Of a DNA stretch of 64,000 bases, positions 1 through 64,000 are shown piece after piece. The notes below the pieces were generated by a model. That model was not told the origin of the DNA. It did not search any database and saw nothing but the letters and a program-made list of their open reading frames with translations. Position 1 is the first letter of the stretch, and every line of letters begins with the position of its first letter. Origin of the DNA: a virus (taxonomy: Duplodnaviria > Caudoviricetes); IMG/VR virus record IMGVR_UViG_2061766007_000586, positions 160,001 to 224,000 of that record; one strand, written 5' to 3'. A program made the translations under genes and the position numbers.

Positions 1-139
1 TCAGTCATTTACAGTTTGTGCAGGCTATGATAAAGATAGTGTAATTGTAAATGCAAGATATGATACAGATTTATTATCTTGTATCACAACACAGCCTGCA
101 CAACGTTGGTTTGTAAATAAATCGAAATCATAATCAAAT

Positions 140-1852
140 ATGAAAGGAACTGCTATGGCAGAGAAAAAATTAAAGTCCGATATTAAGAAGACTACAAAGT
201 CTTGGGACGAATCAATTGCAAAAGCAAAACAAGAAGCTGAGCAAACAAAAGCTCAAGTAGATCAAACTGAACAAGATGTAGAAGCATCGATGAAGCGTCT
301 TGAAGCAAAACAGGCAGAACAGAAAAAACCTGAAGCTAAGCCGGAAGATAATGATACGTTTAAATCTTATTTCAGTGAAGAAGCTGGTATGAAGACAATT
401 GAAAATCCTCCTTACCAGCCTTCTGAAAAAGAATTAGAGCGTGAAAAGAGATGTGCTGCTGATAAATCAAATGATGCATCAAATTACATCCATGAAATTC
501 TTGGTGCAGATGATGCAGTCAGAAAAGCAACTGAGTTCATTGAGAAAGAACGTACTAATCTTAGTGGTATGACACGTGAACAGATTGCTGAGAATCCAGA
601 AGTACAAAAACTGTACGAGTGGTCTTCTCAGTTACGTGGTGCTCTTGAAGATAATGAGATGTTTGGTCAGCAAAAGCATCTTCTTCTCAGTATGATTGAT
701 GCTCTGAATCGTCATGATGTTTATCTGAAAGAACTCGATGAGAAGTTAAATATCTCTAAGGTTACAATGAAGCTTGATGGTAAACCGAAACTGTACAAAG
801 GTGAAGATGCTGTTCAGCTGATTAATAATCGTTATCGTGGTATTTACAAGGTACATCTTCACAACTCTGGTTTCTGGATCAAGATTGTTCCTCTTAGTCC
901 ATCTAATATGGATGCATGGATGCAGGAAGTTGACTTTAATTACAAACAGATTGGCCGTTTAATCGGTGGTCACTTCTATCTTGGTCTTGGTGTTTATCTG
1001 AAAGATAAGTTAGCAGATCTTCTTAGACTTACTGTTACTGATTCTAATCTTCAGAACTGGAAAGACGGATCCACTCTTGTTGATTCTATTTCTCTTCAGG
1101 ATTATGAAACAATCTGTTGGGCTTATGCTACTGCTATGCATCGTGATGGTATTCAGATTTCTACCGTGTGTACAAATCCTGAATGTCAAACCACAAATAA
1201 GCAGCAGTATGTTGATCTTGCTCGTTGCTCTTTTATTAATCCAGCTGTCTATTCAAAAGAAGCAATTACCTTTATGCTAGAGGGTAGTGCACCTGGAGTA
1301 ATTAGAACAAAGGAAGCACTACAAAACTATCGTACTAAGCTTCTTAAAAACGTTAGATTAATTAACTTTAACAAAACTGACCAGTTAGAATTAAGAGATC
1401 CTTCTCTGGGTCATTACATCAGAACTGGTATGAAAGTTATGGGTGAATTAATCGCCGCTGTCAATGGTGGTGGTGGAGATAAGAAGCCTTCTATTGATGA
1501 TGATAAGTCGAGACGTGAAACAGCCAATCGTCTTTCCACTATGCTGTCTCCTTGGGTGGCAAGAGTGATTTGTAAAGATGAAGCTGGTAATGTTCAAGCT
1601 ATTATTGAAGATCAACAGGCTATTTCTGATCTTCTTGAAACAGTTATTTCAGATCAAGATGATTTTGTTGCCCAGATTGAGCAGTTCATTACTGAGAGTA
1701 AGGTTTCGTTCTATGGATTCATTAATGCTAAGTGCCCGAAGTGTGGTAAGCAGATGGATCTTTTAAAAGAAAATATTGCTCCTCTTGATATGGAATACGT
1801 ACTTTTTTGTCTGTCCTATCTGAAGTTGGAACAGATAGGCAGGAACGCATAA
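140..1852 (+). CDS. Conserved phiKZ-like protein, putative tail/baseplate-hub assembly factor
   Basis: 570-aa ORF with a charged N-terminus and two Cys pairs (CTNPEC, CPKC). It resembles a conserved Chimalliviridae gene. The start may be the second Met. Confidence 0.5.
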   Translation: MKGTAMAEKKLKSDIKKTTKSWDESIAKAKQEAEQTKAQVDQTEQDVEASMKRLEAKQAEQKKPEAKPEDNDTFKSYFSEEAGMKTIENPPYQPSEKELEREKRCAADKSNDASNYIHEILGADDAVRKATEFIEKERTNLSGMTREQIAENPEVQKLYEWSSQLRGALEDNEMFGQQKHLLLSMIDALNRHDVYLKELDEKLNISKVTMKLDGKPKLYKGEDAVQLINNRYRGIYKVHLHNSGFWIKIVPLSPSNMDAWMQEVDFNYKQIGRLIGGHFYLGLGVYLKDKLADLLRLTVTDSNLQNWKDGSTLVDSISLQDYETICWAYATAMHRDGIQISTVCTNPECQTTNKQQYVDLARCSFINPAVYSKEAITFMLEGSAPGVIRTKEALQNYRTKLLKNVRLINFNKTDQLELRDPSLGHYIRTGMKVMGELIAAVNGGGGDKKPSIDDDKSRRETANRLSTMLSPWVARVICKDEAGNVQAIIEDQQAISDLLETVISDQDDFVAQIEQFITESKVSFYGFINAKCPKCGKQMDLLKENIAPLDMEYVLFCLSYLKLEQIGRNA

Positions 1853-2223
1853 ATTTAATTAATAAGTACATTCGTGAATTCGAAATGTATGGAGCGGATG
1901 CTATCTCTCAGGTTCCAGCAGAAAATCGTAATGTCAAGTTAAATCTTGTTACAGAGACATTTTTTGATGGTGATAAACCTTCTCACAATGTCAATGATTT
2001 TTCACATTATGGGAGACCAGATCCGCTCCAGTATCCTACAATTGATCGTATCATGAATATTTTGAAGATTCCTGAATCTCGTGAAATCTTTGGTTTAACA
2101 TTTAGAGATTTGATTGAGCTAGATGGAAGTACATTAGAGTATATCAATAATGCTGTACTTGAATTGTATAAACAAAGACAAGACATGATGCAGAAGGAAG
2201 AAGCAAAACATCGTGATATATAA
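1807..2223 (+). CDS. Small conserved phiKZ-like protein, possible -1 frameshift extension of the upstream ORF
   Basis: Motif EIFGLTFRDLIELD. It overlaps the upstream ORF in the -1 frame and has no clear RBS. Confidence 0.5.
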   Translation: MSVLSEVGTDRQERINLINKYIREFEMYGADAISQVPAENRNVKLNLVTETFFDGDKPSHNVNDFSHYGRPDPLQYPTIDRIMNILKIPESREIFGLTFRDLIELDGSTLEYINNAVLELYKQRQDMMQKEEAKHRDI

Positions 2224-2234
2224 CGGAGATTTAA

Positions 2235-4028
2235 ATGGAAAAACAAAACACCAAACCTAAATTGGAACACAATGTAATTGCAGGAGAAGAATTTAAGGAA
2301 GCAGTTGATGTAGTATTAACTGATTTACTTAATGTTCTTGCAGATCATTGTGGTCCTTATAAAGGAACAGCGATTTTAACAAATCCTGAAAATCCTTTAG
2401 CTGAACCCGTCTTTACTAAAGATGGTATTAATATTGTAGATAGTATTCGTTACAAGAATCCTGTCTATGATTTTATTCGCCAACAGATTGCTTATATGGG
2501 ATCTCGTGTAGATCGTGGAGCTGGTGATGGTACTACAAGTACTATGATTCTTATGGCTGCTATGATTCGTTATCTCTTCACTGTTAAAGAGGTTGCAGAT
2601 TATTCAGCTGCTGAATTGATTAGTACTTGGAATGAATTAGTTGATAGGATTGCTGCTCATTATAAACCTTACATTGATCGTGTTAAGAAGATCAATGATA
2701 GAAAACTGATTCGTTACATTGCTGGTTGTCAAGCATACACATCTTCTCATGGTGATCTTGAATTAGTTAAATGTATTGAAGAATTATTTGCTAGTTCACC
2801 TAAAGAAGTTTGGGATACTTTAACTGCTCAGCGTGCTGTGTATGAATCTGAGAAGAAATACAATCTTATCGTGAATAATGCAGAGTACACGTTAGATAAT
2901 GTTAGTATCTTCCCACGTACAGGTAATCAAGAATTTGGTACTCGTCATAGATACGATAACATTGACTGCTTGCTTTGGTATCACCTTAACCTTGGTGATG
3001 ATACACAGAAACCTCTGATTGATTTTATTGATGAGCGAATTAAGTCAACAGATGCTGAACCATTAGCCGTCATGTGCTGTAATGATTTAGACAATGTTAC
3101 AATGTCGCATTTCTACAATCTGTTTGCAGAGCATAAGAATTGTAAAGTTGTATTCATTACAGTTCCATTTGCTGATATGTCTGTTAATGATATTCAAGCA
3201 CTTGAAGCTATGCTTGTTGAAACTAAGAAAATCATTAATGCAAGAGAACGTTTAGAAACAAATCATTTAACTGATACTGTTAAACTTACGCTTGAATGCA
3301 AAAATGATAAGTGCAGAATTATTTCTGGTATTTTCAATAAGAGATTTACAGGAATCAATCCTCTTTATAAGAAAAAAGAATATCCTGGGTATAATAAATT
3401 TATCGAGAATATCAAGATTATTTTGAAGAAGGAAAAAGAAGATATTACGAGAAAGAACAATAAGCAGATTATTGCTTTTACTCGTATTCTTCATAAGCTT
3501 ATTTCTACGAAGGATGTTTCTTTTATCATTGGTGGCGCTGCATATGACAATGCGGCAGGTAGAGATGTTGCTATGGATTCTCTTCTTGCTACCAAGTGCT
3601 CATTAACACAGGGTTTTGTTGCAGGTCGTTTTGTAACATTAAATCATGTAATTGATGCAATAATGACATATACATTTACTATGGATGATAAAAAGAAACA
3701 ACAGTTATTTACTATCTTCCTTCATGCATTGATGGTTGGTATCAACAAGGTAAACGAATCACTTGGTGTCCTTGATAGAAAAGGAGTACTTCATGGTGAT
3801 TCTCCTGTTGATATTACACGCCTTAATGATCCATCCTATGCAATTCCAGCTGATCTTGAAACTGCTTTGAAAGAAAGAAAAGATTACTGTATTATTCAAC
3901 CTGCTATGACTGATATCACATTCCTCAAGAGATTTGGTGAATTAGGATTGAAGTTCTTGACAGCTAACAGTACAATCGCAGCTGGTCGTCAATGGGATAT
4001 TGAACATAAGGAAGACAGATATGGCTGA
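2235..4028 (+). CDS. groEL: GroEL-like (Cpn60) phage chaperonin
   Basis: Motifs CGPYKG, TKDGINIV, GAGDGTTS (ATP-binding), FIIGG and QGFVAG; 597 aa. Confidence 0.9.
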   Translation: MEKQNTKPKLEHNVIAGEEFKEAVDVVLTDLLNVLADHCGPYKGTAILTNPENPLAEPVFTKDGINIVDSIRYKNPVYDFIRQQIAYMGSRVDRGAGDGTTSTMILMAAMIRYLFTVKEVADYSAAELISTWNELVDRIAAHYKPYIDRVKKINDRKLIRYIAGCQAYTSSHGDLELVKCIEELFASSPKEVWDTLTAQRAVYESEKKYNLIVNNAEYTLDNVSIFPRTGNQEFGTRHRYDNIDCLLWYHLNLGDDTQKPLIDFIDERIKSTDAEPLAVMCCNDLDNVTMSHFYNLFAEHKNCKVVFITVPFADMSVNDIQALEAMLVETKKIINARERLETNHLTDTVKLTLECKNDKCRIISGIFNKRFTGINPLYKKKEYPGYNKFIENIKIILKKEKEDITRKNNKQIIAFTRILHKLISTKDVSFIIGGAAYDNAAGRDVAMDSLLATKCSLTQGFVAGRFVTLNHVIDAIMTYTFTMDDKKKQQLFTIFLHALMVGINKVNESLGVLDRKGVLHGDSPVDITRLNDPSYAIPADLETALKERKDYCIIQPAMTDITFLKRFGELGLKFLTANSTIAAGRQWDIEHKEDRYG

Positions 4029-4452
4029 TGTAACTGATGTAGTTGGTAAAGATTCAGTAAAGACTGTACAGACAGGTGATCGAATTAGTTTTTATGTATA
4101 CGACTCATCTGTAGAGATTACAGGAACTGTTCAGGCAGTTGCTAATTATGCAATTGCTAGATCAATGAATACTGATCTTGCTGCAAAACATGCAAAGATT
4201 CAATCAATTATTGCTGCAACTGGTGAAGTTCCAAATGAAGTAACAGATGAAACATTCTTCATTTTGGATACTGGTGGAACAAGACCTACGGTTGTTGCTA
4301 TGAGTTGGATTGTGAATGGAGTTGTTGAACATGTAGTTCAAGGATCGAATTACACAATCAAACTTATTAATTGTACTAAAGCAAAAGCTGAACTTGCTCT
4401 TGATATTTTACGTAGAGCAAATATTGCTTGTAGTTTAAGTATGCAGTATTAA
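4021..4452 (+). CDS. Conserved jumbo-phage hypothetical protein, possible SH3-like barrel
   Basis: ATG at 4021 after AAGGA; followed by a terminator hairpin. Confidence 0.55.
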   Translation: MADVTDVVGKDSVKTVQTGDRISFYVYDSSVEITGTVQAVANYAIARSMNTDLAAKHAKIQSIIAATGEVPNEVTDETFFILDTGGTRPTVVAMSWIVNGVVEHVVQGSNYTIKLINCTKAKAELALDILRRANIACSLSMQY

Positions 4453-4455
4453 AGT

Positions 4456-4487
4456 TAGAACACCTGAGCATATGCTCAGGTGTTCTA
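4456..4487. terminator. Bidirectional hairpin terminator
   Basis: Perfect inverted repeat tagaacacctgagca/tgctcaggtgttcta between convergent genes. Confidence 0.8.
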
Positions 4488-4490
4488 TAT

Positions 4491-5390
4491 TTACTTTATT
4501 TCATTAAAATAAGCAGCATGATAATTCTGCATTGTAAGAACAGAGTTCTTAATAGCCATCACAATTTGTGATATGAAGTGAATAGATTTTACTGCATCTT
4601 CATATCCATATTTTTGGATGCGTTTTGAAATTCCATATTTAATAGAAGATAAATCTTTGAGATGTTGATTTAATACAACATGATTCACTCTATCACTCAT
4701 TTCATTGATTTGGTTCACCTCTATTTCAGCACTTTCATTAGACTGATAAGTTGGTGACGGTAAATCGATAGAGGTATAGTCGTGTTCATGAATTTCTACA
4801 TGTCCTAACACCATGCTTAATTCATTATCTTCCATAAACTTATCATGAAGTTGCTGATAAGATAAATCTTCACAACCTAACTTACAAATACTTGTAAGAA
4901 TTTCATTGTAAGTAGTTGTTAAATTATCTATCGCATGATAATTATAAACAACTGTTTTACTATCAGGAATTTCATCCAAGGTTTTGTATTGCTTTTTGTT
5001 ATTTAGATCAGCAATACTACACTCCAGCATATTAAGTAATTCACGATTCAGATAGTCAGATGTTTTTGTATTAACTGTATGAATTTGGTTCACCAGATAT
5101 GTTGGACGATCATCGTCATTTAGCGTAGCATAGGTTTCTATGCTCTGACGAAGTATATCATCAGTCAAGCAAGATTCTTTTAAATTGATTGCACAATCAT
5201 CACAAAAAGAAATAGCTTTTCGAGTACCTTCAATCTTTTTGATGTATCCTTCTAAAGAACTATAACGTTTCAGTTCACGTGCAGAATGTAAAAGATCACT
5301 ACATTGTTCTTGAAGATGTAATTGATCTTCTTGAACCTCTGTATTGAAATGCATAGCCTGATTTAATAAATCAATGGTTGATTGTTTCAT
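4491..5390 (-). CDS. Putative virion head protein
   Basis: 299 aa, helical, with an S-L-E motif like phiKZ prohead-protease sites; structural gene cluster. Confidence 0.5.
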   Translation of the reverse strand: MKQSTIDLLNQAMHFNTEVQEDQLHLQEQCSDLLHSARELKRYSSLEGYIKKIEGTRKAISFCDDCAINLKESCLTDDILRQSIETYATLNDDDRPTYLVNQIHTVNTKTSDYLNRELLNMLECSIADLNNKKQYKTLDEIPDSKTVVYNYHAIDNLTTTYNEILTSICKLGCEDLSYQQLHDKFMEDNELSMVLGHVEIHEHDYTSIDLPSPTYQSNESAEIEVNQINEMSDRVNHVVLNQHLKDLSSIKYGISKRIQKYGYEDAVKSIHFISQIVMAIKNSVLTMQNYHAAYFNEIK

Positions 5391-6963
5391 TGTTTTGACT
5401 TTCTGCTTTTTGTTTTAATCCGTAAGACAGAGCATAGAGTTGGTTATGCATTAATTGTCTTACTTGTTTCCAAAGACGTTCATATTCTTCTTGGAATCTA
5501 CCGGAAATTAACATAGCGTATGGAGTAGTAATAATGTATTCAAAACTATTACGAATAGCTTTGTTTGCTTTTTCCCATCTACGTTCGAATTCATTATTTT
5601 CTACAAGATCTTTTACAATCTTGAATGCCTCATAGTAAGCATTTAGTTGTTCAGGATCAACATTATTGGATTTAAATGCTTTAATAATATCCATTAAGGC
5701 ATTCATTTCACGTTGATATTGATCTGGGTGAACATAGTCTTCGGCATAGCCTTTAAATAAACTATATGCCATCCATGGAAGTAAGCGGAAGAAGAAGTCA
5801 ACTTTACTACCACTCTTAAATCCTTTACTACCTATGTATCTAAACCATTTCGCCATCTTACTTTCAGCTACAGCGTGATAATGAGTAAATCCCATTTTGG
5901 ATACATATTCATCAGCACATTCTTCCCAGTAATATCCACCAGCACTTAGTTCGCTGAAGAAGTCTGAAGTCTTTCCATCTTTTTCATATGATCTAGCGTG
6001 TTCTTTAAATCCACAGAACATAGGACGTAAAGCTTCTCCAATAACACGAAGTCCAATATATGGAATCACCCACATTGTTTTCCAAATCATAGACAGGAAA
6101 GATCCGATCACATCACCCATATCGTTCTTTTTAGAACCAGAGCAATTTTTAAGAATTTCTTTTGTTTTCTCATTAAATCGTTTTGCTTGTTGCGGGAATG
6201 CTTTTGCAATTGCTGCAGCTTTAATCTGATTCTGAGATTGCTTCGAGAAATTCTCTGTTGCTTTCTTAGCTCCATCATAAAGAATTTGTTTTTTATAACA
6301 AAGATCTTGTGCATGAAGAATAAAGCTAATCACATGTCCACATTCATGGCAAATAATAGAAGCCAGTTCTTCTGCTGTTAAGTTAGGAAATCCACTACCT
6401 AATAATTCAGGAATAAAGAAAGAACCATAAGGACATAACCAGAGTTCAAATTCTAATCCGTGTTTCTCGAATAAGCCAGCTCTCATGGCTGCTTTATCTA
6501 ATACAATGGATTTAGATAATTTAACAAGTTCTTCTTGTGTTTTAATATCAGCATAGTTTTGAGCCCATTTTTCATAAATAGCAGCAGGAACTTGTCCACA
6601 TGCTCTAGCTTCAATAGCCCAGGTAATAGGAAGTCTTCCTTCCTTTAAACGACCAGTTACAAGATCATATTCACCAAGATGGAATACTGCTCCCCAGTTT
6701 AACTCAGGACGTTTTTCAAGTTTAATAACTGCATTAAGACCTGTGTATTTTTTAATTACTTGGGCTAAATCTTTAGCATATTTAGTTTTGAATTTTTCAA
6801 TAACAAATTTAACGAGCTTTGAGCCACGCATTTTCTTTTTTGACTCATCTCGAAAATCTATTACGTCTTGAAAAACTTTTGTAAGTTCTGTACCAAGATT
6901 CGGTGGACTTTGGAAGTGAATCTCATACAGTTCTTCTTGAGAGTGTATTAAATTCGGAGACAT
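5371..6963 (-). CDS. Virion-associated zinc metallopeptidase-like protein (M48/M56-like)
   Basis: ASIICHECGH (HExxH), a downstream EECAD and YVHP. Confidence 0.7.
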   Translation of the reverse strand: MSPNLIHSQEELYEIHFQSPPNLGTELTKVFQDVIDFRDESKKKMRGSKLVKFVIEKFKTKYAKDLAQVIKKYTGLNAVIKLEKRPELNWGAVFHLGEYDLVTGRLKEGRLPITWAIEARACGQVPAAIYEKWAQNYADIKTQEELVKLSKSIVLDKAAMRAGLFEKHGLEFELWLCPYGSFFIPELLGSGFPNLTAEELASIICHECGHVISFILHAQDLCYKKQILYDGAKKATENFSKQSQNQIKAAAIAKAFPQQAKRFNEKTKEILKNCSGSKKNDMGDVIGSFLSMIWKTMWVIPYIGLRVIGEALRPMFCGFKEHARSYEKDGKTSDFFSELSAGGYYWEECADEYVSKMGFTHYHAVAESKMAKWFRYIGSKGFKSGSKVDFFFRLLPWMAYSLFKGYAEDYVHPDQYQREMNALMDIIKAFKSNNVDPEQLNAYYEAFKIVKDLVENNEFERRWEKANKAIRNSFEYIITTPYAMLISGRFQEEYERLWKQVRQLMHNQLYALSYGLKQKAESQNNETINH

Positions 6964-7020
6964 AATACTTATCCTTTATTACAATATATATGTAAATTGC
7001 ATAGGATGAACCCAAAAAAG

Positions 7021-7048
7021 AAGGAGATCTATATTTCAAGATCTCCTT
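7021..7048 (-). terminator. Intrinsic terminator
   Basis: Hairpin aaggagatct/agatctcctt followed by a T-tract on the minus strand. Confidence 0.75.
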
Positions 7049-7141
7049 AGGCTTTGATTACTAACGAGACAACATGTCAGATATAAAGTTGTTGTTATTC
7101 AAAGCTCCTTCTTTCTTGGTTGTTTTGTTTTGAAATTAAAA

Positions 7142-7243
7142 TCAAATCAATGCTAGAAGCATGACTTTTGATGCAGGCGTTAGCACTGCAATGTGCGCAC
7201 ACTTCACATAACCAAGAAATACCATTGTTACAAGTGGACTCAT
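7142..7243 (-). CDS. 33-aa hydrophobic small peptide (not in the ORF track)
   Basis: Perfect SD AAAGGAGGTGA before ATG; MSPLVTMVFLGYVKCAHIAVLTPASKVMLLALI*; own promoter motif at 7286-7293 and terminator at 7021-7048. Confidence 0.55.
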   Translation of the reverse strand: MSPLVTMVFLGYVKCAHIAVLTPASKVMLLALI

Positions 7244-7322
7244 ATCGTTCACCTCCTTTCAGTTTGGTATTTCTTTTCTATTTAAGGAATATATATTTTA
7301 GATAAATTGAACAGCATAAAGG

Positions 7323-7354
7323 CCTATCTGGTGTCCAAATGGACACCAGATAGG
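7323..7354. terminator. Hairpin terminator
   Basis: Perfect inverted repeat cctatctggtgtcca/tggacaccagatagg after the 7364 ORF. Confidence 0.75.
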
Positions 7355-7363
7355 TAAATACGA

Positions 7364-8482
7364 TTAGAAGCTAAAGTCGCCAAAGGAGAAACGGCTGTTA
7401 TCTTCGTCAAACATATTCATTGCGTTCTTGAGTTCGCCATCATGCCCACCAGCAGGTGAAGCAACGGGAACTTTAATCGGCTCGGTCAGTTTGGCTTTCG
7501 GATCAGGTTCACCAATCGGGCAAACGTCGTTACCGTTACCATCTACGGGCTCTGCAGGCTTTGCAGTGCTACCGGACGGAAGTCCGTCTGGTTCAGCGAC
7601 GTTTGCATCATCGAAAAAAGATGCGAGGTCCTTAATGACTTCGTCGTTCTCATCTTCTTTCTTCTTGTCTTTGTCATCGCCTTCGAGAGGAGCACTCTTG
7701 GAAGCGCCATCATCATCAGAACCCTTATCGGCAGGCTTTTCGGCTTTATCGCCATCTTCAGCTTTTTCACCTTCGTCCTTGCCATCATCTTCACCTTCAT
7801 CATCACCGGAAGCGTCATCATCATCCTTCTTATCGAAGAAGTTCAGAACATCATCATACTCGGTAGACTTCTGTTTGGAGATTTCATCTTGACCAAAGGG
7901 TTCAGTCTTCATGCCGTTCGGATCATCCTTTTCGGGAAGAGCGCCAGCAGCAGGCTGACCTGCGGCTTCTTTTTCACCAGCCTGTTCGTTCTCTTTCGGG
8001 AGATCGACTTTGACAGGAGGAACTGGATCAGGATTTTCATCGAGGAAGTTAAAGAGATCATTAAGTTCCTTTTCAGGATCTTTCTTTTCTTCTTTATCAT
8101 CATCTTCGCCAGCATCGTCATCTGCGTCATCAGTCTTTTTGCCTTTCTTTTCAGCATCAAGAGCTTTTTCGGTGTTGGCATCTGCACCACCCTGGTCGCC
8201 TTTGGCTGCAGCTGCAGCAGCTTCTTCATCTTCTTTTTCGAGCTTGTCGAAGATATTCAGAAGTTCATCAAAAGCAGCGGACGGTTTGTCGCCAGTGAAA
8301 TCAGGATGATCACCAGCCGGTTCATTCTTAACGCCCTTCGGGTCGTCATTTTCAGGAAGATCACCAGTAGCAGGCTGTCCAGCAGCTTCTTTTTCAGGTG
8401 CTTTCTCATTATCTTTCGGAAGGTCAACAGTAGGATTAGACACAGGGTCTTCATCCATAAAAATATCTTTCCAATCAGCCAT
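7364..8482 (-). CDS. Acidic, intrinsically disordered repeat protein (possible scaffold/internal head protein)
   Basis: D/E/K/P/G-rich; internal ~40-aa duplication; higher GC than neighbouring genes. Confidence 0.7.
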   Translation of the reverse strand: MADWKDIFMDEDPVSNPTVDLPKDNEKAPEKEAAGQPATGDLPENDDPKGVKNEPAGDHPDFTGDKPSAAFDELLNIFDKLEKEDEEAAAAAAKGDQGGADANTEKALDAEKKGKKTDDADDDAGEDDDKEEKKDPEKELNDLFNFLDENPDPVPPVKVDLPKENEQAGEKEAAGQPAAGALPEKDDPNGMKTEPFGQDEISKQKSTEYDDVLNFFDKKDDDDASGDDEGEDDGKDEGEKAEDGDKAEKPADKGSDDDGASKSAPLEGDDKDKKKEDENDEVIKDLASFFDDANVAEPDGLPSGSTAKPAEPVDGNGNDVCPIGEPDPKAKLTEPIKVPVASPAGGHDGELKNAMNMFDEDNSRFSFGDFSF

Positions 8483-8505
8483 AATAAAATCCTTTATATT
8501 AAAGA

Positions 8506-9411
8506 TTATGGAGTGTAATTGACTTCGGCCATGTGTACGGAATAACCTGCTTCATAGGCCGTATAAGAAGCAGACTGTAGTAAGAACATAAGAGAACTTA
8601 GAGCAACAGTATAGCATTGTAGATCTGAAACTTTCTTCATAGCATTTTGAATGTCTTGCTTAGAATAAGATTCTGGCTTGATCTGTTTCACGTATTCTGC
8701 GACAGCTGTATACTTGCTGTTAATTGTAGCTACGATATCTTGCTTTTGTTGAACGATCTTAAGATAAGAAGGTGCTCCGTAATCAGCTGACGGACCAGCA
8801 AAATATTGTAATTCTGTATGGAATGCTTCAGTTGAATGACCTAAAGCTTCTAGAGATCCTGATTCGCTATTAAGCAAAGCATTAATTCTAGGATAATCGA
8901 GTTGACTATCTTTATAACTACACTTCAGTAATTTGACACAAGAGAACTTGATATCATCGTCAGCATGTTTGACAACGACATCAGCAAGTTGTTCAATGAT
9001 AGCAAGAGGATAATCATTCTTCTTGTTTTTACGGAAATACGTTACACGAGTATTCTTCAAATTATTATACACTTCTTCTCCGTAGATAGCAGTGAATACT
9101 TCATTTGATTTTAATAAAGGTGTAATGGATTCCTGAGACAACTTACATTGTTTCTCAAGTACATCAATGTAGCGAAGTGCAGCTTGCTGTAAGGTTGAAG
9201 CATATGCTACAATTTCTTTTGAGAATTTGTTCAGACTAGCAGTCACATTTGTAAGAGCCTCAATCGAGGATATTACACGTTTCTGGTCTTCACTTGAAAC
9301 AGGTTGCAACAGATTGTAATCTACAATATACGGTTTAATGTCTTGAAACGTTTCATGCGCTTCAACACTAAGCTCCATATATGCTTCTGCATTGTGTTGT
9401 AATTGTTTCAT
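8506..9411 (-). CDS. Putative virion structural (head) protein
   Basis: Likely start MKQLQH; S-x-E motifs (LSVE, SSIE, GSLE). Confidence 0.55.
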   Translation of the reverse strand: MKQLQHNAEAYMELSVEAHETFQDIKPYIVDYNLLQPVSSEDQKRVISSIEALTNVTASLNKFSKEIVAYASTLQQAALRYIDVLEKQCKLSQESITPLLKSNEVFTAIYGEEVYNNLKNTRVTYFRKNKKNDYPLAIIEQLADVVVKHADDDIKFSCVKLLKCSYKDSQLDYPRINALLNSESGSLEALGHSTEAFHTELQYFAGPSADYGAPSYLKIVQQKQDIVATINSKYTAVAEYVKQIKPESYSKQDIQNAMKKVSDLQCYTVALSSLMFLLQSASYTAYEAGYSVHMAEVNYTP

Positions 9412-9413
9412 AA

Positions 9414-10511
9414 TTATCTCTCGGCTACACAGCCAACACATTCACGTGGTTGTAAATACGTGTTGACACAAGTTATGAATTCCTGGCAGCAGAGGAATTG
9501 ATACGTGATAGAGGTATTAGACTTCCTAAACACAAAGCGATCGGAGAGATTCACTGTAGTGTTGGAAGGTAAGCATATCGCGTGGTTAAGGTTTAAGTCT
9601 CCGTAGCTTGCCACAGTTCTGGTGATGTCTTTTGCTAATGGTCCAGGTATTGCTTCTTTAGCCATGTCTATAATCCTGTTGAAGACGTCAGTCATACTGG
9701 TAGGAATACAGGATGTCCAGAAGAAGTTAGGATGTTTTAGCAGCATTTCTTCATCATAACTGATACAGAGTATGAACAGAAGCGTTTTAATATAATCTAC
9801 AATTTTGCTGAATTTTGTTCCACTGTCTTCATATGTCTCATTAAGAGCATAGATAGGACGTTTCACTTGTTTATCTCGATCGAGATTAAACAGCGGACGA
9901 TATAGGTCAATTACAGCACTGTAGAGAATATTGGTATAAGCTTCAAATTCTCCTTGACTTATAATGTAAGTCATACTTCCAGTCGTATTAGAACGATTAG
10001 GATTGAGAGGCATATCAATTCTACGAGCTATGTTAGAAACATAGTGAGAATTGATACTATTCGCAACAATCGTATCTCTCAGACTGTCTAAGACTTGCGT
10101 TTCTTTTGTAAATAAGTTGTAAGTTTTTAATTCCCTATTGAGAACTAACATTTCTTCAAAGAATGGTTTACACTGAGATGGAACAGCTAACATAACTGTT
10201 TCACTCAGTGATTTACCATTTCTTTTTGCTCTGACATTTTCGATCATGTCCAAGCATCTTTGTCTCTGGCAACTTAAGAAGAATTTCAAAATAGCATCAT
10301 TGTACTCAGTCATGAGCTGACCATATGCTTCTTTTGATAATCCTTGGGTGTTGATCCCATAAGTTTGAAAATAGATTTCAGCTAAGATGGGATCAACTAT
10401 AGGATAATTTCTTTTTAAGCAATTTAAGATAAACCATGAGCAAAGCAATGTAAATGGGCTGAAGAAACTTTCACAACCGTAAGGAGATCTACTATAATCC
10501 AGTTGGAGCAT
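9414..10511 (-). CDS. Putative phiKZ-like virion structural protein
   Basis: 365 aa with an AGGAGG RBS, in the head-gene operon. Confidence 0.55.
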   Translation of the reverse strand: MLQLDYSRSPYGCESFFSPFTLLCSWFILNCLKRNYPIVDPILAEIYFQTYGINTQGLSKEAYGQLMTEYNDAILKFFLSCQRQRCLDMIENVRAKRNGKSLSETVMLAVPSQCKPFFEEMLVLNRELKTYNLFTKETQVLDSLRDTIVANSINSHYVSNIARRIDMPLNPNRSNTTGSMTYIISQGEFEAYTNILYSAVIDLYRPLFNLDRDKQVKRPIYALNETYEDSGTKFSKIVDYIKTLLFILCISYDEEMLLKHPNFFWTSCIPTSMTDVFNRIIDMAKEAIPGPLAKDITRTVASYGDLNLNHAICLPSNTTVNLSDRFVFRKSNTSITYQFLCCQEFITCVNTYLQPRECVGCVAER

Positions 10512-10522
10512 AAGTACCTCCT

Positions 10523-11527
10523 TTAATCTTCATTGTAGTATGCGTTGATTTTCTGATCTAACTCAGCAATCATCTGATTGTAACTATCAATGATTTTAAC
10601 AGCCTTTGCATATTCTTCAGAGTTTGGATCTTTATCAGCAAGATCCATCTGGAGCATGGCTACATGTGCTTCGAGATTTTCTTTCTCTGCCTGAAGCTTA
10701 ACGTAGTATTTATGACGTGCTACGTTGTATAATTCGCCAAGCCATAAGAAAGGGTTAAGAGGATATTGACCAAGAATAAGATTGACAACTGAGAAACTTT
10801 TCTTGTCTCTACCCATCATAGGAATATTAGAACCTGTATTAGGATTAGAAATATAGATATTGTCTTTGGAAACTCTTAATTTCTTAAATTCGTTTAAGAA
10901 TGCAGTGTGCTTACCATTTGACATTCTGTTATAAGTTTCAATGAAATCATTTTTGAAATCATCCATGAACTTGTAACGATATGGTGCAACAGGTGCTAAT
11001 TCACGAATGCCGTTGTGTTGAACAATTTCATAAGTAGTAGTATTGAATAAGCACATGACATAATCAAGATATTTTCTTGCTTCTTCAACAACACTCAAAG
11101 CTGACACTTGGGACAGTTTTGTATTGTGAATGTTAATACTATCTGCTTGATCAAATACCAGATTTGCATTAGCATAGAAATTGCTCAGGACGTTTGAGAT
11201 TGCTTTAGCAGTTTTGATGATATCTTCAAAAGCTACTCTAGAATCATTACGAGATTTTACAGCTGCTACAATATCTGCATAGATTTTACAAGCTCTACCA
11301 CCATCAGCAGCTTGTGATGTATTCTTTGTATTGTAAATACGATCAGCAAGTTTCTGTCTTTCTTTGGTGGTGAATTTGTCAAACGCAGTAGTCAGAGCTT
11401 TGTAACGCTGAATTAAGACAGATAAACTATCTTTAAAGTTGCCTACAGTGATGGTACGTTCTTTAACAGTACCAAAAGCTTCTGTAGCAGCTTCTATTTG
11501 TTTATCAAGAACATATGGTGTAATCAT
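10523..11527 (-). CDS. phiKZ-like head protein (gp90-like by position)
   Basis: NPFLWLGE motif followed by a C-terminal coiled coil; directly downstream of the gp89-like gene. Confidence 0.6.
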   Translation of the reverse strand: MITPYVLDKQIEAATEAFGTVKERTITVGNFKDSLSVLIQRYKALTTAFDKFTTKERQKLADRIYNTKNTSQAADGGRACKIYADIVAAVKSRNDSRVAFEDIIKTAKAISNVLSNFYANANLVFDQADSINIHNTKLSQVSALSVVEEARKYLDYVMCLFNTTTYEIVQHNGIRELAPVAPYRYKFMDDFKNDFIETYNRMSNGKHTAFLNEFKKLRVSKDNIYISNPNTGSNIPMMGRDKKSFSVVNLILGQYPLNPFLWLGELYNVARHKYYVKLQAEKENLEAHVAMLQMDLADKDPNSEEYAKAVKIIDSYNQMIAELDQKINAYYNED

Positions 11528-11541
11528 GGAAATTATCCTTT

Positions 11542-12894
11542 TTAGAATCTAGGAGACATTCCTTGTGCGAACGAGGTCATGACATCTTTCAGATCAAAGC
11601 TATCTTGACCTTTTGCTCCAACTTTGTTGATCATAGCGAATGTATAAGTACCTTTGACATCTAAGCCATTATAGTACATATCGACAGTATTGTAAAGAGG
11701 ATCCACAACACAGATGATCATACTCCATGTCTTATTGAAGAATTTCTGACGTTGATTATTGTCTGCAAAATTGATATGATTTGTTCTGCAAGCACGATCA
11801 AACGTTGCTTTGTTTACAATAAGCATAGTGTTTGCCATGTTGTGTGATGGAGTTCCTTTACCGAACATCTTTAACCAGAATTTTGCTAATGCAGATTTCT
11901 GCTTCATTAACATTTCTGAAAGAATTCCATGTTTATCTTTCTTTAAGGCTTTGGATTGTTTCTTAATTAAATCCATTGAGAAGACAAAGTCTTTCCAGAA
12001 TGAAATTTCACCAGCTTTATACTGTCTCCAACGAGAAGATACCGGTGGGGAGAAGTTAGCTCCGATGTATCCATCAACAACTTCAGGTTTTAAGCAATAT
12101 GGGATTAATTGCACAATTAGATAAGCTTTAAATTGATAAGTTGATTCGGATCTAGTTGTAGATGAACTTGTAGATCCACCAGTATACGATACATCCTCAT
12201 GCTTATCAGTAGTAGCTTTATCTGGATTATTCTGTGTTGTTTTTGTTCCTTTGGTCTCAGTAGTAGTGGTTTCTGATCTAACATTACCATCTTTATCGTA
12301 TTCAACTTTTGTAGAAGTTCTCGGAGTAGTAGTGTTAGTTTCTACTTCCCCACGTGTCGTAGTTGTCGTGGTTTTTCCATGAGTTGTGGTTGTCGTACGA
12401 CCACCTTGTTCTGAAGTGGTAGATTCTGATAAAACCTGAGCACCTTGCATCGTGAGTTCGATAATACGAGTCACAGGAAGACGTTGCGTAGCAGGTTCTG
12501 ATTCGACTACAGGACCAGATTCAAAACTAGGAGATACTTTATACTTACCAAAGTTTTCAAGAATGTCTTTTACAACATTCACATTTTCTGTAGATACAAC
12601 TTCAAACTGTTCTCTTACCGTGCGTCCATTGGCGCACATGGTATCGAGATTCAGAGCAGTTAAGATGTAACTAACATAGAGTTGATTTAATACACCAACA
12701 AGAGGCGGACAAATGTCATCACGAAGAATCGAATCTTCGATATATAAACGTGACATAATGTTTGCACCTTTTGTATAGGCAGTCAGTGAAGTAGCTGAAT
12801 TTTTCTTCAGATTGTTACTGACATTTTTACCTGCAGCTTTAGCAATATCAGTTGCTTGAGAGATTAGTGCTGCCAAAGTAATTGGATCTGCCAT
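11542..12894 (-). CDS. phiKZ gp89-like head protein with a Thr-rich insertion
   Basis: RWRQYKAGEISFWKDFVFSMDLI and ICVVDPLYNTVDMYYNG resemble this family. Confidence 0.65.
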   Translation of the reverse strand: MADPITLAALISQATDIAKAAGKNVSNNLKKNSATSLTAYTKGANIMSRLYIEDSILRDDICPPLVGVLNQLYVSYILTALNLDTMCANGRTVREQFEVVSTENVNVVKDILENFGKYKVSPSFESGPVVESEPATQRLPVTRIIELTMQGAQVLSESTTSEQGGRTTTTTHGKTTTTTTRGEVETNTTTPRTSTKVEYDKDGNVRSETTTTETKGTKTTQNNPDKATTDKHEDVSYTGGSTSSSTTRSESTYQFKAYLIVQLIPYCLKPEVVDGYIGANFSPPVSSRWRQYKAGEISFWKDFVFSMDLIKKQSKALKKDKHGILSEMLMKQKSALAKFWLKMFGKGTPSHNMANTMLIVNKATFDRACRTNHINFADNNQRQKFFNKTWSMIICVVDPLYNTVDMYYNGLDVKGTYTFAMINKVGAKGQDSFDLKDVMTSFAQGMSPRF

Positions 12895-12994
12895 ATATCT
12901 CTCCTTTCAAAAGTTAATTATGTTAAAACGTTATATCATTAATATTAATAGATGTAGAACAGCATAGTATGTTCACCGTTAAACTCCAATTTTA

Positions 12995-14623
12995 ATGAAA
13001 GTATTTCATATGTTTGGTGCTATTAAAAACGCTTTACTTGGTAAACGTTCTGGTGGCGGTGGTGGTACATTCGGCGGTGGTGGAGCCTCAGGAAGCTGGG
13101 GTAAACCAGAAGAAATCAAACCGCAAGCTGAACAGGTGATACGCGAGTTTTTACCTGATAGCATTCCTGAAGAGGAAAGGAAAAAGCCTCTTCATGAGAT
13201 TGCAAAATATGAAAATGAAAATGGTGAAAATGTAGGCGTCTCTGCTCTCGGAGACGCCTATAATGCCGCGTTGGATTATTATTCAGCACAATCGCCAGCT
13301 TACAGCGATGATATAGGAAATTTGCTACTCGATCTTGCTTCCTTATCATCTGGGTCAGGAACGTTTTACAATCAATTACAGAATTTCATGATTGGGTTTG
13401 ATAAGTATGGAAAATCTTTACTTATGCCTAATGTTGAATTTCCTGGTATGATTTTTTTCTCAAGACCGAGACTATGTTTACAATCATCTAATATTCGTAA
13501 CGTACCTGTTATGATGCCATTGGATACAAGTAATCCGACTAGCATTGCATTTGCATTACGTTGCTTATTAGATACAAATTTAATTAAAGACGAGCAAACA
13601 CGCAATTATCAACGATATAGTTCTGCTGCAAATATCTGTCCACTGTTTAATTCAGAATCACCATGGTTAGTTCCACTATCGAATGCTATTACTTCATTCT
13701 CTGGATTACCAGATTTCAATATTGATATTGAAACAACACCTGGAGGATGGTTTAAAGAAGCACAGAGTTATGCAGTTGGAAGTTCTGATTTCAGTGAAGG
13801 ATGCGATATCACTTGTGAATTCCGTGAAATCCCTGGTGGTATTATTCATGCTTTATTCTTCTACTGGATGAACTATATTCGCAATGTAACACGTGGTACT
13901 TTACTTGCATATCCTGATGATATTGATGGACAGATTATTAACTATACAGTTAGTATCTACTTCTTCATGATGGATCCGTCCATGTTGTATATTACAAGAT
14001 GGGCGAAATGTACAGGATGCTTCCCAACCTCATTGAACCTTGGATCTATCTTTTCAAAGTCCCAAGGTTCTTATGCTCCATCTGATGCTGCGCAAAGAGT
14101 TAGTGTAACATTCAAATGCAATAAAGTTGAATTTATGAAACCAGAATGCTTGCTGGATTTCAATACACTTGCTGTAAGATATTGTCCTGATATCAATAGA
14201 TTGAAAGATGCAAAATCTGCAGAATCAGATTCCATTACAGGAAGACAACCTGTTAATATGAAGCGTCCTGGTATTCCAGATTCAGCATTTGCTAATTTCT
14301 GTGGATTACCATTCATTGTATCGGATCCAAATGGATATCGTTTGATTTATCGTCAATCAGAAAAAGATTTATTCTCGAATCCAGTTATTCGTAGATTAAT
14401 TGCTTGGGATGTGGCCAGATCAGAAAAAGAATGGTCTACAGGAGCGGATAATTCTACATTTACGTTATATCAAAAATACACTTACGGTGATTTTTATAAT
14501 AACGATGTTACATCAATGAAATATGCTGATGTTGACGGACAGATTCGAGTTAATCCATTCTCGTTTGATGAAGTAATTAAAAGTATTCAGAATGGTACAT
14601 TTGTTGGAACTAATCAAATGTAA
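12995..14623 (+). CDS. phiKZ gp88-like tail/baseplate structural protein
   Basis: GMIFFSRPRLCL, INYTVSIYFFMMDPS and DFNTL motifs; divergent from the gp89-like gene as in phiKZ-like synteny. Confidence 0.65.
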   Translation: MKVFHMFGAIKNALLGKRSGGGGGTFGGGGASGSWGKPEEIKPQAEQVIREFLPDSIPEEERKKPLHEIAKYENENGENVGVSALGDAYNAALDYYSAQSPAYSDDIGNLLLDLASLSSGSGTFYNQLQNFMIGFDKYGKSLLMPNVEFPGMIFFSRPRLCLQSSNIRNVPVMMPLDTSNPTSIAFALRCLLDTNLIKDEQTRNYQRYSSAANICPLFNSESPWLVPLSNAITSFSGLPDFNIDIETTPGGWFKEAQSYAVGSSDFSEGCDITCEFREIPGGIIHALFFYWMNYIRNVTRGTLLAYPDDIDGQIINYTVSIYFFMMDPSMLYITRWAKCTGCFPTSLNLGSIFSKSQGSYAPSDAAQRVSVTFKCNKVEFMKPECLLDFNTLAVRYCPDINRLKDAKSAESDSITGRQPVNMKRPGIPDSAFANFCGLPFIVSDPNGYRLIYRQSEKDLFSNPVIRRLIAWDVARSEKEWSTGADNSTFTLYQKYTYGDFYNNDVTSMKYADVDGQIRVNPFSFDEVIKSIQNGTFVGTNQM

Positions 14624-14647
14624 CTCGTTAAGTAAAAGGAGTTAATT

Positions 14648-17600
14648 ATGCCTATTCTTGTTAGTGACTCTGCTGCAGAAGAATCATTGCAGGCGTACAC
14701 GAGTCCACTAAGCCTTCAGACAAAAGCGTTAGATGATTTGTCTGAGAAGGTTTTAAACGGCGATGTTGTTGCAGATGGAAATAATCCATTTACATTCTTA
14801 ACAGAATTTGCATCTAACATGACAGCCGGTATTGTTAATAAAGCTTGTGAATGTTTTAATAGTCTTTATCCTGAAAATGCACAGACTTCTTCAGAACTAT
14901 ATAAACATCTTTCAGATTTTGGTTATGTTGGAATGTTTGCTACACCAGCTACTACTACGGTAGAGCTGGTGTTTGATCGTAACTTCTTGATCGATCATGC
15001 AGTTACAAGCGAACCAGATGATACAGATTTAAATCAAGATGTTACACGTGTTTCAGGTCAATATAGTAAAGTTGTTATTCCTGCTTACAGTAAGTTTACA
15101 GTTGGCGATATGTCATTTGGTATGATGTATCCGATTGAAATCCATATTCGTAAAGCATTTAAGAATGGGGATATCAATGATGAAATAGACTATAACAATA
15201 GTGTCATTACTGTTCTTTGGGATACTACATACCAGAATCCTCTTATGCCTCTGAAAGGTTCTATTCTTCAGCATAGAGATTTTATTCAAGACGGTATGAT
15301 GCTCACGGCTATTGAAGTTCCTATTTATCAGTTTGAAGTTGAAAATCATACTGAGAATGCGATTGCTTCTACTGGATTTGCAAAGAGATATGATTATCAT
15401 AACAAGTTCTATGCTATTCGTGTTTTCCATTTTAAGAATGGATATTGGCAGGAACTGAATCAAACATTCTCTGATACGAATTATGATGTTGATATTCCGA
15501 CAGCTATTATCAAAGTCTTACAAGATCTTGGTAAAGTTGAAGTTGTAATTCCTCACATCTATTTCAATTCCCCGGATACTGTCACAGTTATTGGTAATCG
15601 TATTCTCGTTAAGATCTATACAACTCTTGGTGAAGTTAGTGTAGACTTATCAGATTTCCAGATTGATCAATTCCAAGCTTCGTTCTTATTAAGTGATACG
15701 AGTTTGATGGAAGATGATAGATATAGTAATATGTTAAAACGTATTCCAAATGTTTACATTATTCCTCTGTCTAATCGTATCGCTTCAGGTACAAACGGTA
15801 TTACATTTAATGAATTAAAGAATCGTGTGAAATACAACAACTCTTTCACTGTAAAAATTACTCCAAGTGATTTAGAGAATTATTTTGCTACTTCTGGTTA
15901 TTCATTTACAAAACCGCTTGACAATATTACAGATCGTGTGTACTGTGCCCACAAGATTATTACCGATGGTACAGGAACTCCTGTTGCATCTGGTATGGGT
16001 CAGTCCATTATTAGTACATCGATGACGAATGATGAAGAATATAGTGATTCAATTGTTCGTTTGGATGATGATACATTTACTATTCTTCCATCTGCTTTGT
16101 ATTTGTACGATGATGAAAAGCATGAATTCAATATTTGTACTAATACACAAAAAAGTGAACTCTTACGTGATAGTGAAATAGTTGATACATTCAACAATAA
16201 TCTCTATACGTATAGTCCTTTCCATGTTGTTGTTTCTAATGCTAGAAGAAAACCGATTGCCGGTACATACGACTTATTTAATCCATCTTTAAGAAGCATT
16301 ATGCTTGACTGGGAAAATGAGCGTATTACTACATCAGCTTCTATTTACAACGCAACAATTCATCCAATTAATGAAGGTGATAAAACCGTTGGTTATCGTC
16401 TTCGTGTTGCCATTTTTAAAACTGCTGATATTACCTTTCCATCCGTAGAAGAAGATAATCAGAATATTCGTGTTCTCTTAACTGTAGAAACGGATGATGG
16501 TAGATTAGCTCATCTATTTGGTACTTATGCAGGAACAAATGATACGGGTCATGACGTTTTCGATTTTGATCTGTTATCGACATTCCGTATTAAACCAGAA
16601 GGATCAATTCATGTTTCTACATTACAACATGAGTTAGGTAAAAACTTTGATGTATTTGTTCCAATTAAAGAACATAAGTACACAATTTCGTTCTTCTTAG
16701 CTGACGAAAAGATTCCAGATGAAAATGAAAGAGCAAATTCTAAAAATAATGTAAATAGATTTTCTCTTCCTGATTCATTAGAAAAGTACACGATGCTATG
16801 TCGTCAGTACTTTACACTTAAATTAGGTGAATCTATTCCTTTGCTTCAGAATAACATTACAATCTCAACTACAGAAGAAGCTTATAAAACGTATAACTCC
16901 ATGCAGTTTGCTACTTATCAGTCTCCTATTTATGCAAGATATACCATTGCAGATGTTGAGAACAATAGTGCTACTATTGAGCAGATAGGGATGTTAAAAG
17001 TAGATGATGCAGGTAAACCAGTCATTGGACATGATGTTGATGAAGTTATTATTAATCATTATGCCGATTTAGATTTTGGTGCTGTATTATCTATTAAGCT
17101 AACTGAAAACAAAATAGTAGATGGAAAGACTACTAAAACTTCCTATGATGAAGAATTAGGGTTAGTCGCATTTAATAAACCATATTCTACACCTAATGAT
17201 ATTTGGAAAGCAATTGATGGTGATTTATATGTTCTATGTGAATCAGTTCCAGAATTCTCTGGTATTTATATATTAGAGAATACAGGAGGAGATACAGAAC
17301 GCGTTTGGAAGCAATCTTATCGTGTTGTAAAAGAGATTTTTGATGAGTCTATTTTACATTTAAACAAAGTTGTTTACAAGATCACAGTTCCAAATGAACA
17401 CGGATTAGATCCCTACCATTATACTGTTGAAGAACCTAATACAAACGATGTTTTTGATAGAGTAATAGATCCGGATACTGAAGAGAATTGTTTTTATTCA
17501 TGCAATAGCGATACTGTGAAAAGTTTAATTCCTGCAAAACCATTAAAGGATATTAATACTTCAGCAACAGGTTATGATAGAAAATGGTTCTTTATTTCAA

Positions 17601-19687
17601 AATATCCTAATGATCCGAATAGTTTCGACTTTGATTCTTATACTGGTTTAGTTATCGAGTATGCACCATCAGAAACTGTAGATTTTGGTAACAAAGAAGG
17701 TTGGGTGCTAAACAGATACTATCTTGGAAAAGATGTAACAACCGGTGCAAAAGAAATTGATTTTGAAAATATTCTCGAGGATATTGATTCAGACACGGAT
17801 GCTTTATCAGAAGAAGAATGTGCTATTTTTGAAAATGACACATATAGAAAAGGTATTGATGTCATTAATCATTACATCTTCTATGAAAAAGGTCCGAACA
17901 ATTTCTTTGAAGAAACTGATGAAGAAGGTAATCCTTATCAAAATTCCATTGTTATGACAACAGCTGTTAGCGATAACAATGGTAATCTTATCTGGAATAA
18001 AAATGATGTACGTTTCTATGGTTCTTATTATCTAGGAAAAGAAGATAGTAGTGGCAATCCTATCTTCATGCCTCGTATAGATCCATGGAAGATTGATTGG
18101 AAACCAGTTCGTGCAAAAGAAAATGCACCTCTTGTGACAAAGTTACATAATTCTAATTTACAACATGAATTAAGAATTACTGGTGCATTGGAATTTATGA
18201 CAGAACAAGCTAAACCACTTGGCTGTAAAGATGCTCCCGTTCTTCATCGTTCTTTGGAAGATTATATTCCTACATTGGACGAAGAAGCACAAGAAGGTAA
18301 GAAGTATTACATGAGAGTTGGTAAAGCTGAATACACTGAATGTGATTTTGTTATAGGTGTTTATGAAGAATGTGATGTTTTATCAGATCCTTTAGAGGGT
18401 AAGCAATTTGTTGTTGCAACAAATATAAAAACTATACCTACACCTAAAGCAAATGAAGGCATGGAACTTGGAAATACTTTTGCTCTATATCGTCGTAATT
18501 ATGAAGCTTCTACTTTACAGATCAAAAATCTTAGTAAAGAAGAGTTATATGACATTTGTAGAGAATGGAGTGAAAGTGAAGGTCAAGCTGATAGTGTAAG
18601 ATATGCTGGTATTATGTCTAGGCATAATGTTTCATTGAGTGAACTCGAAAAGATTGTTAGTGATACAAAACCATGTTATTATCGTCCGTGGGAAAAAATT
18701 GTAACTTGTGATTCTATTCAAAAGTTAGAAGAACTCGATAATCAATATGCTGGCTATGCTGCTATTCTGTATTACAAAGATGATGACAATAATGATGTCA
18801 TTCATTATTACAATATCTTATCTTCTATCACTCGTACTTATGAAACAGAATCTGGTAATAAGTATAAAAGAACAGAACTTGTTGTGAATCCTACAACTTC
18901 ATCCTGGGCTGAGATTGATAAATGGCCTTGGGAGTATACAACTCCTTGGTATTGTTTAACTCCAACTTTAGCTGATGATATTGCAGGTAATATTCGCAGT
19001 GATTTAAAAATATCTTTTAATTCTGACTTATCAGGTGCTAAGATCTTACATGATGTAACTGATACAATCATAGACGAAGAAGGCTTCCCAGTTCTTGATG
19101 AAGCTAGAGAGATTGTGTATGGTATCGACATGATACATTGTGATTATAAGCTACGTCTGGTGGAAGATGCAGAGTATGCAAATTATCTCAATGATATACG
19201 CGATGTCCTTCGTGCTTATTTGAATGAATTAAAAGCAATCACTCCTTCGTTACTTGCTCGTACTAAACTGTACTATGCACCTATCTGCACATTTGGTACT
19301 GCTAAGTTTAGAGGAAGTAGTGGTGAAACTCGTGTACTTCCTGTTCAGTTCTCTATGGAATATGGATTACACATTGCATCTTACGTTAGTAGTGGTATTG
19401 TAAAGAAAGATGTAATACGTGGTGAAATTATCAAATTTATTAAGAAAGCTTTAGCAAGTGGATCAATTAACATGGCATCTATTGCTAAGACTATTATGAA
19501 AGAACTTGGTGATGAGATTGTTTGCGTAGACGTCTTAGGTATTAATGGTGATAAGACTTTACAGACAATGATACCTCTTGAGAAAGATTGTTACCCACAA
19601 TTAAGACAGATTCTTGTTCAGTATGAAGATGGATCGATTCATGTGGATCATGATCTTACTGTAGATTGGTATGTATTAACAGAATAA
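14648..19687 (+). CDS. phiKZ gp87-like baseplate wedge protein, enlarged
   Basis: NPFTFLTE, LYPENAQTSSELYKHLSD, GMFATPA and IYTTLGE motifs; 1679 aa. Confidence 0.7.
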   Translation: MPILVSDSAAEESLQAYTSPLSLQTKALDDLSEKVLNGDVVADGNNPFTFLTEFASNMTAGIVNKACECFNSLYPENAQTSSELYKHLSDFGYVGMFATPATTTVELVFDRNFLIDHAVTSEPDDTDLNQDVTRVSGQYSKVVIPAYSKFTVGDMSFGMMYPIEIHIRKAFKNGDINDEIDYNNSVITVLWDTTYQNPLMPLKGSILQHRDFIQDGMMLTAIEVPIYQFEVENHTENAIASTGFAKRYDYHNKFYAIRVFHFKNGYWQELNQTFSDTNYDVDIPTAIIKVLQDLGKVEVVIPHIYFNSPDTVTVIGNRILVKIYTTLGEVSVDLSDFQIDQFQASFLLSDTSLMEDDRYSNMLKRIPNVYIIPLSNRIASGTNGITFNELKNRVKYNNSFTVKITPSDLENYFATSGYSFTKPLDNITDRVYCAHKIITDGTGTPVASGMGQSIISTSMTNDEEYSDSIVRLDDDTFTILPSALYLYDDEKHEFNICTNTQKSELLRDSEIVDTFNNNLYTYSPFHVVVSNARRKPIAGTYDLFNPSLRSIMLDWENERITTSASIYNATIHPINEGDKTVGYRLRVAIFKTADITFPSVEEDNQNIRVLLTVETDDGRLAHLFGTYAGTNDTGHDVFDFDLLSTFRIKPEGSIHVSTLQHELGKNFDVFVPIKEHKYTISFFLADEKIPDENERANSKNNVNRFSLPDSLEKYTMLCRQYFTLKLGESIPLLQNNITISTTEEAYKTYNSMQFATYQSPIYARYTIADVENNSATIEQIGMLKVDDAGKPVIGHDVDEVIINHYADLDFGAVLSIKLTENKIVDGKTTKTSYDEELGLVAFNKPYSTPNDIWKAIDGDLYVLCESVPEFSGIYILENTGGDTERVWKQSYRVVKEIFDESILHLNKVVYKITVPNEHGLDPYHYTVEEPNTNDVFDRVIDPDTEENCFYSCNSDTVKSLIPAKPLKDINTSATGYDRKWFFISKYPNDPNSFDFDSYTGLVIEYAPSETVDFGNKEGWVLNRYYLGKDVTTGAKEIDFENILEDIDSDTDALSEEECAIFENDTYRKGIDVINHYIFYEKGPNNFFEETDEEGNPYQNSIVMTTAVSDNNGNLIWNKNDVRFYGSYYLGKEDSSGNPIFMPRIDPWKIDWKPVRAKENAPLVTKLHNSNLQHELRITGALEFMTEQAKPLGCKDAPVLHRSLEDYIPTLDEEAQEGKKYYMRVGKAEYTECDFVIGVYEECDVLSDPLEGKQFVVATNIKTIPTPKANEGMELGNTFALYRRNYEASTLQIKNLSKEELYDICREWSESEGQADSVRYAGIMSRHNVSLSELEKIVSDTKPCYYRPWEKIVTCDSIQKLEELDNQYAGYAAILYYKDDDNNDVIHYYNILSSITRTYETESGNKYKRTELVVNPTTSSWAEIDKWPWEYTTPWYCLTPTLADDIAGNIRSDLKISFNSDLSGAKILHDVTDTIIDEEGFPVLDEAREIVYGIDMIHCDYKLRLVEDAEYANYLNDIRDVLRAYLNELKAITPSLLARTKLYYAPICTFGTAKFRGSSGETRVLPVQFSMEYGLHIASYVSSGIVKKDVIRGEIIKFIKKALASGSINMASIAKTIMKELGDEIVCVDVLGINGDKTLQTMIPLEKDCYPQLRQILVQYEDGSIHVDHDLTVDWYVLTE

Positions 19688-19697
19688 AAATATTTGA

Positions 19698-19731
19698 ATA
19701 CAAGGTAGTGGGACATTCCACTACCTTGTAT
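19698..19731. terminator. Bidirectional hairpin terminator
   Basis: Inverted repeat atacaaggtagtgg/ccactaccttgtat between convergent genes. Confidence 0.8.
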
Positions 19732-19733
19732 CT

Positions 19734-20048
19734 TTATATACTGCATGAGCTTAATAATTGATCAACATAATTCGATAAGTTATTACTAATTTCTAAACAA
19801 GCATTTCGATTCAACATTGTAAATTCACCTGGAGTAACTTCTTGAACTACTCCAAGAGCTACTAAATATCTAGCAGCATTTAAATACTTTGATAGATTTA
19901 CCGTACTTCGCTCACTACACAATAGCATTGTTAGTGCGTTTAGTACATCGTCTACTGTGGCAGCAGGTTGGTTATTTTGCATTACATAGATTTTATTTGT
20001 AACAACCACCTGCTTTTCAACATGTAAGAAACAATGGGAGGTATACAT
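19734..20048 (-). CDS. Hypothetical protein
   Basis: ORF; the start is uncertain. Confidence 0.45.
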   Translation of the reverse strand: MYTSHCFLHVEKQVVVTNKIYVMQNNQPAATVDDVLNALTMLLCSERSTVNLSKYLNAARYLVALGVVQEVTPGEFTMLNRNACLEISNNLSNYVDQLLSSCSI

Positions 20049-20060
20049 AGTTACTAGCCC

Positions 20061-20507
20061 TTACATACTCTCGAGGAAGAACTCTGCTTTTGGTATGAAA
20101 CTAAGTTCCATGATAGCAATCGGATCTCCTCGATCAGCATTGAAAATTGGTTTATGATTATTTTTAATTGTTAGAATAATTTCTGAATTATGTTCCGACG
20201 TAATCATGTAAGGGTTAATGACTTCTATTCCATCTTCTTCACGTAATTCTGGAATGGAATAAAATTTTGCAACTGTGTTAATTCTTATTTTAGGAGTTGT
20301 GTTAAGGGTTAATTCTGGATAGGTTAAAAGAATAATTCCAGTATGGACTTGAAGATAATTGTTATATGCTAAACTAATTTCTTGATTTGTTTTTAGATAA
20401 ACGATACCTAATTGATCTCGAAGGTAAGGTGATGGAACACATAAAGGTGAAGCATCATCTGTTAATTTATATCGTATATCTAAAACAGGAATAGTAATAA
20501 TCGCCAT
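20061..20507 (-). CDS. Degenerate trimeric dUTPase-like protein
   Basis: VHTGI, PYMITSEHNSEIILTIKN and RGDPIA align with dUTPase motifs, but the catalytic RSS and GxIDxDYxG are not conserved. Confidence 0.55.
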   Translation of the reverse strand: MAIITIPVLDIRYKLTDDASPLCVPSPYLRDQLGIVYLKTNQEISLAYNNYLQVHTGIILLTYPELTLNTTPKIRINTVAKFYSIPELREEDGIEVINPYMITSEHNSEIILTIKNNHKPIFNADRGDPIAIMELSFIPKAEFFLESM

Positions 20508-20549
20508 TTTGTTAAATCCTGTTCTTGGTTAGACAAAAGAAAAAAGAAA

Positions 20550-20657
20550 TGGTTGGGACGTCTGGGTTTGAACCAGAATTGCCTTCTTGCTGCCTAGCAT
20601 CCTCGTTAGTACTAAGCTGGCGTACGGAGTCCTGCCTATACTTTAGACTACGTCCCA
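20550..20657 (-). ncRNA. tRNA-like RNA with an enlarged anticodon/variable region
   Basis: Acceptor TGGGACG/CGTCCCA + A-CCA; D-arm GTCT..GGAC; T-arm TCTGG-TTCAAAC-CCAGA; about 50 nt between D and T arms with no canonical anticodon arm. Confidence 0.7.
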
Positions 20658-20660
20658 ATA

Positions 20661-20836
20661 TGATCGGCTGTTGCAAGATTCGAACTTGCTTCTCCAAACG
20701 TGAAACTATTAAACGGGATTAATCGATTAAATCTTACAATCTTCTTGAAGAAGGTGTTTCACATACTTGGTATGCTATCTTGTCCTGAAGTCGTACTAAG
20801 GTCGACCACGTGCTTCAACACTACACCAAACAACCG
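20661..20836 (-). ncRNA. tRNA-like RNA with a ~100-nt structured insertion
   Basis: Acceptor CGGTTGTT/AACAGCCG; D-arm GTGT..GCAC; T-arm GCAAG-TTCGAAT-CTTGC; nested hairpins in between. Confidence 0.65.
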
Positions 20837-20843
20837 AAATAAA

Positions 20844-20926
20844 TGGTGCTGAGGGCGGGACTCGAACCCGCATGGATTGCCCGGCAGATTTTAAGTCTGC
20901 TGCGTATGCCATTTCGCCACCCCAGC
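20844..20926 (-). tRNA. trnL: tRNA-Leu(TAA)
   Basis: Cloverleaf GCTGGGG...GCAGA-CT-TAA-AA-TCTGC, long variable arm, GTTCGAG, CCA. Confidence 0.95.
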
Positions 20927-21037
20927 ATCAATTATATTAGAGTTATATATATTTGTAGTATACATGAACTCTACTATAAAGTGATGTATATACCATAAAT
21001 AAAATACTAATGTTAAATCTTATAGAAAGGATTTAAT

Positions 21038-21229
21038 ATGAAGATTAAAGAATTTTTCAAAAGGTTGTGGTATGGTAAACCTAAGCCACCCCTTGTGTAC
21101 TATATAGAAATTAAGCCTATCGATCATCCTAAATTAAAACCAAATAAGGAAGAGTATCGATTTCCTGAACTATATAGTCCACCAAAAGTTAAGTTTAAAT
21201 TAGCAAAACAAAAAAAGAAAACAGAATAA
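21038..21229 (+). CDS. Small basic hypothetical protein
   Basis: AAGGA RBS, 63 aa, followed by a hairpin at 21231-21261. Confidence 0.55.
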   Translation: MKIKEFFKRLWYGKPKPPLVYYIEIKPIDHPKLKPNKEEYRFPELYSPPKVKFKLAKQKKKTE

Positions 21230-21273
21230 GTCATCTCTGCAGCATGTAGCTGCAGAGATGATAGCAACGCGAA

Positions 21274-22806
21274 TTATTTCAGTAAATGATCAACTAAATA
21301 TTCAGTCATAAGATCAGCTAACACTTTTGTGTCAAGATTGATAATGTCACGTTCTGTGAGAGTATTGGCTGTTGACATAGCTTTCTTATACTCATCACGT
21401 AAACGTTTATGAATCGTTGATGTTAAAGTATTCACATAGCAACTATTCATGATAACACTGTAGTACATGTTTTCTACAGCATCATCACGATTGCTATCAT
21501 AAATACTAGCAGCAAAATGCTCAGGATTATCATTATGATATTCGAGACTAAAATTCTTTTGCTGTCTCAGCCAACGACCAGCTATAGCAATAAAGGAATC
21601 ACGATAGATTTCTTTTTTCTTCTGGTTGCAGCGGAGAGTATTAGCAGAAGCTGTTTCATATGCTTCTTTAGCAATGTTGTCACAACGATCAATAATCGTT
21701 TGACCATTGATGCCATAAACAGGAATATCACGATCTTCATAAACCTTGTTTTTATATTGTAAGATCGCAAGTGTTGGATTCGATTTGATAATCTGCTTAT
21801 CTGCTTGGCAGAATTCTGCCCAGTTGTCAGTATTCACTAACATACCAGGAACAACAATCGCATCTCTCCAAATAGTATTGCGATAGTACATGCATAAATA
21901 GGTTGTAAGATCAATGAAATCATGCATAGCATTAACACGTTGTGTTACACCTTCCATGGTACTACGTGCAAGATCAAGTGATTCTTCAGAGATCTGTTTC
22001 ATGACTGCGTTGTAAGCATTCGTCATACGAAGAATGTAATTGATCTTAGAGGCACTGGTACCAGTAACCATGTTGTTAATTGCATTGATATTCTTATTAC
22101 AATCAATCTTATCTAAGTGTAAGATATGTGCAAAAATAGACTGAACTTCTTCCTTACTGTAATTAGGAATACGAGAAGAAAGAGTATCAATCATAGAAAG
22201 CATCTTACCTTTTGTTAAAGTAAGAGGAGCAAAGTCCACGTTTTTATTAGCAGGACCACCAGGAAGGTGAGCGATCATTAATCCATGAATGTAACGTTCG
22301 TTACCTTCAGCAATATGATCAACACCAATCTTATTAAGTAAGCGTTGCTCTAATTCAAGTTCACTTACATTATCAAGATAACCCCACTGAATCGGCTTCA
22401 GTTTGGTGGTTGTACTCTGATCGCTTTCTAATGAAGCTAAAACAGGGTTTTCACTAATAATGGACTTAGCCATTTCTTCTGAGCTAGCTACTAACTGACT
22501 AACAGTTTCTTTGATATTTTTCAGTTCTTCATAGCTATTCATGAAACGAAGACTAAATGCATCAGATACCTGTCTGAATTTATCAAAGATATCTTTATAA
22601 TCTTCGTCTCTTACAATACTAGCAAATTCAATTAAAGCATTACGAACGCCAGCGTTTGTGTTATCAACTTCAGTGCCTTCACTAACTGTAACAAGATGGT
22701 TGGATAAGACGCGAAGTCCGTCGTTCTCAGTAAATTCAACTTCTGGTAAACCGTTTTTACGAGCACGTTCACTGAGTAATGTAGTAACTGTGTTGAGAGT
22801 ATTCAT
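21274..22806 (-). CDS. Putative virion structural protein
   Basis: 510 aa, helical, GGAGG RBS, E-type processing motifs near the N-terminus. Confidence 0.55.
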   Translation of the reverse strand: MNTLNTVTTLLSERARKNGLPEVEFTENDGLRVLSNHLVTVSEGTEVDNTNAGVRNALIEFASIVRDEDYKDIFDKFRQVSDAFSLRFMNSYEELKNIKETVSQLVASSEEMAKSIISENPVLASLESDQSTTTKLKPIQWGYLDNVSELELEQRLLNKIGVDHIAEGNERYIHGLMIAHLPGGPANKNVDFAPLTLTKGKMLSMIDTLSSRIPNYSKEEVQSIFAHILHLDKIDCNKNINAINNMVTGTSASKINYILRMTNAYNAVMKQISEESLDLARSTMEGVTQRVNAMHDFIDLTTYLCMYYRNTIWRDAIVVPGMLVNTDNWAEFCQADKQIIKSNPTLAILQYKNKVYEDRDIPVYGINGQTIIDRCDNIAKEAYETASANTLRCNQKKKEIYRDSFIAIAGRWLRQQKNFSLEYHNDNPEHFAASIYDSNRDDAVENMYYSVIMNSCYVNTLTSTIHKRLRDEYKKAMSTANTLTERDIINLDTKVLADLMTEYLVDHLLK

Positions 22807-23000
22807 TATTTTTCCTCCATGTGCCTGTCAATAGCTTTCTGGAGACTATTTTGAATAATCTTATCCGTCTTGCTAGTGGTCTTATTGTTTACAGCACGAG
22901 TAACGGCAGACTTTACCATGCTAAACAATAATGCATAGTTGAAGATAGTCTGCTTGCTAAGCTTTCCGGAAGTCTCCGGTGTGATAGTTGTATCAGACAT
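22806..23000 (-). CDS. Small hypothetical protein
   Basis: 64 aa, AAAGGTG RBS, translationally coupled to the next gene. Confidence 0.5.
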   Translation of the reverse strand: MSDTTITPETSGKLSKQTIFNYALLFSMVKSAVTRAVNNKTTSKTDKIIQNSLQKAIDRHMEEK

Positions 23001-23030
23001 AAATTAACACCTTTAATTTGGTTATATGAA

Positions 23031-24416
23031 TTAATCTATTAATCCACGTTTTTTGTAATTTTGATTTGCATTATGATCTGCAATTTTTTTGATTATACGA
23101 TTTGATTGTGTATATCCAATCGATTTTGCACGTTGAAGAATAGCAGCTTGCGTTTTACGAAGCCATTCATAAAATGGATTATCTTTTGATATTTCACCGC
23201 TTTTTATACGTTTTATAAATTCTATAGCTGCTTTATCTGCCATTTTTTCCATCGGATGTTCGTCATGCTCTTTCATGCTTGTCATATTAGCTGTGTTAAA
23301 TACTTTTCCATGCATTGCTTGTGACACATGCATAAATTCATGAATTATAGTGGCAGCAATTTCATTAAGATTTTTATTAAAAAATTCATTTAAATTAACG
23401 CTACAAAGATAACCGACACCTTTTTTTCCACCAGCAGTCCCACTATGATTAGAGTATGAATCTGAAAAAACACACAATCTATTTACTCTTAAATCTCCAT
23501 GACCTTTTGTATTATTCCAAAATTGTTGCATAAAATTTGCTAAATATTTTCTAACATTTTGAGGAATGTCATAGAAATATAAGAATCCTTTTTCGTTTTC
23601 TTTTCCTGTTAAAGATACTTGTTCGGTATCTAATGTTTTTCTTGCATACTTAAACCATATATTAATAGCATGTTGTCTTTTTTGCACATCAGTTAATAGA
23701 CTACGAATTTCTTTTTCAAATTCAGCAGCATTTGTAACTTGTGTGAATGGTATTGTTTCATTAATATTTTTACTTAATTCTGCATAAAATTTGTTATATG
23801 AATTCTGGAAAGATCCAGCTTTATTTGTGAGAATTTCTTTAATTTTTGATTTACATGTATTGAGTACTTGAATTTCAGCTTCTGCTGATGTAATAGCATT
23901 TTTAAATTCATTAGATACAAAAAATCCAAATGGTGGATCTGGTGGTTCAGAAGGAGCTTTAGATATAGATTGTTGAACTTCTGTGACGGTTTCGTATTTT
24001 TTTACATACTTATTAGTTATTGCTTCTAATGAATCACTTGAAGGTTTCCTTTTTAGTATCCAACTTCCTGATGTTGTTAATTCTTTAAGCCAATTTGTCA
24101 TTAAGCTTGCTCTTGCTTTAAAAGCTTTATTTGCATTTCTTTTCGTTTTAAATTTACGAAAGATTGTTGGAATACCGTTTTTAAGAATCGTTAATATATA
24201 TTTACTTGCAACAATAGCTTTATTGATCAAATCAATAATAAAATCTTTTGCTTTCTGTGTAAATTGTTTTAAATCTTCTACAGAACACTCAATATTTGAA
24301 TATAATCTATTACAAAGATCAGCAACGCAATCTAATCTAATCATTAAACTATCTAGATAAACTAAATCCTCATCTACATAAATAGATTGGTTATTAATTG
24401 CATTTAAATCTAACAT
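23031..24416 (-). CDS. Putative internal head protein with a C-terminal zincin (HExxH) domain
   Basis: CSVED processing-like site, KDFIIDLINKAI helix, TIIHEFMHVSQ ... PMEKMA. Confidence 0.6.
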   Translation of the reverse strand: MLDLNAINNQSIYVDEDLVYLDSLMIRLDCVADLCNRLYSNIECSVEDLKQFTQKAKDFIIDLINKAIVASKYILTILKNGIPTIFRKFKTKRNANKAFKARASLMTNWLKELTTSGSWILKRKPSSDSLEAITNKYVKKYETVTEVQQSISKAPSEPPDPPFGFFVSNEFKNAITSAEAEIQVLNTCKSKIKEILTNKAGSFQNSYNKFYAELSKNINETIPFTQVTNAAEFEKEIRSLLTDVQKRQHAINIWFKYARKTLDTEQVSLTGKENEKGFLYFYDIPQNVRKYLANFMQQFWNNTKGHGDLRVNRLCVFSDSYSNHSGTAGGKKGVGYLCSVNLNEFFNKNLNEIAATIIHEFMHVSQAMHGKVFNTANMTSMKEHDEHPMEKMADKAAIEFIKRIKSGEISKDNPFYEWLRKTQAAILQRAKSIGYTQSNRIIKKIADHNANQNYKKRGLID

Positions 24417-24418
24417 AA

Positions 24419-24982
24419 TTACACCGTTAATTTTTGTAGCATTGGTATCATGAATCTAGCCATATTAAATAAGTCTTCTGCTGTACCATGATTGACAAAA
24501 TCATATTCGATGATGTCATCAGGTAAGTCTTGCTCAGACGGATGATTTTTGATACCAGTTGATTCTGAAACATGATCAGGTCTAATAACACGGATCATGA
24601 TTCCTCCTAAGCGATGGACCATTTCAACTTCATTCGGCATACGAACGTCATCAATTAAAATAAGTCCATACTGTTCTTGCTCTCTTAAGATTTGTGTTTC
24701 TAATACTTTGACCCATACATCAGGAGCAATAGCTTCGCGTAGGCCTTGTCCTAATCGTTGCATAAATTCACGTGATGTAATGCCCCAAAGAGGATGAATA
24801 GTCTTTTTACCATCAATAGTATAAAGATCTGCCCATTTAAATCCGAAGTAATCAGAACACATATTTTTAAGAGCACCAGCAAATGCATACTTTTTACATT
24901 CGACGGTTGATTTTTTACAAATCATATTAGCGAGGGTTGATTTTCCTGATTCAAGTTTTCCGGTGATTCCGATGAGGTTCAT
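24419..24982 (-). CDS. Deoxynucleoside monophosphate kinase
   Basis: IGITGKLESGKST P-loop, FAGALK, REFMQRLG, DDVRMPNE and HPSE motifs of the T4 gp1/T5 dNMP kinase family. Confidence 0.9.
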   Translation of the reverse strand: MNLIGITGKLESGKSTLANMICKKSTVECKKYAFAGALKNMCSDYFGFKWADLYTIDGKKTIHPLWGITSREFMQRLGQGLREAIAPDVWVKVLETQILREQEQYGLILIDDVRMPNEVEMVHRLGGIMIRVIRPDHVSESTGIKNHPSEQDLPDDIIEYDFVNHGTAEDLFNMARFMIPMLQKLTV

Positions 24983-25092
24983 ATTTTTAAGTTCCTTATT
25001 ATAATTATAGTAAAAGAAGTAGCATAAAATAATTGAAGCCAATGAAATAAAAAAGAAGCGTACGGATTATATCCGTACGCTCCTGATATTAA

Positions 25093-25449
25093 TTATGCTA
25101 CAACCGATCTATCATTACCAACGTAATGAGCAAATCGATTGAAGAATTTTTTGCAGGCATTCTGCCTAGCTTGTGTTTTATATTTTCCGTAGCCAACGAA
25201 TACAAGTCCACCGATGCGAATTGTACATTTTGATTTTGATGTAGTGAATCGCATGTAATCGTTTATATTCTTACCAAACATTTTCTGGAATAGGATCTCA
25301 CTCATGATTACTGTAGCTGATTCGCAGCTGATTGGTTCAGGAGCAAGTTCATTAGCTGCTTGAATTGCATGATCAAAATCGTGTGCAGATATTTTAGCAG
25401 CTTTTTCAATTCCTTTTTCAATGCATGGTGAATATATACATGTATTCAT
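25093..25449 (-). CDS. Protein with a dsRNA-binding (dsRBD)-like C-terminus
   Basis: KCTIRIGGLVFVGYGKYKTQARQNACKK matches the dsRBD pattern GxGxSKKxAxQxAA. Confidence 0.55.
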   Translation of the reverse strand: MNTCIYSPCIEKGIEKAAKISAHDFDHAIQAANELAPEPISCESATVIMSEILFQKMFGKNINDYMRFTTSKSKCTIRIGGLVFVGYGKYKTQARQNACKKFFNRFAHYVGNDRSVVA

Positions 25450-25700
25450 TCGTAGAATTCCTTTCGAAGCTTTTTGAGTATTTGAAACTGGTATTGCCTG
25501 ACACTTTCTATAGTAGCAACTTTCAAACGCAAAGCTTCTTTTGTCTCACGTAATGAATAATATTTACCATAGAATCCGAATCTCAGTTTAATCAGTTCTT
25601 GTTCGACTAACGGTAGCTTATCAAGCAATTCGAACATACGTTCATAATCATCTGACTTACATACCAACTCCATTCCATCGATGATGAAATCGTCTGACAT
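25446..25700 (-). CDS. Stand-alone sigma-70 region 4-like HTH protein
   Basis: LDKLPLVEQELIKLRFGF...SLRE...ESVRQYQFQILKKLRK. Confidence 0.75.
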   Translation of the reverse strand: MSDDFIIDGMELVCKSDDYERMFELLDKLPLVEQELIKLRFGFYGKYYSLRETKEALRLKVATIESVRQYQFQILKKLRKEFYE

Positions 25701-25772
25701 AATTTGCTCCTTGTTTTGTCAGAGAAAAGAGATATGACATTTTTACATGTCATATCTCTTGTGTTAGTATGA

Positions 25773-26441
25773 TTAGACAGCCGTCCAAGGACGCCAGCTA
25801 TTGTAATCTTTGTCAGTGAACTGTGAAGACAGAACAACAAAACTGTTCCGAATCTTCTGAACCAACTGTGCATATGCCGTTCCGTTCACGTCAAGCTGAT
25901 TTCTGAAATCAACATTGTGATTCTGACTGACATGAGAATTCAGTGACTTCCCATAATTGATAATTGAGCATCCTTTGCACGGAAGTAAAGAAGATCCGTC
26001 TCCGATTCCAACATCTTCGAGTTTCGAACCGCCCTTCATGCGAATCTTGGTATCAGTGATATACATATTCTTGATGGAACTACCACCATTCATACGGATC
26101 TCAGATCCGAATTCTCCGATGATATTTTCCACCGATGCTCCGTTCTGGAGAATCAGCCATCCACCACGCAGCCAAAGATTGTGAATAGAAAGCTTTTTGT
26201 TACCACCAATGATTTCGACGATAGAATTCGGTCCGATAAAGAGATCATTGATCTCGCCGCTTCTTACCTGAAGGAATGTTCTTCCTGCAAGTTCACAAAC
26301 ATTGAGACTTCCACCAAGCATGCAGATTTCTCGTTTGTCGAACACAACATGATCGAATGTTGTTCGTTTGATGACTTCTTTGTCAGTGGTGAGTACGTGG
26401 TCTTTCAGTGAAGACATCACGCGTTCGTTGGGAGTGAACAT
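25773..26441 (-). CDS. Beta-helix (AIDA-repeat-like) protein
   Basis: Repeating Gly/hydrophobic pattern (LRGGWLILQNGASVE, MNGGSSIK, MKGGSKLE). Confidence 0.55.
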   Translation of the reverse strand: MFTPNERVMSSLKDHVLTTDKEVIKRTTFDHVVFDKREICMLGGSLNVCELAGRTFLQVRSGEINDLFIGPNSIVEIIGGNKKLSIHNLWLRGGWLILQNGASVENIIGEFGSEIRMNGGSSIKNMYITDTKIRMKGGSKLEDVGIGDGSSLLPCKGCSIINYGKSLNSHVSQNHNVDFRNQLDVNGTAYAQLVQKIRNSFVVLSSQFTDKDYNSWRPWTAV

Positions 26442-26890
26442 TTTAATTCTCCTTTATATGGGGTTTGTGTTTTGAGAGTTTTACTATAAAACTCTGTATG
26501 ATGTAACGGTTTAATGTTTAATTTTGTATTAAGTAAATTTTCTGTCGTTTCTAACATTATAGATATTACAGATTTAATAAATTTTTGACGTGGGTTGTAT
26601 TTGTTAACAATATTGTCACCAATTTGTATTTTAGGGTTAAGTTTTCTTGCATCTTTAATCCAAACTTGATCAGAGTTATTTGGTTTTGGTATAAAGTTTA
26701 CAACTTTCTGATTGGAATAGAATCTCATGTCACCAGTTTTTGGATCAATTGTGACATCACAGATTTTTCCATCTTTTAATTGGTTAATTAAATCTTTTCT
26801 GTAAATATCAATTAACTCTTTACGAGTATATTTCCAGAGTAAACTGATTTCAATGATATCAAGCATCTTGATAAGATTCGGATTTTCCAT
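26417..26890 (-). CDS. NusA N-terminal domain-like protein
   Basis: DVTIDPKTGDMRFY..KVV and IKDARKLNPKIQIGDNI are typical of NusA-NTD; no S1 or KH domains. Confidence 0.7.
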   Translation of the reverse strand: MENPNLIKMLDIIEISLLWKYTRKELIDIYRKDLINQLKDGKICDVTIDPKTGDMRFYSNQKVVNFIPKPNNSDQVWIKDARKLNPKIQIGDNIVNKYNPRQKFIKSVISIMLETTENLLNTKLNIKPLHHTEFYSKTLKTQTPYKGELKCSLPTNA

Positions 26891-26957
26891 AATGATTCTC
26901 CTTATGCTATGAGGGTTTCATGTTAGTTATATATAAATAAGATAAGGATGATTTATT

Positions 26958-27851
26958 ATGATTCATATATGCTTAGCGACAGATTTCAATAATGTTCAGC
27001 TGTGTTGTGAATGTATTCATGATACCATTATGACAAAAAATCCAGATACAGAAATTACGTTTTATGTATTATTGGATAGTGTAAAAAATTCGCAGATATT
27101 TGATCGATTTAATGAATTAGATCAAATTAAAGTTATACCTATTTTTTCTAGTTCATATCAACTTATTACAAAGGGTGCAAAAATAAACGGTATAGCATAT
27201 TGGCTTACAGCAACCACATATCTACGTTACATAATTCCTTCTTTACCGGAATTACAAGATGTTGATAGAGTTCTTTATCTTGATACTGATATGTTAGCTT
27301 TAAGGGATTTGTCAAATATTTATAATTATGATTTGCATGATAATTTGATTGGTGGTGTAAAAAATTCAACTTATATCAGACACTCTTATAAAGGAAAACT
27401 TTCTTTTGTAGGATCTCTAGAAGGCCGTGTTATTAATGCTGGTGTAATTTTAATGGATTTAAATAAATTGAGAGAATTTGACTTTACAAAAAAATGTATT
27501 GATTTTACCAGAGAATGTGGTATGGATGATGAAATAGTTGTCAATCAAATTTGTAAAAATAAAATACAGTTTATGGATCCTACTATGAACATTCCGTACA
27601 CAATGATTGTTTATAGACATAAAAATATGAACGATATCGATTGCTGGAATGCTTTTCATAATACTTCGTTTACATCTATTAATGATTTGGTGTGTTCTAG
27701 TTATTTATTACACTTTATAACTGATAAAAAAGCACAGTTAAATTTTCCAAAATTAAAAGCAATACATGAATCAAGATATCAAAGATTTAAAAATTTTGTT
27801 GAAACTGGAATTATCCAGAAAGAAGACATTCTTCCTCTTGTAACTTTATAA
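26958..27851 (+). CDS. Glycosyltransferase family 8
   Basis: IHICLATD, TYLRYIIP, RVLYLDTD (DxD), INAGVILMDL and LLHF motifs. Confidence 0.9.
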   Translation: MIHICLATDFNNVQLCCECIHDTIMTKNPDTEITFYVLLDSVKNSQIFDRFNELDQIKVIPIFSSSYQLITKGAKINGIAYWLTATTYLRYIIPSLPELQDVDRVLYLDTDMLALRDLSNIYNYDLHDNLIGGVKNSTYIRHSYKGKLSFVGSLEGRVINAGVILMDLNKLREFDFTKKCIDFTRECGMDDEIVVNQICKNKIQFMDPTMNIPYTMIVYRHKNMNDIDCWNAFHNTSFTSINDLVCSSYLLHFITDKKAQLNFPKLKAIHESRYQRFKNFVETGIIQKEDILPLVTL

Positions 27852-27872
27852 TTTTAATATAAGGCAATTAAA

Positions 27873-28760
27873 ATGAGCAAAATTCCTATTTGTTATTGTA
27901 CTAGCAAATATTACATTCCTTGGTTAAAAAGATCGATTTATGATCTTATTATTCGTAAGAATCCAGATACAGAATTAGATATTTATATTCTTCTAAATCA
28001 AGCTATACCTGATCCTGATTTTGAAAAATTTAATAAACTTGATAAAGTTCATGTAACAATTAAAGAGATGGATACAGCTATCGAGTTTCCTTATCATGCC
28101 CCACATCCCATGCCTTGGCTAGGAAAATTTAGATCATTAAATATGATTATTCCAGAATTGGATATCTTTAAAGATTTTGAAAGAGTCTTATATTTGGATC
28201 TTGACATGATGGCACGTAGAGATATCACTCCTATTTATGAAACTGATATCAAAGGTGCAGCATTAGGTATGGTTAAAGATTGGTTTTACTGCAGATATGT
28301 TGATCCTAAAAGCTATTTAACAGTTAGTAATACATACCAAAACGGTGTGATTATTATGGATCTTCCTAAGTTAAGAGAAAAACATTTTTCTCAACAATGC
28401 AGAATGAAAACACGTAGTTGTGGTACTGATATTGTGATAATTAATGAAGTTGCACATGATTATATTTGTTCACTTAGTCCAACTTATCAAATTCCATATT
28501 GGGATATTATTTTGGGTAATATACCGATGAAAGATATCAAAACTTGGAATTCAATGTTTGATACTAATTTTGAATCAATGCACGATTTAATTGATCAAAG
28601 TTATTTCTTTCATTGGTGTGGTGATAAAGATTATCGTTACAATATTGTTCCAATTTGTAAAAATATTGTTGATCAAGCACAAAAGCGTTTGGATAAATTT
28701 TTACAGACAGGTGTTGTCCAAGAATGGACAGATGAAGATGAACGTATTTTTGTTTATTAA
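27873..28760 (+). CDS. Glycosyltransferase family 8 (paralog)
   Basis: RVLYLDLD, YQNGVIIMDL and FHWCGDK motifs. Confidence 0.88.
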   Translation: MSKIPICYCTSKYYIPWLKRSIYDLIIRKNPDTELDIYILLNQAIPDPDFEKFNKLDKVHVTIKEMDTAIEFPYHAPHPMPWLGKFRSLNMIIPELDIFKDFERVLYLDLDMMARRDITPIYETDIKGAALGMVKDWFYCRYVDPKSYLTVSNTYQNGVIIMDLPKLREKHFSQQCRMKTRSCGTDIVIINEVAHDYICSLSPTYQIPYWDIILGNIPMKDIKTWNSMFDTNFESMHDLIDQSYFFHWCGDKDYRYNIVPICKNIVDQAQKRLDKFLQTGVVQEWTDEDERIFVY

Positions 28761-28769
28761 AAAGGGAGC

Positions 28770-28798
28770 AGAGCTGTGTGCCAATGGCACACAGCTCT
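28770..28798 (+). terminator. Intrinsic terminator
   Basis: Hairpin agagctgtgtgcca/tggcacacagctct followed by a T-tract. Confidence 0.8.
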
Positions 28799-29070
28799 TT
28801 TGTTCTTTTTCTTATAACCGTTTTTGAAAGACGAAAACAGGACTTTATAAAAAGTCCTTCAGAGGAATTAAAAAAGTAAAGTACCATGACAAAAAAGATG
28901 CTTTACTATCAAGAAGTGGCAAGGAAAAGTCGAAACCAACTGATTATCTTTAGAGAGGTAAGCTAAAGATAGTTCAAGGAGTAAACTTAATCAGCTTTAG
29001 TTTCGACATAGTATTTCTATCATAAAATAAAAAAATAAGAGACTAGGATATATATCCTAGTCTCTCATAA

Positions 29071-31065
29071 TCATGTGGTTAGCAGTTTTTGAAGCTCTTG
29101 TTCAGTAATGATAGGAATCTTCAATTTTTCTGCTTTTTTAGTTTTGGATGAAACACGATCATCTTCGCCTTGTACTAGATATGAAGTGTTAGATGACACT
29201 GAGTTCGATACAGTTCCACCAAGGTTTGTAATTTGTTTTTCAATTTCGTGTCGTGGTAAACTTAATTTACCAGTAATGACAAATACTTTTCCTCGAAGAG
29301 CTGTATTAGTAACTTGATGTGAAACAGGATTAATACCTTGCTCAAGCAAAGTTGCAATTAAAGTATCGTTTTTCAGATATTCTTTAATGTTATTTTCCAC
29401 AACAGAATCCGGATTAGTAACTTCATAGTTTTCATAGAAGTCAGCTAAATCATGATACTTAGTTGCAATCGATTTTGCTACAATAGGTCCAACTCCAGAA
29501 ATTCCTAATGCAGTAATCCAATCAGCAAGATCTTTATTTCTTGCATCTTGAATAGACTGATAGATTTTCTGTCCATTGACACCCAAGTAACTTAAATCAT
29601 TTTGTTTCAGGTTAAATAAATCTGAAATGTTCTTTACTTTACCTTGACTGACTAAGTCGTTAGAAATGACATTGCCTATTCCATCAATATCAAGAGCATG
29701 CTTACTTGAAAGATATTCAAGCTGTTCTCTTAATCTTGCAGGACAAGCTTCGTTTGTACATCTCCAAGCAGTCATGCCATCGACACGAGCAATTGGTCCT
29801 CCACAACACGGACATTTATTATTAACATATTCATTGATGTAGAATTTCTGACTATTGCGTGCATGTCGGACTGTTCTAACAACTTGTGGTATTACTTCAC
29901 CCGCTTTTTCAATGACGACTGTATCACCAATGCGGAAGTCATGTAAACGAATCATATCATCGTTGTGCAAAGATGCACGCTTGATAACAGATCCGTCTAG
30001 CGTGACAGGTTCCAATTCAGCCACTGGAGTTAGAACACCAGTTCTACCAACTTGGATTGTAATACCTTTGATTATAGTTTCAATCTGGTTCGGATTGAAT
30101 TTATATGCTTTAGCCCATCTTGGACATTTGGATGTATATCCCATTTTCTCTCTGACGTCATATTCATTAACTTTAATGACAGCGCCGTCAGTTGGAAAAC
30201 TTGCCATATGTCTCATTCTGTCGATAGTAGCAATAGCTTCCAGAATTTGTTGTAACATTTTTTCTGGATTTCTATCATTACAGATATAGATAGGAGCATG
30301 AGCAATTTCAAACTCATCTAACCATGAAAACATTTGACGATGTGTTTCAAATGAAATAAATTCCGTTTGATAGAATAATGCATGGAGTGTTCGATCATTA
30401 AACACATTTTCATCTAAAGATTTTAATGTTCCACTTGCAGCATTTCTTGGATTAGCCAATAATGGTAATCCCTTTGATGCATAGATTTGGTTTGTTTTTT
30501 CAAACTCACTAAATCTCATAAAAACTTCTCCACGAAGTTCTAAATAAGGTGGAACACTTATATATCTAGATGTGTTTAAGTCGAATGGAATATCATGGAC
30601 ATATTTGATATTTGTTGTGACTTCATCACCAACTTGTCCATCACCTCTAGTTACAGCTTTCCATAATTCACCATTCTTATAAATACAGGAGATCGATAAA
30701 CCATCGATTTTGTATTCAACAATAAATGAAGCATATGGATATTCACCTATAACTTTATTGAAGAATTTGATTACATCTTCTTCGTTATAAGTATTCTCTA
30801 AACTAAGCATGGGCTTTAAATGCTTGAGTTCTTTGAATCCTCTAACAAGATCATTTCCTGGCCTTATAGTCGGAGAATCAAATCTTTTCAATTGAGGATA
30901 TTCGTGTTCAAGAGCATCAAGCTCTTGTAGTTTTTGATCGAACTCTTGATCGGATATTTTTGAAACATGATCTTTGTAATACGATTCACTACAATCGATT
31001 AGAAAGTCAGTTAATTCATTCATCCGAGTCGAGATCGTAGTCAAATCCGTCTTCGTCGACATCAC
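29071..31065 (-). CDS. ligA: NAD-dependent DNA ligase
   Basis: EYKIDG adenylation motif, TRGDG, NPRNAASG, QVGRTG, zinc finger, HhH and BRCT domains. Confidence 0.97.
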   Translation of the reverse strand: MMSTKTDLTTISTRMNELTDFLIDCSESYYKDHVSKISDQEFDQKLQELDALEHEYPQLKRFDSPTIRPGNDLVRGFKELKHLKPMLSLENTYNEEDVIKFFNKVIGEYPYASFIVEYKIDGLSISCIYKNGELWKAVTRGDGQVGDEVTTNIKYVHDIPFDLNTSRYISVPPYLELRGEVFMRFSEFEKTNQIYASKGLPLLANPRNAASGTLKSLDENVFNDRTLHALFYQTEFISFETHRQMFSWLDEFEIAHAPIYICNDRNPEKMLQQILEAIATIDRMRHMASFPTDGAVIKVNEYDVREKMGYTSKCPRWAKAYKFNPNQIETIIKGITIQVGRTGVLTPVAELEPVTLDGSVIKRASLHNDDMIRLHDFRIGDTVVIEKAGEVIPQVVRTVRHARNSQKFYINEYVNNKCPCCGGPIARVDGMTAWRCTNEACPARLREQLEYLSSKHALDIDGIGNVISNDLVSQGKVKNISDLFNLKQNDLSYLGVNGQKIYQSIQDARNKDLADWITALGISGVGPIVAKSIATKYHDLADFYENYEVTNPDSVVENNIKEYLKNDTLIATLLEQGINPVSHQVTNTALRGKVFVITGKLSLPRHEIEKQITNLGGTVSNSVSSNTSYLVQGEDDRVSSKTKKAEKLKIPIITEQELQKLLTT

Positions 31066-31360
31066 TATCCTCCTCTAGATCTCCAGATTCATCAGAATCA
31101 TCTTCGTCTGAATCATCAAGTAATGATTGATCGTTTTCACTTAAACTATCAATATCGATATCATCGATATCTTCAGCTAATTCCGAATCATCATAAGTAT
31201 CGATTGGATCTTGTATGGCTGTTACTTGAACTTCTTTCTTCACATCCATGTTTTCCATATCTTGAGATGTTGAAATTTTTCTAAGAGGAATATGTTGACT
31301 TGTGTATACCTGATCAGAAGGTAATTGATCCAAAGAGATTAACGGTAACTCTTCGTACAT
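31016..31360 (-). CDS. Highly acidic small protein
   Basis: AGGAG RBS; D/E-rich C-terminal half. Confidence 0.55.
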   Translation of the reverse strand: MYEELPLISLDQLPSDQVYTSQHIPLRKISTSQDMENMDVKKEVQVTAIQDPIDTYDDSELAEDIDDIDIDSLSENDQSLLDDSDEDDSDESGDLEEDSDVDEDGFDYDLDSDE

Positions 31361-31372
31361 AATTGGGTCTCC

Positions 31373-32764
31373 TTAATTACGCCAATTGTTTCTCCATCTA
31401 TTCGTTCCAGTGTAGACAGAGTTTCTATTATAGGTATAGGAACTATTTGCATTCATAGTTTCAGGCTGTCCTGTTGAATTAGGATCAATAGGAGCATCTT
31501 TACGATAACACCATGCTGAAAGTCCATGAACAGTTCCATTGAATTTTTGTGCTAATTCATCTGGAGTAAGATGATTCTTTTCCAGTGAATAGATTCTAAA
31601 ACGATACCAACCAGAAGATGACATAGACCAGAAAATTGCTAATTCAAAATCTGCTATCATGTTGGTACTATAGAACGCTTCAATTGTCCATAAAGGACTA
31701 TTGATAAAGAATGCTGACATACCTTCAAAAGTACCAGCCCATCCAGACATACGAATTAATGATGCAAGTCCGCTATATGCATAACGCTGAACAAGAGGAT
31801 CAGATTTATGCATAGCTTCAATTTGACTTACATAATCTTCTTCTACTGGTGGCTCTGGAGTTCTTTCCGGAAGAATAACAGGAAGTTCTTGTAAAGAACA
31901 GCTACAACCTGCGGCTGAAGTATGTCCTGCACCTCCAAGTTTATTTGCTAACTTGTTGCAATCGATGTCACTATCAGTGTCAGTATAGAAAGAACATCTG
32001 TACTTCAGAATAGGTGTATTATATCCGTAAGTACAAAGAAGTTTGTGAGTCTCATCTTTGATAGGATCTAATACTTTCGAAGATGTGTTTCTCATATTGA
32101 TTGCGACAGCAGGAATGTCAAAGATCTTTGTTTTGAATCCGTTATATTGACATAAGAGTTTATTTCTTACATCAATGTAACTCTCGATTCTCCTACCCAT
32201 ATTAATAAGAGAATCAATAAATACATTGTCTTGAAAGAGCTTCTTGCATAAAGGTCCACTTGCATAAGAAGGAAGGATGTTGTATAAGCCTAATCCATAA
32301 TTGAATGCAAGTGTTTCAGCATGCTTGAATTCCCAAATATCGTAATCTGAAACATATTCAACTAATCTTGGAACTGGTTCATTTGGGAATAAGTATTTCC
32401 AAGTTAGATAACAACCAGCTCCTTCTGTACTACGATATCCCTCAAGCTCTTGAAATTCTGCATAGGCAGGATCTAAGTAGACTTGATGGTGGTCAATCCA
32501 GATTACTGTATTAAAATCACACAGTTTTCTCATTTCTTCTACAGGAAGAGAAAAGTCTGTAATGAATACAATAGATCCTTTTGGGATTTGGAAGTAATTG
32601 ATTTGCTTACCATGATTGGTTGCAATAGTCATAACGTCTCTGAAGAAACGTTTGCAGATAAGACCTGATACAGCTCCATCAGCATCAGCAGAATGGGTAA
32701 TGTTTACAATTGGTTGTTCAGGTGATAAGATTAAATTTTTATGAAAATCGATACGGTCTGACAT
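31373..32764 (-). CDS. DHH-family phosphoesterase
   Basis: HSADADG, TDFS, WIDHH and GGAGHTSAAG (DHHA1) motifs. Confidence 0.88.
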   Translation of the reverse strand: MSDRIDFHKNLILSPEQPIVNITHSADADGAVSGLICKRFFRDVMTIATNHGKQINYFQIPKGSIVFITDFSLPVEEMRKLCDFNTVIWIDHHQVYLDPAYAEFQELEGYRSTEGAGCYLTWKYLFPNEPVPRLVEYVSDYDIWEFKHAETLAFNYGLGLYNILPSYASGPLCKKLFQDNVFIDSLINMGRRIESYIDVRNKLLCQYNGFKTKIFDIPAVAINMRNTSSKVLDPIKDETHKLLCTYGYNTPILKYRCSFYTDTDSDIDCNKLANKLGGAGHTSAAGCSCSLQELPVILPERTPEPPVEEDYVSQIEAMHKSDPLVQRYAYSGLASLIRMSGWAGTFEGMSAFFINSPLWTIEAFYSTNMIADFELAIFWSMSSSGWYRFRIYSLEKNHLTPDELAQKFNGTVHGLSAWCYRKDAPIDPNSTGQPETMNANSSYTYNRNSVYTGTNRWRNNWRN

Positions 32765-32810
32765 AGTTTAACTCCTTGTAGTTTTTCAGCATTAAATACT
32801 GTGTATAAAA

Positions 32811-32818
32811 GTAATATA
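32811..32818 (-). promoter_or_regulatory. phiKZ-type early promoter motif (TATATTAC)
   Basis: Exact TATATTAC upstream of the DHH gene; the same motif occurs at 54074 and 63731, with variants elsewhere. Confidence 0.6.
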
Positions 32819-32851
32819 TGTACAAATAAAAAATGATATCATCACTGGAGT

Positions 32852-33742
32852 TTAAACTCCAGTGATGTCATTAATCGTCAAATCAATGTTCTTCTTATAA
32901 ATAGAAGGACGTTTAGGGCAATTGATAAACTGTACGACAGGTGTCTCATCACATGTAATAAGACTAATACTATTTACTTCATGTCTCTGTTGCGGTGAAT
33001 GAATAAACTTGGGTTTGATTTCTTCATTACCAACAACAATCGTTCCATGAACGGCATTAGTATCTTTAAAATATGCTTTACCTTGTACAATTACAAGTGC
33101 ATCTTTTTCTACTACAATTGTTCTTGCGTTTCCTGCAACAGGAATGTAAAGAATTCCCCCACTCTTGACATAGATCTTAGATACATGTCCTAAGATCTTA
33201 CAGAATCCACCACGTTCAACCATGATTCTTTCACCAGAATCTATGATACCTACACCATTTGCACAAACGGTTATATTCCTTGCTTTAGTAAGGTGAGCAG
33301 TTCCATAGATTTTAGTTCTTTCACATTGACGTGCTGAAACATTTGTATTAATTGCTACAATTGCATCTTGCACTTTTCTATAAATGTATGTAGCATTATC
33401 TGGAAGCACTCCTGTAACTGGATCTGCTCCTGCTATCGCAACTAATGCATGATCGTTCATTGTGATATATCCTCCATTTTCATGGATGATAGCTGCACCA
33501 CCACAAACTTCAATACGACTAGTTGGTTTAGCATCGATAACATTCATTCCGCCAAAAACCTTTACCAGACCATGGTTGTCTACACAAATGTTTGATTCTC
33601 CGTCTCTGCAAAATACGGTGCCATGAGCAGTTACATAACCGGAGAATGTCCCTCCACAAACTTCGACTTCTGCATCTGCTGCTACTACGGCTTCATTGAA
33701 TCCTTTTCTGAAAATTGTACGACCTGCAACAAGTGTTTCCAT
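32852..33742 (-). CDS. Beta-helix (AIDA-repeat-like) protein
   Basis: Repeats such as VCGG, IHENGGYI, VERGG and VKSGGILY. Confidence 0.55.
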   Translation of the reverse strand: METLVAGRTIFRKGFNEAVVAADAEVEVCGGTFSGYVTAHGTVFCRDGESNICVDNHGLVKVFGGMNVIDAKPTSRIEVCGGAAIIHENGGYITMNDHALVAIAGADPVTGVLPDNATYIYRKVQDAIVAINTNVSARQCERTKIYGTAHLTKARNITVCANGVGIIDSGERIMVERGGFCKILGHVSKIYVKSGGILYIPVAGNARTIVVEKDALVIVQGKAYFKDTNAVHGTIVVGNEEIKPKFIHSPQQRHEVNSISLITCDETPVVQFINCPKRPSIYKKNIDLTINDITGV

Positions 33743-33948
33743 ATATACTCCTTTTTTTAAAATTGTTAACAGAAAAACAGGACCTCACTTTGTGAGGTCC
33801 TTTAGAAGAAAAATGAAAGAGTCATTGAAACAAACATGGAAAATCAATGACGCTTGCAATAATGATGTTTTTTAGAGAAACTAAAACTCTAACTTCTTTT
33901 CTTTCATCATTCTAACTATTATTTATATAATAGTTATATATGCATAAT

Positions 33949-34509
33949 TTATTTTTGATTTTCCAGATTAAGACGTTCCAGATGAATTTCCAAAACTTTA
34001 CAACCATGATGGAAGAAAGAGAACATTGTTGGATTCCATGGCCAACAATCTAATTTTTCTACTTCTCTCATAGTGATAGGTTTTTTATATTTTTTAATAT
34101 TGAATGCTCTATGATTCATAATAGCTTTTTTGTATCCTTGTAAGATAACCATGTTATCTAGTAAAGCTCCTTCATAGATATCATAAAGATCATTAAATTG
34201 TTTCAATGCTGTATCAACAGGATAATTAAAACCGATAAATACTAACATGGAAGTAGTAGCTACAATGTATTCTCTTACTTCACAAATATCGGTTAAATAT
34301 GTATTCATTTCATGCAGCTTTTTCATACCAGCTGCTGTCATTTTTCCATTCGGATCACCGTTCTTTTGAAAATAAATAATATTGTTAATTGGTTCAATCC
34401 ATGTATAAACCAATTTCGTATACTTTTGTAATAATGCTTTGTAATCTTTTTGGAGAGGCAATCTTTCTTGCCTTTTCATGAGTTGCATAAGTTTTTTCTT
34501 AACTGTCAT
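33949..34509 (-). CDS. Hypothetical protein
   Basis: 186-aa ORF with an RBS. Confidence 0.55.
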   Translation of the reverse strand: MTVKKKLMQLMKRQERLPLQKDYKALLQKYTKLVYTWIEPINNIIYFQKNGDPNGKMTAAGMKKLHEMNTYLTDICEVREYIVATTSMLVFIGFNYPVDTALKQFNDLYDIYEGALLDNMVILQGYKKAIMNHRAFNIKKYKKPITMREVEKLDCWPWNPTMFSFFHHGCKVLEIHLERLNLENQK

Positions 34510-34537
34510 TTGAGCAAAATTCCTTATTGTTTGGCTA

Positions 34538-34547
34538 GCATTTTATG
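34538..34547 (+). promoter_or_regulatory. Candidate late promoter GCATTTTATG
   Basis: Identical at 46057 and similar at 12962 and 43415, all upstream of structural or tail-associated genes; contains the phiKZ late TATG core. Confidence 0.5.
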
Positions 34548-34586
34548 CTTTGAACGCTTTTAATATTAATGTAAAGGACGATTTTT

Positions 34587-37478
34587 ATGGCTAATAGAAC
34601 ATCAATTAATGGTCCTACAAGAAATCCTTTTGGAGTATCATTTATCCAAACTGCGTCTGGAGCAACAATAACTGGTGAAATTAAACGTTATCTTACTTAC
34701 CAAGAAATGGTAAGTGATCCAGCACCAGCTCGTTTAGCTACAGTTGCAAACGGATCTCATGATGATCCTGAAGTTTATACGGTACCAGAAGAACACATCG
34801 GTGGTGTTCTTTATCAAAGAGATTTTGTCACCAATACTTGGGTACTTCTCTATACAGAGAAATCTCTTGCAGTTCCTACTTACATTGAATGGAATTATAT
34901 CCTCAATGTTCCACCATGGGTTGGTGGTGTAACTCACAATCGTAAGAAACTGGTTGAAGATACAGTAGCAGAACTTAGAACTACATATTATTCATTTGAT
35001 AATTTTAAACTTATTATTCCTCCTGCTTCGACCAAAGGTGTCGAACTGGGAGAAGAAATAGTTTTAGAGCAATATAGTGGATATGGTGCTATCATTATTC
35101 CGTATGAAGAGGGTGATATCACTACCACAACTGCTGAAATTATTACTGATAACGATACTGGTAAAACCTATCAGGTTATTTATACCTACGCTCCTGCGAC
35201 TGCTACAGATCTTGGAGATGACGAGCATTCTCTGTTATTAAATGGGCATGCTTATGTTTTTCATTTAATCTGCACAGAAGATGATGATGGACTTCGTTAT
35301 TGGTCTTTAATTACAACTGGTGATCAAGCTTGCGATATGGCTCAAGAGCTCCATAAAGAATATACTGATCACTTGTTAGATCCAAATCCTCATAACCAGT
35401 ATTTAAGAAGAGTAGAGCTTGGTAAATATATCACAGCTGCTACTCCTGAAATTCCTGGCTATATTCGTTTAGCTGTTGAAACAGATCTTGGCGGTGATAA
35501 TAATACAAAAGCTATCACTCCTTATCTGTTAACGCAATACGTATCTCAAGTTCTTACAGTTGATTCCGATTTATGGAAAGAATATGTGGATAATAAATTC
35601 AATATTCTTCGTGTTGATTTAGATGATCATATCAATAACACTGATATTCATGTGACATTGGATGATAAAAACAGATGGAATTCCTTAACTCAAATTGCAC
35701 ATGATGCAGGTGATATGTCATATCACCTTACAGATCCACTTGCTCATTATGATTTATTTGCTACAAAAGCAGATTTAAATCATAATCACATCCCATCAGA
35801 ACAAGAGCAAGCAAATCTTGCTGTAAATGTACACAATGATAGTGAAAACGCGCATACTGCTTTATTTGCTAAAAAGCAAGATGTATTAACATTTGTTCAA
35901 GGTGAAGGAATACAGATCAATACTGTTGGTAATAAAGTTACTATTAGTTGTACTGTTATTCCAACTGCTCCATCCGAACCAGATAAAGATACAACTTATT
36001 CTGCTGGAACTTACATTAACATTACAAATGATAATGTGATCAATAGCTCTTTAGTTGCAGGAAAGTATGTTATTATCGCACCAGCGTTTGATGAAGACGG
36101 TGATCCTATTTACGATCAGGTTGGTCCGGACGCAACTTACAAAATTACGGTTACAGAAGCATCAGCTACACAAAAAGGTGTAACACAGTTAGTTACTGCA
36201 ATTGATGATTCAAATAAAGATAATTTTGATTCAGCAGTGACTCCTGGCGCTTTAACAAATTTATTCTCTCTTTATGAGCATATCAGTGAACGTTTTGGAG
36301 CCAAGGACGCAAATGGTTTAAGAACTATAGATTCGTCTGGTTGGGTTAAATTTCCATCTATGTCAAGTCGTATTTATCCTGGTAAGTGTCTTGCTGTTGC
36401 CTGGGGTATTTCTCCAATTTATTATGATTCAGAATTAAATAGTCCACTTCAGTTTAGCTTAGAACTTGATGGATGCTGCAAATTCTATCGCCTTATTTAT
36501 CCTATATTTGACTTCGTTCCGCTAACTAACAAAAGTGGTAATAAGCTTATTGCCAAAAAATTTGACGGAACTGAAGAAGAATTTACTAGTGCTTACAAAT
36601 GGAGCGATGTGGATATGCATATCCATTACCCTGACGATGGTATATATGGTAAAGTAGCTTCTACTGATTCAGATAAGAATCCAGATGTTTCTGCTATAAC
36701 AAAAATCTTACTTTATATGCAAGATGATACTAATAAAAAACGTTTGTTTAGACTTCGTTGGATGATCATTGGATATACATCTGCATTTGCTGATGAAGTT
36801 TGGGACATTACTCCGACTGTAGCAGTAAAATGCAATCGTGATTGTAGCGGTAACAATGGTAATTATTGGTGGGAGAAAGCATTAACATCTAATTACAAAA
36901 TGTTCAGTTCAGATGACATTGATTATATTGCTCCAAAAGGTTGGATGCAAGCATATCGAGATGTCGGTGATCATTGGCAAATTGAAATAAGTGTTACTTG
37001 GACAATACAGCGTAAAGATAAGGATACTACAAGCGGTAAAAAATATCGAATCAATGGTAAAAACGGTATCCAAGTTGGTGCTATTGCTACTATAGAAAGT
37101 AGATATAAAGATTCGAAAAAAGCTCAAACAAAAGTTGCTATTATTCTAAATGGTGCTGTAATAGATATGGCAACTAAGAAAATCACAGGTATTCAAGTTC
37201 GTTTTATTAACGTTGCTCAAAGCAATACTAATGTTGCTAAAACATATACATCGATAGATATGGGTAACGTTAATGAAAGCAAGAAATTGATTAACATTAA
37301 TGCTTCAGCTGGTCAGATTGAACCAAAATCTAGAAGAACCAATGGATATATATCGACTTCTTATACAGACAATGCTATTCAACTCAAAATGTATATTGAA
37401 GGATGGTCGCAGCATGATGGGGTTACTTATCGCTGTTCGTATAGTCCTAATGATTTGATAACATTAACATATAGTTAA
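34587..37478 (+). CDS. Tail fibre protein 1
   Basis: DPNPHNQYL, ATPEIPGYIRLA, ASATQKGVTQL and AVTP tail-fibre repeats. Confidence 0.8.
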   Translation: MANRTSINGPTRNPFGVSFIQTASGATITGEIKRYLTYQEMVSDPAPARLATVANGSHDDPEVYTVPEEHIGGVLYQRDFVTNTWVLLYTEKSLAVPTYIEWNYILNVPPWVGGVTHNRKKLVEDTVAELRTTYYSFDNFKLIIPPASTKGVELGEEIVLEQYSGYGAIIIPYEEGDITTTTAEIITDNDTGKTYQVIYTYAPATATDLGDDEHSLLLNGHAYVFHLICTEDDDGLRYWSLITTGDQACDMAQELHKEYTDHLLDPNPHNQYLRRVELGKYITAATPEIPGYIRLAVETDLGGDNNTKAITPYLLTQYVSQVLTVDSDLWKEYVDNKFNILRVDLDDHINNTDIHVTLDDKNRWNSLTQIAHDAGDMSYHLTDPLAHYDLFATKADLNHNHIPSEQEQANLAVNVHNDSENAHTALFAKKQDVLTFVQGEGIQINTVGNKVTISCTVIPTAPSEPDKDTTYSAGTYINITNDNVINSSLVAGKYVIIAPAFDEDGDPIYDQVGPDATYKITVTEASATQKGVTQLVTAIDDSNKDNFDSAVTPGALTNLFSLYEHISERFGAKDANGLRTIDSSGWVKFPSMSSRIYPGKCLAVAWGISPIYYDSELNSPLQFSLELDGCCKFYRLIYPIFDFVPLTNKSGNKLIAKKFDGTEEEFTSAYKWSDVDMHIHYPDDGIYGKVASTDSDKNPDVSAITKILLYMQDDTNKKRLFRLRWMIIGYTSAFADEVWDITPTVAVKCNRDCSGNNGNYWWEKALTSNYKMFSSDDIDYIAPKGWMQAYRDVGDHWQIEISVTWTIQRKDKDTTSGKKYRINGKNGIQVGAIATIESRYKDSKKAQTKVAIILNGAVIDMATKKITGIQVRFINVAQSNTNVAKTYTSIDMGNVNESKKLININASAGQIEPKSRRTNGYISTSYTDNAIQLKMYIEGWSQHDGVTYRCSYSPNDLITLTYS

Positions 37479-37491
37479 GGGTTTAGTTACT

Positions 37492-40131
37492 ATGCCTTTT
37501 AGTAATCTTTCCAATATATCTAATTTGATGGTACCTCCAACTACAACCATGTCAGCACATGTAGAAGCAGCAAATCCGCATCCAATGTATCTGCTAACTT
37601 CAAGTCTAGTAGATGCAGTAAGTGCTAAGATCACTGTTGATTGTCTGAATGATGTTCATGTTGAAGATGTATCTATGTTAGATAGTACTGTACTATTTCA
37701 TAGTGCAGGTGTGTGGCAACCGCTTCCGGTTGCCACACTTCTTTCTGGTGTTAGAGTAGGTTATGCTACAACAGTTGAATCAGGTATTGTAAGACTAGCC
37801 ACTTATAATGACATCAGTGTTAAAAACAGCATTGCTGCTGTTACTCCTAATCTTCTTGTGGACTATGTCTCAGAAGCATTAGTTCCTGTTAATTCTACAA
37901 TCTCTTCTATCCAGTATGCAGTGGATCATTTATCTACTCCATATGCTACTACTGATGCAAGTGGTGTTGTGAAATTAGCAGTTTATCCTGATATTGCTGG
38001 TAATAATTCTTCTACAGTTATTACTCCTAATTTATTAAAAGAATATGTGACTTCTGCTATTATTAATTTTAATGGTACACTTGAAATTCCTACAGTGGCT
38101 AATGCGACAACTACTGAAAACGGTATTGTTCGCTTAGCTACATTAGACGATGTTTCAAATACAAATCTTACCATTGAAGATCCGATAGTAGTTACTCCAC
38201 CTATTCTTGATGCTTATGTTCAAACTAGTGTAAGTGTTATTAATAACAATATCGCTTTAAAGCAGGATAAGCTTTCTGCGGGTACTGGCATTGAAATTGT
38301 ATCTATGTCAAATGGTACACCTGTTTATCCTCAGGTTATCAATTGTACAGTTTCCTATCATCCTGGTACTGGTATTGATATTGATGGAAATAATAGTATT
38401 CATTGTACTATAACATCAAAAGAATATCATCCAGGAAGTAATATTGATATTGATTCCAATGATTCAATTCATTGTACATATGTACCTCCGAATGCTACTA
38501 CGACTATAGCTGGTATTGTAAAATTAATTGATAGTCTTCCGTGTAATGATTCTGATTTGCATACTGCTGCGATTACTCCTGGCGCTTTAGTTGATAGCAC
38601 TATAAGTGGAGTAATTAACAAAACATGGAGACCTGTTAGTGATGGAAAATTTCAATTAGGTCGTGGAGATGCTACTATTACAGATGGCTGTTTGAAATTT
38701 CCATTCTTACGTACCGGATCATTATGCTTAGCTATGGTTTGGGGAAGAACTGATCTGATACGAAATGAAAAAACATGCATGTATGACATTGATATTCGTA
38801 GCGTTGGACAAGATAAATTGTACGATGTTATTACAGTGAATTTTAATGTTGAGCCATATGGTGGTCCTGAAGCATATGTAAGAAGCAAGAGTGGAAATAT
38901 GTCAGGTACTATAAGTTATGGCGGTGTAAATTATGATCGTAATGATGCTTCATATTTCGCTACAGCCGATACTACAACTAGTAGTGTAAATACCATGGCA
39001 AGTGGCGTACACTTTATTGTAGATCCAAATGATATTGAATCACCTTATACTCCAATTGATTCTACAAGAATTAATATAACTGGTAGAGGTGATGCTGAGT
39101 ATCAACTCGGATCTAAGAATAATCAACAAAATTTTGAATTAGATAATGTAGTCGTACAGTACGCTGGTGCAATACATACTTCACGCGTAAATAGTTATGG
39201 TAAAGGTTATCTCATAAGAGGTATTGAAAGTATAAGTAATCCTGTTACACATCTTAGAACAGTTTTAAACCATATTAACACTAGCGCACATCGAACATGG
39301 TTTTACGCACATTGGTGGGTGCTTGGATTTACAACTGTTTCTGCTAGTGTATGGAATGCAAATGAAGTACCTTTACCTGATGTTTGGGAATATGTTGATC
39401 ACGTGAGTGATGTTACAACAACTCTTCGTCATGTACCTGGTGAATTGATTGCTAAAGCTTATGCTGCAGCTAATTTCAATGAATCAGTTTTAATTAATGT
39501 ATTTAATAATAGGGTAACTACTGATAATCCTGACGATCCTGAGTTACTATATAGATGCACTAATGAGAAAGCTGGTGATTATAATGAACTTGCTTTCTTA
39601 GCACCATATTGGTCTATTAAACGTGTTGTTGGTGATTATAAGTTAGGTGGTTATTATAAATGTCCAGGATTCCATTTGTATTTATATGCAGAAACGAATG
39701 CTAGAAAAGATTATTATCCTCCACCGACAACTACTATAGTGTTTGATGATAATACGCGAATTGACATGGCAACGTGTCAATTAATCGATGTTTTAGTTAA
39801 TAATGTTCGTAAAACATTTACATTCGGAAATGCTGGTCTTCATGTTGATGTTGCCGATTGGACTGCTGCATATTCATCAAATACTGCTGCAGTATTGAAC
39901 GAATATGCATATAACGGAGAAGCAACATTAGATTTTCAGCAAAACAGTGGTCCTGATTATGAAGGTAGAAACGTTGGATTGTATTTATCATACACTGGAG
40001 ATTACATTATATTCCGTGGAGCTGCTAAAGCATATGGTGAAGAAACAAATTATGCTCGAGTTGTTGTAGATTACCCCAAGAATATTAATTTCAAATATTA
40101 TTATTCTGAAAAAGTTAAAAAGACAACTTAA
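37492..40131 (+). CDS. Tail fibre protein 2
   Basis: ANPHPMYL, multiple ATT..GIVRLA / AVTP repeats, KQDKLSAGTGI. Confidence 0.85.
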   Translation: MPFSNLSNISNLMVPPTTTMSAHVEAANPHPMYLLTSSLVDAVSAKITVDCLNDVHVEDVSMLDSTVLFHSAGVWQPLPVATLLSGVRVGYATTVESGIVRLATYNDISVKNSIAAVTPNLLVDYVSEALVPVNSTISSIQYAVDHLSTPYATTDASGVVKLAVYPDIAGNNSSTVITPNLLKEYVTSAIINFNGTLEIPTVANATTTENGIVRLATLDDVSNTNLTIEDPIVVTPPILDAYVQTSVSVINNNIALKQDKLSAGTGIEIVSMSNGTPVYPQVINCTVSYHPGTGIDIDGNNSIHCTITSKEYHPGSNIDIDSNDSIHCTYVPPNATTTIAGIVKLIDSLPCNDSDLHTAAITPGALVDSTISGVINKTWRPVSDGKFQLGRGDATITDGCLKFPFLRTGSLCLAMVWGRTDLIRNEKTCMYDIDIRSVGQDKLYDVITVNFNVEPYGGPEAYVRSKSGNMSGTISYGGVNYDRNDASYFATADTTTSSVNTMASGVHFIVDPNDIESPYTPIDSTRINITGRGDAEYQLGSKNNQQNFELDNVVVQYAGAIHTSRVNSYGKGYLIRGIESISNPVTHLRTVLNHINTSAHRTWFYAHWWVLGFTTVSASVWNANEVPLPDVWEYVDHVSDVTTTLRHVPGELIAKAYAAANFNESVLINVFNNRVTTDNPDDPELLYRCTNEKAGDYNELAFLAPYWSIKRVVGDYKLGGYYKCPGFHLYLYAETNARKDYYPPPTTTIVFDDNTRIDMATCQLIDVLVNNVRKTFTFGNAGLHVDVADWTAAYSSNTAAVLNEYAYNGEATLDFQQNSGPDYEGRNVGLYLSYTGDYIIFRGAAKAYGEETNYARVVVDYPKNINFKYYYSEKVKKTT

Positions 40132-40146
40132 TTTAAGGTATAAATC

Positions 40147-43100
40147 ATGCCTAATATTTCGAATTTAACAATACCGCCGACGACTACAATGTCGGCACAT
40201 ATTGCTGCGAGTGATCCACATCCGATGTATGTGCTTACTGATCAGCTAAAAGCTGCTGCTAAAACACAGATTTCAGTAAGTGATTTACAGGATGTAGTCA
40301 TTGACAGTGATACAACTTTGAATCGAACTATTTTGATTCATAATGACGGTTGTTGGAAACCAATTTCAGTAGATGATTTATTGGATGGTATTTCTCTACC
40401 GGTTGCAACAACTACGAAATATGGTGTGGCAAAGTTAGCCACTTACCGCGATATCGCGGTAAGTGGCTCTTCTACTGTAGTCACACCTAACCTGTTAATC
40501 GAATATGTATCGAACGCATTATCCGATTATCAAGCACCTGCTAATTATTCATATGCTACTACAACTACAAGTGGCATTGTGAGATTAGCAACTAATACAG
40601 ATCTAACAAATCGTGATCAAAGTGCTGTTGTTACTCCTTATTTATTACGTCAGTATGTGGATACACTGCCTCGTGGTAGTGGTACTACAACTTCTGTTAT
40701 AGTTTCTGCTCCTCTTGCTACACACACTGTAGCTGGTGTTGCTAAATTAGCAGTAGCATCTGATATTGTAAATAGTGTAACATCTATGATTGTTACACCT
40801 GATTTAGTAGCATCAGTTAGTAACAATATTTCTAGAACAATTAGTGCAGCTAGTTCAACACTAAATGCATCTATTACAAATGCAAGTTCTGCGTTGAATG
40901 TATCTATTACAAATGCAAGCTCCGCACTGAATGTAGCAAAACAGAATGTATTGACAGCAAGTAATGCAGGAACAGGTATCTCTATTTCTTCTACTACAGA
41001 AGGTGTCAAGATCAATTGTACTGTACAACCTGGAAGTGGTGGAAAAACTTATTTCGATGGTAGTTACACTTCTATTAATACTAATAATAATACAATCAAT
41101 TGTATTTTAACTGGTGATGGTAGTACAATTGAAATTGTAAATAGTTCTCAAATTCATGCTCTTATTTCTGGTGGTAGTAGTAATGTTCCAATATTGTCTC
41201 ATTTGTACGCTATGCATGCTACTAATAAAACGCATGCAGTTGCTCCTATGGCAATTGTTGGTAGTTTTATTAATGCTACAATGATGGGTTTTAATGTTGG
41301 TGCAATTAAGCCATTCTTAAAATCAATTGGTGTTACTTGCTGTAGTTTACCTAATGTATTTTGTACAACTGGTATGACAACTACAACGGTAGCAGATCCA
41401 ACAGCTAAAAGTAATCTGGAACATGTAGCTTCTAATAGGCATAGCACGACTGGTGGTTTCTATGTTGTACCATCAACAAGCTTATGCTCTAAATATAGAG
41501 AAATGCTTACTAGTTCACAGTACACTTACATTGAAGATTATCTTACAAGTGGAATTCCTCACAGTACTATTCTTGCTTGGGATAATACAGCTGTTATGTT
41601 ACCATTAGGCTCTGAAACTACATCTTCTATTAATCGACTTGTTATAGAATTTGGACGTACTAGACCTATTGTGGCTGGTGATGATTTTCCCCATGAACAC
41701 TACTTAATGAAACCATTTGGTAAGCTGTTATATTGTGGACTAACCATGATTAATCATGGTAGTGATTACTATAATCAGCCTTATGATTTAGCTCCACAGC
41801 TTATGGGTGAAATTTATGATTCACATACTTCTATTGTAGCTGAAGGTCAATCTTACGTAAAAGGTTTCTCTTATATGGCACAAAGAATGTGGGCTGTTGG
41901 AACTGGTGCTCCTATTCAGTTCGCATATGTAGCGATTGGTACAGAAGTAAAACCCGTGAATAAAAATGTATCAGCTGAGTATTACGAATGGCCAGGTGGT
42001 GGTGTTCTTTCTCATACATCAATTGTTTCAGACACTGACGGACTTCGCTTAGTTACGTTAACTCCTGAAGAAGAAGAAGCAATAAAATCTAGTTCTGATA
42101 ATGGAATTGATGCGAAATTCACAGAAGTTGTTTCAACTATGTGGGGTTGGCAAGGGCTAGGTGTGTACTGGAGCGCTCATGCAAATTCAACAGGTGCAAC
42201 AGGTGCAACAACTAATCAAATTGCCATATCAAGCGATACATGGTATCAGTGTGATGACATGTGGAGTGGTTGTGGTAATGTATACAAAGCTACAGAACCT
42301 GGTTATTCCATGGGTGAAACTGATCCGTCAAGTTCTGGTGTAAATCCGACCACTCGTACAATTAAGAATGAAACAGTTATATTAAGTAATCGCCCTGGAA
42401 TGGAACAGAGTGTTGCTGCTGTTGCAATAGGATCCAGTGGTATTCTTGAAGTTATGAGTGGCTGTGTTGCCGATTACCCGACAGTAAACGATAGTGGTCT
42501 TCTCAAGATTTCTAATGGTGGTACTGTCACATGGCCAATTGTTAATTCTAACGGATCTGTAATTGTATTTACTGGTGGAACAGTTACTGATCTTCTCATG
42601 AATTCATACGGATATGTTTATGTATCTACAGGTGGATATATTTCTAATGTAGAAGTCAATGAATCTGGTTCTTTATTCATTGGTAATACATATCCTGAAA
42701 TGGCAGGTGGTAGTTGTGATAGTGTAATCCTTAGTGGTGGTGTGAGAATTTGCTCCGGCGGACAAGCGACATATGTAGATGTCAGACAATCTGGATCTAT
42801 ATATGTTGAATCTGGACAATTAACAAGTGCTGTTGTCGGTTCTAATGGATCAATGACACTAGAATCATCAGCAAGTGTAAATTGTGTTAGTGTCAACTCT
42901 AGTGGTTATGTTACCGTATCCGATAATGCATCTGTCTCTAACCTTAAGGTGAATATAGGTGGAGAGGTTTGGATAGCAGAATCTGCTACAGATGTATCTA
43001 TTATTGAAAATGGTGGCTATGTGTCTGAAGAAAATAGTTCTGTTGTTACATTTATATCAAATGTATTTACAGGAACTTATTCTTCTGGATTATCAGCAAC

Positions 43101-43362
43101 TGTGCATTCAGGTACTTCAGCCAGTGATGTAACACTTGAATATGGTGCAGAAATGTCGGTTTATTCCGGTGGTGCACTTATTAATCCACAAATCGAAGAA
43201 GGCGCGTATGTGTGTATTCGTAGTGGTGGTACACTTGTCATTTCTGATACTACAAATATAGCCAGTATACATATGTCTTCTGGTGCTATTAAAGTAAGTG
43301 GAGAAGATACAAGTGTTGTAACTGGTGGTGAGTATTCGTGTATTAATGGTGAATTTAGTTAA
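40147..43362 (+). CDS. Tail fibre protein 3 with a C-terminal AIDA-like beta-helix
   Basis: N-terminus shared with its paralogs; C-terminal SGG/VNSSG/IIENGGYV/ATVHSGT repeats. Confidence 0.85.
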   Translation: MPNISNLTIPPTTTMSAHIAASDPHPMYVLTDQLKAAAKTQISVSDLQDVVIDSDTTLNRTILIHNDGCWKPISVDDLLDGISLPVATTTKYGVAKLATYRDIAVSGSSTVVTPNLLIEYVSNALSDYQAPANYSYATTTTSGIVRLATNTDLTNRDQSAVVTPYLLRQYVDTLPRGSGTTTSVIVSAPLATHTVAGVAKLAVASDIVNSVTSMIVTPDLVASVSNNISRTISAASSTLNASITNASSALNVSITNASSALNVAKQNVLTASNAGTGISISSTTEGVKINCTVQPGSGGKTYFDGSYTSINTNNNTINCILTGDGSTIEIVNSSQIHALISGGSSNVPILSHLYAMHATNKTHAVAPMAIVGSFINATMMGFNVGAIKPFLKSIGVTCCSLPNVFCTTGMTTTTVADPTAKSNLEHVASNRHSTTGGFYVVPSTSLCSKYREMLTSSQYTYIEDYLTSGIPHSTILAWDNTAVMLPLGSETTSSINRLVIEFGRTRPIVAGDDFPHEHYLMKPFGKLLYCGLTMINHGSDYYNQPYDLAPQLMGEIYDSHTSIVAEGQSYVKGFSYMAQRMWAVGTGAPIQFAYVAIGTEVKPVNKNVSAEYYEWPGGGVLSHTSIVSDTDGLRLVTLTPEEEEAIKSSSDNGIDAKFTEVVSTMWGWQGLGVYWSAHANSTGATGATTNQIAISSDTWYQCDDMWSGCGNVYKATEPGYSMGETDPSSSGVNPTTRTIKNETVILSNRPGMEQSVAAVAIGSSGILEVMSGCVADYPTVNDSGLLKISNGGTVTWPIVNSNGSVIVFTGGTVTDLLMNSYGYVYVSTGGYISNVEVNESGSLFIGNTYPEMAGGSCDSVILSGGVRICSGGQATYVDVRQSGSIYVESGQLTSAVVGSNGSMTLESSASVNCVSVNSSGYVTVSDNASVSNLKVNIGGEVWIAESATDVSIIENGGYVSEENSSVVTFISNVFTGTYSSGLSATVHSGTSASDVTLEYGAEMSVYSGGALINPQIEEGAYVCIRSGGTLVISDTTNIASIHMSSGAIKVSGEDTSVVTGGEYSCINGEFS

Positions 43363-43375
43363 TATTAATTCCTAA

Positions 43376-43405
43376 CTATCTCTGCCTAGAAATAGGCAGA
43401 GATAG
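43376..43405 (+). terminator. Intrinsic terminator
   Basis: Hairpin ctatctctgccta/taggcagagatag followed by a T-tract. Confidence 0.8.
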
Positions 43406-43466
43406 TTTTTCAAAGCATTTTATTGAACGGGCTTTTTTTATTTTAACATTTATAAAGGAGAGCATT

Positions 43467-46001
43467 ATGCCTGTATTTAGTACAAACTTAAATGCTTCGA
43501 ATCTGACTATTCCTCCTACTACAACAATGGAAGCTCACATAGCAGCAAATAATCCACATCCAAATTATTTACTTGTTTCTGATTTAAAATCAGCTGTAAA
43601 TACACAGATTACAGTAAGTGAATTAAAAGATGTTGTAGTAGGTAGTTCAGCATTACAAGGAACAATATTACAATTTAAAGGTGCTGCTTATGTCCCTGTC
43701 ACTATGAACGAGGCTTTAAGCGGATTTGAACTTCCAATCGCTACTGAACAAAGTCGTGGCATTATACAGTTAGCAGTTTATAATGATATTATATCTAAGA
43801 ATAGAGTTAAAGCAGTTACACCTTATCTTTTAGATACTTACGTATCAACAAGAATAGCGATAGAAGATAACGATATTCGTAATTACATTGATAGTAAAAT
43901 ATTTAACATCAATGTATCAGTTGATTCTGCTACAACACAAAGATATGGTATTACGAAACTTGCCACGCAAGCTGATGTTGTTGCAAAAGTTGCATCCACT
44001 GTTATTACACCAAACTTAATGGTTAATTATGTAAACAGTGTGTTATCTTCAGGATTACCTCCTGAAGTAATTCGTGCAACAACGATTGACTATGGTATTG
44101 TTCGTTTAGCAGCAGAAGCCGACACAATTAATCCTACTGAAGATCCTGATGCTGTAGTTACTGTTGGTAATTACGCAGATAAAATTAATGTTGGTGTTGT
44201 TAGATTAGCGCAATCAAATGATATTATTGCTGCAGTTACATCTACAGCAGTTACACCAGATTTAGTATCAACTTATGTTTCAGCTGTACATTCTACAATT
44301 AACACCAGTATCGTGAATGTCAGTTCAAGCTTAGAAACATCTATTACTAATGTTAATACAACTCTCAATACATCAATTGTAAATGTTAGTTCTGCATTAG
44401 AAGCAAGCAAACAAGACAGATTATTCCCATTAGGTTTACACACAAGTGTTGTTTCAACAGTTGATGGTGATAAAGTTGATTGCTTATTAAAAGATGGAAC
44501 AAATATTGTAATTGATCAAGCTACCCATAAAATCAATTGTACACTTGATACAGATTCAATCCTTAATACTTTTGCAGAAGGTATGTTAAAAGGATTAATT
44601 GATTGTACAGTTAAGAAACAAACATATACAAAGAATAGTACAAAAACGGCTTGTATGGGAACGTATATGGATAAAGGATATATTAAATTTCCTTTCTTAA
44701 AATATACATATACAGATCCCAACAATGCTAATATTAAAAAAGAATATTGTTTAGCTTTGATATGGGGTCAACATGTATCCACTTATGGTAAAGCAACAAA
44801 TCATTATGATACAATTGAAATCAATATAGCTGGTTATTATAAATTGATACGAGTAATAATGCCTGTTTTACATTATGTAGGAACAGCAGTATATGATACT
44901 AGTTATATTCCTCTAAATATATTACAAGCAGCAACTACCGGTACAGCACATGATGTACTCAATACTCATGATAATTGGGTTCATTATGTACGAGCAAATC
45001 ATGTAAAAAATATAGGTGAAAGTGTATCAGACGTAGATGATTATGCTCCAATAGAATCATTTACATATTACATGAACTGTGATGATGAAACAGCATCAGG
45101 TTCGTATACAATTACATGGTTCTTATTAGGTTTAACAAGTATTGAAGATGATTGTTGGACTGCAGTTGAACAATCTACTCCTATTTTATATCCTATGAAT
45201 TTTACAGCTGGTACTTATTATGATGCAAATTTAATACGAGAAATAACATATAAATACAGAGATAATGATAGTTCAACTGATTATTATTCGGGTGATGATG
45301 TATCATATCCTGTAGCGTATACAATTAATGAACCGGATGCTAATTCTAATTGGGTACCAACAATGAATATAGCATTACCTGTAAAATATAGAGATAGATT
45401 CCTTAGAGGTGTTGGAGATCATCCTAGATCACAATTATCAGTAAGATATACATTTAATCGACAAGTGAGTTATGAAGACACATATGAATACTATATTCAA
45501 AATCTAGCTTTTGTATGTCAGATTAGTAAAGGTACAGCATTCGGTATTGTGTTCAACGAATTATATATCACTAAAGATGAAAATGGTAATTTAGTTATTG
45601 ATCCTCTTAGAAGTGATATAGTGTATATTGATAATTTTGATAGATATACACAAACATACGGGGATGTTATAAAGTACAATATTAACAATAGTACATTAAC
45701 TAAGTTTGTTCCAGGTACAGCATTAACCTATGGTGATGGTTCTCCTGATTTTACTTCTTGGAATCTATCTGAATGGGGCGGTGCAAAGAATAATCCACCT
45801 ACTGGAGCTGTCATACATTGGTATTATACAGATCATGATAATTATTGTCACCGATTACATTTTGTTATGGGATATACTGATTCACAAATTATATTCCAAG
45901 CTGTGGCTGCTTCATATTATCAGCACGGAAGTGCTGAAGCAACTAGAGTCTTATACAGTTTACCTGAGGCAGTTATATTCCAAGGTTTACCAAAAGAATA
46001 A
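43467..46001 (+). CDS. Tail fibre protein 4
   Basis: TIPPTTTMEAHIAANNPHPNYL and fibre repeats; GYIKFPFL..CLALIWG module shared with fibres 1 and 2. Confidence 0.85.
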   Translation: MPVFSTNLNASNLTIPPTTTMEAHIAANNPHPNYLLVSDLKSAVNTQITVSELKDVVVGSSALQGTILQFKGAAYVPVTMNEALSGFELPIATEQSRGIIQLAVYNDIISKNRVKAVTPYLLDTYVSTRIAIEDNDIRNYIDSKIFNINVSVDSATTQRYGITKLATQADVVAKVASTVITPNLMVNYVNSVLSSGLPPEVIRATTIDYGIVRLAAEADTINPTEDPDAVVTVGNYADKINVGVVRLAQSNDIIAAVTSTAVTPDLVSTYVSAVHSTINTSIVNVSSSLETSITNVNTTLNTSIVNVSSALEASKQDRLFPLGLHTSVVSTVDGDKVDCLLKDGTNIVIDQATHKINCTLDTDSILNTFAEGMLKGLIDCTVKKQTYTKNSTKTACMGTYMDKGYIKFPFLKYTYTDPNNANIKKEYCLALIWGQHVSTYGKATNHYDTIEINIAGYYKLIRVIMPVLHYVGTAVYDTSYIPLNILQAATTGTAHDVLNTHDNWVHYVRANHVKNIGESVSDVDDYAPIESFTYYMNCDDETASGSYTITWFLLGLTSIEDDCWTAVEQSTPILYPMNFTAGTYYDANLIREITYKYRDNDSSTDYYSGDDVSYPVAYTINEPDANSNWVPTMNIALPVKYRDRFLRGVGDHPRSQLSVRYTFNRQVSYEDTYEYYIQNLAFVCQISKGTAFGIVFNELYITKDENGNLVIDPLRSDIVYIDNFDRYTQTYGDVIKYNINNSTLTKFVPGTALTYGDGSPDFTSWNLSEWGGAKNNPPTGAVIHWYYTDHDNYCHRLHFVMGYTDSQIIFQAVAASYYQHGSAEATRVLYSLPEAVIFQGLPKE

Positions 46002-46012
46002 TTTTACTATGT

Positions 46013-46041
46013 TAGTAGAGTCCCTTAATTGGGACTCTACT
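46013..46041 (+). terminator. Intrinsic terminator
   Basis: Hairpin agtagagtccc/gggactctact followed by a T-tract. Confidence 0.8.
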
Positions 46042-46089
46042 TTTTTGTTTGTTTTTGCATTTTATGCTTAATTAACAAGGAGTTTTATT

Positions 46090-47331
46090 ATGGGTGATGA
46101 TCCGATTATAGAACAAAGATATTCTATTCATACTGACGATCCTCATGTTCGTTTTCATTTAAAGCGTCTCATGGATCAACAGATGGGTATTCCAATTCGA
46201 GTGTCTAAAACGTATCCAAAACGTGGTACAGATATCATGATGAAAGTAAGAGTTATGGTTAGTGAAAAAGGACCAAATGAAGTCATGGAATATGACTCAC
46301 CTTTAGAAGACCAAACTTTTCTTCCAGAGATGCAATTAGTTGTGTGTTCTTGGGGTAATGATCTTTATAGAATCAGAGCAACAAAGAATGCATTCGATCG
46401 TATTATTCGTATGAATCCACTTCCTGAGATTATGTTTGTGGAAGGAAGTACAGATGGTAAATTTTATTTTGAATATGTAAAAGAATATAAGCATGTTAAT
46501 TATCTTCCAGTAGATTTAACAGCACCTATGTTCCATAATTTATTCATGAAAGAAATCCTCTGGAATTATGGAGTTTCTTATATTCTGGAGATAGCACCAG
46601 AAACCAAAAAAATATGTTATCTGGATGCTGATTGTTCCTTTGTAGACATGTATAGTTTTAAAGTAATCAGTGAAGCATTAGATAAATATGAAGTTATATC
46701 ACCGTTCCAAATAACGTATTACGAAACAAGAAAAGAAGATGATATTAATTATGGAATTATGCATTCGACTGGTTATCAGTTTACATTACAAAACGGATTA
46801 CCTGGATGGTTTGGTTTTGGTGTAGCGATGACTACAGAAGCATTAAAGAAATATTTTAATAATGAGCTTCCTTGTTCTTGCGCTGGTTTAGGTGACATAT
46901 TTTTATGGTATATGCTAGCAGGTTATCGTAACTTGAGAAATTATCACGCTATTCCGTTCTATAAACATATTTTACAAAATTATAGAATTAAGGATGCTAA
47001 GGTAGGATTTGCTCCTACTGTCCTAGTACATCACTATCATGGTAAGATGTCTCAAAGACAGTATACTGCTAAATATCATATTTTAAGAAGATGTGTTCCT
47101 CAACCATTTGGAGAATTAGCACGTGTTGGTAATTCTTCTCTTATGTGTTGGAACGACAAACCTGAAGTACAAAGATATCGTTATTTCTTAGATAATCTTG
47201 TTTATTTCAAAAATAAAGGTTTAAGAAGATTATCTGTACAAGAAGCAACTGAATTCTTTGAGTGGTTAATGAAAAGAAGAAATGAACCACCTACTGTAAT
47301 TAAACAGTTATTACCAGTTCGTCCTTTGTAA
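46090..47331 (+). CDS. GT-A fold glycosyltransferase-like protein
   Basis: KEILWNYG, CYLDAD (DxD), GLGD and HHYHG..RQY motifs. Confidence 0.7.
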   Translation: MGDDPIIEQRYSIHTDDPHVRFHLKRLMDQQMGIPIRVSKTYPKRGTDIMMKVRVMVSEKGPNEVMEYDSPLEDQTFLPEMQLVVCSWGNDLYRIRATKNAFDRIIRMNPLPEIMFVEGSTDGKFYFEYVKEYKHVNYLPVDLTAPMFHNLFMKEILWNYGVSYILEIAPETKKICYLDADCSFVDMYSFKVISEALDKYEVISPFQITYYETRKEDDINYGIMHSTGYQFTLQNGLPGWFGFGVAMTTEALKKYFNNELPCSCAGLGDIFLWYMLAGYRNLRNYHAIPFYKHILQNYRIKDAKVGFAPTVLVHHYHGKMSQRQYTAKYHILRRCVPQPFGELARVGNSSLMCWNDKPEVQRYRYFLDNLVYFKNKGLRRLSVQEATEFFEWLMKRRNEPPTVIKQLLPVRPL

Positions 47332-47355
47332 AAAAGAAAAAGATCTCTTCGCCTA

Positions 47356-47592
47356 TTAAGGCGAAGAGATCTTATGTTTTTTCAGATAAAATTTACGATT
47401 GATAATTTTTCGGTCCTCTGGATCAGGCGGGTTTTTGATTTGATAGAGTTTAGCATATGCAATACGCTCTTCTCTATGTTCCTGATAATACTTTTTTCTC
47501 TTTTCGAGAATTTTTTCTCGATGGGATAAATAGTATCGTCTGGAATATTCTTGCATTTTGGTAAGCATAAGAAAATTTATCCTGTGATACAA
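47356..47592 (-). CDS. Small basic helical protein
   Basis: RRYYLSHREKILEKRKKYYQEHRE repeat pattern; the start is uncertain. Confidence 0.5.
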   Translation of the reverse strand: MYHRINFLMLTKMQEYSRRYYLSHREKILEKRKKYYQEHREERIAYAKLYQIKNPPDPEDRKIINRKFYLKKHKISSP

Positions 47593-48039
47593 TTAAGAGC
47601 ATATCTTAAGAATATCTGTATTGCTAAGGACTGATTTTTTATTAATTGCAATTATTGCTTTGAATACATCTTTAGAATAATTTTCAGATTGTGGATTTTC
47701 TTTTCTGAAATTTCTCTCTCTTTTCCTATCTTCTGATAATCTTCTGATTTGCTTCTTTTTATTTTGTAATTCTTTAAATTCTTCAAAATTAGTTTGTTTT
47801 AATGCATTCATCTTTTCTTTTTGCTTAGCAAGATATCTATCCTGGTATTGTTTTACTTTAGTTGGATTTTTGAGAGCCCAACATCTACTCTTGATATACA
47901 TTTTTTTTCGAATTTCAGAATTTGTACGACAAGCGTATGTTCCTGCAGCACTATAATGACGAGTGTGTATACTGCAACCTATCAAACGAAAAGCTTCTCG
48001 TGCAGTTTTTTCCAATTTAGTTTGCATAAACTTGTCCAT
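47593..48039 (-). CDS. Basic hypothetical protein
   Basis: AGGAG RBS; K/R-rich. Confidence 0.55.
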   Translation of the reverse strand: MDKFMQTKLEKTAREAFRLIGCSIHTRHYSAAGTYACRTNSEIRKKMYIKSRCWALKNPTKVKQYQDRYLAKQKEKMNALKQTNFEEFKELQNKKKQIRRLSEDRKRERNFRKENPQSENYSKDVFKAIIAINKKSVLSNTDILKICS

Positions 48040-48145
48040 TGTTATTCTCCTTGTATTGGTTTTGGATTTCTATTAAAGTCATATATACTTTCATTTTAAA
48101 TCAAAAAAGAAACACACCTGCTTCATATGAAGCAGGTGCGATAAA

Positions 48146-48736
48146 TTAAGATTTAGATTTTTTTGTTTGTTTTTCTATGTGGTGTTGCTTCCAGATTTCA
48201 GCCCGCATAATATCTTTTTCAGGAAGAATATCTCCAGTCTGTCTTTCGACTTCAACGCCTTTTTCTTCAAGAGCTTTGTTAAGTTCTTCATAGAACTTAT
48301 CCCAGTCTTCTTGAGTTTCAAGAGGATTATTCGCCCATGGCCAATCTTCTTGTTTAAGGTATTTGCATTTCATAATACCTTTACTAGCATTGACTGTGAG
48401 TGTTCCTTTAAGGCAGCATCCGCATTCTTCATAATCAATAGTGATTGCTGTATCAACACCATGGCCATGAAGATATTCAGCTAATGCTCTTGCGTCAAAA
48501 TCAGAAATACTCCATTTGACTTCGCCACTGATTAGCATGTCACAACTACCTTTATCTTTATCGATTTCATCTTCGATAGCGATATGGCAGTCTCTAATCC
48601 AAACGCCACCAATACAAGCCATTTCATTTAATTGATTATGGGCATCAACAACGGATTCTAATCCTTTCTGAAGCCATTTAGCTTTTTCATTGGAAGGTGC
48701 TTTGAATTTCACATCAATATAACACCAATTAGCCAT
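48146..48736 (-). CDS. Hypothetical protein of the M(A/P)NWC ferredoxin-like (YubB/Api92-like) type
   Basis: Start MANWCY after AAGGAG; VKWS and YEECGC motifs. Confidence 0.55.
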   Translation of the reverse strand: MANWCYIDVKFKAPSNEKAKWLQKGLESVVDAHNQLNEMACIGGVWIRDCHIAIEDEIDKDKGSCDMLISGEVKWSISDFDARALAEYLHGHGVDTAITIDYEECGCCLKGTLTVNASKGIMKCKYLKQEDWPWANNPLETQEDWDKFYEELNKALEEKGVEVERQTGDILPEKDIMRAEIWKQHHIEKQTKKSKS

Positions 48737-49118
48737 TATTGGTCTCCTTTGCTTCAGAATGTTCGTGATCAATCTGAACAATGGTGTATTTCGTGGTATC
48801 AACATCACCTTCAAAGATGATTTGCTTTTCTTTCTGGTTGACATGTTTGTTGATACGACCAATTTCAGAACCAGGATAGATGTGAAGAATACCTTGGAAC
48901 AGATCTATGACTTTTACTTTACCTTCCACATAGCATTGACCATTATTCTGAATAATAGAAACGACATCTCCTTCCTCTCTAATATTCACAGAGCCATCAC
49001 CATCAAGTGAAATAAGTAAATTGGTCTTTGTATTCACAGTTAAACAAGATTCATGTTTGACTGAAATCACATCATCATTTTCCATGTGAGTGATATTGAG
49101 TTTACCTTTTAGTTCCAT
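48729..49118 (-). CDS. Short beta-helix-like protein
   Basis: Gly/hydrophobic repeats; AAGGAG RBS. Confidence 0.5.
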   Translation of the reverse strand: MELKGKLNITHMENDDVISVKHESCLTVNTKTNLLISLDGDGSVNIREEGDVVSIIQNNGQCYVEGKVKVIDLFQGILHIYPGSEIGRINKHVNQKEKQIIFEGDVDTTKYTIVQIDHEHSEAKETNNG

Positions 49119-49527
49119 GTTTTTTCTCCTTAAAAATTTTAATAAGACGAATTGTTATAAAAGTGATGAGTGCACCTATACCTACATAAAGATCATAGAT
49201 ACTAGGATGACAATCATCTAACGTGTTGTTTGGAGCTAATACTACACACATATATTTACATGCGAGTAATACGATTATGATGCAAGTTATGAAACTTATT
49301 AAGAAATCAAAGAGTCGATTCATCTCATTAAGGGGATCAAATGGCTCTGATTCTATTGAATCTTTTGACTCAGCTTTTCTTTTGATAGGTTTGATGAGTG
49401 GTTCAAGATTTTCCTTAACAGGACCTGAGGATCCATCAGGATTAGAATGCATCATAATTCTCATGATGTTTTCTTCACTCGGCGCTTTATCAGCAGGACC
49501 TGAATACGTAAATTGTGTGTATCCCAT
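49102..49527 (-). CDS. Membrane protein with two TM segments
   Basis: Likely start MGYTQF; two hydrophobic helices. Confidence 0.55.
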   Translation of the reverse strand: MGYTQFTYSGPADKAPSEENIMRIMMHSNPDGSSGPVKENLEPLIKPIKRKAESKDSIESEPFDPLNEMNRLFDFLISFITCIIIVLLACKYMCVVLAPNNTLDDCHPSIYDLYVGIGALITFITIRLIKIFKEKKHGTKR

Positions 49528-49528
49528 T

Positions 49529-50089
49529 TTAATTCTCCCATTGTTCAAGAATTTCATCAAAATGATGAACTTGTACGTGAGCCATTAAAAGGAGATTGGT
49601 TGCAACATCTGCCTTATATTTCAATCTGTATTTGTAGATGATAGGATCTTCTCCTTCAGGAATAGTATCAAGTGAAACAACAGGTTCATTGTACCAATTA
49701 CTAAAGAAGACTTTCTTGAGTCCTGCGTTGATAATCATCTTAGCGCAGTGAATACAAGGTGAAATAGTACAGTAGATAGTACCACCTTCGATTGTAACGC
49801 CATGTCGTGCTGCCTGCACGATGGCGTTTTCTTCTGCATGTGAGCAGATACATTCGTTCAAAGAAGTTCCAGAAGGTGCATTACCTGCACACCGAGGACA
49901 ACCACCTTCATTACAATTTTTGATACCACTTGGGGTACCATTGTACCCAGTGGCAAGAAGATGATTGTCTTTAGCAATGACTGCACCTACCTGACGTCTG
50001 GAACAACTGCTACGTGTCGCTACAACTGCAGCAATGTTGAGAAAATATTTATCCCATGGCACGGCAGGAAGAGTACGTTCTAATCCCAT
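49529..50089 (-). CDS. dCMP deaminase
   Basis: RSSCSRRQVGAVI, TGYNG, HAEENAI and SPCIHC motifs. Confidence 0.95.
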   Translation of the reverse strand: MGLERTLPAVPWDKYFLNIAAVVATRSSCSRRQVGAVIAKDNHLLATGYNGTPSGIKNCNEGGCPRCAGNAPSGTSLNECICSHAEENAIVQAARHGVTIEGGTIYCTISPCIHCAKMIINAGLKKVFFSNWYNEPVVSLDTIPEGEDPIIYKYRLKYKADVATNLLLMAHVQVHHFDEILEQWEN

Positions 50090-50099
50090 ATTGTTCTCC

Positions 50100-51086
50100 T
50101 TATTTGTTCACAACAATTCTAAAAAGTTGTTGTGATTGTTTGAGTTTAGCATTCTCTTTTCTAAGATCACTAAGTTCATCATAAGTATCTTCAAACTTAT
50201 GTTTTAACTCAGTATGTTCGTTATAAAGAGATGCGAATTTATCCTTCCATGTATTAAGATATCCACGTAACCAATTATTTTCTTTACGGACATCTGCAGG
50301 AAGTCTTTTTATTGCTTGAAGTTCGTTATTTTTCTTAATAAGCGCTTTGTTTTCTTTTTCCAATTCTGATATTTTTTTACGAATAGGATCTATCTTTAAC
50401 TTATGTAATTCCATTTTCCTTTCAAGAGCCAAATCTTTAGTTTTTGATAAATCGGTTTGAAGCGAGTTAATTGTGATTTCACGTGTCTTAATAAGATTTA
50501 AAAGTTTCTTATTTTCTCTCTTGAGTATAATGCTTTCATATTCTGCATCGGTATTCTTACATTTTGTAAGTTCAAATTGAAGAGAAAGAATTTGACTATC
50601 TTTCGAATCAAGTTGACGTTTTAAACCAGTGCATAATTGCATGAGATTTTCTTTAGTTAGTTCAGTTTCCTGAATTTTTCTATGCAAAGAATTCAAATCA
50701 ACATGATATTCAAATCCATCATAATAAGCTTGGGTTTTTGGTTCAGGAAAATTACCTTTCACAGCATCAACTTCTTCTTGTGAGAGATGCATCTTCTCAA
50801 CAAAATTGTCGAGAATTTCTTGCATGTGGAATCGTTCAGAAAAACGAGGATATGCTTCCATGAAACCTTTGATAACAGCTACATGATGCATGATCTGCAT
50901 TTTTGGAACATAGTTAGGAAATACAGCATTAGTAGTAATGATATTTCCTGCTACACGAGTCATACAAATATGTTGAATAACTCGTTCGTTTCTGAGATCA
51001 AACTTTTTCAGTTTAAGATACTCAGGAAAAATACGACGCATGTCTTCATACGAATAGATGAAAGTGGGGATGTCGTCGAGGACCAT
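50100..51086 (-). CDS. Coiled-coil protein
   Basis: Long C-terminal heptad repeats. Confidence 0.6.
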   Translation of the reverse strand: MVLDDIPTFIYSYEDMRRIFPEYLKLKKFDLRNERVIQHICMTRVAGNIITTNAVFPNYVPKMQIMHHVAVIKGFMEAYPRFSERFHMQEILDNFVEKMHLSQEEVDAVKGNFPEPKTQAYYDGFEYHVDLNSLHRKIQETELTKENLMQLCTGLKRQLDSKDSQILSLQFELTKCKNTDAEYESIILKRENKKLLNLIKTREITINSLQTDLSKTKDLALERKMELHKLKIDPIRKKISELEKENKALIKKNNELQAIKRLPADVRKENNWLRGYLNTWKDKFASLYNEHTELKHKFEDTYDELSDLRKENAKLKQSQQLFRIVVNK

Positions 51087-51127
51087 AATGAATTCTCCTT
51101 ATATAAAGTTAAAATAAAAGGCAAAGA

Positions 51128-51366
51128 GGCATCTTTACTATACTGCTAAGTGATAAAAGCAATAAAAGTTTAGCAACTAAATTTTGCATCGCAACGTCAT
51201 CGAAAGGTTTAAACGATCAAGCTTGTTCCATATTCTTTATCGCTGCAGAATACGGACAGCGGTTGAGATTTCCTCAGCAGCATTAACTGGGTTAACAAAA
51301 AGTAGCATAGTGCTTTTAAGGTAATGACTGTGACCTTTGAAAGCACTTAAATATAGTAAAGATACC
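51128..51366 (-). ncRNA. Candidate ~240-nt multibranch structured RNA
   Basis: 12-bp closing stem atctttactata/tatagtaaagat, several internal hairpins, promoter motif at 51420. Confidence 0.5.
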
Positions 51367-51490
51367 ATAGAAAAAGGCGCAGTTGTGGCCAAAATCAACA
51401 AAGTCACAACTACATTTTAGGAATATATAGTTAAAGATATATTGAAAAAAATAACCTGCTCTCCATATGGAGAGCAGGTTACAAGATGGC

Positions 51491-52159
51491 TTAACCGAAA
51501 TACCAGAAGCCACCATCTCTGGCTTTCTGAATCAAAACATTTCCTCTCATTCCGACAAAGCGGGGAATATCATCGTCTTTTTCGATATTCCATACCCTGA
51601 TTCGACCTCCTGGATAGAGTTCGATATGTCTGAACGGTATTAATCCGTTGAGATGAAGAGTGCCGAAGACTCGGCACATATCGAGCTTGCTTCCATGTGT
51701 TCCATCAATGGTGATCTCCCCTGAAGCTTGGACGGTCAACTTTTCGATTTCTGCATTGTGAACATTTGCCACTCCACTGATTTCGACCTCATCAAGGAGC
51801 AGATCGCTGTGGACGAATGCTTTGCCGTCTTCAGCATCATCGTGAAACCAGTTCGCGATAACATTGCTGAAACGAGGAGTTTTCAGCTTTTTGATATGAG
51901 TTCCATATAGCCGAATGAGTTGAACAGAGCGCCATTCGTCTTTTTCGTTTCCTTCGATTTCGTTGGTGTCCATAAGCCAAGCTTCCTGGGAGAATTCGAT
52001 TTCTTCGAATTCGCCACGGAAAATCGTAGCATCTCTGCGATTTATTTCAATTTTTTCTGCAGATTTGCAATCGACAAAGTCGAAGGACGTGATCAGTTTA
52101 CCGTTTCGATTGATTTCGGCCTGATCAATATTTCTGTTTTCATAGGCTTGAGTATACAT
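51491..52159 (-). CDS. Hypothetical protein with a beta-helix-like C-terminus
   Basis: AAGGAG RBS; repeat pattern; terminator at 51452-51481. Confidence 0.55.
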   Translation of the reverse strand: MYTQAYENRNIDQAEINRNGKLITSFDFVDCKSAEKIEINRRDATIFRGEFEEIEFSQEAWLMDTNEIEGNEKDEWRSVQLIRLYGTHIKKLKTPRFSNVIANWFHDDAEDGKAFVHSDLLLDEVEISGVANVHNAEIEKLTVQASGEITIDGTHGSKLDMCRVFGTLHLNGLIPFRHIELYPGGRIRVWNIEKDDDIPRFVGMRGNVLIQKARDGGFWYFG

Positions 52160-52172
52160 GATTTCTCCTTTG

Positions 52173-52613
52173 TTAGAGTACGATCATTGAATTTGTAAAC
52201 TCTTTCAGCAGATTGATCTTCTCCTGAAGAGGTTTTCCGTCGAAGTAACGACCGGAACATTTGAGATCCGGAATCCTTGCAACGAGATCTTTCAAAGTTG
52301 AGACATAGTCCTGACTGGCTGTTGGATCCATTGTGGTTCTGATTTTGTTTGCATAGCCTTCTGCGTAAAAGAGCATATAAGTGATTTGGTGTTCTATCAC
52401 CTTCTGCTCTAACGTCAAAAGAGGATTGTGAGGATCTTTCCACGCCGGTCCAAAATAGGCCGACGGGGATTTGAAATTTACAGGAATCATTTCCAGAATT
52501 CTGTTGTAATACTCACAGAGTTTCGCTTTTTCCGATATTTCATGTGTGGTGATGATCTCGCTTTTAAGGTTGTCGAGAACCTCAACCATGGTGTGAACGG
52601 TCGAGTCTAACAT
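52173..52613 (-). CDS. Hypothetical protein
   Basis: 146-aa ORF with an RBS. Confidence 0.55.
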   Translation of the reverse strand: MLDSTVHTMVEVLDNLKSEIITTHEISEKAKLCEYYNRILEMIPVNFKSPSAYFGPAWKDPHNPLLTLEQKVIEHQITYMLFYAEGYANKIRTTMDPTASQDYVSTLKDLVARIPDLKCSGRYFDGKPLQEKINLLKEFTNSMIVL

Positions 52614-52744
52614 AGGTTTACTCCTTATTATATTTGTTTAAAATTTCTTGGCAACGAAGATCACAACCAACGCAGTTATATGCGTAGCAGTAGTTTTCGT
52701 AAAGCTGCCGAAGTTCTTTACTTTGAAGTTCATCCGCTTGATTT

Positions 52745-53203
52745 TCAGAAGATTTCATCTTCGTAATTCTGAGGATTATCCTCAGAATAATCTGCTTGAG
52801 ATTCATAGTAATCCTCCATTCGGTCAAAATCATCATCGGGCAAATCCAGATCATCGAATGTATCCATGACTAGAGAAAGGATGTTGATTTTGGTTTTTTC
52901 TTTGACTTCGCTAAGCCAAGCTTCCTGACATCGACCTCTGAGAAGATTTAATTCTCTTCTTTGAGGACGAGACATATGCCTACCAGCATGAGCTAAGGCG
53001 AACATAATGGGTTTGAGTTTTTTCTCATACTTGTGGCAGATGTCAGCTTGTTCTTTTACGATCTTACCCAGTCTGTCTTGTTCGTCTGGAGTCTTGGCGT
53101 TGAAATGATGTACACACATATTGTTGTAAACACGACTACTTATTTCATAGCCATGCATGTACATTTTTGCGATGGCGAGTTTATAAGAGATTTGGTTTTT
53201 CAT
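52745..53203 (-). CDS. Hypothetical protein with an acidic tail
   Basis: AGGAG RBS. Confidence 0.55.
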   Translation of the reverse strand: MKNQISYKLAIAKMYMHGYEISSRVYNNMCVHHFNAKTPDEQDRLGKIVKEQADICHKYEKKLKPIMFALAHAGRHMSRPQRRELNLLRGRCQEAWLSEVKEKTKINILSLVMDTFDDLDLPDDDFDRMEDYYESQADYSEDNPQNYEDEIF

Positions 53204-53218
53204 TGTTGTTCTCCTAGA

Positions 53219-53476
53219 TTACATGATGAATTCCCAATCAGATCTGCACTTATATTCTGCAGATTCTCTGATTTCTTCCCAACCGTCCCAACTTATTGGG
53301 GTGTTATTCTTTTTCTGGTTAATCTCCCAAAGGAGTCCTCCTTCCAGAGCATATTTGCATTTTCGAATTACCGGATGGGGAGTTTTCGATACACGAACAG
53401 TTGTGCGTTTAAATTTCAAATAAGCGTACATATGTTCGTGGTTAAGAATGGCCTTTCTTACTTGAACAAATGTCAT
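53219..53476 (-). CDS. Hypothetical protein
   Basis: AAGGAGG RBS; 85 aa. Confidence 0.55.
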   Translation of the reverse strand: MTFVQVRKAILNHEHMYAYLKFKRTTVRVSKTPHPVIRKCKYALEGGLLWEINQKKNNTPISWDGWEEIRESAEYKCRSDWEFIM

Positions 53477-53486
53477 AATGACCTCC

Positions 53487-53621
53487 TTAATCGTTACGTA
53501 CGATGTTGCGGCAAACTTTTAAAAAGCTTGCCCAAGGTTTTCTACATGCACGGCAAATGATGCAGATTATAAGTTCATTAGGAGTAAGAAATCCGTTTTC
53601 AATTCGTTCATGATTATGCAT
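53487..53621 (-). CDS. 44-aa Cys-containing small protein (not in the ORF track)
   Basis: AAGGAG RBS; MHNHERIENGFLTPNELIICIICRACRKPWASFLKVCRNIVRND*; first gene after the promoter motif at 53660. Confidence 0.45.
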   Translation of the reverse strand: MHNHERIENGFLTPNELIICIICRACRKPWASFLKVCRNIVRND

Positions 53622-53981
53622 AATAAATCTCCTTATATTGGTTTTGGGTTTCTATTAATGTTATATATATTTCAAACAAAAAGAAAAACAAAGGTGATCT
53701 CCTTGGGTATTGCTACCCAAGGAGATCGGTGAAGATGAGTTTCTCATACGGGAAAGAACTTTGAACCGCATGAAAGCCTTTTTGTAGAGGATGCATCATA
53801 ACGTCACATAGGAGTATAGTCTAGCTTCATATCAATATTCAATAAGTGTGAGGAACATATTGAATACGGTGGAATGGTCAAAAACCACAAAATACAAAGC
53901 GGTCATGATTGGAACATACTCTACGCATGTCTACTTATGCTACCAGTACCAACCAAACTCGGACTGGAACAAAAGATCAAA

Positions 53982-54056
53982 TGGAGCCAGCTCTCGGATT
54001 CGAACCGAGGACCGATGGTTTACAAAACCATTGCTCTACCACTGAGCTAAGCTGGC
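53982..54056 (-). tRNA. trnT: tRNA-Thr(TGT)
   Basis: Canonical cloverleaf with CCA. Confidence 0.95.
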
Positions 54057-54084
54057 ATATCTTAACTATAAACGTAATATATAG

Positions 54085-54483
54085 TTAAAGTTGTATTGAA
54101 TATGTTTTCTTGTATTTCCATAAGCAGAGACCAAGAAAACATGAAATTAGCAGAGTCATAGTTGTAGAAGTAGATGGTTCACCAACTACCCATACTTCGA
54201 TTAATCCATCAAATGGATCTTCTGCAAAATCTACATTGTAAAAACTTTCAGTAGCATATCCAGCGTAGACTTCGTTTTCCGAATTAACCTTGAAAGTCTT
54301 TAATGAAAACTCTTTATTAAGTGCAAATGATTTAGAGAAGTCGTTTAATTTTGCTACATTAGGAATTACTATTCCTTGAGTTAAATCAATCTTATTATAT
54401 TTCGATAAAGCTTCTGTTAAATCAATTCCAAAAGAAGAAAAAGAAATAAATAAAAACAAAAAGAGAAATAATACTTTTTTCAT
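54085..54483 (-). CDS. Secreted protein with a PEP-CTERM-like C-terminal anchor
   Basis: Signal peptide MKKVLFLFL..; C-terminal GEPS + TM helix + KYKK. Confidence 0.65.
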   Translation of the reverse strand: MKKVLFLFLFLFISFSSFGIDLTEALSKYNKIDLTQGIVIPNVAKLNDFSKSFALNKEFSLKTFKVNSENEVYAGYATESFYNVDFAEDPFDGLIEVWVVGEPSTSTTMTLLISCFLGLCLWKYKKTYSIQL

Positions 54484-54504
54484 AATAGCCCCTCTTATTA
54501 AAAT

Positions 54505-55330
54505 AAAAAAAATCAAGCTAGGTGAGGCTTGACTAGTGTGTATTCACCAATAAGAGTTCATGACGCTCTTACCACACCTTTGTAATCATTCCATGAGCTT
54601 TCAGGTTTGATTACCGTTATCTACCACACAAAGGGACGACAATGTGGTATTGGTTGACTCCTTCCCTGTGGCAGCTGCTTTAACAGCTTTCTCGTCAACT
54701 TTTGAATTCATGCTCGTTTATCAAGGTGTTACCAGAACATAAACGAATGGAGAATTCCTTAGCCATTAATATTGGTGATTACACGTAGGCACTGTAATCA
54801 ATAGTTATTTTAACCCGCAGGTATGTTACTTCGATCCGGACCACGGATTTACTGAACACACAATCGCGACTATCTTTGCACAGGGATCTTAGTCCTGTAC
54901 CTAAGCTCTAGAAAACTGACCGTTCAAGCCCTGAATCGATCAATGGCAACTTATAGGACTTCAGCTTCAAGCAGGATAATTCGTTGGCAATTTCAATCTG
55001 AGCTGCAGCTAACAGCTTAGCCAATATATCTCGAAACCCATCTGCCTTTGCACAGATCCTGATAATGATCTATGCCATCTAGAAGTTCACCATGTTAGGG
55101 TGACATGATGGATGCTGTATGATCCCGTACCGTAGCCTTGCTAGTGGCCAAACGATACACAGCTTTGCTTATTTGCAGCTAATCCTAGGTATAAGCCAGA
55201 CCCAGGTCTACACTTTCTGAGTTGCAATCTCTAAGCGTAGAAATAATGAGTACAGTGATCAAATCGATATTGATCATTTGCATGGAGCAAGTTTTACAGG
55301 CCATTTAAACTAACTGTACTCCTCTAGTTC
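54505..55330 (-). ncRNA. Large, highly structured ncRNA candidate (~820 nt; GOLLD/ROOL-like size and context)
   Basis: No ORF of 60 aa or more, raised GC, more than 12 visible helices, terminal hairpin + T7, tRNA neighbourhood. Confidence 0.65.
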
Positions 55331-55420
55331 GGTCGCATAGTAGGATTCTTAGTTTAACCCACATCTGAAGTGCGTTCGCTTCATGTCTTCGCCCGTCGGT
55401 TACTTAGACGATATGCAACC
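55331..55420 (-). ncRNA. tRNA-like module A
   Basis: GGTTGCATA/TATGCGACC stem, TC-GTCT..AGAC D-arm, TGAAG/CTTCA arm, GTGGG/CCTAC T-arm with an enlarged loop. Confidence 0.6.
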
Positions 55421-55428
55421 ATTTTTTG

Positions 55429-55514
55429 TTGCTGATGAATATTCACAGGGATTCCAACCCTGGTTTCCGTGCTCGGCGTCCTGGCATTAGACGATGAGAT
55501 ATCCATTTCAGCAA
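55429..55514 (-). ncRNA. tRNA-like module B with a miniature anticodon arm
   Basis: Extended acceptor stem, TC-GTCTAATGCCAGGAC D-arm, CCG-AGCA-CGG, CAGGG-TTGGAAT-CCCTG. Confidence 0.6.
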
Positions 55515-55520
55515 TGTCTA

Positions 55521-55589
55521 CGAATATGGCGGGGCTGCTAGTCCCGATTTCCTGCTAAGGTGTCCTCGCTTTAGACGACATCATATCCG
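55521..55589 (-). ncRNA. tRNA-like module C with a miniature anticodon arm
   Basis: CGGATATG/CATATTCG stem, TC-GTCTAAAGCGAGGAC D-arm, CCT-TAGC-AGG, CGGG..CCCG. Confidence 0.55.
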
Positions 55590-55620
55590 TTTTTGACATT
55601 ATAGGAATATATACTTGAAA

Positions 55621-56223
55621 TTAGAATGAATATGGCCACTCGCCAAGCCATGTGATAAATCCAGTACGTTCAAATGCAGGACTGTCATGAACCAATACGC
55701 CAGTCGATGCATCAACGAAAATCAATCCTTGATTATTTCCGTAAATGTACTGAGGATTTGTATCATTCGGACCGAGTTGTTTTCTTAAGATAACTCGTTT
55801 CGTATGTGGCTTAGGATTCTGAGTCAACACTTTCAGATAAGACTCTTTAAATGTAATCGTGACCTTTTCCTTGATGATCGGAACATCTTCTTCAACAATT
55901 AAAGATGGGATCACAAGAACTTCATCCTTCTCTAAAGTATGACGTATCATTACAATATTTACATCATGACTCGTATTACCATCAGAGAGGACTTGAAATA
56001 CATTCGTAATTTCAGCTACATCACTTCCACCACCAATATCGATGTAATTTGCAAGAAGAATACCGCATTCATACCAGCGATAATTCTTGTAAACATCATT
56101 CATGTACTGGAGGTCTTCCTTATTGATGTCTTCAACATTTAAGATACGAGTTGTATCTTGCATTGAAGTGCATGCTGAAGTGAGAAGCATGAGTAATGAA
56201 GCAAGCAATAATAATTTCTTCAT
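55621..56223 (-). CDS. Lipoprotein with a PepSY-like C-terminus
   Basis: Lipobox LTSA-C; FVDASTG; ends with LGEWP; paralog of the next gene. Confidence 0.7.
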   Translation of the reverse strand: MKKLLLLASLLMLLTSACTSMQDTTRILNVEDINKEDLQYMNDVYKNYRWYECGILLANYIDIGGGSDVAEITNVFQVLSDGNTSHDVNIVMIRHTLEKDEVLVIPSLIVEEDVPIIKEKVTITFKESYLKVLTQNPKPHTKRVILRKQLGPNDTNPQYIYGNNQGLIFVDASTGVLVHDSPAFERTGFITWLGEWPYSF

Positions 56224-56242
56224 TGCTTAATTCCTTGAAGAA

Positions 56243-56935
56243 TTATGGCCATTCGCCAAGTGGAGCACCGAGCTTAATTGCTTGACCGAAAGCTGGATTG
56301 ATAGCAGAAACATCACCAGTTACAGCATCAACATAAACCTGAGCACGACTGTTACCAAAAATCCACTGCGGATTAGCGTCCTTAGGACCAACTTCCTTAC
56401 GAAGAGTGCACTTGCGAGAATGCGGCTTAACAATATTGGCCTTCATCATCTTGTCAAATGCTTGCTCAAATGTAACCTTAATAGCTTCATCGTTAAGAGG
56501 ATAATCTTCCATCCAGAAACTATGAATTACAGTTGTTTCAGTCTTTTCGCCAACATGGTTAAACATAACCACATGCACGTCTGCAGATTTCTGGTCTTCT
56601 GCAATATCAACAACCTGGAAGACATTGTTGATTTCGGCTACTTCAGCTGAAGCATTCTCACCATCCATGAAATTCTTGAGGGTGATCTGCGATTCAAAGT
56701 AGCGATAGTCTTTGTTGAACTGAGTAAACATGGCCTGCTTATCAGTAGCAACGACATGCTCGACGTTGAGTGTACCCTTGGGAGCGCCAAGCGGCCAAAG
56801 CGGATCTGGCTTATGACCAAGAGCAGCGTTTTCAGTTGTGGTTTCAGTAGCAGCTGGTGCTGCTTCTTTCTTTTCCTTTTCACATGCGGTGAAAATGAGT
56901 GTAGCTGCGACTGCAGCCATGAGTAATTTCTTCAT
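56243..56935 (-). CDS. Lipoprotein with a PepSY-like C-terminus (paralog)
   Basis: Lipobox IFTA-C; NPQWIFGN, YVDAVTG and LGEWP. Confidence 0.7.
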   Translation of the reverse strand: MKKLLMAAVAATLIFTACEKEKKEAAPAATETTTENAALGHKPDPLWPLGAPKGTLNVEHVVATDKQAMFTQFNKDYRYFESQITLKNFMDGENASAEVAEINNVFQVVDIAEDQKSADVHVVMFNHVGEKTETTVIHSFWMEDYPLNDEAIKVTFEQAFDKMMKANIVKPHSRKCTLRKEVGPKDANPQWIFGNSRAQVYVDAVTGDVSAINPAFGQAIKLGAPLGEWP

Positions 56936-56968
56936 AACGTATTCCTTTCATAAGTTAGGTTAGAAGAT

Positions 56969-57199
56969 TTAGGATTTATTATTTTCTTTTTTCCAGGCTA
57001 TGTAACCCCATATGGCTAATAAGAGTTGTATGATATCTAGTAGACTTCTACTATATACTTTATTATACAGATCTAATATAAGCCACAGAAAATTTCCGAT
57101 AGTCCATAAAATAAAACAAAATTGGATCTTTTTTACATTCAGGATCGTACCGACTAAACAAATGAGTGTAACGATCCATCCATATACAAGAAGAAACAT
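56969..57199 (-). CDS. Small PnuC-like (nicotinamide riboside transporter-like) membrane protein
   Basis: Three TM segments; FILWTIGNFLW and WGYIAWKK. Confidence 0.6.
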   Translation of the reverse strand: MFLLVYGWIVTLICLVGTILNVKKIQFCFILWTIGNFLWLILDLYNKVYSRSLLDIIQLLLAIWGYIAWKKENNKS

Positions 57200-57202
57200 G
57201 TA

Positions 57203-57934
57203 TTATCTTTCTCTGATAAGTTGTTTCTTTTTCCAGGTCATGAATAATCCACCTAATCCGCAAGCAATGAGAAGAGTTGTAATAGGAGCTGGAAGAGGTG
57301 AACCCATTGTTCCACCACCACCTTCTTGAATGATTGGGAGATCGGATGCAGCAGTGAGAAGACCAAAGTTAACTTGATAACCTGTTGAAGCATACATAGT
57401 TAGCTGAGCAACACCAATATTAGGATTCAACTTATCTTCTCTGCCTAACCATCTACTTGTATATTCACCTTCCACAGGTGTCCATGTACCAACAGTCGTA
57501 GTACCATCACTCATCCAAATTTCAATTTCAGAACCTTTACTGAAATCACCAAGGTAATAAGCATTACGATTGTAAGTATGTTTACCTTCATCATCATAGT
57601 AAGTATAACTATCAAATGAAGTTACATTATCACCTAAATCAGTGACGTGATTATTAGTCATATCACCGTTGAGATAATATCCATATTGAGTAATACCATG
57701 ATGAGATAATGTTTCATTTTGGTCACCAGAATAAATGGTGTTTAAGTAATCAGTAAGGTAAATTTTACTATTAGAACTTAACACAAATTTATAGTAACTT
57801 CCTTGGCCCATTCCTTGATTCTGGTCATTTGTGTACCACTTTTGTTCAAGATCATAAGAATCATAAACTTCAGCGGCAGATAAGCTCAGAGTTAATGCTC
57901 CGAGCAATATTGCAAGTAACTTTTTCATATACAT
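57203..57934 (-). CDS. Secreted protein with a GSPLP (PEP-CTERM-like) sorting signal
   Basis: Signal peptide; C-terminal GGGGTMGSPLPAP + TM helix + WKKK. Confidence 0.75.
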   Translation of the reverse strand: MYMKKLLAILLGALTLSLSAAEVYDSYDLEQKWYTNDQNQGMGQGSYYKFVLSSNSKIYLTDYLNTIYSGDQNETLSHHGITQYGYYLNGDMTNNHVTDLGDNVTSFDSYTYYDDEGKHTYNRNAYYLGDFSKGSEIEIWMSDGTTTVGTWTPVEGEYTSRWLGREDKLNPNIGVAQLTMYASTGYQVNFGLLTAASDLPIIQEGGGGTMGSPLPAPITTLLIACGLGGLFMTWKKKQLIRER

Positions 57935-57956
57935 TCCTTTAATTTAAAATTAAAAA

Positions 57957-58033
57957 TGGCGAAGGCGAGGAGACTCGAACTCCCAACACCTACCGTGACA
58001 GGGTAGTGCCCTAACCGATTGAGCGACGCCTTC
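57957..58033 (-). tRNA. trnD: tRNA-Asp(GTC)
   Basis: Cloverleaf, CTACC-CT-GTC-AC-GGTAG, G-CCA. Confidence 0.93.
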
Positions 58034-58038
58034 GCAAA

Positions 58039-58114
58039 TGGCTCCCCAACTAGGACTCGAACCTAGGACATACAGATTAACAGTCTGCCGTTCTACCAAC
58101 TGAACTATTGGGGA
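58039..58114 (-). tRNA. trnN: tRNA-Asn(GTT)
   Basis: Cloverleaf, GCAGA-CT-GTT-AA-TCTGT, G-CCA. Confidence 0.95.
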
Positions 58115-58200
58115 GTATGTATAAGATAATCGTACTGTCACATACTATTAATATATGAATACAAAAAAAGAAATGGGGCTATTTAAATAGCCCCAGTGTG

Positions 58201-58380
58201 TTAGTCGATTTTTTCAACTCTCACAAATTTAAGATCATATCGCTCTTGAAACTTACACTTGCATTGTTTACAAGTGTAGATACGAGAAATAGGAGCTTTT
58301 GTTCCTTCTCCACTGTCTTCAGTTTTTACATGTTTTGTATCCCATGATGAACATGAAGGGCAAAGAACAGCTCTACTCAT
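58201..58380 (-). CDS. 59-aa zinc-ribbon protein (not in the ORF track)
   Basis: MSRAVLCPSC...YTCKQCKCKFQE; AAGGAG RBS; coupled to the upstream ORF. Confidence 0.65.
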   Translation of the reverse strand: MSRAVLCPSCSSWDTKHVKTEDSGEGTKAPISRIYTCKQCKCKFQERYDLKFVRVEKID

Positions 58381-58613
58381 GCTGTAACTCCTTTCTGTTT
58401 CATACGACGCCTGCTCAGTTCTTCTGCAAAAACGTTATTGGTTGTTCCACAATTCTTGCAGGCAAGCATAGCTTGCACCAATTTCCAATCAGGAGCAGTA
58501 TGAATATTTTCAATGAGATTTTCAACATAAGGATCCTGCGGTATAGCAGGATCCTTATCATTGATGTCCTTACGAGGACCGAATTTAGAAAATAGTTTCG
58601 TCAGAATCGACAT
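58377..58613 (-). CDS. Small hypothetical protein
   Basis: Likely start MSILTKLF after GGAG. Confidence 0.5.
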   Translation of the reverse strand: MSILTKLFSKFGPRKDINDKDPAIPQDPYVENLIENIHTAPDWKLVQAMLACKNCGTTNNVFAEELSRRRMKQKGVTA

Positions 58614-59340
58614 TATTTTCTTCTCCAATTGAATACTCAGAAATATCCTTGGGCATCTCAGTAGGAAGTGCTAAATAATTGGATATGCTTTCTATGAACG
58701 AAAGATTAGGATCTACACCTTCCGGAACTATAGATGAGAGACGCAACTTGCCACCTAAACCATAATTATTCAAAATACGATTAACATATTTCTGTGTTAA
58801 AGGATCTTTGAATTGAATGGATGCTAACTGCCCTAAGAAGTGAATATTGTTGTTAAGTAACAAATTCAAAAGCCCAACATCTATTCGCATACTTGTAAGA
58901 GGCATGCGAATGGTAGATACATCAGCAGAAGTAATCTTTCTGGAGAATCTAGTTCCGTTAGGCATATTGTATTCTACTTTTAGAGTAATATCTGTTCCGA
59001 GCAGTTCAGAAAGAGATGGTGCAGACGCTCTATGAGGTGGAAATCCAACAGTTGGCGGAGACATCGGCGTTCCGAAGAATGGCATTCCAATGTTTCCTGG
59101 AAAAGTCCATCCACCAGGAGGTGTACCAAATGGAGATGTTGTGGGTTTAAGTACGGAAATGAGTGTACGAAGATCTCGTGCGATGCATTTCAACGACACA
59201 ATAAGTTCTTCAAACATTTTCCGATCAACTTCGATAGTGGAAGATTTTTCAGAATGACAACAACATTTCTTTGTTGAGTCTAACAGTTCACTCGGTTCTT
59301 TACGAGTACGTTTTGTTTCATCAACGGTTTTCTTAGGCAT
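58585..59340 (-). CDS. Protein with an RNA polymerase alpha-CTD-like domain
   Basis: IRMPLTSMRIDVGLLNLLLNNNIHFLGQL...VNRILNNYGL resembles alphaCTD [28 protein letters not shown]...IKDVLASRGL. Confidence 0.5.
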   Translation of the reverse strand: MPKKTVDETKRTRKEPSELLDSTKKCCCHSEKSSTIEVDRKMFEELIVSLKCIARDLRTLISVLKPTTSPFGTPPGGWTFPGNIGMPFFGTPMSPPTVGFPPHRASAPSLSELLGTDITLKVEYNMPNGTRFSRKITSADVSTIRMPLTSMRIDVGLLNLLLNNNIHFLGQLASIQFKDPLTQKYVNRILNNYGLGGKLRLSSIVPEGVDPNLSFIESISNYLALPTEMPKDISEYSIGEENNVDSDETIF

Positions 59341-59353
59341 AAATGTGTATTCC

Positions 59354-59854
59354 TTATTCTGGTTTGTTGTTGGAAGATGGATTAACATTTACTCCAGCTT
59401 CTTTTAAAAATTCTTTGTCTTTACTCTCCCAGTACTTATGGACTTTATTCCATTTTTCCCAGAATTTATCATCCAAAGTCTGGAGAGATTCGACACTGTT
59501 AGCTTCTTTTAGCTCATCAGTAGAGATATTGTTAAGACGTTCAAAAGAACAGCATTTATCAAAATCTCTTTGATTTGCTTCAGTCACTTTATTAAGGGAC
59601 TGAATCAATGCTTCGAAAGTTTCGATAACAGATTGACATTTCAGATTTGCTGTACCTTCAGAAAGTTTTTGAATTTCTTTGAGTTCAGTAATCTGAGTTT
59701 GAAGAATACTAACTACCATATTTCTTGCTTGAATTGTGGTGTTAGTAAATCCCATATCTCCGGTAAGAAATTGACGAACAATATCTCTATCGCGAAGATA
59801 GAAAGGTTTGAGTAATTTCACCAATTCTTCTTCAGTAAATCTGGCTTCTTTCAT
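59354..59854 (-). CDS. Hypothetical protein
   Basis: 166-aa ORF in an operon. Confidence 0.55.
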   Translation of the reverse strand: MKEARFTEEELVKLLKPFYLRDRDIVRQFLTGDMGFTNTTIQARNMVVSILQTQITELKEIQKLSEGTANLKCQSVIETFEALIQSLNKVTEANQRDFDKCCSFERLNNISTDELKEANSVESLQTLDDKFWEKWNKVHKYWESKDKEFLKEAGVNVNPSSNNKPE

Positions 59855-60459
59855 GGTCTATCTCCTTTTGAAGGAGTTTCATATACAGGATCAGGTTTAC
59901 GAGTATGAGGATAGCGAGGATCTTCATCAGGAGGATTATCTTCCTTCCCAACTAAACTGCTAAACATACCACGCATTGTAGATATGGGATTTTTATTCCC
60001 ATATAACGCTTTATCTGCAGCGTTTTGAGACAGGATAGCTTTCTTGAGTTCTTCCTCATGCTTGGCTTTTTCTCTTGCAAGCTCATTTTGATCCGTGTAA
60101 TAATGCTCCATAATGTTCTGAAGATCAACCCAGCAGTGATTGAGGCAAATGTGCCAGTGACCTGCTTCAAAGAGATACCACCATTCGAGCATATCCCATG
60201 GAGACATGTGAATCATTGCTTCTTTGTTAGGAAATATCATTATCGGACTATCGTCATCATCACTGATAGCGCATTGTTCCGGAGTACATCCGATACGATC
60301 AAAATTTGCTCTTTCAAGTAATTTTTGAACACTATCTTCTGATTTATAATACATTAGAAGATAGTCGCCTGTACCATGCATGGGATGAGCCCATTGACAA
60401 TACCTGGCTGCAATAGTTCCGTCTTTCAGCCTGAGGCCAATAAGTGCACGTTCTCCCAT
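59851..60459 (-). CDS. Conserved phage hypothetical protein (MGxRxxIG..YCxW type)
   Basis: MGERALIG, RYCQW and EWWYLF..W motifs. Confidence 0.6.
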   Translation of the reverse strand: MGERALIGLRLKDGTIAARYCQWAHPMHGTGDYLLMYYKSEDSVQKLLERANFDRIGCTPEQCAISDDDDSPIMIFPNKEAMIHMSPWDMLEWWYLFEAGHWHICLNHCWVDLQNIMEHYYTDQNELAREKAKHEEELKKAILSQNAADKALYGNKNPISTMRGMFSSLVGKEDNPPDEDPRYPHTRKPDPVYETPSKGDRP

Positions 60460-60461
60460 AA

Positions 60462-61049
60462 TTACTTTTCCTTATTCGGTTTTTGTTTCGATCTGGATTT
60501 GTATTCCTTTTCTGCAGCGACTAATTCACTCGTATTTTTTGCACGAGTTAAATCGCCAATAAGGATAGATCGATTTTGAATTTTTGACTGATTACGAGTA
60601 ATGAAGTTTCGGCAAGATTTTTCTTCTTTTTCTACTGATGCAATGAGCACCTCAAGTGCTTTCTTTGCATCATGGTTGGCAGTAGTACTGATATAGTTAC
60701 TGAGAACCTTGAGCTGAGATTTTCTTGTCCGAATTAATTCAAGTTGAGATCTGATAAATGTGACGTTGTCGTTAAGTGCGGAAATCATTGCATTATGACT
60801 TCCGATGAGATGATATTTCTTTTTCAGAAATTCTTCCCTATCCAGAGCCATCTTAGTTAAATCAGTAAGTGGTTCAAATGGTTCTGGATCTACGACGTTA
60901 GAAGTGTCGATAGTTGCTAATTTTTGTTTAGCAAAATCTGACATTGCTGGATCTACTTTTTTACAACTGAAGTTTTCTTCTTTTGTAAACAGATTTTTGA
61001 GCCGGGTAAAGAAACCCGGCCTATACTCTTTACCATCAAAGGTTACCAT
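60462..61049 (-). CDS. Coiled-coil hypothetical protein
   Basis: 195-aa ORF with a GGAGG RBS. Confidence 0.55.
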   Translation of the reverse strand: MVTFDGKEYRPGFFTRLKNLFTKEENFSCKKVDPAMSDFAKQKLATIDTSNVVDPEPFEPLTDLTKMALDREEFLKKKYHLIGSHNAMISALNDNVTFIRSQLELIRTRKSQLKVLSNYISTTANHDAKKALEVLIASVEKEEKSCRNFITRNQSKIQNRSILIGDLTRAKNTSELVAAEKEYKSRSKQKPNKEK

Positions 61050-61052
61050 TTG

Positions 61053-61265
61053 TTACTCCTCCTTGATTCGGATCTCGTGCCCACAGCAAGGACAGTGGAT
61101 ACAAGTTGTTGCTCGTGTAATGGAAATAACTTTATGATTTCCATCTATTTTACTTAAGAGTCTATCTAATTCCTCCAATTCTTCTTTAGTTAAATTGTTG
61201 AGAGTATCTTTAGCGTCTTGTTTTACCATTTCATCAAGATATTCTTGCTTCCGTTTACGTTTCAT
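61053..61265 (-). CDS. Small protein with a C-terminal CPCCG knuckle
   Basis: CIHCPCCGHEI. Confidence 0.5.
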   Translation of the reverse strand: MKRKRKQEYLDEMVKQDAKDTLNNLTKEELEELDRLLSKIDGNHKVISITRATTCIHCPCCGHEIRIKEE

Positions 61266-61785
61266 CTTCTTTCCTTTTATTGTGCTTGTTTACTATTTCA
61301 TTAGAATCACCAAAGCAACTAGGAAAATTCTTAGCAAGATTATACTGAAGGGTTGAATGAAGTTTGTCAATACGAGTAAAGTAATCTTGACCGATATCAT
61401 GAAGAGCTTGTAAACTCTTAGCGACTTTTGTATCGTTTTGTGCTTTTGCTGAATAACGAATGACATCTCGCAAGAATTCTGCATGATACTTATCAATCTC
61501 TTGGATATTGGTAAGACCTTTTTTCATCTGACCTAATACTTTAAGAGAAGATTTTGCCAAATCTTTCACGTTGTCAGGAACTTTGTCATGTTCTGAAATA
61601 GCAGCTAATGCACCATTAAGTGCATCTATTTGTTGCTGCATTGTTTCGAACTCTTCAGTATTCATGCCCTGATACAACCAACCTGTTGCCATGAATTTGG
61701 CACCAGAAAATTCCTGTCTTGTAAGAGTTCTCACAAGTTCAAGAATAATAGGCGAATAGAACCCATCTCCGTGCATTCCAGGCAT
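61255..61785 (-). CDS. Hypothetical protein
   Basis: AAGGAG RBS; 176 aa. Confidence 0.55.
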   Translation of the reverse strand: MPGMHGDGFYSPIILELVRTLTRQEFSGAKFMATGWLYQGMNTEEFETMQQQIDALNGALAAISEHDKVPDNVKDLAKSSLKVLGQMKKGLTNIQEIDKYHAEFLRDVIRYSAKAQNDTKVAKSLQALHDIGQDYFTRIDKLHSTLQYNLAKNFPSCFGDSNEIVNKHNKRKEDET

Positions 61786-61798
61786 ATATATTCTCCTT

Positions 61799-62215
61799 TC
61801 ACATGATATAACGAGTTGTAATGAACCAGAAGATCATAGTAGCTACAATTTGAAGAAAGTGAGCCATCTGATCCTGATTCAAGTTGAAAATACCGAGATT
61901 TGCTTTCATGTGATCTACGATCGCATGGATAAAAGCATTGCCGAGTACAAGAATACTCCAAACAATAGGACAAAGTGTAAAAGCCATAGGAAGGAATGTG
62001 ATAATACTCCATTCAATTGAATGAATAATAAGAGCAGATATCCAGTCTTTCCAATATTTGTTTGGCGTTGGGTTGTCAGGAATGTTCCAATAATCCTTAC
62101 ATTTGTAACTTGATAAAATTCCTTGAATATTAAAATCTGAATAAATGTGAAGGATAAGACATGCTGCAAACATGTAGATTGGGTTGTGAAGAATGTTGAT
62201 AATGAGATCTTTCAT
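61799..62215 (-). CDS. DUF3307-like membrane protein
   Basis: HIYSDFNIQG, IHAIVDHMKAN and DQMAH motifs; TM helices. Confidence 0.75.
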   Translation of the reverse strand: MKDLIINILHNPIYMFAACLILHIYSDFNIQGILSSYKCKDYWNIPDNPTPNKYWKDWISALIIHSIEWSIITFLPMAFTLCPIVWSILVLGNAFIHAIVDHMKANLGIFNLNQDQMAHFLQIVATMIFWFITTRYIM

Positions 62216-62706
62216 TTTATTTTTCCTTGTTCGTGTTTGCGTACAACATAAGTGTTGAATGATATTTTCATTGTGTTAGCATGATCGATAGCTTGAGCAC
62301 AAAGTTGCTCTACCTTCTGTATAGCAGGATAGTTATTATGATCTGGATCATAATGTTCCAAATACCAATTCACATGAACGTGAAGTTGCATTCTAGTAAG
62401 GTTGAATATTTGTCTATCATAGTTTCTGATTTTATTTAGAAACTCATCATCTATGGGTAATTGATCTGTGTTAATATTGCAGATATTTTCAAAAGTTCTT
62501 TTTCTTATATCTTCTTTTGTATGAAGATATCTCTCTATGATTTTGCTGATATTTTGTTTATAATCTTGAAGTATTTCGCAAATAGTATTTGTGAATTCAG
62601 ATTTAGAATCTTTTGCTAATTCACACATACCATCGACAAAGTTAATTTCACTAGCGATATATTTGAGATCGCAATCAGCTATGTTGAAAAGGGAAGTAAT
62701 GTTCAT
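62212..62706 (-). CDS. Hypothetical protein
   Basis: 164-aa ORF, translationally coupled. Confidence 0.55.
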   Translation of the reverse strand: MNITSLFNIADCDLKYIASEINFVDGMCELAKDSKSEFTNTICEILQDYKQNISKIIERYLHTKEDIRKRTFENICNINTDQLPIDDEFLNKIRNYDRQIFNLTRMQLHVHVNWYLEHYDPDHNNYPAIQKVEQLCAQAIDHANTMKISFNTYVVRKHEQGKIK

Positions 62707-63236
62707 TTGGATTTTTTCCTTTTTCTCTGTGGGTGTGATTTCCGAAGAAGAAACGCGAGTATACAGTTATCAAATGATAGTTGCATCCTGTTAGCATATT
62801 TTGAGCAATTAGAACACAATTTTTGTAGATTGTATAATTTACCAAATACACTAGCATCTGATATATGCTCAAAGAAATTTCTCATATATAGATCTAATTC
62901 TATTATGTAATCTTTGAACGATGCTCTATCACGATAATGTATCCAAAATAAATGTTTTTGTTGTGGTAGATCCATCAGAATCATGTTTATGTTTATGATT
63001 GATAAATCTGGTTTTATCGATATAGATGAAAATTCTGTTGCTTCTTTTAGAACTTTGTAATTCTGCATAGTTGTATTCAGATCTTCCTCAAGTTCTCCAA
63101 GTATATTATTCACTTGAACAAAAAATTCACATGATTCATCTGGTATCGATTTACGAATTTTTTTCAGATTATTAAGTTCATTTCTCAATAATCTAAGATC
63201 CGTATTAATGACCCTATTCATTGCTCCAAGTTTCAT
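62703..63236 (-). CDS. Hypothetical protein
   Basis: Likely start MKLGAM after AAGGAG. Confidence 0.55.
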   Translation of the reverse strand: MKLGAMNRVINTDLRLLRNELNNLKKIRKSIPDESCEFFVQVNNILGELEEDLNTTMQNYKVLKEATEFSSISIKPDLSIININMILMDLPQQKHLFWIHYRDRASFKDYIIELDLYMRNFFEHISDASVFGKLYNLQKLCSNCSKYANRMQLSFDNCILAFLLRKSHPQRKRKKSK

Positions 63237-63355
63237 GTTTCTCCTTATTAAAGTAAAGTGAATAAAATAAAAGTCCACTCTCCAATTAAGGAGAGTGGAC
63301 TAGGCTAATAAGACAATAAAGACAATAAGCTTTATTATCAGGAAGGGGTCAAATT

Positions 63356-63432
63356 TGGTGGACGATGACGGATTCGAACCGCCGACATTCACGGTGTAAA
63401 CATGACGCTCTAACCAGCTGAGCTAATCGTCC
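63356..63432 (-). tRNA. trnV: tRNA-Val(TAC)
   Basis: Cloverleaf, TT-TAC-AC loop, A-CCA. Confidence 0.93.
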
Positions 63433-63436
63433 AAAA

Positions 63437-63551
63437 TGGTGGGACAGGTTGGACTTGAACCAACGACATAGGCGTTATCAGCGCAAAATAGTTGCTGTTA
63501 GTATCCGAGACGGATACATTTTACTTGCTCTACCTTCTGAGCTACTGTCCC
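63437..63551 (-). tRNA. trnI: tRNA-Ile(GAT) interrupted by a 39-nt insert in the 5' strand of the anticodon stem
   Basis: Removing 63485-63523 gives a perfect 76-nt tRNA with AGGCG-CTGATAA-CGCCT. Confidence 0.85.
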
Positions 63552-63563
63552 AATATTTTAAAA

Positions 63564-63639
63564 TGGTGGATCTGGTAGGGATCGAACCTACGACCCAGGG
63601 TTTATGAGACCCTCGCTCTAACCTCTGAGCTACAGATCC
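63564..63639 (-). tRNA. tRNA-CAT (elongator Met or Ile2)
   Basis: Cloverleaf, AGGGT-CT-CAT-AA-ACCCT, A-CCA. Confidence 0.93.
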
Positions 63640-63640
63640 A

Positions 63641-63720
63641 TGGAGGTGTGAAAGGGATTTGAACCCCTGGCTTTACGGTTTTGCAAACCGTTCCGTTGGA
63701 CCAGACTCCGGCATCACACC
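63641..63720 (-). tRNA. trnC: tRNA-Cys(GCA)
   Basis: Cloverleaf, ACGGT-TT-GCA-AA-ACCGT, T-CCA. Confidence 0.92.
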
Positions 63721-63753
63721 ATATATTAAAGTAATATATACAGAAAAAAGAAA

Positions 63754-63863
63754 TGGCGGAATTGCTAGGATTAAATACCTAGATCTTCAAGCCACTGCAG
63801 TGTTCGACTTGACACTCTACATACTCTTATGGTGGTGGTCGAGTATATTTAAGCTACAATTCC
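63754..63863 (-). ncRNA. tRNA-like RNA with a hairpin inserted in the D-loop and an abnormal anticodon arm
   Basis: Acceptor GGAATTG/CAATTCC + G-CCA; T-arm CTAGG-TATTTAAT-CCTAG; ATACTC/GAGTAT hairpin in the D-loop; extended TCAAG/CTTGA arm. Confidence 0.65.
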
Positions 63864-64000
63864 AATAGTATATAAAGCCTTAATAAAAAAAATAAGGTGC
63901 TTTGAAAGCACCTTACTATGATTAAGCAGCAATCTTTTGAAGTGCTCTATCAGGAAATAAATCTAATTCTCCTGATATATATTTGTTATTACTGATATAT

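What the first reader, a model, noticed from the sequence alone, without database searches (positions are those of the whole stretch)
63437..63551. tRNA-Ile(GAU) with a precise 39-nt structured insert in the anticodon stem
Seen: the insert TAAAAT-GTATCCG-TCT-CGGATAC-TAACAGCAAC-TATTTT (plus-strand 63485-63523) splits the 5' anticodon-stem strand (AG|GCG, about position 28/29). Excising it yields a flawless 76-nt tRNA. The insert folds on itself: AAAAT/ATTTT closes a 7-bp hairpin plus an unpaired AACAGCAAC. Known: bacterial tRNA introns are large self-splicing introns, and short protein-spliced introns are archaeal/eukaryotic, mostly at 37/38. Inference: this is either a non-canonical short intron needing an unknown nuclease and ligase, or a retained protein-binding appendage that could shield or bait anticodon nucleases.
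Basis: partly seen in the sequence, partly recalled or inferred. Interest (0 to 1): 0.85.

Follow-up and report, generated by a model that had tools for sequence, protein, structure and literature searches.

The report
tRNA-shaped RNA with Ro60-type handle
This giant rumen phage encodes a complete isoleucine-tRNA shape with a conserved 39-base side arm in its anticodon stem. The same "hairpin + ACAGCAA" arm marks small RNAs encoded beside a Ro60-like ring protein in many phages, so it is most likely that protein's partner RNA rather than an intron-bearing tRNA.

Summary
The minus strand of 63437-63551 carries a 115-nt tRNA-like gene. Removing 63485-63523 leaves a perfect 76-nt tRNA-Ile(GAU). 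An independent sibling assembly keeps the insert, so it is not an artefact.

The insert is not idiosyncratic. It is a 7-bp hairpin, then UA, then ACAGCAA. That module recurs in other small RNAs of this phage, which cluster in front of a DUF2828 gene 6.1 kb away whose model folds like Ro60.

The link holds in both directions. In 80 unrelated DUF2828 phage loci, ACAGCAA followed by a T-loop occurs 100 times on the gene strand and once on the other. Of 87 loci found by the RNA motif alone, 79 carry the gene about 300 nt downstream.

About half of the distinct stem types found have our architecture: the arm splits the 5' strand of a true anticodon-like hairpin (U33, R37, A38 kept).

Splicing is disfavoured. 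The module also occurs outside tRNA frames. The insertion point varies, and some members have no anticodon loop. The phage shows no RtcB, RNA-ligase-family (PF09414) or splicing-endonuclease match. No insert-free allele of the commonest member was found.

Best reading: a retained protein handle on a Y-RNA-like tRNA mimic. Binding and function are inferred, not shown.

The scan has noted this family before, in at least 11 other genomes.

The parts
63437..63551 (-). Whole 115-nt tRNA-shaped RNA gene (Ile/GAU frame plus side arm), with an encoded 3' CCA at 63437-63439
   Evidence: Rfam tRNA 47.2 bits. Parsed by eye. Excision test.
63524..63551 (-). 5' part: acceptor 5' strand, D arm (GCUC/GAGC, loop AGAAGGUA with G18 G19), A26, and A27 G28 of the anticodon stem
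63485..63523 (-). 39-nt insert (side arm) between nucleotides 28 and 29
   Evidence: The sibling genome keeps it minus the first U.
63501..63517 (-). Module hairpin GUAUCCG-UCU-CGGAUAC (7 bp)
   Evidence: -8.5 kcal/mol, z -3.3. The homologous helix covaries across 35 family members.
63492..63500 (-). UA spacer plus the ACAGCAA motif. CAGCAA is invariant in the aligned set, though members were chosen for NCAGCAA.
63470..63484 (-). Distal anticodon hairpin GCG-CUGAUAA-CGC plus C42 U43. The anticodon GAU is at 63477-63479. U33, A37 and A38 are canonical.
63440..63469 (-). Variable loop AUGUC, T arm (GUUGG UUCAAGU CCAAC), acceptor 3' strand and discriminator A73
63272..63301 (-). Intrinsic-terminator-like hairpin that closes the tRNA transcription unit (tRNA-like, Cys, Met, Ile*, Val)
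63891..63917 (-). Terminator-like hairpin of the preceding unit. It bounds the tRNA unit on its 5' side.

Best explanation
The gene makes a stable tRNA-shaped RNA that keeps its 39-nt insert. The insert is a protein-binding handle: a 7-bp hairpin, a 2-nt spacer and single-stranded ACAGCAA. It branches from the 5' strand of the anticodon stem, and the rest folds as a normal L-shaped tRNA with an authentic-looking Ile anticodon loop.

The RNA is co-transcribed with the neighbouring tRNAs. It is probably cut out by the tRNA-processing enzymes RNase P and a 3' end nuclease.

The handle is bound by the phage's Ro60-fold DUF2828/vWA protein, encoded 6.1 kb upstream on the same strand. Together they form a Y-RNA-like particle. 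In that particle the tRNA body would be the effector or bait module, standing in for a tRNA towards host tRNA-binding or tRNA-cutting factors. The likely setting is RNA repair or counter-defence.

Shown here:
- The anatomy of the gene.
- Conservation and covariation of the handle.
- The two-way genomic linkage between handle and DUF2828.
- The Ro60 fold of the protein model.
- Conservation of the anticodon-loop signature.

Inferred:
- Physical binding of the handle to DUF2828.
- Retention of the insert in the mature RNA.
- The biological role.
For: 1. The same module recurs in this genome. A Thr(AGU)-like tRNA frame carries it at the same 28/29 position, and its insert is 71% identical to ours. 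The 135-nt RNA carries a variant (GCCGCAA), and stand-alone RNAs and the leader just upstream of the DUF2828 gene also carry it.

2. In 80 unrelated IMG/VR loci chosen only for a DUF2828 homologue, exact ACAGCAA followed by a T-loop occurs 100 times on the gene strand and once on the other. 89 of those 100 have a hairpin of at least 6 of 7 pairs just upstream. The background hairpin rate on the opposite strand is 14%.

3. The reverse search agrees. Of 87 loci found by the RNA motif alone, 79 carry a DUF2828 homologue on the same strand, a median 300 nt downstream. Six of the 8 misses are truncated loci.

4. The hairpin covaries: 6 of 7 pairs show changes on both sides, and 0 of 500 shuffles reach the observed score. 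Our unusual apex (CCG..CGG instead of CAU..GUG) is a compensated variant.

5. The DUF2828 model (pLDDT 83) has 12 Ro60/TROVE chains as its 12 matches at Foldseek E of at most 0.001. The best is E 4.6e-7, with TM up to 0.57 over the full length.

6. The split-stem architecture is a family trait. 22 of 33 distinct stem types reach 5 of 5 pairs, against 4.8% in cross-member controls.

7. The RNA, insert included, is more conserved between the two sibling genomes than its surroundings. It has 1 substitution and 1 indel in 115 nt. The 511-nt block that contains it is 88.5% identical.

8. Precedent exists in the literature. Bacterial and phage Ro60 proteins pair with tRNA-mimicking Y RNAs encoded beside them (PMC4201824, PMC12135203). 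The Ro60-like gp130 of the Felixounavirus Bas63 counters the Ppl defence system, and its authors suggested that some adjacent 'tRNA genes' are its Y RNAs (10.1101/2024.10.10.617714).
Against: - No binding or expression data exist for this RNA.
- It lies 6.1 kb downstream of the DUF2828 gene. The usual position is 233-899 nt upstream.
- Its hairpin apex departs from the family consensus. If the protein reads the apex, this copy might not bind.
- The tRNA part is flawless: all tertiary pairs, U33, A37, A38, A73 and CCA are present. A mere tether does not obviously need that, so it keeps a decoding role conceivable.
- In the Bas63 study, gp130 alone, from a plasmid or placed in T7, countered Ppl. 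That activity therefore does not need phage-encoded partner RNAs.
- The free-energy minimum fold does not contain the split anticodon stem: -36.2 versus -30.2 kcal/mol for the constrained cloverleaf.
Confidence: 0.66

Rival explanations
1. Short protein-dependent intron. A nuclease cuts at 28|29 on both sides of the insert and a ligase (for example host RtcB) joins the halves. This yields a decoding tRNA-Ile(GAU), and the released arm may then serve as a small handle RNA.
For: - Excision is exact and gives a perfect tRNA.
- This is the only Ile(GAU) gene ARAGORN finds in the phage.
- 15 of 16 split-type family members keep U33, R37 and A38 with 7-nt loops.
- In 33 of 37 loci, no ordinary tRNA with the same anticodon lies within 10 kb. 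That is also roughly what chance would give.
- An earlier scan note reports RtcB next to DUF2828 in another phage. I did not test that here.
Against: - There is no bulge-helix-bulge at the junctions. The 4 nt after each cut cannot pair with each other (read).
- The complete phage genome has no match to the splicing endonuclease, RtcB or the RNA-ligase family PF09414. The search for the T4 Rnl1 family was uninformative, because its control matched nothing anywhere.
- The same module sits in RNAs without any tRNA frame and in mRNA leaders.
- The insertion point varies from 27/28 to 30/31 by my parse, and one member also reads as 26/27 by eye. Some members replace the whole anticodon loop, or have a 9-nt loop or lack U33.
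- Across the family the handle motif stays constant while the tRNA frames and anticodons differ, the opposite of an intron.
- No insert-free allele or transcript of the commonest member exists in 241 million metagenome records or 2.9 million viral contigs.
- Near-identical relatives differ in the 'anticodon': GAU versus GGU.
Confidence: 0.1
2. A decoding tRNA-Ile that keeps the arm. It is aminoacylated and used on the ribosome, with the Ro60-like protein acting as an escort, shield or regulator.
For: The tRNA body, anticodon loop, A73 and CCA are canonical. The whole RNA is strongly conserved between the sibling genomes.
Against: - From general knowledge of ribosome structures, not tested here: the P-site 16S rRNA and protein contacts run along base pairs 29-41 and 30-40. 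A 39-nt branch at 28/29 should clash with them.
- No natural decoding tRNA with an extra arm in the anticodon stem is known to me.
- Relatives with the same arm have degenerate loops, and some have none.
Confidence: 0.07
3. Anticodon-nuclease decoy. The particle displays authentic anticodon arms (here Ile, elsewhere Val, Thr, Phe, Asn, Lys, His) to soak up or trap host tRNA-cutting defence enzymes. This is a specific functional version of the best explanation.
For: - The anticodon-loop signature is conserved although many members cannot decode.
- One phage carries several members with different anticodon loops.
- The Ro60-like gp130 of Bas63 is a counter-defence protein (10.1101/2024.10.10.617714).
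Against: - No nuclease target is known.
- Ppl, the one defence linked to the protein, was proposed to act on DNA.
- gp130 works without phage RNAs.
- The anticodons seen look like an ordinary tRNA repertoire rather than known nuclease targets.
Confidence: 0.12
4. An inert relic: a tRNA gene disabled by an insertion, or a decaying duplicate, with no function.
For: Default tRNA finders skip the gene. A relative whose DUF2828 protein is 62% identical lacks it at the syntenic Met-Val position.
Against: - The tRNA body has no defect.
- The insert matches a conserved functional module and is maintained in the sibling genome. The 115-nt RNA shows 1 substitution, where about 7 would be expected at the divergence of the rest of the block.
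- It is embedded in a tRNA operon with its own terminator.
Confidence: 0.05

Closest known systems
YrlA-type Y RNAs with Ro60/Rsr (Rfam RF02553; Chen et al. 2014, PMC4201824)
   Same: - A small RNA encoded near the gene for a Ro60-fold ring protein with a vWA domain.
- It contains a tRNA mimic with D and T arms.
- Some members are processed by RNase P and receive CCA.
- It is found in bacteria and phages.
   Different: - The protein here is DUF2828, with no match to the TROVE Pfam model. The similarity is by fold only.
- The RNA scores 20.8-23.9 bits against a YrlA threshold of 69.
- YrlA is permuted: its ends form the Ro-binding stem, and most members lack an anticodon arm.
- Here the RNA has normal tRNA topology and a complete anticodon arm. 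The binding module is a side branch with a different signature (hairpin + ACAGCAA).
phiRo60 with Yrl1/Yrl2 of Thermus phage phiLo (PMC12135203; PDB 9KOP, 9L5Y)
   Same: A phage-encoded Ro60-fold protein with partner RNAs encoded beside it. It was shown to bind those RNAs and to recruit host PNPase. Both structures are among the top structural matches of our DUF2828 model.
   Different: Those RNAs are stem-bulge-stem Y RNAs with a CGAA motif. They are not tRNA frames and have no ACAGCAA.
Bas63 gp130, a Ro60-like counter of the Ppl defence system (bioRxiv 10.1101/2024.10.10.617714)
   Same: - A Ro60-like protein encoded directly upstream of a tRNA array in a Felixounavirus.
- FelixO1 ORF42, in the same position, is a DUF2828 homologue of our protein at 30.5% identity. 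Four stem-ACAGCAA elements lie within its tRNA array.
- The authors guessed that some of the 'tRNAs' are Y RNAs.
   Different: - No partner RNA was identified or tested there, and the protein alone sufficed against Ppl.
- I did not verify directly that gp130 is the FelixO1 ORF42 orthologue.
Class I RNAs of dictyostelid amoebae (Rfam RF01414; Kjellin et al. 2021, PMC7919456)
   Same: The signature is the same: a 6-bp stem followed by CCUUACAGCAA. The stand-alone handle RNAs of this phage align end to end with the model, including the 3' CUG.
   Different: - Scores are 19.6-25.3 bits against a threshold of 41.5.
- Class I RNAs are 42-65-nt eukaryotic cytoplasmic RNAs with no tRNA frame.
- Their reported binding protein is an RRM protein.
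- The resemblance may be convergent.
Archaeal and eukaryal protein-spliced tRNA introns, including non-canonical positions
   Same: A short insert inside a tRNA gene whose removal restores a perfect cloverleaf. Archaeal introns can lie in the anticodon stem (established knowledge).
   Different: There is no bulge-helix-bulge, no splicing endonuclease and no RtcB in the phage. The host is unknown. The insert is a conserved module that also occurs outside tRNAs.
Bacterial group I introns in tRNA genes
   Same: They interrupt bacterial and phage tRNA genes.
   Different: Those are over 200 nt, lie in the anticodon loop and have a P1-P9 fold. Here the insert is 39 nt, lies in the stem, and Rfam finds no intron match.

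Membership tests
Canonical decoding tRNA-Ile(GAU) | Uninterrupted cloverleaf with a continuous 5-bp anticodon stem | tested here: not met
   39 nt interrupt the 5' strand at 28/29. ARAGORN at default settings does not call the gene.
Canonical decoding tRNA-Ile(GAU) | 7-nt anticodon loop with U33 and R37, tertiary pairs (U8-A14, G15-C48, G18/G19 with the T loop), A73 and CCA | tested here: met
   Read. Rfam tRNA scores 47.2 bits against a threshold of 29.
Canonical decoding tRNA-Ile(GAU) | Aminoacylation and use in translation | not testable with these tools
   This needs an acid-gel northern, a charging assay or polysome analysis.
Protein-spliced (BHB) tRNA intron | Bulge-helix-bulge motif at the two splice sites | tested here: not met
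   The 4 nt following the two cut sites (AAAA/AAAU versus GCGC/CGCU) cannot form the central helix. Both junctions sit at the base of one arm.
Protein-spliced (BHB) tRNA intron | Splicing endonuclease and RNA ligase available | tested here: not met
   PF01974, PF01139 (RtcB) and PF09414 have no match in the complete 318.6-kb phage genome. The PF09511 search was uninformative. The host genome is unknown.
Protein-spliced (BHB) tRNA intron | Spliced product exists | tested here: inconclusive
   No contig in the viral or metagenome collections contains the 3' part of this RNA at all. The spliced form of the commonest family member is absent from both. Mature tRNAs are rarely assembled, so this is weak evidence.
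Group I intron in a tRNA gene | Self-splicing fold of over 200 nt, sited in the anticodon loop | tested here: not met
   The insert is 39 nt and lies in the stem. Rfam shows no intron match at E up to 1.
YrlA (Rfam RF02553) | Score at or above the family threshold of 69 bits | tested here: not met
   23.9 and 20.8 bits, covering only the tRNA-like parts.
YrlA (Rfam RF02553) | Encoded beside a TROVE-domain Ro60 orthologue | tested here: not met
   The genome has no TROVE Pfam match. The neighbour is DUF2828, which is Ro60-like by fold only.
DUF2828-associated stem-ACAGCAA RNAs (undescribed family, defined here) | 7-bp helix, a 1-3-nt spacer, then (N)CAGCAA | tested here: met
   GUAUCCG-UCU-CGGAUAC-UA-ACAGCAA. 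The apex differs from the consensus through compensated changes.
DUF2828-associated stem-ACAGCAA RNAs (undescribed family, defined here) | In the tRNA-framed subclass, a T loop 26-39 nt after the motif and the module placed in the 5' strand of the anticodon stem | tested here: met
   The T loop lies 31 nt after the motif, and the stem is split 2+3.
DUF2828-associated stem-ACAGCAA RNAs (undescribed family, defined here) | Same strand as a DUF2828 gene and close to it | tested here: met
   It is on the same strand, 6.1 kb downstream of the gene. That is farther than the usual 233-899 nt upstream. Other loci also have copies up to about 2 kb downstream of the gene's end.
DUF2828-associated stem-ACAGCAA RNAs (undescribed family, defined here) | Physical binding to the DUF2828 protein | not testable with these tools
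   The complex predictor takes protein chains only. This needs EMSA or RIP.

The most novel reading that the evidence does not exclude
These are genuine, working tRNAs of a new kind. Either a bacterial-world, protein-dependent tRNA splicing system removes the handle as its intron, with the Ro60-like ring as the recognition factor. Or they are decoding tRNAs that carry a protein-docking arm, which lets the phage switch its own tRNAs on, off or out of reach of host anticodon nucleases.
Probability: 0.15. Interest if true: 0.92.

Novelty: new variant of a known kind. Interest (0 to 1): 0.66.

Why it matters
Ro60/Y-RNA particles are known, but their bacterial and phage roles are poorly understood. 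The known tRNA-mimicking Y RNAs are permuted, and most lack an anticodon arm.

Here a very large phage protein family pairs with RNAs that are complete tRNA shapes, anticodon loop included, with a conserved docking arm grafted into the anticodon stem.
- The family has more than 6,000 homologues in the metagenome protein search.
- It occurs in 710 cultured-phage records, including FelixO1, Listeria, Staphylococcus, Enterococcus and mycobacteriophages.
- It is labelled only DUF2828 or 'RNA-binding protein'.

The RNA family matches no Rfam family other than tRNA. I did not find it described in the papers I could search.

One member of the protein family is an experimentally shown counter-defence factor. 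The RNAs therefore give a concrete handle for asking how phages use tRNA mimicry against host immunity, and tractable phages are available to test it.

There is also a practical point for annotation. tRNA finders skip such genes, or call them pseudo-tRNAs or intron-bearing tRNAs.

Tried and rejected
**Searches for orthologues of this RNA**
- A degenerate pattern for the Ile tRNA with a variable gap found nothing in viral contigs.
- The exact 34-nt 3'-part pattern found nothing in viral or metagenome contigs.
- Single-protein locus searches with a flanking ORF and with DUF2828 found nothing.
- Only the identity look-up of a 96% identical protein gave the sibling genome.

**Assembly artefact:** rejected, because the sibling assembly keeps the insert.

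**Closing helix AAAAU/AUUUU:** not supported by folding or by the family comparison. The ends of the insert are A-rich and U-rich throughout the family, but this is not distinguishable from composition.

**Module transplanted into a true tRNA-Ile gene:** not supported. Compared with the Thr(AGU)-like paralogue, the insert is 71% identical and the tRNA parts 67-69%, so whole-unit duplication is as likely.

**Redundancy test:** whether phages also carry a normal tRNA with the same anticodon gave 4 of 37, about what chance would give, so it is uninformative.

**Conserved neighbour genes:** a search for a nuclease or ligase around DUF2828 in 82 loci found only lineage-specific hypothetical proteins, a resolvase and homing endonucleases.

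**ACAGCAA counts in the whole genome** are not informative alone: 89 copies against about 39 expected, mostly in coding DNA.

**Other checks**
- A profile search of PDB sequences with DUF2828 did not find Ro60. Only the fold comparison did.
- ARAGORN with introns allowed mis-parses this gene as Asn(GUU) with a 25-nt intron.
- I did not use the complex predictor, which takes proteins only.
Full report
**What is there.** The window is bases 160001-224000 of a 318,604-bp phage genome that is rated complete.

On the minus strand, 63551-63437 reads as follows:
- GGGACAG UA GCUC AGAAGGUA GAGC A AG
- then 39 nt: UAAAAU GUAUCCG UCU CGGAUAC UA ACAGCAA C UAUUUU
- then GCG CUGAUAA CGCCU AUGUC GUUGG UUCAAGU CCAAC CUGUCCC A CCA

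Rfam's tRNA model spans the gene at 47.2 bits and skips 54 nt. ARAGORN at default settings misses it. After cutting out 63523-63485, ARAGORN calls a perfect 76-nt tRNA-Ile(GAU). All usual tertiary partners, U33, A37, A38, A73 and CCA are present.

The split at 28/29 is unambiguous. The 7-bp hairpin is stable (-8.5 kcal/mol, z -3.3).

The gene sits in a compact tRNA unit: an odd tRNA-like RNA, then Cys, Met, this RNA and Val. The unit is bounded by two terminator-like hairpins.

**Not an artefact, and under constraint.** A 318,677-bp contig from a different sample encodes a DUF2828 protein that is 96% identical. It carries the same gene with the insert. The only differences are loss of the first, unpaired U of the insert and an A-to-G change in the T loop.

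The surrounding 511-nt block is 88.5% identical between the two genomes. The RNA, insert included, is therefore at least as constrained as its tRNA neighbours.

A more distant relative, whose DUF2828 protein is 62% identical, has Met directly followed by Val and no Ile gene there.

**The insert is a copy of a module.** An earlier-scan note pointed to a DUF2828 gene nearby, and I checked it. The 504-aa protein at genome 229679-231193 lies on the same strand, 6.1 kb upstream of our RNA. It matches DUF2828 and DUF7788, with weak vWA hits.

The roughly 770 nt in front of the gene hold several small RNAs:
- Three carry exact ACAGCAA directly after a helix strand.
- Others carry close variants (ACUGCAA, CCAGCAA, GCCGCAA).
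- One is a Thr(AGU)-like tRNA frame, split at exactly 28/29 by a 41-nt insert. That insert is 71% identical to ours and has the same unusual hairpin apex.
- Others have no tRNA frame. In these the helix is formed by the two ends of the RNA, with ACAGCAA just inside.
- One copy lies in the leader that runs into the gene's ribosome-binding site.

**The link to DUF2828 holds in both directions.** I collected 80 IMG/VR loci solely because they encode a DUF2828 homologue at 52-58% identity to ours.
- Exact ACAGCAA followed by a T loop within 90 nt occurs 100 times on the gene's strand and once on the other.
- 89 of those 100 have a hairpin of at least 6 of 7 pairs immediately upstream.
- For ACAGCAA sites on the opposite strand the hairpin rate is 14%.

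For the reverse test I scanned all viral contigs with the RNA motif alone. This gave 87 loci:
- 79 have a DUF2828 homologue, always on the same strand, starting a median 300 nt (233-899) downstream.
- Six of the 8 without one end within 600 nt of the motif.

The helix covaries. Six of 7 pairs change on both sides, no shuffle reaches the observed score, and slid controls pair at 34-43% against 97%. The sequences in that alignment were preselected for pairing, so the unbiased counts are the fairer measure.

Our copy's apex (C-G and G-C where the consensus has A-U and U-G) is a compensated variant.

**The architecture is general.** I extracted 67 distinct tRNA-framed members and could parse 59 of them.
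- In 46 of the 59, a full 5-bp anticodon-type stem can be read. It is usually split by the module into 2+3 (28/29, as here) or 3+2 (29/30), and sometimes 1+4 or 4+1.
- In the rest the stem is intact and the module replaces the loop.
- Among 33 distinct stem types, 22 reach 5 of 5 pairs, against 4.8% when 5' and 3' parts of different members are combined.
- Among the 16 distinct split types, the hairpin distal to the module keeps the tRNA anticodon-loop signature: U33 in 15, a purine at 37 in 15 and A38 in 15.
- The loops read Val (UAC, the commonest), Thr (UGU, GGU), Ile (GAU), Phe (GAA), Asn (GUU), Lys (UUU), His (GUG) and others.

Some members cannot decode. Some have 9-nt loops, some have no U33, and some have no anticodon hairpin at all. 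Two near-identical relatives differ in the 'anticodon', GAU against GGU.

About half of the distinct stem types in this RNA family have that form.

**Why not an intron.**
- The junctions cannot form a bulge-helix-bulge.
- Rfam finds no intron family there.
- The complete phage genome has no match to the splicing endonuclease, RtcB or the RNA-ligase family PF09414. The T4 Rnl1 search was uninformative, because its control matched nothing anywhere.
- The same module occurs where there is nothing to splice: stand-alone RNAs, mRNA leaders and the spacers of FelixO1's tRNA array.
- The insertion point drifts.
- Across the family the handle motif stays constant while the tRNA frames and anticodons differ.
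- The insert-free form of the commonest member is absent from 241 million metagenome records and 2.9 million viral contigs.

None of this excludes a host nuclease and ligase acting on the split-stem members, so I leave about 10% for splicing.

**The protein.** An AlphaFold model built on 30 homologues (pLDDT 83, pTM 0.82) has 12 Ro60/TROVE chains as its 12 matches at Foldseek E of at most 0.001.
- They include Xenopus and human Ro60, Deinococcus Rsr and the Ro60 of Thermus phage phiLo.
- The best E-value is 4.6e-7, and TM-scores reach 0.57 over the whole length.
- vWA domains follow below them.

Sequence methods do not see this: the TROVE Pfam model has no match in the genome, and a profile search of PDB sequences does not find Ro60.

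The family is large. The metagenome protein search returned 6,040 homologues at E of at most 1e-10. 710 cultured-phage records carry one, annotated 'RNA-binding protein', 'Ro-like RNA binding protein' or hypothetical.

In FelixO1 the gene sits directly before the tRNA array, and four stem-ACAGCAA elements lie between those tRNAs. Mycobacteriophage Nicholasp3 has two exact stem-ACAGCAA elements and an ACAGUAA variant after its gene. Neither locus matches Rfam YrlA.

**Literature.**
- Bacterial and phage Ro60 orthologues pair with Y RNAs encoded beside them, and these contain a tRNA-like domain (PMC4201824).
- The Ro60 of phage phiLo binds two upstream Y-like RNAs and recruits host PNPase (PMC12135203).
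- In the Felixounavirus Bas63, the Ro60-like gp130 lies directly upstream of the tRNA genes and counters the Ppl defence system. The authors guessed that some of those 'tRNAs' are its Y RNAs. However, gp130 alone rescued T7 on Ppl strains (10.1101/2024.10.10.617714).
- My searches found no description of the ACAGCAA RNAs or of DUF2828 as their partner.

Following a lead from an earlier-scan note, I confirmed a resemblance to dictyostelid Class I RNAs. The Rfam consensus is a 6-bp terminal stem followed by CCUUACAGCAA. The stand-alone handle RNAs align to it end to end at 19.6-25.3 bits, well below its threshold.

**How it most likely works.**

Shown:
- A conserved, covarying handle embedded in a complete tRNA shape.
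- Tight two-way genomic linkage to a protein whose model has a Ro60 fold.

Inferred:
- The RNA is released from the tRNA transcript by the tRNA-processing enzymes.
- It keeps its arm and is bound through the arm by the DUF2828 ring.
- It presents a tRNA body and anticodon loop to some host factor, as Y RNAs present their effector module.

The conserved anticodon-loop signature suggests that the partner reads anticodon loops. Candidates are a nuclease, a synthetase or a modification enzyme. That makes a decoy or RNA-repair role in counter-defence the most attractive specific version, but it is untested.

**Caveats for this particular copy.**
- It lies unusually far from the gene.
- It has a variant apex.
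- It is so perfect a tRNA that a decoding role, after excision or even with the arm, cannot be dismissed.

**Novelty.** In kind this is a Ro60/Y-RNA-type system. It has a different protein family, a different RNA signature and a new RNA architecture: a normal-topology tRNA, anticodon arm included, with a docking arm in the anticodon stem. I rate it a new variant of a known kind. The scan has met the same family in at least 11 other genomes.

Noticed in passing
window 63752-63862 (minus strand): Another CCA-ending tRNA-framed RNA sits at the head of the same transcription unit. It has a 7-bp acceptor stem, a degenerate T loop (UAUUUAA), and a long insert containing a CACUGCAGUG hairpin but no ACAGCAA. 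It is conserved in the relative L004 (17776-17880), so it is probably a functional RNA of a different kind.
   Followed up: partly
L001:9595-9708 (minus strand; genome 231594-231707): A Thr(AGU)-like tRNA frame without CCA is split at the same 28/29 position by a 41-nt insert. It shares our variant hairpin apex, and its motif reads ACUGCAA. It is about 70% identical to the Ile RNA throughout, so it is a likely paralogue. The A34 anticodon is unusual for bacteria.
   Followed up: partly
L001:9773-9907 (minus strand; genome 231772-231906): A 135-nt CCA-ending tRNA frame has lost both elbow partners: its D loop is AAUUA with no GG, and its T loop is UGAAAAU. It carries a long arm with a GUGUCA/UGACAC helix and GCCGCAA. 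The fold is strongly non-random (z = -5.0).
   Followed up: partly
L001:9195-9330 and 9720-9770 (minus strand): Stand-alone handle RNAs and the DUF2828 mRNA leader carry the helix formed by distant strands, with ACAGCAA just inside. The leader copy runs into the ribosome-binding site, which suggests autoregulation of the protein by its own binding site. Two of the RNAs align end to end with the Rfam Dictyostelium Class I RNA model, at 19.6-19.8 bits.
   Followed up: partly
L173 (Salmonella phage FelixO1, NC_005282.1) 4185-4260, 4350-4430, 4800-4990: Four unannotated elements of the form CAGAAGACC-N3-4-ACAGCAA...GGUCUG lie in the spacers of the tRNA array, just downstream of the DUF2828 homologue ORF42. 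A tractable model phage therefore carries the system.
   Followed up: partly
L174 (Mycobacterium phage Nicholasp3, MF140422.1) 3450-3790: Three stem-ACAG(C/U)AA elements follow the 'Ro-like RNA binding protein' gene. One is fused to an Asn(GUU)-like anticodon hairpin and a T arm. None matches Rfam YrlA at E up to 0.1.
   Followed up: partly
genome 224500-224589 (L001:2501-2590, minus strand): ARAGORN calls a tRNA-Ser with anticodon ACU (A34) here and in the sibling genome, where relative L004 has GCU. Together with the AGU loop above, this is a second A34 in the phage.
   Followed up: no
window 63501-63517 (plus strand): On the opposite strand, the complement of the module hairpin followed by AUUUUACUUG scores as a terminator-like site. 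This is probably incidental.
   Followed up: no
L020:12466-12553 and L078:17472-17546: Some phages carry both an ordinary tRNA (Thr-UGU, Ile-GAU) and a handle-bearing RNA with the same anticodon loop. In L020 the two are directly adjacent.
   Followed up: no
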